NCBI RefSeq assembly: GCF_006345805.1
Contig: NW_021833662.1
Location: forward strand, 1 to 58,204
From: Octopus sinensis
Lineage: Eukaryota
Direction of reading: 5' to 3'
DNA: 58,204 bases
Shown here: piece by piece, positions 1-58,204 of the stretch
How the letters are laid out: each line of letters starts with the position of its first letter
How positions within the stretch are numbered: position 1 is the first letter of the stretch
The notes under the pieces: generated by a model
Told to the model about the DNA's origin: nothing
What the model saw: the letters and a program-made list of their open reading frames with translations, nothing else
Databases searched by the model: none
Position numbers and translations under genes: made by a program

Positions 1-11640: not shown

Positions 11641-12318
11641 TAAAAAGAATTAGTTATAAAAAAACATTGAATCATAGAATTCTTGCCCTAAAAAATAAAC
11701 AGAGAAATGAAAAGAACATTCCAGGCGTATTAAACAACTGTATACACACTTCCCCCACCCATATATTTCTTGAATTTATTATGCTTAATCGCATTTTCTT
11801 TATTCTGTTAAAGGAGGTTTACTTCTATTAGAAATCTTTCAGTTGGTGAGGACTGATATTCGGAAATATCTTGATATAATTCTTTTTAGAACCAGTGAAA
11901 CTTGGAACAAATAAAGCTATAAACATAAGTGTGTAAATATTGGGCTAAAATCTCTTGGGAAAAGAAAAAGTCGAAGGCTGTTCGCTCGTTCATTCGTTTT
12001 CTCGTCCGCCCCTTCCTTCCTTCCTCCCTCCTTTCATTCTTTCCTTCCTTCCTATCCCTTGATCATGTGGTCGTTGGGACATTTGCTCATGACGTTGCGC
12101 AGACGTGAAGAAACCAACGCCAGCTGTCAAGCTGACAGTGGGACAAACACAGACACAAAGACACAAACATGAACTCACGCGCACATATACAGCAATTGTG
12201 AATCTACCGTCAACAATTCAGGAAGAAATTGAACATTTATGAGGAGTTAATGTGGTAACTACAACTATTGTACTCTGACTTTGAACTTTCATTTATACCT
12301 ACCATCATAGCTGCATTA

Positions 12319-12461
12319 GGCACAATTGCTTCCAGGATCTTCCAGACATATATTACTGCATACCTCTCCCGTCTTCTCTCCAGGGAGTAGAGTCTTAGCT
12401 GTTTCAACCTTTCCCAGTAGCTGAGCTGTTGCAAAGAGACGATCTTCTTTGTGAATCTTCT
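12319..12461 (-). mobile_element. Isolated 143-bp internal fragment of the neighbouring CR1-group LINE
   Basis: Nearly identical to 13988-14130; encodes RRFTKKIVS.QQLSYWERLKQLRLYSLERRRERYAVIYVWKI. Confidence 0.9.
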
Positions 12462-12725
12462 ACGTACCTGCAAATTTACACAAAAAATAGAAATGCTAGC
12501 TTTTTCGAAGAAAGAACAAACGAAATTGACGCGCGTTCTCCAAATCCAGTGGAGATTTTGTAAGATTCTCCAACAGAGATTCTTTATATGAATAGATGCA
12601 CATCCTTCGTATATTTTCTCAACTGCATATTTACAAACACTAGAAACTCTATTAACTCAAAACGTCTTGTCGCTTTGTGACCAGGAGTAGCTTGAACACT
12701 CATAAGAAAACCCTAATCAAAATTC

Positions 12726-12771
<46 letters not shown>

Positions 12772-12862
12772 GCTTCCTGCTTCCATATTTCCTGAGCGCC
12801 TATTAATAATAATACTGTAATTGTTCCACGTGTTGTTGTTTTTTTGTTTTCCCGTTTGGATT

Positions 12863-12893
<31 letters not shown>

Positions 12894-13059
12894 CTTGAAA
12901 TGGATACGTGGAGTTCAATTAAATAATATTATAAATATTATATATATATGCCTTGAAAGACAGTTGGTCCCATAAATTCCATCCTTTTTCTCCCCTTCAC
13001 CGTTTTTTTTATTTCTCTCGTTTTATCTCTCTCTCACTTTCTCTCTCTCCCCTCTTTTT

Positions 13060-13530
13060 CTCTCTCTCATTGCTCACATGTGATCATCGTCCATCTTCCT
13101 TTTCCTCACGTGACCAGCTTTCTTTTCCTGCACGGAGTTCAAAGAACTGGACGTTTTCTCTTTCTCTCTTCTATCTTTTCTCTTATCAAAAAATATTTCT
13201 TCCGCCGTTCACTATTTTCCTCTCGTTCTGGTCTAACGACCGTCCATGTTTGTTTTTGTTCGGTTTCTTTGTATGTCTCCACTGTCCTGCTTTTGTTCCC
13301 AACTTTTACCTTCCATAAATCCTAAATTTTATTTCAGAATTCATGGGAGCAACTACTTTTCAAGAATCATATTGTCGCTGAATGCTCGAAACGAGGAATA
13401 GACAGACAGCCGACAACTGATGAAGGGTCGTTTCTTTGTGTTTATTTGACCTGTCTTCCATTTTTTCTTTCGTTGTTTCCGTATTTAACTCGTTTTTTTT
13501 CGTATTTCATGTTGTTTACACAGTTGGTGA
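13060..13530 (+). repeat. Unclassified interspersed repeat, copy 1
   Basis: Collinear with 46380-46830 (CTCATTGCTCACA.GTGA.CATCGTCCA ... GGGAGCAAC ... CGACAACTGATGAAGGGTCGT). Confidence 0.7.
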
Positions 13531-13557
13531 AATCATGTACTCATATATGTATGTATG

Positions 13558-13605
<48 letters not shown>

Positions 13606-13665
13606 TTTCTAGTTTCAGCTCAGAGCTGCGGCCATGCTGATGCACCGCCGTTTTGTGCTACACTG

Positions 13666-15018
13666 TTATTGCGAAGAACCTCGTCTAATATGTGGCACTT
13701 GGTGAAGAATGGAGTTTGATATAGCTACTCTCATTTGCACCTCTTGCCGTGAGGTAGGTTCATCTGGGACTCTTGACAGGAAGATGTCCAGCTTTGATTT
13801 AAAAACCGCTACATCTACTTTGTGCAAGTTCCTCAGACTCTTTGGGAGAATATTAAAAAGCTGTGGGTCCTTGAAACCCAGGCTGTTGCAAAAGCTGGTC
13901 CTGAAGCGTGATGGTATTGCTGGGATCTTTGGCACCATGCAGTGTCGTCCCGTTCTAGCATTGGTGTAGCTTACAATGCCAAAATTTGGCACAATTTCTT
14001 CCATGATCTTCCAGACATATATTACTGCATACCTCTCCCGTCTTCTCTCCAGGGAGTAGAGTCTTAACTGTTTCAACCTTTCCCAGTAGCTGAGCTGTTG
14101 CGAAGAGACGATCTTCTTTGTGAATCTTCTCTGGATTGCTTCAAGGTCCGCTGTTAATTTTACACTGGTGGGTGACCATAGCTGTGAGCAGTAATCCAGG
14201 CGGCTGAGGACGAATATCCGCCAGAGGACCATCATGGTTTCCTTATCTCTGGTTCTGAATATTCTTAGGATCCACCCAGCCAGTCGTCTGCACTTTGTTG
14301 CCATCCTGGTAATGTGCACTTGGAAAGAGGTATCATCACTCATGTCGATACCAAGGTCCCTCACAGACTTAGGCTCTGAGATTGAAATTCCCTCTGGACC
14401 GGTGTATCCTGTAAGTTTAATATTCAGTTTTGGATGCTGGTAGCGCAGGGCCTGGAATTTTTCAGCATTAAACTGCATATTATTATCCTCAGCCCATCTG
14501 TAGATTGAGTCCAACTCCTGCTGCAGGTGTGGAACATCGCTGGGGTTCTGTATTTTCTGCGAGACTTTCGTATCGTCTGCATAGCTGGCCAGAGTGGCTA
14601 TCCGGGCATTTGAGGGCATATCTGAGAGGGCCACTATAAAAAGCAGTGGTCCAAAGACAGTGCCCTGTGGAACACCGCTCACTATTTGTGTGTTCATAGA
14701 GGTGGCTCCATTAACCACTACTGCCTGACTCCTATCTTTCAGGAAGTCATGTAACCACACGCCAAGTTTTCCAGCTATGCCGAGGTCACGCAATTTGTGG
14801 CATATCATACCATGATCCACCTTGTCAAAAGCTTTTGCAAAATCAAGGTAGATTACGTCCACATTTGATTTGTTGAGTAACTGCCTCAACATCCAGTCAT
14901 AATGTTGTAAGAGCTGGGTCAGGCAGCTCCTACCTGGTCGAAAACCATGCTGGGTATTACTCAGCAAGTTATTTTCCTCAAGGAATGCGATTAGTTTCTT
15001 TCTAACTATCCGTTCCAT
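13666..15018 (-). pseudogene. LINE ORF2 reverse transcriptase, C-terminal part
   Basis: QHGFRPGRSC, YLDFAKAFDKVDH, SGVPQGTVFGPLLF, YADDTK, RDLGI, LDYCSQLWSP. Confidence 0.95.
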
Positions 15019-15293
15019 GACTTTGCTGATGTGTGAAGTCAGAGAGATAGGCCTATAGTTTTTGGCATCTGCTCTACTTCCCCCTTTATGTATTGGGCAT
15101 ATTATTCCCTCCTTCAGCTTGCTTGGCAGTTTGCCATTCGCAAGAAGCTCTGGAAGAGAATCTTGAGGGGTTTTGCCAGGGCATGCTTACACGCTTTGAG
15201 GAGGATGGCTGGGAAACCATCTGGACCATCAGCTGAGTTTGTGTCCACTTCATCTATGGCTAGTAGGACATCTTTTTCGCTAATGTCAATACA

Positions 15294-15800
15294 TTATATT
15301 GTAATCTCCTCGCTGGTTATAGGTGAGGCGGCAAAGAAGTCCACTGGTTCGTTCACTTGTCTGTGTTCCAACGGGGTGGTAAAGACACTTTTGAACTGGT
15401 CATTCAGCATCTCACTGATCTTAGTTGGACTGTCTGTGAGGGAGCCATCCTTTTGGAGGAGGGGTCCTATCTTGTAGTGCACTGAGACTGTTTCTTTCGC
15501 GTAATGAAAGAAGGCCTTTGGGTTTGATTTAATGTTTTTTATAACCCAGGCTTCTTTGTCTGCTTTCTCCTTCACATAGGATTGTTTCAGCCTTTTTTCG
15601 ATCTCCATCAGTGTTGTTTCTAGGCGGGACGTTTCGCTACTTTTGGGATGTTGGTTGAGACGATTTGCAACCTTCGTCCGTCGTCTCATGAGGATCTTCC
15701 TGTCTCTTGGAATCTTGCTCCTATTTGTTTTGGCCTTGTGCTCTGGGACATATTTCTGGCATACGGCTTGCACAGAAGACATGAAACATTCTAGTTTCAT
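15294..15800 (-). pseudogene. LINE ORF2 linker fragment
   Basis: NIKSNPKAFFHYAK..IGPL..MLNDQFKSVFT is typical of the CR1-group EN-RT linker. Confidence 0.85.
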
Positions 15801-15911
15801 GTCAATGTCTGGTGTGGAGAGACATTCCGGCCAGTCCTCTCTGAGGATCTCTTTTTGGATCGATTTCCAATCTGCTTTGTGGAAGTTTAGATTAGAGAGA
15901 TTTCGGGTGCT

Positions 15912-16985
15912 TCATTTAGGTTGTAGGTCTCTTGTTACTTTTGGCCCAAACATAGACAGCTCTATTATGTTGTGATCCGAAACTGATGTCGGTGTCACTT
16001 TCACATCATGAATGATGTCCATATTGTTCGTGAAGCAGAGATCCAGAATGTTATTCGCCCTAGTTGGCTTGAGTACAACTTGCTCCACGAATAAGGCATT
16101 GGTGAGGTTGAGCAGGGACTCCACCTGTACTTGCTTGCAATGATTCATTCCTGAGAGTACGTGACCTTCGGGCCATTTGACGTTGGGGAAGTTGAAATCA
16201 CCCATAAGAAATATGGTCACGTAATGTTCCAGATTCATGAGGATTTCTTTAATTCTTGTGAGGCAATCTTCAAACTTGCCTGTGTGATTTGGGGCATCCG
16301 GTGGGCAATATGTATTGCATATGACTATATTATGTTGTCTTATGTATACGATTAAAGTGTCACATACCGAATTTGAGTATGTCATTAATACCTGGGGTGT
16401 GAGGTCATCTCGGATGTATACAGCAACTCCACCATGGCTCCTTTCCCTTCTGTCTGTTCGCAGTATGGCATAGTTTGGTATGTGTACTTCTGCGTCCTCT
16501 ATATCAAGGTTGAGGTGAGTTTCCACAAGTGCTATAGATAGGGTTTGATTGCATGCAGTAAGATCTCTCAGAAAAGAAATTTTGTTTCTATTTTGATGCA
16601 ACAGGCCCCCAATATTTAGTAAAAGTATTGGGGTGACGGCTGTGCAGGCGTTAGGGGAGGCCATCCCGTGTCTGTTAACTATTGTGGTCTTGCATAGTGG
16701 TGGGCAGGGTTCCTTCTCTGTGCTTGGCGTAGCCAGGTTAGCTGTCGGACAATTCTTTGCGCCATGCATAAAAAAGACTTGCTCAGCTGCTGCGTTGCGC
16801 AGAACATCTGAGGAGCGCACTTCGTTTTTGAAAGTTTTCCAAGGAGACATTTTTTGTGTTCCCTCGGTAAAGCTTCTTTCTTTGAGTCCCCTGAACTTCT
16901 GGCGGGGTGTCGGGTGGGAAAACCGGCAGTTTTTGCCGTCCTCACCATGCCAACATTTGCCCTGCAGGTAGAATTTACAGGTTCT
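15912..16985 (-). pseudogene. LINE apurinic-type endonuclease preceded in frame by a CCCH zinc finger
   Basis: LLNIGGL, ETHL, RTDR..HGGVAVY, MGDFNFP, PTRANNILDLCF, SDHNII. Upstream in the same frame: CKFYLQGKCWHGEDGKNCRFSH. Confidence 0.88.
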
Positions 16986-17165
16986 TCGGTGCCTTCAAGA
17001 TTTCTTCTTTCCTGAAGTGTATTGGGTTGCATTGGATCCTCCATGGGGTTCTCTGCTGTTTGTGTGGTGGGTTGGGGTTTCAGCTTTGGTTGTTTTGCCT
17101 TTTCCTCCTTTTCCTCCTTATTTTTGTTTTCGGTCCTTCCTTTTTTCTTCTGTTTTTCTAATTTT

Positions 17166-17561
17166 TCATTTCTTTGTAGGTACAGGGGAGCTTCCGGTTT
17201 CTGCTCCCTTGGCTCCCCTATCTTTCACTACATGGTCGTTCACCGGGGTAGGTGATCCATTTTCCTGAGGAACCCCTGGATCACAGAGACTTCCGGCTTC
17301 CTTCTCTTTTTCGTCCTCTTCATCCTCATCAGCCTTGCCACAATAATTTTCAATTATGTGATCCAGTGTTTTGATGTGTGGTCTTATAAGCATGTAAGAC
17401 CTGATAAATTCGCCTTTTTTCCGTTCTATTTGGTCAATTGTTCTATGAAATCCATTGTTCTTTAGTGCGGCAGTGATGATGTTGTTCGGCGGATCGCCAC
17501 TAGCAATTATCCATGCTCTTAGCAGAAAATCTAACTCTTTCTTTTCCCACCTTGGTGCCAT
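17166..17561 (-). pseudogene. LINE ORF1 N-terminus with a Myb/SANT-like (trihelix) domain
   Basis: MAPRWEKKELDFLLRAW...IITAALKNNGFHRTIDQIERK followed by an acidic tract. Family assignment by motif recall. Confidence 0.55.
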
Positions 17562-17579
17562 CTTCGTTTTGAAGTCCAG

Positions 17580-18220
17580 AGGGGGAGTAGAGGCTACAGA
17601 GGTAATGAGGGATAGAGAGAGGTAGAGACGGAGAAACACAGAGGGGGGAAATAGGGAAAGAGAGAGGGAGATAGGAAGGAAAGAGGGAGGTGCTATGAAA
17701 GAAATCGAGAGGGTGATAGGAGGAAAGCAAGGGGGTGTGGTGTGTCAAAGATATAGAGGAAGGTAGGGGAGGGGGAAGAGGAGGGGAATAGAAGAAGAGT
17801 GAAGGAGAAGAGGGGAAGAGAAAGAGAGGCAGAGTGAAGGAGAGGAGGGGAAGAGAAAGAGAAAACAGAGGGAGGGAGAGGATAGCAAGAGAAAGAGAAA
17901 CAGAGTGAAGGAGAGACAGGATGAAGGATGTGAGAGAGAGGGAGAGACGGAGTGAGAAGAATGGGAGAATGAGAAGTATATGAGAGAGGGTGAGGTGACG
18001 AGAGGAGAGGTAGATGTGAGATGGAAAGGAAAGAGAAATGAGAGAAGAGAAGGATATGAAAGGGAGGAGGAGAGATGAGAAAAAGAGTAAGAAATGCAAG
18101 AGAGAGGGAAAGGGTAAGCGTAAAGAGAGATAAAGGAAGGGAGAAAGGAGCTAGAAGTGGGGGAATATATTTAAGGGAGGAGAGAGGAGGTAGAAGAAAA
18201 TGAGGAAATGAAAGAATTAT
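17580..18220. repeat. ~640-bp purine-rich (GA) low-complexity tract
   Basis: Strongly G/A-biased on +; it produces the spurious L/S/P-rich ORF 17500-18099. Confidence 0.85.
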
Positions 18221-18819
18221 TTAATTCTAAACTAATTACAGGAAAATAAACATATGAAAAGAATTTTTAAATGTTGGTTTTATAGAGATGACATTAAAGG
18301 TAGATTGAAAGCGAAACAGAAATTGAAAGAAAGTTATTCTCAGAATGTAAAAAAAGATGGCGTTGTAAATCGTAACTGAGATGTTAGCTTATATTAAAGG
18401 AAAATAAAAGAATAATAAACAAACTGGAAGCGATACTTATCGTAAAAGGTACAGTCCAAACCCTCGTGCTTGTACGAAGAAGTTTTCTTTCACAACAGAA
18501 AAGAAAACAATTCTTTTTCCTTCTTACATTTGGCCTGAGATAAATTAAAGTCTTGCCACCACGTGCTTTCTCGGCGAAGAATCTAGCATGCGTAACTAAC
18601 TTTACTGTATTATATTTGGCTTTAAGCGAAATATATTACGTTTTTAATTAATATATTTTTAATTAATGTATTTTAGTAGATTTTATGAGTTAACAAGTTC
18701 TACGTTTTGTTACTTTTAGTAGATTATTTCGTCGATTTATGCAAACCTTTTTGTTTTTTCACAGAGCAAAAGCAAACACGTCTTTCCTCTACGAAAACCG
18801 GAAGTCATATATATATATA

Positions 18820-19000
18820 TATACAGTTGGAATTTACAAAAAAATTACAAAAAACAAAAGACGAAGACAGATGTGTAAACAACAAACATATGTATTAGTT
18901 TAACGCTCGGGAAGTGAGAAAGTCTTTTACGTATCGAGCCTGCGCTCTTCAACAGAAAGGAATACAGAAATAAGCAGAGAGAAAATAAAGAAAGTTTTGT
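18820..19000 (-). mobile_element. pLTR-like repeat with degenerate HHR at 18924-18959
   Basis: CTTT-CTGTTGA-A-GAGC GCAG GCTC-GATACGTA-AAAG; same family as 3620-4058. Confidence 0.6.
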
Positions 19001-19548
19001 GGCTAGCGATCAATCATGTGTATGTGTGTGTGTGTGTGCATGGGTATGTGTGTGTTTGTGTATACACACACATATATTTTTATATATTTGAACATTTTCC
19101 TATTCCTTTGCGTTACTCATATTTTCTGTCTGTAGTCGCAAGGCTTTTTTTCCGTTGTATAATTATTATAAATAATTTTGTTAGTCGTGTTTGTTTATGT
19201 TATTGTCCTGTACGTTCGTTAGATATTCCCAATGGCTTTTTGCAACTGGCGCCAACAAGAGGGATTAGCTACGAATTTTCCGTTTGTTATGGTTTTGTCA
19301 AATTTACCATTTCGAATGTCATTAAAAATTAGAATAATTTATTGCCAGTGTTCGCATGCGTAATAAAAGTCATAAGACAACATATTTTTATATATAAGAG
19401 TGTATAAAGGTTTATACACAAAGAGAAAATCATTGATAGGACTTCTTACATGCTAAAAAGGGCAGTTAAATCCCAACCACCAAAAAAAATCATTCTAAAG
19501 GTACGCCGATAATGGCACTAGAATGAAAGGAATTATTATTTTTAGATA

Positions 19549-19618
19549 ATCCCATACGCGAGTTTCCCTATTAATAAGCAAATAAATTAATTTGCCATCC
19601 GTAGTTCATCAGTGGGAT
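19549..19618 (-). ncRNA. Type I hammerhead ribozyme
   Basis: ATCCCA-CTGATGA-A CTA..GGCAAAT/ATTTGCT..TAG G-GAAAC TCGC GTA^TGGGAT, with a perfect 6-bp stem I. Confidence 0.8.
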
Positions 19619-19974
19619 CGCTCAAAAATGCATAATTATGTAGCTTTATGCATACCGAAAAAACCTGTGTCATGGGTCTTCTCTTTGCGTATAAATCTTT
19701 AAACAGTCTTATGTATGAAAATATGTTGTCTTATGATTTGTATTACGCATGCGAACCACTGGTAATAAATTATTCTAATTGTTTACCCTTTATGATTTAC
19801 ACAGTAAAAATTCCCTATTCTGAAGCTAATAGTACACTGCATAAAATTTATTATTTGCTGCTCGCTATGTGGATGCGCTTGCGCACTTGACTTGAATCCA
19901 TAATGAATAAGGATGCAGCTCACACGTGTTTTTCCGGTACGTATTAAGCTACATAATTAAGCATTGTTTTAGCG

Positions 19975-20045
19975 ATCCCACTGATGAACTACGGATGACA
20001 AATTCATATAATTTGCTCTTTAATAGGGAAACCAGAGTATGAGAT
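19975..20045 (+). ncRNA. Type I hammerhead ribozyme (mirror arm)
   Basis: ATCCCA-CTGATGA-...-GAAAC CAGA GTA^TGAGAT, with one stem I mismatch. Confidence 0.7.
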
Positions 20046-20149
20046 TAACTAAAAATAATAATTGCTTTCATGCTAGTGCCATTATCGGCGTGTCGATAGA
20101 ATTAATTTATCGTGGACTGGATTTAACTGACCTATTTGTATCAACGCAC

Positions 20150-21260
20150 TATAGAAGCAGGTAGTAATTTTCCCTTGTACTTATTGTTAGTGCAAGTTTT
20201 GAATAGTGCAGTACGATTTTAACAGCTATATATTCAAAACTATAATAGAAGTGACAAAGGAGCATATTCGGCTTATTTTGCTTTATGAGTTCAATAAAGG
20301 CAACAACGCAATGGTACGTGCGAGGAATATTAATGTAGTAAATGAGTATCAGACAATAAGAGTAAGCCAATGTCAACGGTGGTTCCAGAAATTACGAGCC
20401 GGAAATTATAGCCTTCAAGACAAGCCTCATCCTGGAAGATCTGTAGAGCTCGACGAGGACGTGCTACAAACCCTTTGTGGAACAATATTACATCGTAACC
20501 GTTGAGGAACTAGGAGAGCCATGAATTTGGTCATTCAACCATTCGTCGACAGATGCATGCCATATCAGCAAATTGGGTCAATGGATTCCTCACAAACTTT
20601 CCGAGTCTGATCGCGTACAGAAAGTGAATGTGTGTTCTTTGCTGTCACGTCTCACGAATGTGCCTTTTTTCGACCAAACAGTGACTGGTGACGAGAAATT
20701 GGTTCTTTATAAAAATGTCAATCGCCGAAGATAGTGGATAGGGAAAGGAGAAATACTGGCACCCCAGGTGAAAGGTCTTCACCCACATAAGGTGTTGTTT
20801 TTGTTTGGTGGGATATGAAAGGTTTAATCCACTTTGACCTTTTAAACTCAAACCAAACGATAATAAAGGACATCTACTGCGAGCAGCTTGAGCGGCCTAA
20901 GTCAGCGCTAGAAGAAAAACGACCATCTTTGGTTTCAAGACGAAAGGTGTTCTTCCATCAGGATAATGCTCGGCCAAATGCAACGAGGATGACATTCGAA
21001 AAGCTGGAGCAGCTTGAATAGGAAACGATGTCCCACCGACCATATTCGCCGGACATTGACTCATCTGATTACCACTTATTCCGCAGTCTTCAAAATCATT
21101 TGGATAGAAAAACTATGAATTCTGGAGATGAGGTCAGAACAGTACTGAAGGAGTATCTTTCGTTACGGAAAAGTGCATTTTGGAAGAGGGATTAAAAGAG
21201 CATAGTAGAGAATGAAGGAGAGTATATCTTAGATTAAAAAAAGATTTGTGTTTATCTTAC
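20150..21260 (+). mobile_element. Decayed mariner transposon (second family)
   Basis: EVTKEHIRLILLYEFNKG, QRWFQKLRAGNYSL, WIPHKLSE, VTGDEK, FHQDNARP, PYSPDIDSSDYHLF, with stops and frameshifts. Confidence 0.92.
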
Positions 21261-21493
21261 ACATGCATATATATATGGAGCGTATAAAGATTAAACTTGC
21301 TTAGTAACACACATTTTAGATAAAAGATATGCTGGCCACAAGAGGAACGCCTCCCAACGTAGTTCTTTTCAGTTATTACAAACCTAGAGCTGTAACAAAC
21401 AACACACACACACACACACATTCACATACACACAAACAACACATTCACACTACAGACCGTATATACATATATATATGCATGCATATATATATA

Positions 21494-21555
<62 letters not shown>

Positions 21556-21984
21556 TATATATACATATATATACATACAAACTAATTCCAGGCCACGGCA
21601 GGCAGAGAGGTTACATTTGAGGCCGAGAATTTGAACTTACGGAGACAATATTTACATATTGCCCGAGGAAACCAGATCTCACAATGCCGGGTAACAGTTG
21701 CATAATCAAGTACCTGCACGCCTGGAGAACTACGTTGCGTAGAAACAATTTGTTTGAAAATAACTGTCCAACCGTACTCCTTGTTGACTCCAAATGTCTT
21801 TTAATTATCTATTCACACACGACAGAACCCCAAGCGCAATCCTAGAAGTGCGTATAATACTACCACTAGATAGCACAGGGTGGAATATGAAGGTGGACGA
21901 GCTTTATAGTGTACTTTACAATGTTCTTGACGGAATATACTATAATTATATATATATGTATATATAGCTATGTGTGATTGTCTT

Positions 21985-22198
21985 CGTGTCTGTCTTTCTC
22001 CTGCCACCATCGCTTGACAACCGATGTTGGTGTGTTTTACGTCTCCGAAACTTACCGGTGCGGCGAAAGAGAACAATAGAATAAGTACCAGGCTTAAGAG
22101 ATAAGGTCAGGAGTCAATTTGTTCGACTAAAACCCTTTTAGACGTTGCTCGAGCATGGCCGCAGTCAAATGGCTGAAACATGTAAAAGAATAAAAGAA
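21985..22198 (+). mobile_element. SINE family A 3' half
   Basis: CCACCATCGCTTGACAACCGATGTTGGTGTG...GCATGGCCGCAGTCAAATGGCTGAAACATGTAAAAG. Confidence 0.8.
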
Positions 22199-22435
22199 CA
22201 CACACATATGTATATATATATATATATATAATATATATATATATTATATATATATATAATATATATATATATATATTCAAGTGTGATGCTTGCCGTCATC
22301 CAGGCGACTAGCATCACGCTTGAAACACAAGAGTACCAACGAATTTGAATCAAGCTGTTTTGATCCATACATGTAACTCCTAATCAATTTGTTGAGTACT
22401 CTTCTTTCCTTGTCCACTCACTCGTATATATATAC

Positions 22436-24228
<1,793 letters not shown>

Positions 24229-25284
24229 AGTATATATTTTGTATTTTTGATTTTGATTTTGACTCTTGAACGATGAGTGCTACGATGGATTTTGATTTTG
24301 TTTTTGTTTCCAAGCTATGCGGATCTTAATCCGTATAGCAAAATCTTATGTTTCTACATATATATTAGGAAAAACCTACAAACTTTGTTTTCATGTTATT
24401 GTATTGCATAGGATTACCTTGATTATTTATATTACCTTGATTATTTATAAATGACCCAAAATAGGATGTTATATTTTATTTTATATGTCTTCGTATATAT
24501 TTTTATTAATGCACCCATTTTTAAAAGCAATGTTTTTTTTTAAAAAAAGCAATGTTGTCAAAATTAGAATGTTTATATAAGTATGTGTATAGCAAAGCAT
24601 ATGTATTTGTAAGCATGCGTATCTGTGTATGTGTAAGTGAAAGTATGTTTGTGCTTAAGCACACATATACACGACTGTATGTATGTGTATCCATTCAAAC
24701 TTGTGTATGTATACTGGTCTTTATATATGTCAATAATACCGTTACACTGCTTGTATACATAATTTTTTCTTATTTCGTTTTTTCCCCACCCCTCCTTCGT
24801 TCCTTTTTCTCTCTCTCCCTTTCTTTCGTTTCCCCTCCTTGCTCAGTATATGAGAATTGCTACATAGATAAATTTTAGCTTGCGTACGAGACGGTTTGCG
24901 TGAATATATGTACACATGCTTTTATGTGTATATTTAGATCTATATTCATACGTCTGTGTATGTATGGCGTTTACGCGCATCCTTTTGTGTATGTTGATAT
25001 ATATATGTAGATTTTAATATAAATATGTATTGCAGTATTTATAACAGGTTTAATTTCTATGCATTAATTTGCACTGTCTTCATTAACGTCAATAGGTTTT
25101 TTCCTCGGATTTTATAATTCTTATAAGTTTTTTATATATATATACATATATTTTTGACCTTTTTGTTTATCGCTCGAAGATTGACCGTTTTTTCTAAAGG
25201 GCCAATCAAACAAGTCCATTTCTTTTTAAAGGTGTAGCGTTTGTAAGAGTATAGATTGAGTTGATATATCAGTTCCATTCTAGC

Positions 25285-25332
25285 AAAAACTGTCTGATGA
25301 ACGGCAACGAGAAACTCAGAGTAACAGATTTT
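25285..25332 (+). ncRNA. Type I hammerhead ribozyme at the PLE 3' end
   Basis: AAAAACTGT-CTGATGA-ACG GCAA CGA-GAAACTCAGAGTA^ACAGATTTT. Homologous to 9022-9067, with two pairing mismatches. Confidence 0.8.
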
Positions 25333-25359
25333 GTTGAATTTTCTGCTGCTTAAAATAAA

Positions 25360-25436
<77 letters not shown>

Positions 25437-25559
25437 GTATATATATATATACATATGTATATATATATAAGTGGCGAAAACATTTCTTTTGAATTTTTTG
25501 CTACCCTGATATTGATTTATATATATATATATATATATAATAAATAATATATATATACA

Positions 25560-25595
<36 letters not shown>

Positions 25596-25629
25596 TATAC
25601 ACACACACACATACACATATACACACGTG

Positions 25630-26830
25630 ATGGGTTTGTTCTCGCTCTTGTAATAGTAGTAGTGGTGGTTGTAGTGAAGATGGTGATGGTGGAGGAGGTT
25701 GTGGTGGTGGGGGTGGGTGTTGTGGTGGTGGTAGTGCTCTTTACTACAACTATTTCTTGTGTTGATAATATCGGTCCAGGTGTCGGGGTATTGTGGTTGC
25801 ATTAATGTGGCTGGGTTTAGCCCAGGTTCTAGTATTACTGTTGGTGGTTATTGTTGGTAGTAGTGGCGGTGGTGATAATGGTAAATGCGATGAATGTGGT
25901 GATGGCGGTGGTTTGGTGGCGATGGTAGTAGTTGTGATCGTGATAGTGAAGGTGGTGATAGTGGTGGTGGTGGTGAGAATGATGGCGGTAGTAGATATGC
26001 TGATGGGTGGGGTTGTTGGTGGTGTGGGTAGTGGTGGTGATGATGGTGGTGGTGCACGGTTGGGTTGAGAGGATGGAGCAGATAGATCTACACCTATTGA
26101 TGCTCTGTTTCTGATAGTGGTGTTGATGGTAGTGGTACCGTCGTGATGGTATTGGTCTCTTGTGCAGTAGTCTTGATTCTGATAGGGCTGCTGCTGCTGT
26201 GGTTGTTGCAGTGATGGTGGTGGTGGTGGTGGTTGTGATTGTGGTGATGGTGATGATTGTGGTTGTAGTAGAGGTGGTGGTTTTGTTGTTGTTGTTGGTG
26301 GTGTTGGTGATGTTTGTTGTGGTGGAGATGGGTGTATTGGTGGTAGTATTGGTGAGGATTGTTATGGTGGAGGTGGCTGTGTTGTTGTTGTTGGCAGTGA
26401 AGGTTGTAGTGGTGGTGGTTATGGTGATGGGAATGATTGTGGTTATGGTGGAGTTGTTGTTGCTGTTGGTGATGGTTGTTATGGTGGAGGTGGCTATGTT
26501 GGTAGTGGTGTTGTGATGGTTGTTGTGGTGTTGTGATGGTTGTTGTGGTGTTGGTGACTGTGTTAGTAGTGATGGTTGTAGTGGTGGTGGGGGCTATAGT
26601 GGTGGTGTTGTGGTGGTGGGCCTGCTACTGCACAATTACTTGTGTTAGTGGTATTTCTGCTGTTGTCGGTAGTTTTTGTAGTGACGATATTGAATATGGT
26701 TGGTAGTAGTCTTGACTCTGATATTGCTGTTGCTGCTACTATTGGTGGTGATGGTTCGGATGTTGTTGCTGTTGGTGATGGTGGTAGTAGTGGTAGCGAT
26801 GGTATTGGCGATGTGACGGTGTTGTTGGCG
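25630..26830. repeat. Degenerate (GGT/GTT/GAT)n low-complexity tract
   Basis: G/T-rich triplet repeat; source of the poly-Val and poly-His ORFs. Confidence 0.85.
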
Positions 26831-26859
26831 CAACTTCCAGATGAGCGGACTTAACTAGA

Positions 26860-27840
26860 AAACACACACACACACATACACACACACACATAGCGCTCTC
26901 ACTCACTCACACACAAATACACATACTCACACACACAACACACGCACACAGAGACCAACACCCACACTCAAACATACTCATACTCACAAACACAAACACA
27001 CACTCATGCACACGCACAACAAACACACACTCACCCCACACACTGACAAGCACATACGCATACAATCACAAACTCATATACTCACACACTCACATAGACA
27101 ACATACTCACACACACAACATACACACACATTCACGTACACACATACTCACACACATACTCTCACATTTATATACTCACAAACACACACACATACTCTCA
27201 CACACAATCGCGCACACAACACACACACACATTCACGTGCACACATACTCACAAACACACACACATACTCTCACACACAATCGCACACATCACACACACA
27301 CATACACACACACGCACACACAACACACACACACATTTTCGTGCACACATACAAACACACACACACATGCTCTCACACGCAATCGCACACACAACGCACA
27401 CACAACGCACACACACACACATTCACGTGCACACATACTCACAAACACACATACACTCACACACTTATATACTCACAAACACACACACATACTCTCACAC
27501 ACAACCGCACAGGCAACACACACACACATTCACGTGCACACATACTCACAAACGCACATACACTCACACACTTATATACTCACAAACACACACATGCTCT
27601 CACACACAACACACAAACACACATTCACGTGCACACATACTCACAAGCACACACATACTCTCACACACAATCGCACACACAACACACACACATTCACGTG
27701 CACACATACTCACAAACACACTTACACTCACACACTTACATACTCACAAAAACACACACACACATACTCTCACACACAATCGCACACAACACACACACGC
27801 ACACATACGCACACACACACAACACACGCAACAAAACAAA
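26860..27840. repeat. CA-derived minisatellite with higher-order units
   Basis: Recurrent blocks CACATTCACGTGCACACATACTCACAAAC and CTCTCACACACAATCGCAC. Confidence 0.85.
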
Positions 27841-28249
27841 AACACATTATATAAGAGCAATTGTCTCCTTGTCTGCCATCTCTTATATTACCTCTTGCAA
27901 AGCAACTCTTGACAGTGACAGCTGAATGGGTGAAAAATGGCCGAGTTATGTGTGAAGGACGATAATCGGGATGCAGATGTAGGATTTACAGTTTTTAGTG
28001 TACTAAAAACTCGTAAAACACTGCTGATGAATAGATTCTGAGACAGCAGTTGGCCACTCTCTAACGCTCATTCAACCTACCTACACAACTGGCAACGTCT
28101 TACTTGCCGGACCACTAAGCAAACTGATACACAAACTAGTCACTGCACCATTTCTTTATTTTCTGAAAGACATTCGCCATAAATTGCTGAGTCCTGAAGT
28201 CTTTCTCGTTATTATGTTCATTTTGCTTTTGATTTTTGTTGTTGTAGTA

Positions 28250-28297
<48 letters not shown>

Positions 28298-28548
28298 GTT
28301 ATTGTTATTGTTATTATTATTTTGTCTCTCTGTAATCTTTATTGATGTTGTTTTTAGCTCGGAACAATGACAAGAGGAAGAGAAAGTGAGGGAGAGAGAG
28401 AGAGAGAGAGAGAAAGGAGAAGGGAGAGAAAAAGAGAGAGAGCGTGAAAGAAAGGGAATGAGAGAGAAAGAGAAAAGAGAACGAGGGGAATGAAGAAGCA
28501 AGTAAGAAATAAATTAGAAATGGTGTGTGCTGTACTCAAGAGAGTATA

Positions 28549-28608
<60 letters not shown>

Positions 28609-28846
28609 AATGCATACATTTATATATATACGTACATGCATACATTTATAAATATATACGCATATGCACATACTAATGTATATGTGTGTGCATGTGTGTA
28701 TGTGGGAGTGTATTTATGTGTGTAATATGCAGCTGGTTTATGCATATATAAGCTTATGTGTGTACTCCTGTTTGTGTGCGCGTTTGTGTGTTGCCGTATA
28801 TGTGTATGACAAGTACATATGCTTATCTATGCATATCTAACAGTCT

Positions 28847-28905
<59 letters not shown>

Positions 28906-28934
28906 GTCTATCTGTATATCTCACTCTCTGTCTC

Positions 28935-29000
<66 letters not shown>

Positions 29001-29172
29001 TATATATACATACATACATACATACATACATACATACATACATACATACATACATACATACATTCATACATACATATATGTGTGTGTGTGCGTCAAAGGG
29101 GACAACAAACATTTAGGCGAGGCAAACATTTCAAGCCGTATGCAATATTATTATTGAAAAAAAAAATTGGAA

Positions 29173-29228
29173 GTCTTACAGCTGTTTCTGGGGTATCCCT
29201 GAGTATGGGATATTCCGCCATCAGAAAT
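29173..29228 (-). ncRNA. Hammerhead ribozyme, A9G-mutated copy
   Basis: CTGATGG-CGGAATATCCC ATACTCA GGGATACCCCA-GAAACAGCTGTA^AGAC. Confidence 0.6.
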
Positions 29229-29640
29229 AAATAGGGAAAAATTGGGAAAATGAGAATGGTGTATATTAATGAGAGGGCGACATAGAGGAATGGAGTAAAA
29301 GAATAAGGAGCCGGGGAGAAAGAGGCAAAAAAGGAAGCATAAAAGTTCATAGTTCGACTTTTCGAAGTTGTAGAAGCAAGAGCATAAGTCCTTAGGTGCA
29401 ATCCTGCGTAGATCCATGAGGGTTAAAATCCTGACACAGTAGACATCCAGAGAAAAACGACGTGAACAGAATCACCCAAGGACTTATGCTCTTGTTTCTA
29501 CACTAGCGGAAATTTGAACTATGAATTTTAGCTTCTTTTTTCTTCTTTCTCTCCATCTCTTTATTCTTTTACTTCATTCCTCTATATCGTCATCTCATTA
29601 ATTTATACCATTTTCATTTTCCCTATTTTTTTCCCTAGTT

Positions 29641-29696
29641 GTCTCTGATGACGGAATATCCCATACTCGGGGATATCCCAGAAACAGCTGTAAGAA
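29641..29696 (+). ncRNA. Type I hammerhead ribozyme
   Basis: GTCT-CTGATGA-CGGAATATCCC..GGGATATCCCA-GAAACAGCTGTA^AGA, with a palindromic stem III ACAGCTGT. Confidence 0.75.
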
Positions 29697-29756
29697 TTTG
29701 AATTTTTTTCCAATAATAATAATGTATCAATTTTTTCTTAAATATTTGCTCTCCAA

Positions 29757-30535
29757 TCCCATAGCGCTTCTTTCACAAACATATAGCCAAATGCAAAATA
29801 AAACGTCAAAATTAGAAGCAATAGCTGCCAAACTAGGATTGAAAGTCAACCGCGACAAATCAAACATTATGCGCGTTAATGAAGAAAACAGCGAACGTAT
29901 TAAACTAAAAACCGGTGAACTAGAGGATGTAGCCGAGTTTACGTATTTAGGTAGTAAGATAACGTTTTCAGGCGGCACCGCTGAAGATATTAAGACAAGA
30001 TAGTAAGGCAAGGACCGCTTTTCACCTGTTCAAAAAAGTATGGTGTGCAAGTGTAATTTCAACAATGAACAAAATAAGAATTTTTAACACTAACGTAAAA
30101 GCGGTGTTATTGTATGGGGCTGAGACATGGCGAACAACACTCGTAAGTCAAATAAGCAAATACAATCATTCATTAACAGATGCTTGCATAGTATACTTAA
30201 AATTAGATGGCCCGAACACATAAGCAATATGGAACTATGGCAAAGAACAAATGAAGTTTCGATTAGGGAGCAAATATTTAAGAAAAAGTGGAAGTGGATT
30301 GGTAGCACAATTAGAAAAGACGCACCAAATGTAGCGAAAAGTGCTTTACAGTGGAATCCGGGTGGATATAGAAAGAAAGGTAGGCCTAAGAACTCGTGGT
30401 GTAGATCAACATAAAAGGAACTAGAGAAAGGGGAACATTTATGGCAGAGTATAAGTATAGAAGCGAAAAATTATGCGACATGGAATTCAATTATAAGTGG
30501 CCTATACTCCGCACTGGAGAGTTAAAGGCAGGAAA
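29757..30535 (+). mobile_element. 5'-truncated RTE-clade LINE (RT C-terminus)
   Basis: GLKVNRDKS, EFTYLGS, VLLYGAETW, ILKIRWPEHISNMELW, WKWIG, LQWNPGGYRKKGRPKNSW. Confidence 0.9.
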
Positions 30536-32664
30536 AAATTATTGTATATGATTTAAGATGTTTGCCTTAATGTTTGTTGTCCTCCTTATCAATTATATAT
30601 CCGCTGCATCAGAAATCTACAATGGCTCCATAACTACCATCTCGGCTATAACCTTGGAGTCCCAGCAATCCATTACAGCACTTACCAAGGGTACCTAATC
30701 GTTTACATCACCCGTATCTCCCATACTCGTGTGTTTACGTCCTCGTAACTTGAAGATTGAAGTAGCTCATGTATAACTCCAGTGTACATTAAATGATTCA
30801 TGCGCGCGTAAAATCTTATTTAACACCTTCGAGCACACGCGAACGGAAGTAGACCTATCACATTTTCTCCCAGTTCGGGAGTAAATTCCCCTCGTAAACA
30901 ACATGTATGAAAAATACATTGGGCTGTGAAAATTCATCAAAGCATCGTAAGACACATGAGTATCTTTTTTCGTATCATCAACTATAACCATTAAATTTGT
31001 TTTTTCACATCCCTAAAAGAACAAATCGTTCTTTTGTATTTGAGCAGCAAACGATGCGATTGCTGATGTGCCTAAGGCTTGATCAAGCTAGAATTAAATA
31101 AAGTCTCACTGAGCAGCGTTGAATAAAATATATACATGAAACGTCATATTTAACACGTCCCATCGCACTTGTATGTGGGAAGACCTTTCGCTACTGAAAG
31201 ACCGTCGCTTCTAGACGACTTCTGTATAAGCATGCTAATCCGCGTGACTTTATGTATTTAATTCTGAATTAATCTCAAAATCCGATGACGTCGTTCATAT
31301 CCTAATCTATTTTCACACATGTCTCATCGGTGGAGAATTTTCTCTCGTGACTATTTCTGCACCAGAAGGTGTTCCCACCTCCTAGAGTACTCGAACGTGT
31401 TAACTATGACTTTACCCGTATATATTTTATAAATATCATTATAAATTAAGGTGCTTATTTAGTAATTTACAACCAAAAGGTAACAATTATAGTCGTCACT
31501 ATAGTGACGGCGGGTGCTAATCAGCACCACAATTGCTAGAAATAAGAGTCAAAGCAACTCTTAGCCACGAGTGAACACTTTTCTCATGACTGACAGGAGA
31601 CAAGCTCCCTACGGCAAGCGATATAGAGTCATAGCGCTGATTTCAGACTTGATTAATCTTCATCGGTGCCCCGTTGTTCCGTCGCCGTCACATTACCGAT
31701 GTCACATGCTTAACGAATGTTTTATTTCTGCTTATATTAGCTACGGAATTCAGCCAGGGAGACGATTCGGTCAGGGTGAGAAGCGGATATCGATGTTTTG
31801 CTGTTAATTTAGCTCATCGCATACTTAGCGCATACTTGAGCGACCGAGTCACCGCGAAGTGAATTTGAATCGCTAGCCTGAGGTAAATATGAAGTTAGAG
31901 TAAAATTTATCTGTCGAAGTGCATTAGCGCCGCATAAGTGAAACAACATAAAATTTCAAATTAGAAGCAACTCTGATAATGCGAACATATGCTTAACGTA
32001 TATGTTTTGTTCATGTGCTTATTAAGCTGTGGGAGTTATACAGGAAAACGTCCCTCTAGGACGTTGAATGTTAAAAATCCCACTGAATATCTCAAACCAA
32101 ACGAAACGAATCGTCCCGTGGATGAGCGAAAACGGTGGATATCGATATTTTGCTGTTATTTCAGTGAAAAAAAATTATAAATTAGCTATTCGATACATGC
32201 TTGTGTGTGTGTGTGTGTGTGTGTGTACGTGCGTCTGTGTGTGTATGTGCGCGTGTGCATGCACACACACAAACACGCACGTGCACACACGCACGCACAC
32301 ATAAACACAATGATATAGTCCGCTGAAGATAAAATATCGTAACTTCAAGTTCCATGTTCAGTTTATCTTATGTAACCATCAAACTAGAAACTCGATCATT
32401 TTATGTGTAACATTACTGTTGCGTAAAGTTTTTGTTATTCCATTTTGGGTTTAAAAAAGATCTAAGTTACATAACTCAATGTATATAAATATTATTGGTG
32501 GGGATTTATTTCCCTTGTGTCGTAGTAAGTAGACCTGTTAATAAAGAAATACATACAAAGAAAAACTTCAACTATGTATTAAGGTGGATGACTTGAGATC
32601 TATAAGAAAGGAAGGGAAAGAATAAAAGAATAAAAATATAAGGTATCAACGAGTGTAATTCTCT

Positions 32665-32875
32665 ATCTAATTTTGGTATTAGGCCAGCAATTTTGAGAGA
32701 GGAATAAGTTCATTACACTGACTTCAGGACTTGTACTTTATTTTATCGACCCCGATAGGATGAATGCAAAGTTGAGTCTGGTAGTTAGAATTTGAACTCA
32801 TAACGTTAAAAATCGGAATGAATATCAGAAAGCAATTTTTCCGATTCTGTAATCATTCTGCCATGTCGCCGCCCT
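32665..32875 (-). mobile_element. SINE family B
   Basis: + strand reads TACTTTATTTTATCGACCCCGATAGGATGAA...AATTTGAACTC...CTGCCATGTCGCC. Confidence 0.65.
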
Positions 32876-32914
32876 AAATTGTAATGAAATCATGTGTTAA
32901 TAGGTTAGTGCACG

Positions 32915-33152
32915 TTACTCCATAAGGGTTATAAGGCCGGTTTCCCGATTTTTCTCTTGCTGCGCAGATATTTTTTTCTTGGGCGAGACGCAGGTCCGTC
33001 GGAAGATTACTTATTCTTTCCAGCTGAGTGGACTGGAACCACGCGAAACGAAGTGTTTTGCTCGAGAACACAACGCATCACCCGGCCCAGGAATTGAAAC
33101 CATAATCTTGCCATCATGAGTCCCACACCATCACCGCTTAGCCATGCGCCTT
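32915..33152 (-). mobile_element. tRNA-derived SINE (family C head/core)
   Basis: Minus head AGGCGCATGGCTAAGCGG...GGTTTCAATTCC; core shared with 11295-11640. Confidence 0.65.
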
Positions 33153-33529
33153 AATGTGTTAATTAAGGAGTTAAAATTGAATTGGGAAATATTGAGTGAA
33201 TGGTTCTATAAAATCTTGACGTATTCATTTTATTGTATAGAATTGATCGTGGAAAGACAGCTTTGAAAATCTATTTATTCAAATTCCATCACCTTCAGCT
33301 TCACCCTTACTCACCTTCTTTCGTGTTATTTTCATTCATCTTGTTTCTTTATGATAAGACTTACAGTTTCCTTTTCGTTTGCACACTTCCGTCTAATAAA
33401 CGCCACTTGGTATTTGTTCCGACTGTCTCTGCTCTAAGTTCAGGTCCCGCTTAGGTCACTTTTGCGTTACATCCTTTCCGGCTCGGCAAAAATGTACCAA
33501 TCAATGGCAATAGATTAGCAAAACTGATT

Positions 33530-33865
33530 AACAGGACTTATAATTTTTTGAAGCCTAGTACTTATTCTAGCAGTCCCTTTCACACAACCGCTAAGCTACG
33601 GGGAGATAAACACACGACCACCGGTTGTCAAACAATGGTGGGGGACAAACACAGACATAAAAACACACACACAGCGGCATGTATATATTTTTATATATAT
33701 GCAACGGGCGTCTTTTAGTTTCTGTCTACCAAATCCATTCGCAAGGCTTTGGTCGGTCCGAGGCTGTTGTAGAAGAAACTAGCCCAAAATACCACGCAGT
33801 GAAACTGAACCCGGAACCAGGTGGGTGAGAAGCAAGCTTTTTACCACACAGCCACTCCCGCACCT
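33530..33865 (-). mobile_element. SINE family A
   Basis: Collinear with 4250-4580; head GGAGTGGCTGTGTGGTAAAAAGCTTGCTTC. Confidence 0.75.
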
Positions 33866-34391
33866 TTAAGATTTGTTATCAACCAAATACCATTTCTCTT
33901 TTTACTGGCAATATCAAATATAACATCTATCACACTCCATAAACATACTACACATGTACAAAGCAAAACTGCTAAAAACGACAACTCCTCCACAGCACAC
34001 ATAGGAAACATAGCTTGGTGCATGAGAGCAGCGGCCTGAAGTCAAATTACGTGGTTTAGAGAAACAAAAGAATTAGCCTTTCTAGAACTTTTGGATGTGT
34101 TTGCGCCAGAGATCATGGTAGAATTTGAACTCATAAGTACATATATTATATTGTGTGTATATGTTTTATTGATTTGCCTGTACGGCTGATAACTCGCTTG
34201 CCACTGTGGTGGTATTTTAATAATACCATCCCTTCTTTTATATATATATATATATATCATATATTGATCATTCATTTTTATACTTTTTGAGATCTAATTA
34301 AGTTTTATAAAAATATATTTTATTTGTTATTTATGTTTTGGTTTATGTCTATCACTGTTTGAGTTGCATAATAGTGGTTTTATCTCTAATT

Positions 34392-34424
<33 letters not shown>

Positions 34425-34689
34425 TTGTGCGTGTGCGTGTGTTTCTGTATTTGTCCGTCCCCCTGCCATCGCTTGACAACCGATGGTGGTGTGTTTATGT
34501 ACCCGTAATTTAGCGGTTCGGCAAAACAGACCGATTGAACAAGTACTAGGCTTACATGTATGTATTTGTTTGTGTATGTTCTCTTTCTCTTTTTAATATA
34601 GAGTGGCCACCTACTTGGTAGTAAGGTAGTAAGGTAGTAAGAAAAGTATCTTGTTATAACCATCATGCTTTAAATCTTAAGGTGTTGCG

Positions 34690-35095
34690 GGTTTTTATAT
34701 TCCCAGATATTTATGTATGTAAGTCATTATTCAGTTTTATTTCAAGATTTCTTGTCCAAAGAGAAAGAACTAGTTTCAAAACTAGATCCAAGTCTCCTTC
34801 ATTAGAATTTCAACAACCTCAACCGGGTATTTTTCTATGTATGTTTCATTTTGTGTACATATTCTCATGTAAATAGTTGCATGTCTAGACATGCTCATAT
34901 AAACTTCAGGAAAGTTTTACAGAATTATACAATTCCGGTGATGGCTTGGATCTGTAGTCTTCTAATCGGCTTTCTCCTAGTTTCTCAAGGTTGGTATTTA
35001 GGCAGTGCCCCAATAATTACAGGTATAAGACTGAACTTATAATCTGGATAGTGTAGCTGTAGATTTCTCAATAGTTCAGCGTAGGTATTTTCTTT
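34690..35095 (-). mobile_element. 3' end of a restriction-like-endonuclease (R4/NeSL-type) non-LTR element
   Basis: KENTYAELLRNLQLHYPDYKFSLIPVIIGAL...LQIQAITG...CKTFLKF* plus a probable 3'UTR. Confidence 0.65.
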
Positions 35096-35943
35096 ATGTA
35101 TGTATGTATGTATGTATGTATGTATGTATGTATGTATGTATGTATGTATGTATGTATGTATGTATGTATGTAGGGAGGTAGGTAGGTAGGTAGATAGGTA
35201 GACATATGTATGTGCAAAATATTATGTAACTAGGCATTGTTTCTGTTGCTTTTGAAACACTGAGTAAGCCCTGATCTAATAGACATGATCGAATGTGTTC
35301 CAGGCATAACCATCCCGCTTTTTGTTTTATCAGCTACGACTACATTATCGTACTTCACTTAAGGAAGATTTGGTGCTAATTTGAAGCATGTCGGGTGATC
35401 ACCCTGATATTGGTTCGACTAATCTTATCTTTAAAATTTCAGGCACACATTTATCAAACAAAATCATAATGAAAAGCGTTCCAACTGTGACCATCCAATT
35501 TTTTTTTACCAGACATTGGTGCATCTAGGAAGTCATCCAATATCCATTGTCTTTCCGTAAGACGGTAAGGTATGTTTTGAGGGATATTTGGTTACTATTT
35601 TTACGAGCTGTGGCGCCAAAGGAGGTTCCTACATTGATTCGTCTCTTGAATATCTGTGAGTGTAACAGCTGACACATGAGTAGGCCTCAAATGCAGGGTT
35701 CTTTCGAGTGCTTGTATGCGCGTGCGAATGGATATATTAGTGAGTGGCTGTGTGTATACATGTATAAACGTGTGCGTATATATGTGTGTGCACATGCTGT
35801 AGTGTAAATTGGTGTATTGGTGTTTTTGTATGTGGTTGTGTGTTTGTGTACATATGAGTAAGAATCTTTGGAGTTTTTGTGCGCCTATTCGTTTGAGCAT
35901 GTGAGCATGATTGAATAAATATGCAAGCTTCTATATATGTATG

Positions 35944-35977
<34 letters not shown>

Positions 35978-36017
35978 TGTATGTATGTATGTGTCTGCAT
36001 GTATGTGTTCGTATGTA

Positions 36018-36370
36018 TATGTATGTGCGTGCATGTAAAGTGTGCAGATGCGAATGTACGAATGTATTTCTGTTTGTATTCATGCATGTATGAATGCATG
36101 CGTTTGTGTTATGTCATGTATGTATGTATGTATGTATGTATGTATGTATGTATGTATGTATGTATGTGTATGTATGTATGTATTATGTATGTATGTATGT
36201 ATTATGTATGTATGTATATGTATGTGCGTGCATGTAAAGTGTGCAGATGCGAATGTACGAATGTATTTCTGTTTGTATTCATGCATGTATGAATGCATGC
36301 GTTTGTGTTATGTCATGTATGTATGTATGTATGTATGTATGTATGTATGTATGTATGTATGTATGTATGT
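36018..36370. repeat. 199-bp tandem duplication bounded by (TATG)n
   Basis: GTGCGTGCATGTAAAGTGTGCAGATGCGAATG...GTTATGTCA occurs at ~36025 and ~36224. Confidence 0.9.
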
Positions 36371-38091
36371 ATATGTGTATGTGTGTATGGATGTTTGTGC
36401 ATGTGTATATATGTACTTTTGTATGAATGCCTCCTATTGATAAATATACATATGCATATATACATGTGTGTGTGTCTGCATGCGTAGACATACATACATT
36501 CATACTTATTTATGTGTATGTGTTTGTGTACGTATATATGTGTGTATGCATGCCGAGCAAGACTGACTTTTATGCTGATTGGAACACAATGGAAATTTAT
36601 TAGTTATTCGTTAAACGGTGATAATGTTTGTCTGCAACAGTGTCGTCTGTCATCAGCAATTAATCACATGTGTTGTGAGAACGGAGGCTTAGTTGAAGAG
36701 ATGTGGTTGTTGGAGAGGAGTTTTGTAAAGATGGCGGCCAACCTCTTCCAACCTTTTCTTTCGACTGCAATTACAACCGAGACAAACGACTATAAAAAGG
36801 CAGATGACAGCCACAATGAATTTTAGCAAACATTTATTTCTTCTCTCTTTCTTATATTCTTTTGTTCCGACTTTTATTTATTCATTTACTTATTTATTTA
36901 ATTTTGAAAAATTTCTTCTCTTTACTCTTCTACATTTATCCTGTCCCCCACCACCTCCATTTTTACAGTATTTTCTCGCTCATTCATTCCTTCCGACTAC
37001 ACATACAATTTGCTATTGCTACGTTCATTAACGCTTGCCATAACATTTTGGTATCCCATTCTTTCTTCACCTTTCCCACCGCATTCCACTCATTCATTCT
37101 CCTCTCCCTCACCACAATTTTCTACATTTCCAATGGTCAACCATTTTCTCACGGCAACCTACACTGTTACATCTCTCCATAACGAATTTCTCACTGTTTA
37201 TTGTTCTTACCCAACCCTCTTTACGTTCTACTCTATTCCCGCAGCAATTTGATCGTACGTTATTTTAAGGACAGTAATTTCTCTGTTTCCTACAATTTAT
37301 TTCATTAATTGAAATCCCTTACAATAACAGCTTTTAATCCTTAGCTTTTCTACATTCTGTTGCTTGTTCGTTTTCTTCCCAATCAATTCCTCGTTTATTT
37401 TATTTATCTACCATTACAGTATGCTTCGTTTGCTCTATCCAGATGACGTCCACGATGATTTCCTTCGTGTAATTTCTCCATCCCACATTAATTATTACAT
37501 CTTTATTATTGATCTGAGCCCTAACCAATGATGGGTGGTTTCAGCTATTTATGACATATGTGGTTTTCTGATCGGATCTGCTGATATTAGCAAGCCTTTT
37601 CGTTATGAGTTCAACACTTATTGACATCAACTCTGGTAGAATCATCTGCATTGGACAAGTGTATCTTCTATACTGGTTTTGCATGTTATTTGTATAGGCA
37701 AGGTATATAATTTCAATAGCCATGTTACTTACATAGATCTGGTGTGGAATATACATACACATATATATATATTGGGGGTCTCATACTTTACAGACATTTT
37801 CTCAAGCTGCTTGCTAGCAACTATATCACAAAGACCGTGTTGGTCTCTCTTATTTTCTATCTTTGAATTCTTCAAATCATTGAATTTTTGTATTGTTATA
37901 TTCAAATTAAAAGTTTTATTTATGTTGTACTGTAGGCACACGATAACCTATCGGCAAATATTCGTAATTACACAATATTTCTATTAAGAAGTACTTACAG
38001 ATTTTCACAATATTTCAACAAACTTTTCAATATTCTTACGTACACAAATATCCGTGACATTTTCTTGATAATTTGCTTTTAATTTATGTAT

Positions 38092-38176
<85 letters not shown>

Positions 38177-38189
38177 TATTATTATTATT

Positions 38190-38519
38190 ATGTGCTGAAA
38201 ACTCACAGCTTATTTTGCTGAGTATGATGGGAAGTATCAGCTGTCCACTGTCAGCAGACTAAGGTGACACTAGTTTACTTGTCATGCTTCAAGAACCTTG
38301 CGAAGAATTCTTGCAGTTCTAAGCAATGTTGATTTTTGTAGGTGTTCTACCTTCACACTTGAACCGATCTTTTTCAGCCGTGTTGGTAGTTGAGTGCTGA
38401 TACTTCCAAGTGCACCAATTACTATTTGTATTACGTCTACACTCCTCATTAACCACCACATTCGTATTTCCCACTTCAAATCGTCATAGTTGTTTATTTT
38501 TTCTTTGACACTGATTCTG

Positions 38520-38520
<1 letters not shown>
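38190..38520 (-). mobile_element. R4/Dong-like LINE 3' end in a (TAA)n tract
   Basis: KINNYDDLKWEI..VIQIVIGALG..HLQKSTLLRTARILRKVLEA*, flanked by (TTA)n and (TTG)n(TTA)n. Confidence 0.75.
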
Positions 38521-38550
<30 letters not shown>

Positions 38551-38574
38551 ATTATTATTATTATTTTTCACATT

Positions 38575-38835
38575 GATCCTGCTTTTCTTATTATTTTCAT
38601 ATGCATTCAACAGATTAGACTGTTGGAAAAGAAAAGAATCCTAACATCGGGCTACAACAAATAGCCTTAGATACAAAGAGCCGTCCTATTGGGTTACGGC
38701 AAGTAACCTTAGTTGACAAGAACCCTCCTAAGTATCCCAGCTGTCTCTAATAACACTATGTTCTGGAGCTGTACTAAATTGGGTCTTATGCCTATTTCCT
38801 CTATCTATGTGTTCAGATCTTTAGGAATAGCTCCC
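38575..38835 (-). mobile_element. Second, different R4/Dong-like 3' end
   Basis: GAIPKDLNT*IEEIGIRPNLVQLQNIVLLETAGILRRVLVN*. Confidence 0.65.
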
Positions 38836-39436
38836 ATATCATTATTAGTATTGAGTGGGAGAGTACTGCATGTCATCAAAGCGACACTGGAGTAAAATAT
38901 ACGGAGCCCAGTATAACCATCATGACTACACGTCTGATAAGGGTGCACCAAGCACGTGCATCACAACCATATGTGCGCGACATGGTGATCTCATATTAAG
39001 ATTAACAGCGCATAACCTTGCAGGTGGGGGCCCAGTTAGAATTTTTCTTCGGGTTGAGTAGCCCATCCTGCCCAAAAGATCTCTGAATAAGAGTTGTTTA
39101 AGGATGTTGAACGAAACACCCATGTTTCCAGAGGTGAATTATCCAAACTCCAAAGAATTCCTCTCAGCACTTGGCTATGATGCTCCTCCACTACTTCTGT
39201 TATTGATCCGAGATACAATTATGGTCAGCCACTAAGGGACATACTCAACTGGTTAAGGTCAAATAACTGACAAGCAAATCTGTGGTATTTAGCAGAATAT
39301 TTGCTGTAACCCATCTTTAATACCAAGACAAAACAATGTATATGATAACACCTCCAATCAGTTAAGATGAGACGTCATGAAAGCCCCTGCTTGGTACTGC
39401 ACCAGCGCATTTATTATTATTACTGTTATTACGAAT

Positions 39437-53973: not shown

Positions 53974-54012
<39 letters not shown>

Positions 54013-54044
54013 AGCATATATGTATATGCTTATATATGCAGATG

Positions 54045-54245
54045 TGTGTCTGTCCGTCTCACCCAAACCATCGCTTTACAACTGATATTGGTGTGTTCAT
54101 GTCACCGTAACGTAGCGGTTCGGCAAAAGAGACCAACAGAAAAAGTACCAGCCGTACAAAGATTAAGTCCTCGGGTCAATTTGTTTAACTAAAGGCGGTG
54201 CTCCAGCATGGCCGCAGTCAGATGACTGAAACAAGTAAAAGAGCA
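54045..54245 (+). mobile_element. SINE family A 3' half
   Basis: AAGGCGGTGCTCCAGCATGGCCGCAGTCAGATGACTGAAACAAGTAAAAG. Confidence 0.8.
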
Positions 54246-54271
54246 AATGAATGCATATATATACATATAAT

Positions 54272-54316
<45 letters not shown>

Positions 54317-54532
54317 ATATATATTATATATTATATATATCTATATATATATTTATATTTATATGCATACATATGCATATATACGTATATATATATGCAT
54401 ATATATATACATGCATATATACACATACATATATATATATACGTATATATATGTATATATATATATACATATATATATGTATATATATCTGTGTAGTGCA
54501 TGTATGTATGTATCTCTTTCTTCTCCTTTCTC

Positions 54533-54575
<43 letters not shown>

Positions 54576-54844
54576 TATATATATAATAATATATATATAT
54601 ATATATATAATTTCACATTTATCTCTATTTCATTATTTTTTCTCTCTCTCATTCAGTCATCTTACCACACCAGTTGCTATAACATGTACATTCGTTTACG
54701 CTTAACCGTTTGCTTTTAGCAACAAATTAGACCTACTTAAAACCCTCAGAGACATCTAAGCTGAAACCAACCAGCAAAAAACACTTACAGCCAAAATCCC
54801 TTATACTAAAATTTCCGAAATTAATCTTTCACAATCCACTTGTT

Positions 54845-55042
54845 CCCCACAACTGCTTGATAACTGGTGTTGGTGTGTTTACGCCCCTGTAACTTAGCAG
54901 TTCGGCAACAGACACGATAGAATAAGTACCAAGCTTATAAGAAATACTGAGGTTGATTCATTCGACAAAAAAATTTTTAAGGCGTTGTCCCAGCGTGGCT
55001 ACAGTCAATTGACTGAAACAAGTAAGCCATAAAAGATAAAGA
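54845..55042 (+). mobile_element. SINE family A 3' half
   Basis: TGTTGGTGTGTTTACGCCCCTGTAACTTAGCAGTTCGGC...CAGTCAATTGACTGAAACAAGTAA. Confidence 0.8.
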
Positions 55043-55534
55043 TATGTTCTTCTTTTATCTTATGTCCATTGTCTGGAAATGTCCATCGATCAGAATGGAC
55101 TAAACAGAACAGGAGGAGACACGTGGGGTGGAAGTGTCGCTGAAGAAGTCACAGGTGTGTGGCGAAAGATTTCCAGAGAATGGACATACGATAAGGTAAG
55201 AATGATAATGATAGGCTTTAATGTACAGGTACATATATATATATATATATATATAATATATATGAGCGATTGTGTAGAAGGTGTACATATGTGTGTGCGC
55301 GTGTGTGTGTGTGCATAAATATACTTATTCGACATTTATTCCTTTATCCTAGTCCTAGTTTATTAGTTTCTTAAATGTTTATAACCTTATATCACTCTGT
55401 CTTTCTCCATTTCTTATTTTATTCTTATGGTTACATTTTATTTGATGTAGCCCTAATTACAGCACTTGATACACTATACGTAGCACTACAAACATGTTTT
55501 CATCTCTATTGAATACTCGGTGCTTTGTGAAATC

Positions 55535-55984
<450 letters not shown>

Positions 55985-56384
55985 TTGTTTTATTTATATT
56001 TCCTGAGCGCCATACTAATACAATTGTTCGTTTGTTTTCCACCTGCCTTCGTCTTTTGTTTATTTTCATAAAGCTTCCCGTTATATATATACATACATAC
56101 TTACATGTATACATATATACTTACACATATACATATACTTACATATACACATACACATATACATACATATATACATACATACACACATACATGCATATAT
56201 ATATATATATACGCATATACATACATATCTACATATCGGCGCGTACATCTCTTTACATCTCTTAAAAGACTCTTGAATCTTGGCTGCCGCATATTCGTTG
56301 TGATTTATTATACGAGATTAAATATTTGATGTCAGAATAAAAGATGAGCTCAAGAACTATTTTCAAGTTATAAACAGGGAATAA

Positions 56385-56432
<48 letters not shown>

Positions 56433-56733
56433 ATGTATATATATGTATATATGACTACATATATGTGTGTGTGTATGTGTGTATATATATTGTATACATG
56501 CATATATATATACACACACACACATATTATATATATATATATTATATATATATAATATATTATATATATATGTATATATACATGTATACATATGTATATA
56601 TATATATTACGTATATGTATATATGTGTGTATATATAAATGTATATATATTATTTTGGGGACAAATCAAAACCTAGGCAGAACTAGTATCTCAAGTCATT
56701 CAGAATAATTTAATCAGTGTAAAGTGAAGTTGA

Positions 56734-56811
56734 TGTCTTACAGTCGTTTCTGGTATAACCCAAGTGGTAGGTTAGCCTGTCCACGCACTGGGTACTCCGT
56801 CATCAGAGACA
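56734..56811 (-). ncRNA. Type I hammerhead ribozyme with long stem II
   Basis: TGTCT-CTGATGA-CGGAGTACCCAGTG...CACTTGGGTTATACCA-GAAAC GACT GTA^AGACA. Confidence 0.75.
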
Positions 56812-57041
56812 AGTTATGGATATTTTAGACAGGGAAAAATTTACAATTTGCAAGGAATAAAATATATTCACAATTTATGAAGAATAAAATTAAAGAAAGG
56901 TAGAGTACAGGCGGGAAAATAATGTTCACAACTCATCTTTCACCAGAGGATATGGATGTTGGTTGATCCTTCCATGAAGGTTCAGGTCCTTAGTTAAAAT
57001 CCATGAAAGTACAGGCCCTTAGTTAAAATCCATGAAAGTTT

Positions 57042-57386
57042 AACGTAGTATACAAGTGCACGGTACACAACAAATTACATATTTCAAGTAACTACTATAT
57101 CGGGTCTGTTATCGGGCTTAATTTTATACAGAGATATTCTTCACATATAAACTCATTTCAGTATATGGAGCATAGCAAATTTACCTCCCTAGCCAACCAC
57201 ATACACCATGTAATAAATAGTAAGATACCATATAGAATATCCTGGGCGATAATAGATTCTGGGGTCCCATACCAAGACCAGCGATCTACTTGTGGATTAT
57301 GTCTAAAAGAAGCCCTCGGAATTTTAATACATAATTCACCGCAAAAGATTTTTCTACATATTGCCATAGGTTCTATCGCACTTTAA
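57042..57386 (+). pseudogene. GIY-YIG endonuclease fragment of a second Naiad-type PLE
   Basis: One frame reads NVVYKCTV..YYIGS..QRYSSHINSF..TSLANHI..ISWAIID..PY..CGLCLKEA, paralleling 23830-24130. Confidence 0.8.
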
Positions 57387-57677
57387 ATTCTTCCATAGGT
57401 CCAAGTGCAAACAAAATCAACACGCATAACACCCATCCACAGTCGTTACAATATATATGTGTACATATATGTGTGTGTGTCTGTGTATATGCACATATGT
57501 ATATGCGTGCGCCTTATATGTATGCTTATATGTGTATATATATATGTGCATATATGAGTGTGTGTATGTATGCATGTGTATATATGTATATGTGTGTATG
57601 TATAAGTATATATATATATATATACACACACACTTTTTCTTTTTTGTTCTTTTCTTTTTCTTTTCCTCTACCTCCTC

Positions 57678-57716
<39 letters not shown>

Positions 57717-57717
57717 C

Positions 57718-57760
<43 letters not shown>

Positions 57761-58204
57761 ATTATATCAATCAGAGGAAAATGCAAAACCTCGGCAGAAC
57801 TAGTATCTCAAGTCATTTCTAGTTAGTTTCTATTGAATAATCTTTAGTTTTTGTAGATTTTAGGTTTTAATTTTCTTAATTTGTAATTTTAAGTTTAGGT
57901 TTTGAGTTTTTAATCTTTGAGTTAACTTTAATTCTTAATCATTTCTCTCGTATCATTTAATTGCTATTAAGCTCGAAATATAATTTTAAATATCTGCACT
58001 AAACTATTGTCTTTGTGGCCTTACCTAGAATGGCCTTCCAACCCCACTTTACTAAAATTTTAACGTTTGACCTCTCACCCCGTGGCAATACTAACATAAC
58101 TCTATCGTTAACTATTTTTTAAAATTCTTATTTTTACCCTTTTCCCCCTATCTTATTTTTAGTCCTTCTCTCTCTCTTTCTCCCCCACTCTCTCTCTCAT
58201 ATAT

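What the first reader, a model, noticed from the sequence alone, without database searches (positions are those of the whole stretch)
19451..20141. MITE look-alike whose 'TIRs' are ribozyme cassettes
The ~220-bp arms have many substitutions, but CTGATGA, GAAAC and GTA are unchanged in both. Unlike the other HHR fold-backs it is not directly bounded by (TA)n, and it abuts a mariner. It is the best single test case for the two-polarity element hypothesis.
Basis: partly seen in the sequence, partly recalled or inferred. Interest (0 to 1): 0.7.

Follow-up and report, generated by a model that had tools for sequence, protein, structure and literature searches.

The report
Decayed retrozyme inserted back-to-back, Penelope-style
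This fold-back is an old, decayed pair of back-to-back pieces of a dispersed 479-base non-coding repeat that carries one predicted self-cutting hammerhead RNA per unit and was likely pasted in by a Penelope-type retrotransposon enzyme; it is neither a MITE nor an element with ribozymes in both polarities.

Summary
The arms are real (19455-19670 vs 19922-20137, 83% identical, hammerhead core unchanged), but they are not terminal repeats. The element spans 19324-20137: two pieces of a circularly permuted ~479-nt, ORF-less unit with one type I hammerhead, joined 5'-to-5' at 19667/8. Across 73 loci, 3' ends cluster at two sites ~90 nt apart beside (TA)n, while 5' ends scatter. 34 loci are inverted, no other locus repeats this junction, and 19 of 21 scorable loci have one end of each type. 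A young RT/GIY-YIG element in this genome shows the same layout. Arms of one insertion are closer (13.5%) than different loci (20.4%). Between arms the core decays like other sequence (21/125 vs 584/4419), so the unchanged core here is unremarkable (P about 0.10). The unit has no antisense hammerhead. Here the right end is cut off against a truncated mariner. Verdict: a new family of animal non-LTR retrozyme with Penelope-type insertion anatomy. Opposite-strand hammerhead pairs, inverted 5' copies and one-sided tails are published, and this scan already noted the two-ended pattern for other families in this genome. Cleavage, circular RNA and the enzyme partner are untested.

The parts
19324..19667 (-). 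Left piece of the 479-nt unit (unit positions 366 to 479, then 1 to 230; position 1 = first base after the predicted cleavage site). Its 3' end lies in the family's long-end zone, about 20 nt short of the mode.
19668..20137 (+). Right piece, nearly one full unit (unit 114 to 479, then 1 to 97). Its 3' end is about 65 nt short of the family's short end (about 162); inferred secondary deletion.
19667..19668 (.). 5'-to-5' inversion junction; not found at any of 72 other family loci; bridged by an independent contig
19549..19618 (-). Type I hammerhead motif, left: 6-bp helix I, CTGATGA at 19612-19606, long helix II, 2-bp helix III with mutated loop, GTA at 19557-19555 (predicted cleavage between 19555 and 19554)
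19975..20045 (+). Type I hammerhead motif, right: CTGATGA at 19981-19987, GTA at 20037-20039, one helix-I mismatch, helix-III palindrome broken
20138..21259 (+). Neighbour, not part of the element: decayed mariner lacking its first ~75-80 nt (including the left TIR) and its right TIR
19092..19323 (.). Neighbour: an unrelated dispersed repeat, cut short of the (TA)n at which many of its other copies end

Best explanation
19324-20137 is a decayed, back-to-back pair of pieces of a dispersed, ORF-less 479-nt repeat with one predicted hammerhead per unit (a non-LTR retrozyme), likely inserted in one event by a borrowed Penelope-like (PLE) reverse transcriptase/endonuclease. SHOWN: circularly permuted unit; two fixed 3' ends ~90 nt apart next to (TA)n; scattered 5' ends; inversions joined 5'-to-5' at non-recurring points; one end of each type per inverted locus; arms of a locus more alike than different loci. 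INFERRED: the enzyme cuts both strands of a TA target, each freed 3' end primes reverse transcription at one of two internal start sites on the repeat RNA (a circle or an uncut multimer, since copies run through the cleavage site), and the two cDNAs are joined where they stop. The two hammerheads face opposite ways only because the same unit was copied from both sides. After insertion both arms decayed neutrally, and a later deletion (inferred) removed the right end, the TA target and the 5' end of a mariner.
For: Unit and permutation; 27 of 129 segments exceed one unit, and 4 hold two full hammerheads in tandem. Ends: 92 of 129 3' ends fall in two windows that cover 13.8% of the unit, against 14 of 129 5' ends; TA runs lie within 30 nt of 62 of those 92 ends and 10 of the other 37. 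Orientation: 35 divergent junctions in 34 of 73 loci; the 1 convergent pair is the join of a local duplication (L175). End asymmetry: 20 of 22 junctions with both ends canonical (19 of 21 loci) have one short and one long end. Divergence: arm-arm median 13.5% (n=24) vs 20.4% between loci. At this locus, 14.2% is about the sum of each arm's distance to the majority, 6.5% + 8.4%. Core not protected between arms: 21/125 vs 584/4419, P=0.23. In-genome control: a young 727-aa ORF element (RT motifs recalled; a 43%-identical homolog has a Pfam GIY-YIG hit in the aligned region) has an inverted 5' copy with opposite-strand hammerheads in 3 of 5 loci picked for ORF length; all 3 inverted loci whose ends I read have one short and one ~70-nt longer end on (TA)n. 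Literature: PMC4209133, PMC8557442, PMC11167929, PMC7229834, 10.64898/2026.07.22.740005.
Against: No autonomous partner with matching ends was found: the unit has no significant match to the young PLE, and only 1 of 73 loci has a PLE-like ORF fragment, ~500 nt away from the unit. This locus itself has neither a (TA)n flank nor a modal end, so its history is read from the family. 13 of 35 junctions have at least one end outside the two windows; the windows were drawn after seeing the first 57 loci, and two queries favour long-end copies. The ~90-nt tail is longer than the published 30-40 bp. Family-wide the core is more conserved than background (5.5% vs 11.0%). After dropping subfamily-diagnostic columns this persists in one subset (5.2% vs 7.7%, P=0.005) and vanishes in another (7.1% vs 7.6%, P=0.32); I read it as selection on source copies, but that is inference. 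The 10.1-11.1 pair is non-standard in 43 of 47 copies, so cleavage activity is uncertain.
Confidence: 0.85

Rival explanations
1. Two-polarity ribozyme element: the fold-back is itself the mobile or replicating unit, with a hammerhead used on each strand, as in ambisense viroid-like circles.
For: Both strands of this locus carry an intact core; 8 of 34 inverted loci have the core in both arms. Ribozymes blocked by self-pairing do occur in viroids and plant retrozymes (PMC7229834 discussion), so the predicted blocking does not exclude it alone.
Against: The unit has no antisense core even at 1 mismatch. Each strand has one cleavage site, so no unit can be cut out. The junction is unique among 73 loci; the near-matches are one local duplication and two pairs with different outer ends. 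The core is not protected between arms. Both helix-III palindromes are mutated (predicted dimer helix -10.7 kcal/mol for the majority, -5.5 left, +1.1 right), and in the full transcript helix I has pair probability 0 on both strands, with the antisense arm transcribed first.
Confidence: 0.02
2. MITE or other non-autonomous DNA transposon, possibly moved by the adjacent mariner.
For: Long inverted arms around a spacer; mariner directly adjacent.
Against: Family sequence extends beyond the left 'TIR'; no direct repeat flanks the stated ends; no second copy has these ends. The mariner's missing 5' 110 nt (with its TIR) has no match near the locus, and the mariner is truncated exactly at the contact.
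Confidence: 0.01
3. The pieces are only 5'-truncated pLTR ends of an autonomous PLE not yet found, rather than a free-standing non-autonomous unit.
For: Truncated PLE ends give the same opposite-strand pairs (PMC4209133; L165). Genome searches score only the top 40 candidates each, so a divergent parent could be missed.
Against: 27 of 129 segments run through more than one whole unit with no ORF between (up to 920 nt); no ORF abuts any segment.
Confidence: 0.08
4. Two independent insertions, or a post-insertion inverted duplication, made the fold-back.
For: This locus is rearranged at its edges; one local duplication of a fold-back exists (L175).
Against: 35 divergent vs 0 genuine convergent junctions; mixed end types in 19 of 21 loci; arms more alike than loci. 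A DNA-level duplication would copy the same end twice.
Confidence: 0.04

Closest known systems
Animal non-LTR retrozymes (PMC7229834: passages, sections 14 and 17 read; bioRxiv 10.64898/2026.07.22.740005: parts 1-3 of 5 read)
   Same: ORF-less, AT-rich unit with one type I hammerhead, 2-bp helix III with palindromic tetraloop, head-to-tail permutation, co-occurring PLEs proposed as the mobilising enzymes.
   Different: Unit 479 nt (170-400 in the first paper, 51-972 in the second); mostly 0.5-2 units per insertion; about half of the loci inverted with two fixed ends, which the parts I read do not describe; 10.1-11.1 pair mostly non-standard; circular RNA not shown here.
EN+ Penelope-like element insertions (PMC8557442: passages; PMC11167929: parts 1-2 of 4 read)
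   Same: 5' truncation, partial tandems, inverted 5'-truncated copy, tail at one end only, (TA)n target, two internal RT start sites, both target strands extended in vitro.
   Different: No ORF; tail ~90 nt instead of 30-40; no homologous autonomous partner identified.
Minimal hammerheads of PLE pLTRs (PMC4209133: parts 1-2 of 4 read)
   Same: That paper already reports pairs of hammerheads ~100-700 bp apart on opposite strands in Schistosoma mansoni, ascribed to truncated PLEs; dimer-dependent short helix III.
   Different: Here helix II is long, helix I has a predicted distal extension, and the host unit is a self-contained permuted monomer.
MITEs / Tc1-mariner derivatives (defining features recalled)
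   Same: Inverted arms, no ORF, a few hundred bp.
   Different: No fixed termini, no TSD, no recurring structure, no match to the neighbouring mariner's TIR.

Membership tests
Non-LTR retrozyme | Type I hammerhead motif in each unit | tested here: met
   Core, helices I-III in the majority; 84.6% of cells paired, 18 cells with changes on both sides vs 7.8 shuffled (relatedness inflates this). Rfam gave no hammerhead hit for 19300-20250.
Non-LTR retrozyme | Head-to-tail, circularly permuted monomers | tested here: met
   27 of 129 segments longer than one unit; 4 with two full hammerheads in tandem
Non-LTR retrozyme | No protein-coding capacity | tested here: met
   Six-frame translation of the majority unit is full of stops; no tblastn match to the PLE protein
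Non-LTR retrozyme | Self-cleavage of the RNA | not testable with these tools
   Needs an assay; 28 of 56 genomic hammerheads keep all 11 core bases, 11 of 56 also keep palindrome and helix I
Non-LTR retrozyme | Expression as circular RNA | not tested
   No RNA run was laid on the element
PLE-type insertion | Variable 5' truncation, fixed 3' ends | tested here: met
   92/129 3' ends vs 14/129 5' ends in two windows
PLE-type insertion | Inverted 5'-truncated copy at the 5' end | tested here: met
   34 of 73 loci, including this one
PLE-type insertion | Tail extension at one end only | tested here: met
   19 of 21 scorable inverted loci; ~90 nt rather than 30-40. Not scorable at this locus (right end lost).
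PLE-type insertion | AT-rich / (TA)n target | tested here: met
   62 of 92 canonical ends; absent at this locus
PLE-type insertion | Autonomous PLE with homologous pLTR or ends | tested here: inconclusive
   No match to the one PLE family examined; other PLE families not surveyed
MITE | Terminal inverted repeats at fixed ends shared by copies | tested here: not met
   Family sequence continues past 19451; 0 of 72 other loci share the structure
MITE | Fixed-length target-site duplication | tested here: not met
   No direct repeat at 19451/20141 or at 19324/20137; elsewhere TA runs hide any TSD
Ambisense ribozyme RNA (viroid-like; definition recalled) | Ribozyme in both polarities of one unit | tested here: not met
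   No antisense core in the unit at up to 1 mismatch
Ambisense ribozyme RNA (viroid-like; definition recalled) | Unit propagated as such | tested here: not met
   Junctions do not recur between independent loci

The most novel reading that the evidence does not exclude
The family is a genomic record of a Penelope-type enzyme dimer priming from both target strands at two different fixed sites, one per strand, on a circular hammerhead RNA. That would explain the PLE inverted copy and the one-sided tail as one event, and show directly that PLE enzymes move animal retrozymes, here with a hammerhead that tolerates a mismatch at its normally conserved 10.1-11.1 pair. I did not find the one-end-of-each-type rule stated in the passages read or in searches; earlier notes of this scan report it for other families.
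Probability: 0.4. Interest if true: 0.55.

Novelty: new member of a known kind. Interest (0 to 1): 0.27.

Why it matters
The locus itself is a dead copy and removes support for a two-polarity ribozyme element. It also shows how PLE-type insertions can be mis-annotated as MITEs. The family-level pattern has some value: how PLEs make inverted copies and tails, and which enzyme moves animal retrozymes, are stated as open in PMC8557442 and 10.64898/2026.07.22.740005. One short and one long end per inverted insertion, seen here in an ORF-less family and in a young ORF-bearing element, gives a concrete prediction for the existing in vitro PLE system. Younger families in the same genome are better material than this one.

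Tried and rejected
Rfam: only microsatellite-driven miRNA matches among the listed hits for the window, and no hammerhead for 19300-20250; the motif was assessed by hand and with my own model, which matches its training copies by construction. Expression: no RNA holder listed; nothing follows from this. Partner search: the unit does not match the young PLE family beyond two short AT-rich hits at E about 0.01; a DNA search from a divergent copy returned only more family members. A genome-wide search by RNA structure was not available, so divergent partners remain unsearched. Pfam and PDB sequence searches gave nothing for the 727-aa ORF; its assignment rests on recalled RT motifs and a homolog's GIY-YIG hit; its clade (possibly Hydra-like) was not tested. 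The idea that the element inserted into the mariner was rejected because the mariner's missing 5' part is not on the far side. No enrichment of 5' ends at the cleavage site (3 of 101 in unit 1-20). Junction microhomology is 0 to a few bases and was only read by eye. My first hammerhead scan of the window was too strict and printed nothing; it was redone. One search gave no result. Rows left out: 3 of 51 hammerhead copies with large deletions were not aligned in A2; mariner, left-flank and PLE loci (L050-L073, L134-L171) were excluded from family counts. Supplements of the papers were not read (those of the bioRxiv preprint are closed) and may describe inverted retrozyme copies.

Full report
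OBSERVATION. The arms exist: 19455-19670 and 19922-20137 align over 218 columns at 83%, with CTGATGA, GAAAC and GTA identical. Each arm reads as a type I hammerhead: 6-bp helix I, core, long helix II, and a 2-bp helix III with a 4-nt loop. There is no (TA)n at either end, and mariner sequence (HTH_48 and Transposase_1 hits) begins at 20138. Contigs from other studies bridge the inversion junction (1 of 4 runs among the listed pieces), the left junction (3 of 4) and the mariner junction (2 of 4) with no differences (the table is cut). The structure is therefore real and shared with runs labelled as two other organisms.

WHAT THE UNIT IS. Searches of the window's own 2.7-Gb genome (the DNA searches score only their top 40 candidates) gave 139 locus records that merge into 73 distinct loci with 129 segments. 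They map to one circularly permuted ~479-nt unit with no long ORF. Numbering from the predicted cleavage site, this locus is a minus-strand piece 366->230 (19667-19324) and a plus-strand piece 114->97 (19668-20137), joined at their 5' ends. Both inverted repeats are just the overlaps of these two pieces. 27 of 129 segments are longer than one unit and 4 hold two complete hammerheads in tandem, so the unit repeats head-to-tail with nothing between. The unit has one core, on one strand; the other strand has none at up to 1 mismatch.

ENDS AND INVERSIONS. 50 of 129 3' ends fall at unit 146-171 (mode 162) and 42 at 226-265 (mode about 250); only 14 of 129 5' ends fall in those windows, which cover 13.8% of the unit. 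TA runs lie within 30 nt of 62 of these 92 ends and 10 of the other 37. There are 35 divergent (5'-to-5') junctions in 34 loci; the single convergent pair is the join of a local duplication (L175). No other locus matches this junction within 15 nt. Three pairs of junctions are within 10 nt of each other: the L175 duplicate, and two pairs whose outer ends differ. Of 22 junctions with both outer ends canonical, 20 have one of each type (19 of 21 loci; P about 1e-4 against 50%); 13 junctions have at least one non-canonical end. The windows were set after the first 57 loci; the 16 later loci gave 5 mixed (4 distinct), 0 same-type and 2 unscorable.

Arm versus copy: arms of one locus differ by a median 13.5% (n=24), segments of different loci by 20.4% (5762 non-independent pairs), so arms come from one source. 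Here 14.2% roughly equals 6.5% + 8.4% to the majority: independent decay, no homogenisation. Core conservation: across the family the 11 core bases vary less than background (39/703 vs 11.0%). With subfamily-diagnostic columns removed, the effect persists in loci found by hammerhead-free queries (P=0.005) and disappears when loci picked by the core-containing pattern are excluded (P=0.32). Between arms of inverted loci, which measures change after insertion, the core is not spared (21/125 vs 584/4419, P=0.23). I infer selection on source RNAs, not on inserted fold-backs. At this locus 15 unchanged positions have P=0.10, and both helix-III palindromes are damaged. TSD: none at this locus; elsewhere TA runs hide any.

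FLANKS. Other mariner copies carry ~75-80 further nt and a TIR upstream of the point where the window's copy begins, and that missing part is not found near the locus. The plus piece stops ~65 nt before the short end. I infer a later deletion that removed the element's right end, its target and the mariner's 5' end. The left neighbour is another dispersed repeat cut short of its usual TA end. The mariner contact is thus an accident and the lack of (TA)n is secondary (inferred).

IN-GENOME CONTROL. Window 22560-25365 is a copy of a young element with 727-aa frames. RT motifs are recalled; a 43%-identical homolog has a Pfam GIY-YIG hit in the aligned region. Of 8 loci fetched, 3 were chosen for inverted RT pairs and 5 for ORF length; 3 of those 5 have an inverted 5' copy, one as an 882-bp fold-back with hammerheads on opposite strands directly upstream of the ORF. 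In all 3 inverted loci whose ends I read, one end is short and one ~70 nt longer, both on (TA)n. The same geometry thus arises from ordinary PLE insertion in this genome. This element is not shown to be the partner: it shares no significant sequence with the unit.

MECHANISM. Shown: the anatomy above. From the literature: a purified PLE protein cuts and extends both target strands, prefers AT-rich DNA and starts at two internal sites that bracket the genomic tail (PMC11167929, parts 1-2 read). PLE insertions often carry an inverted 5'-truncated copy and a one-sided 30-40-bp tail (PMC8557442, passages). Inferred: each target strand primes at one of the two sites and the two cDNAs are joined at their truncated ends. 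Copies run through the cleavage site, so the template was a circle or an uncut multimer; the data do not separate these, nor one RNA from two RNAs of one source. That paper saw no strand difference in start site in vitro, so the one-of-each rule is an added constraint. For the locus today: each strand has a single cleavage site, and in the full transcript both hammerheads are predicted to be paired with the opposite arm, so it is most likely a dead end.

COMPARISON. It works like, and by all sequence-testable features is, an animal non-LTR retrozyme (PMC7229834; 10.64898/2026.07.22.740005); cleavage and circular RNA are untested. Opposite-strand hammerhead pairs 100-700 bp apart were reported in 2014 and ascribed to truncated PLEs (PMC4209133). 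It fails the MITE and ambisense tests. Earlier notes of this scan describe the same two-ended, back-to-back pattern for other hammerhead repeats in this genome (looked up after my own counts, unchecked AI notes, some of which call the animal an octopus); none matched this family by sequence. Paper searches listed no description of this family, which is weak evidence given the library's limits.

VERDICT. New member of a known kind; interest 0.27.

Noticed in passing
window 22560-25365 (+): Young, 5'-truncated RT/GIY-YIG element with a minimal hammerhead at 25294, ending in (TA)n. Genomic copies have 727-aa open frames, inverted 5' copies and two ends ~70 nt apart.
   Followed up: partly
window 25288-25330; family unit positions 429/467: The 10.1-11.1 position is an A-A mismatch in the young PLE hammerhead (the same in all 8 fetched loci) and A-G/A-A/A-C in most copies of this family, whereas G-C is described as highly conserved in PMC4209133.
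   Followed up: partly
window 936-2360: Young tandem-plus-inverted array of a ~360-nt unit (97-99% identity) between TA runs; by eye it has a hammerhead-like fold with a U3-A8-type core near 2153 (+).
   Followed up: no
window 2469-2814: Short fold-back (85%) beside TA runs with weak matches to my hammerhead model in both arms and an altered first core box.
   Followed up: no
L169:6700-7500: Another ~540-nt tandem repeat with a type I hammerhead whose helix-II base resembles this family's but has a standard G-C pair.
   Followed up: no
L175: A whole inverted insertion duplicated in tandem 1.2 kb apart (same junction twice), apparently a local DNA duplication.
   Followed up: partly
window 9030 (+), 56806 (-), 29645 (+), 3937 (+): Further hammerhead-like motifs of other repeat families.
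   Followed up: no
unit positions 133-152 (window about 19395-19415): The majority unit has a perfect 9-bp hairpin just upstream of the short 3' end, and a TACAC motif precedes both 3' ends; this recalls the AC-rich stem-loop start site in PMC11167929 (by eye).
   Followed up: no
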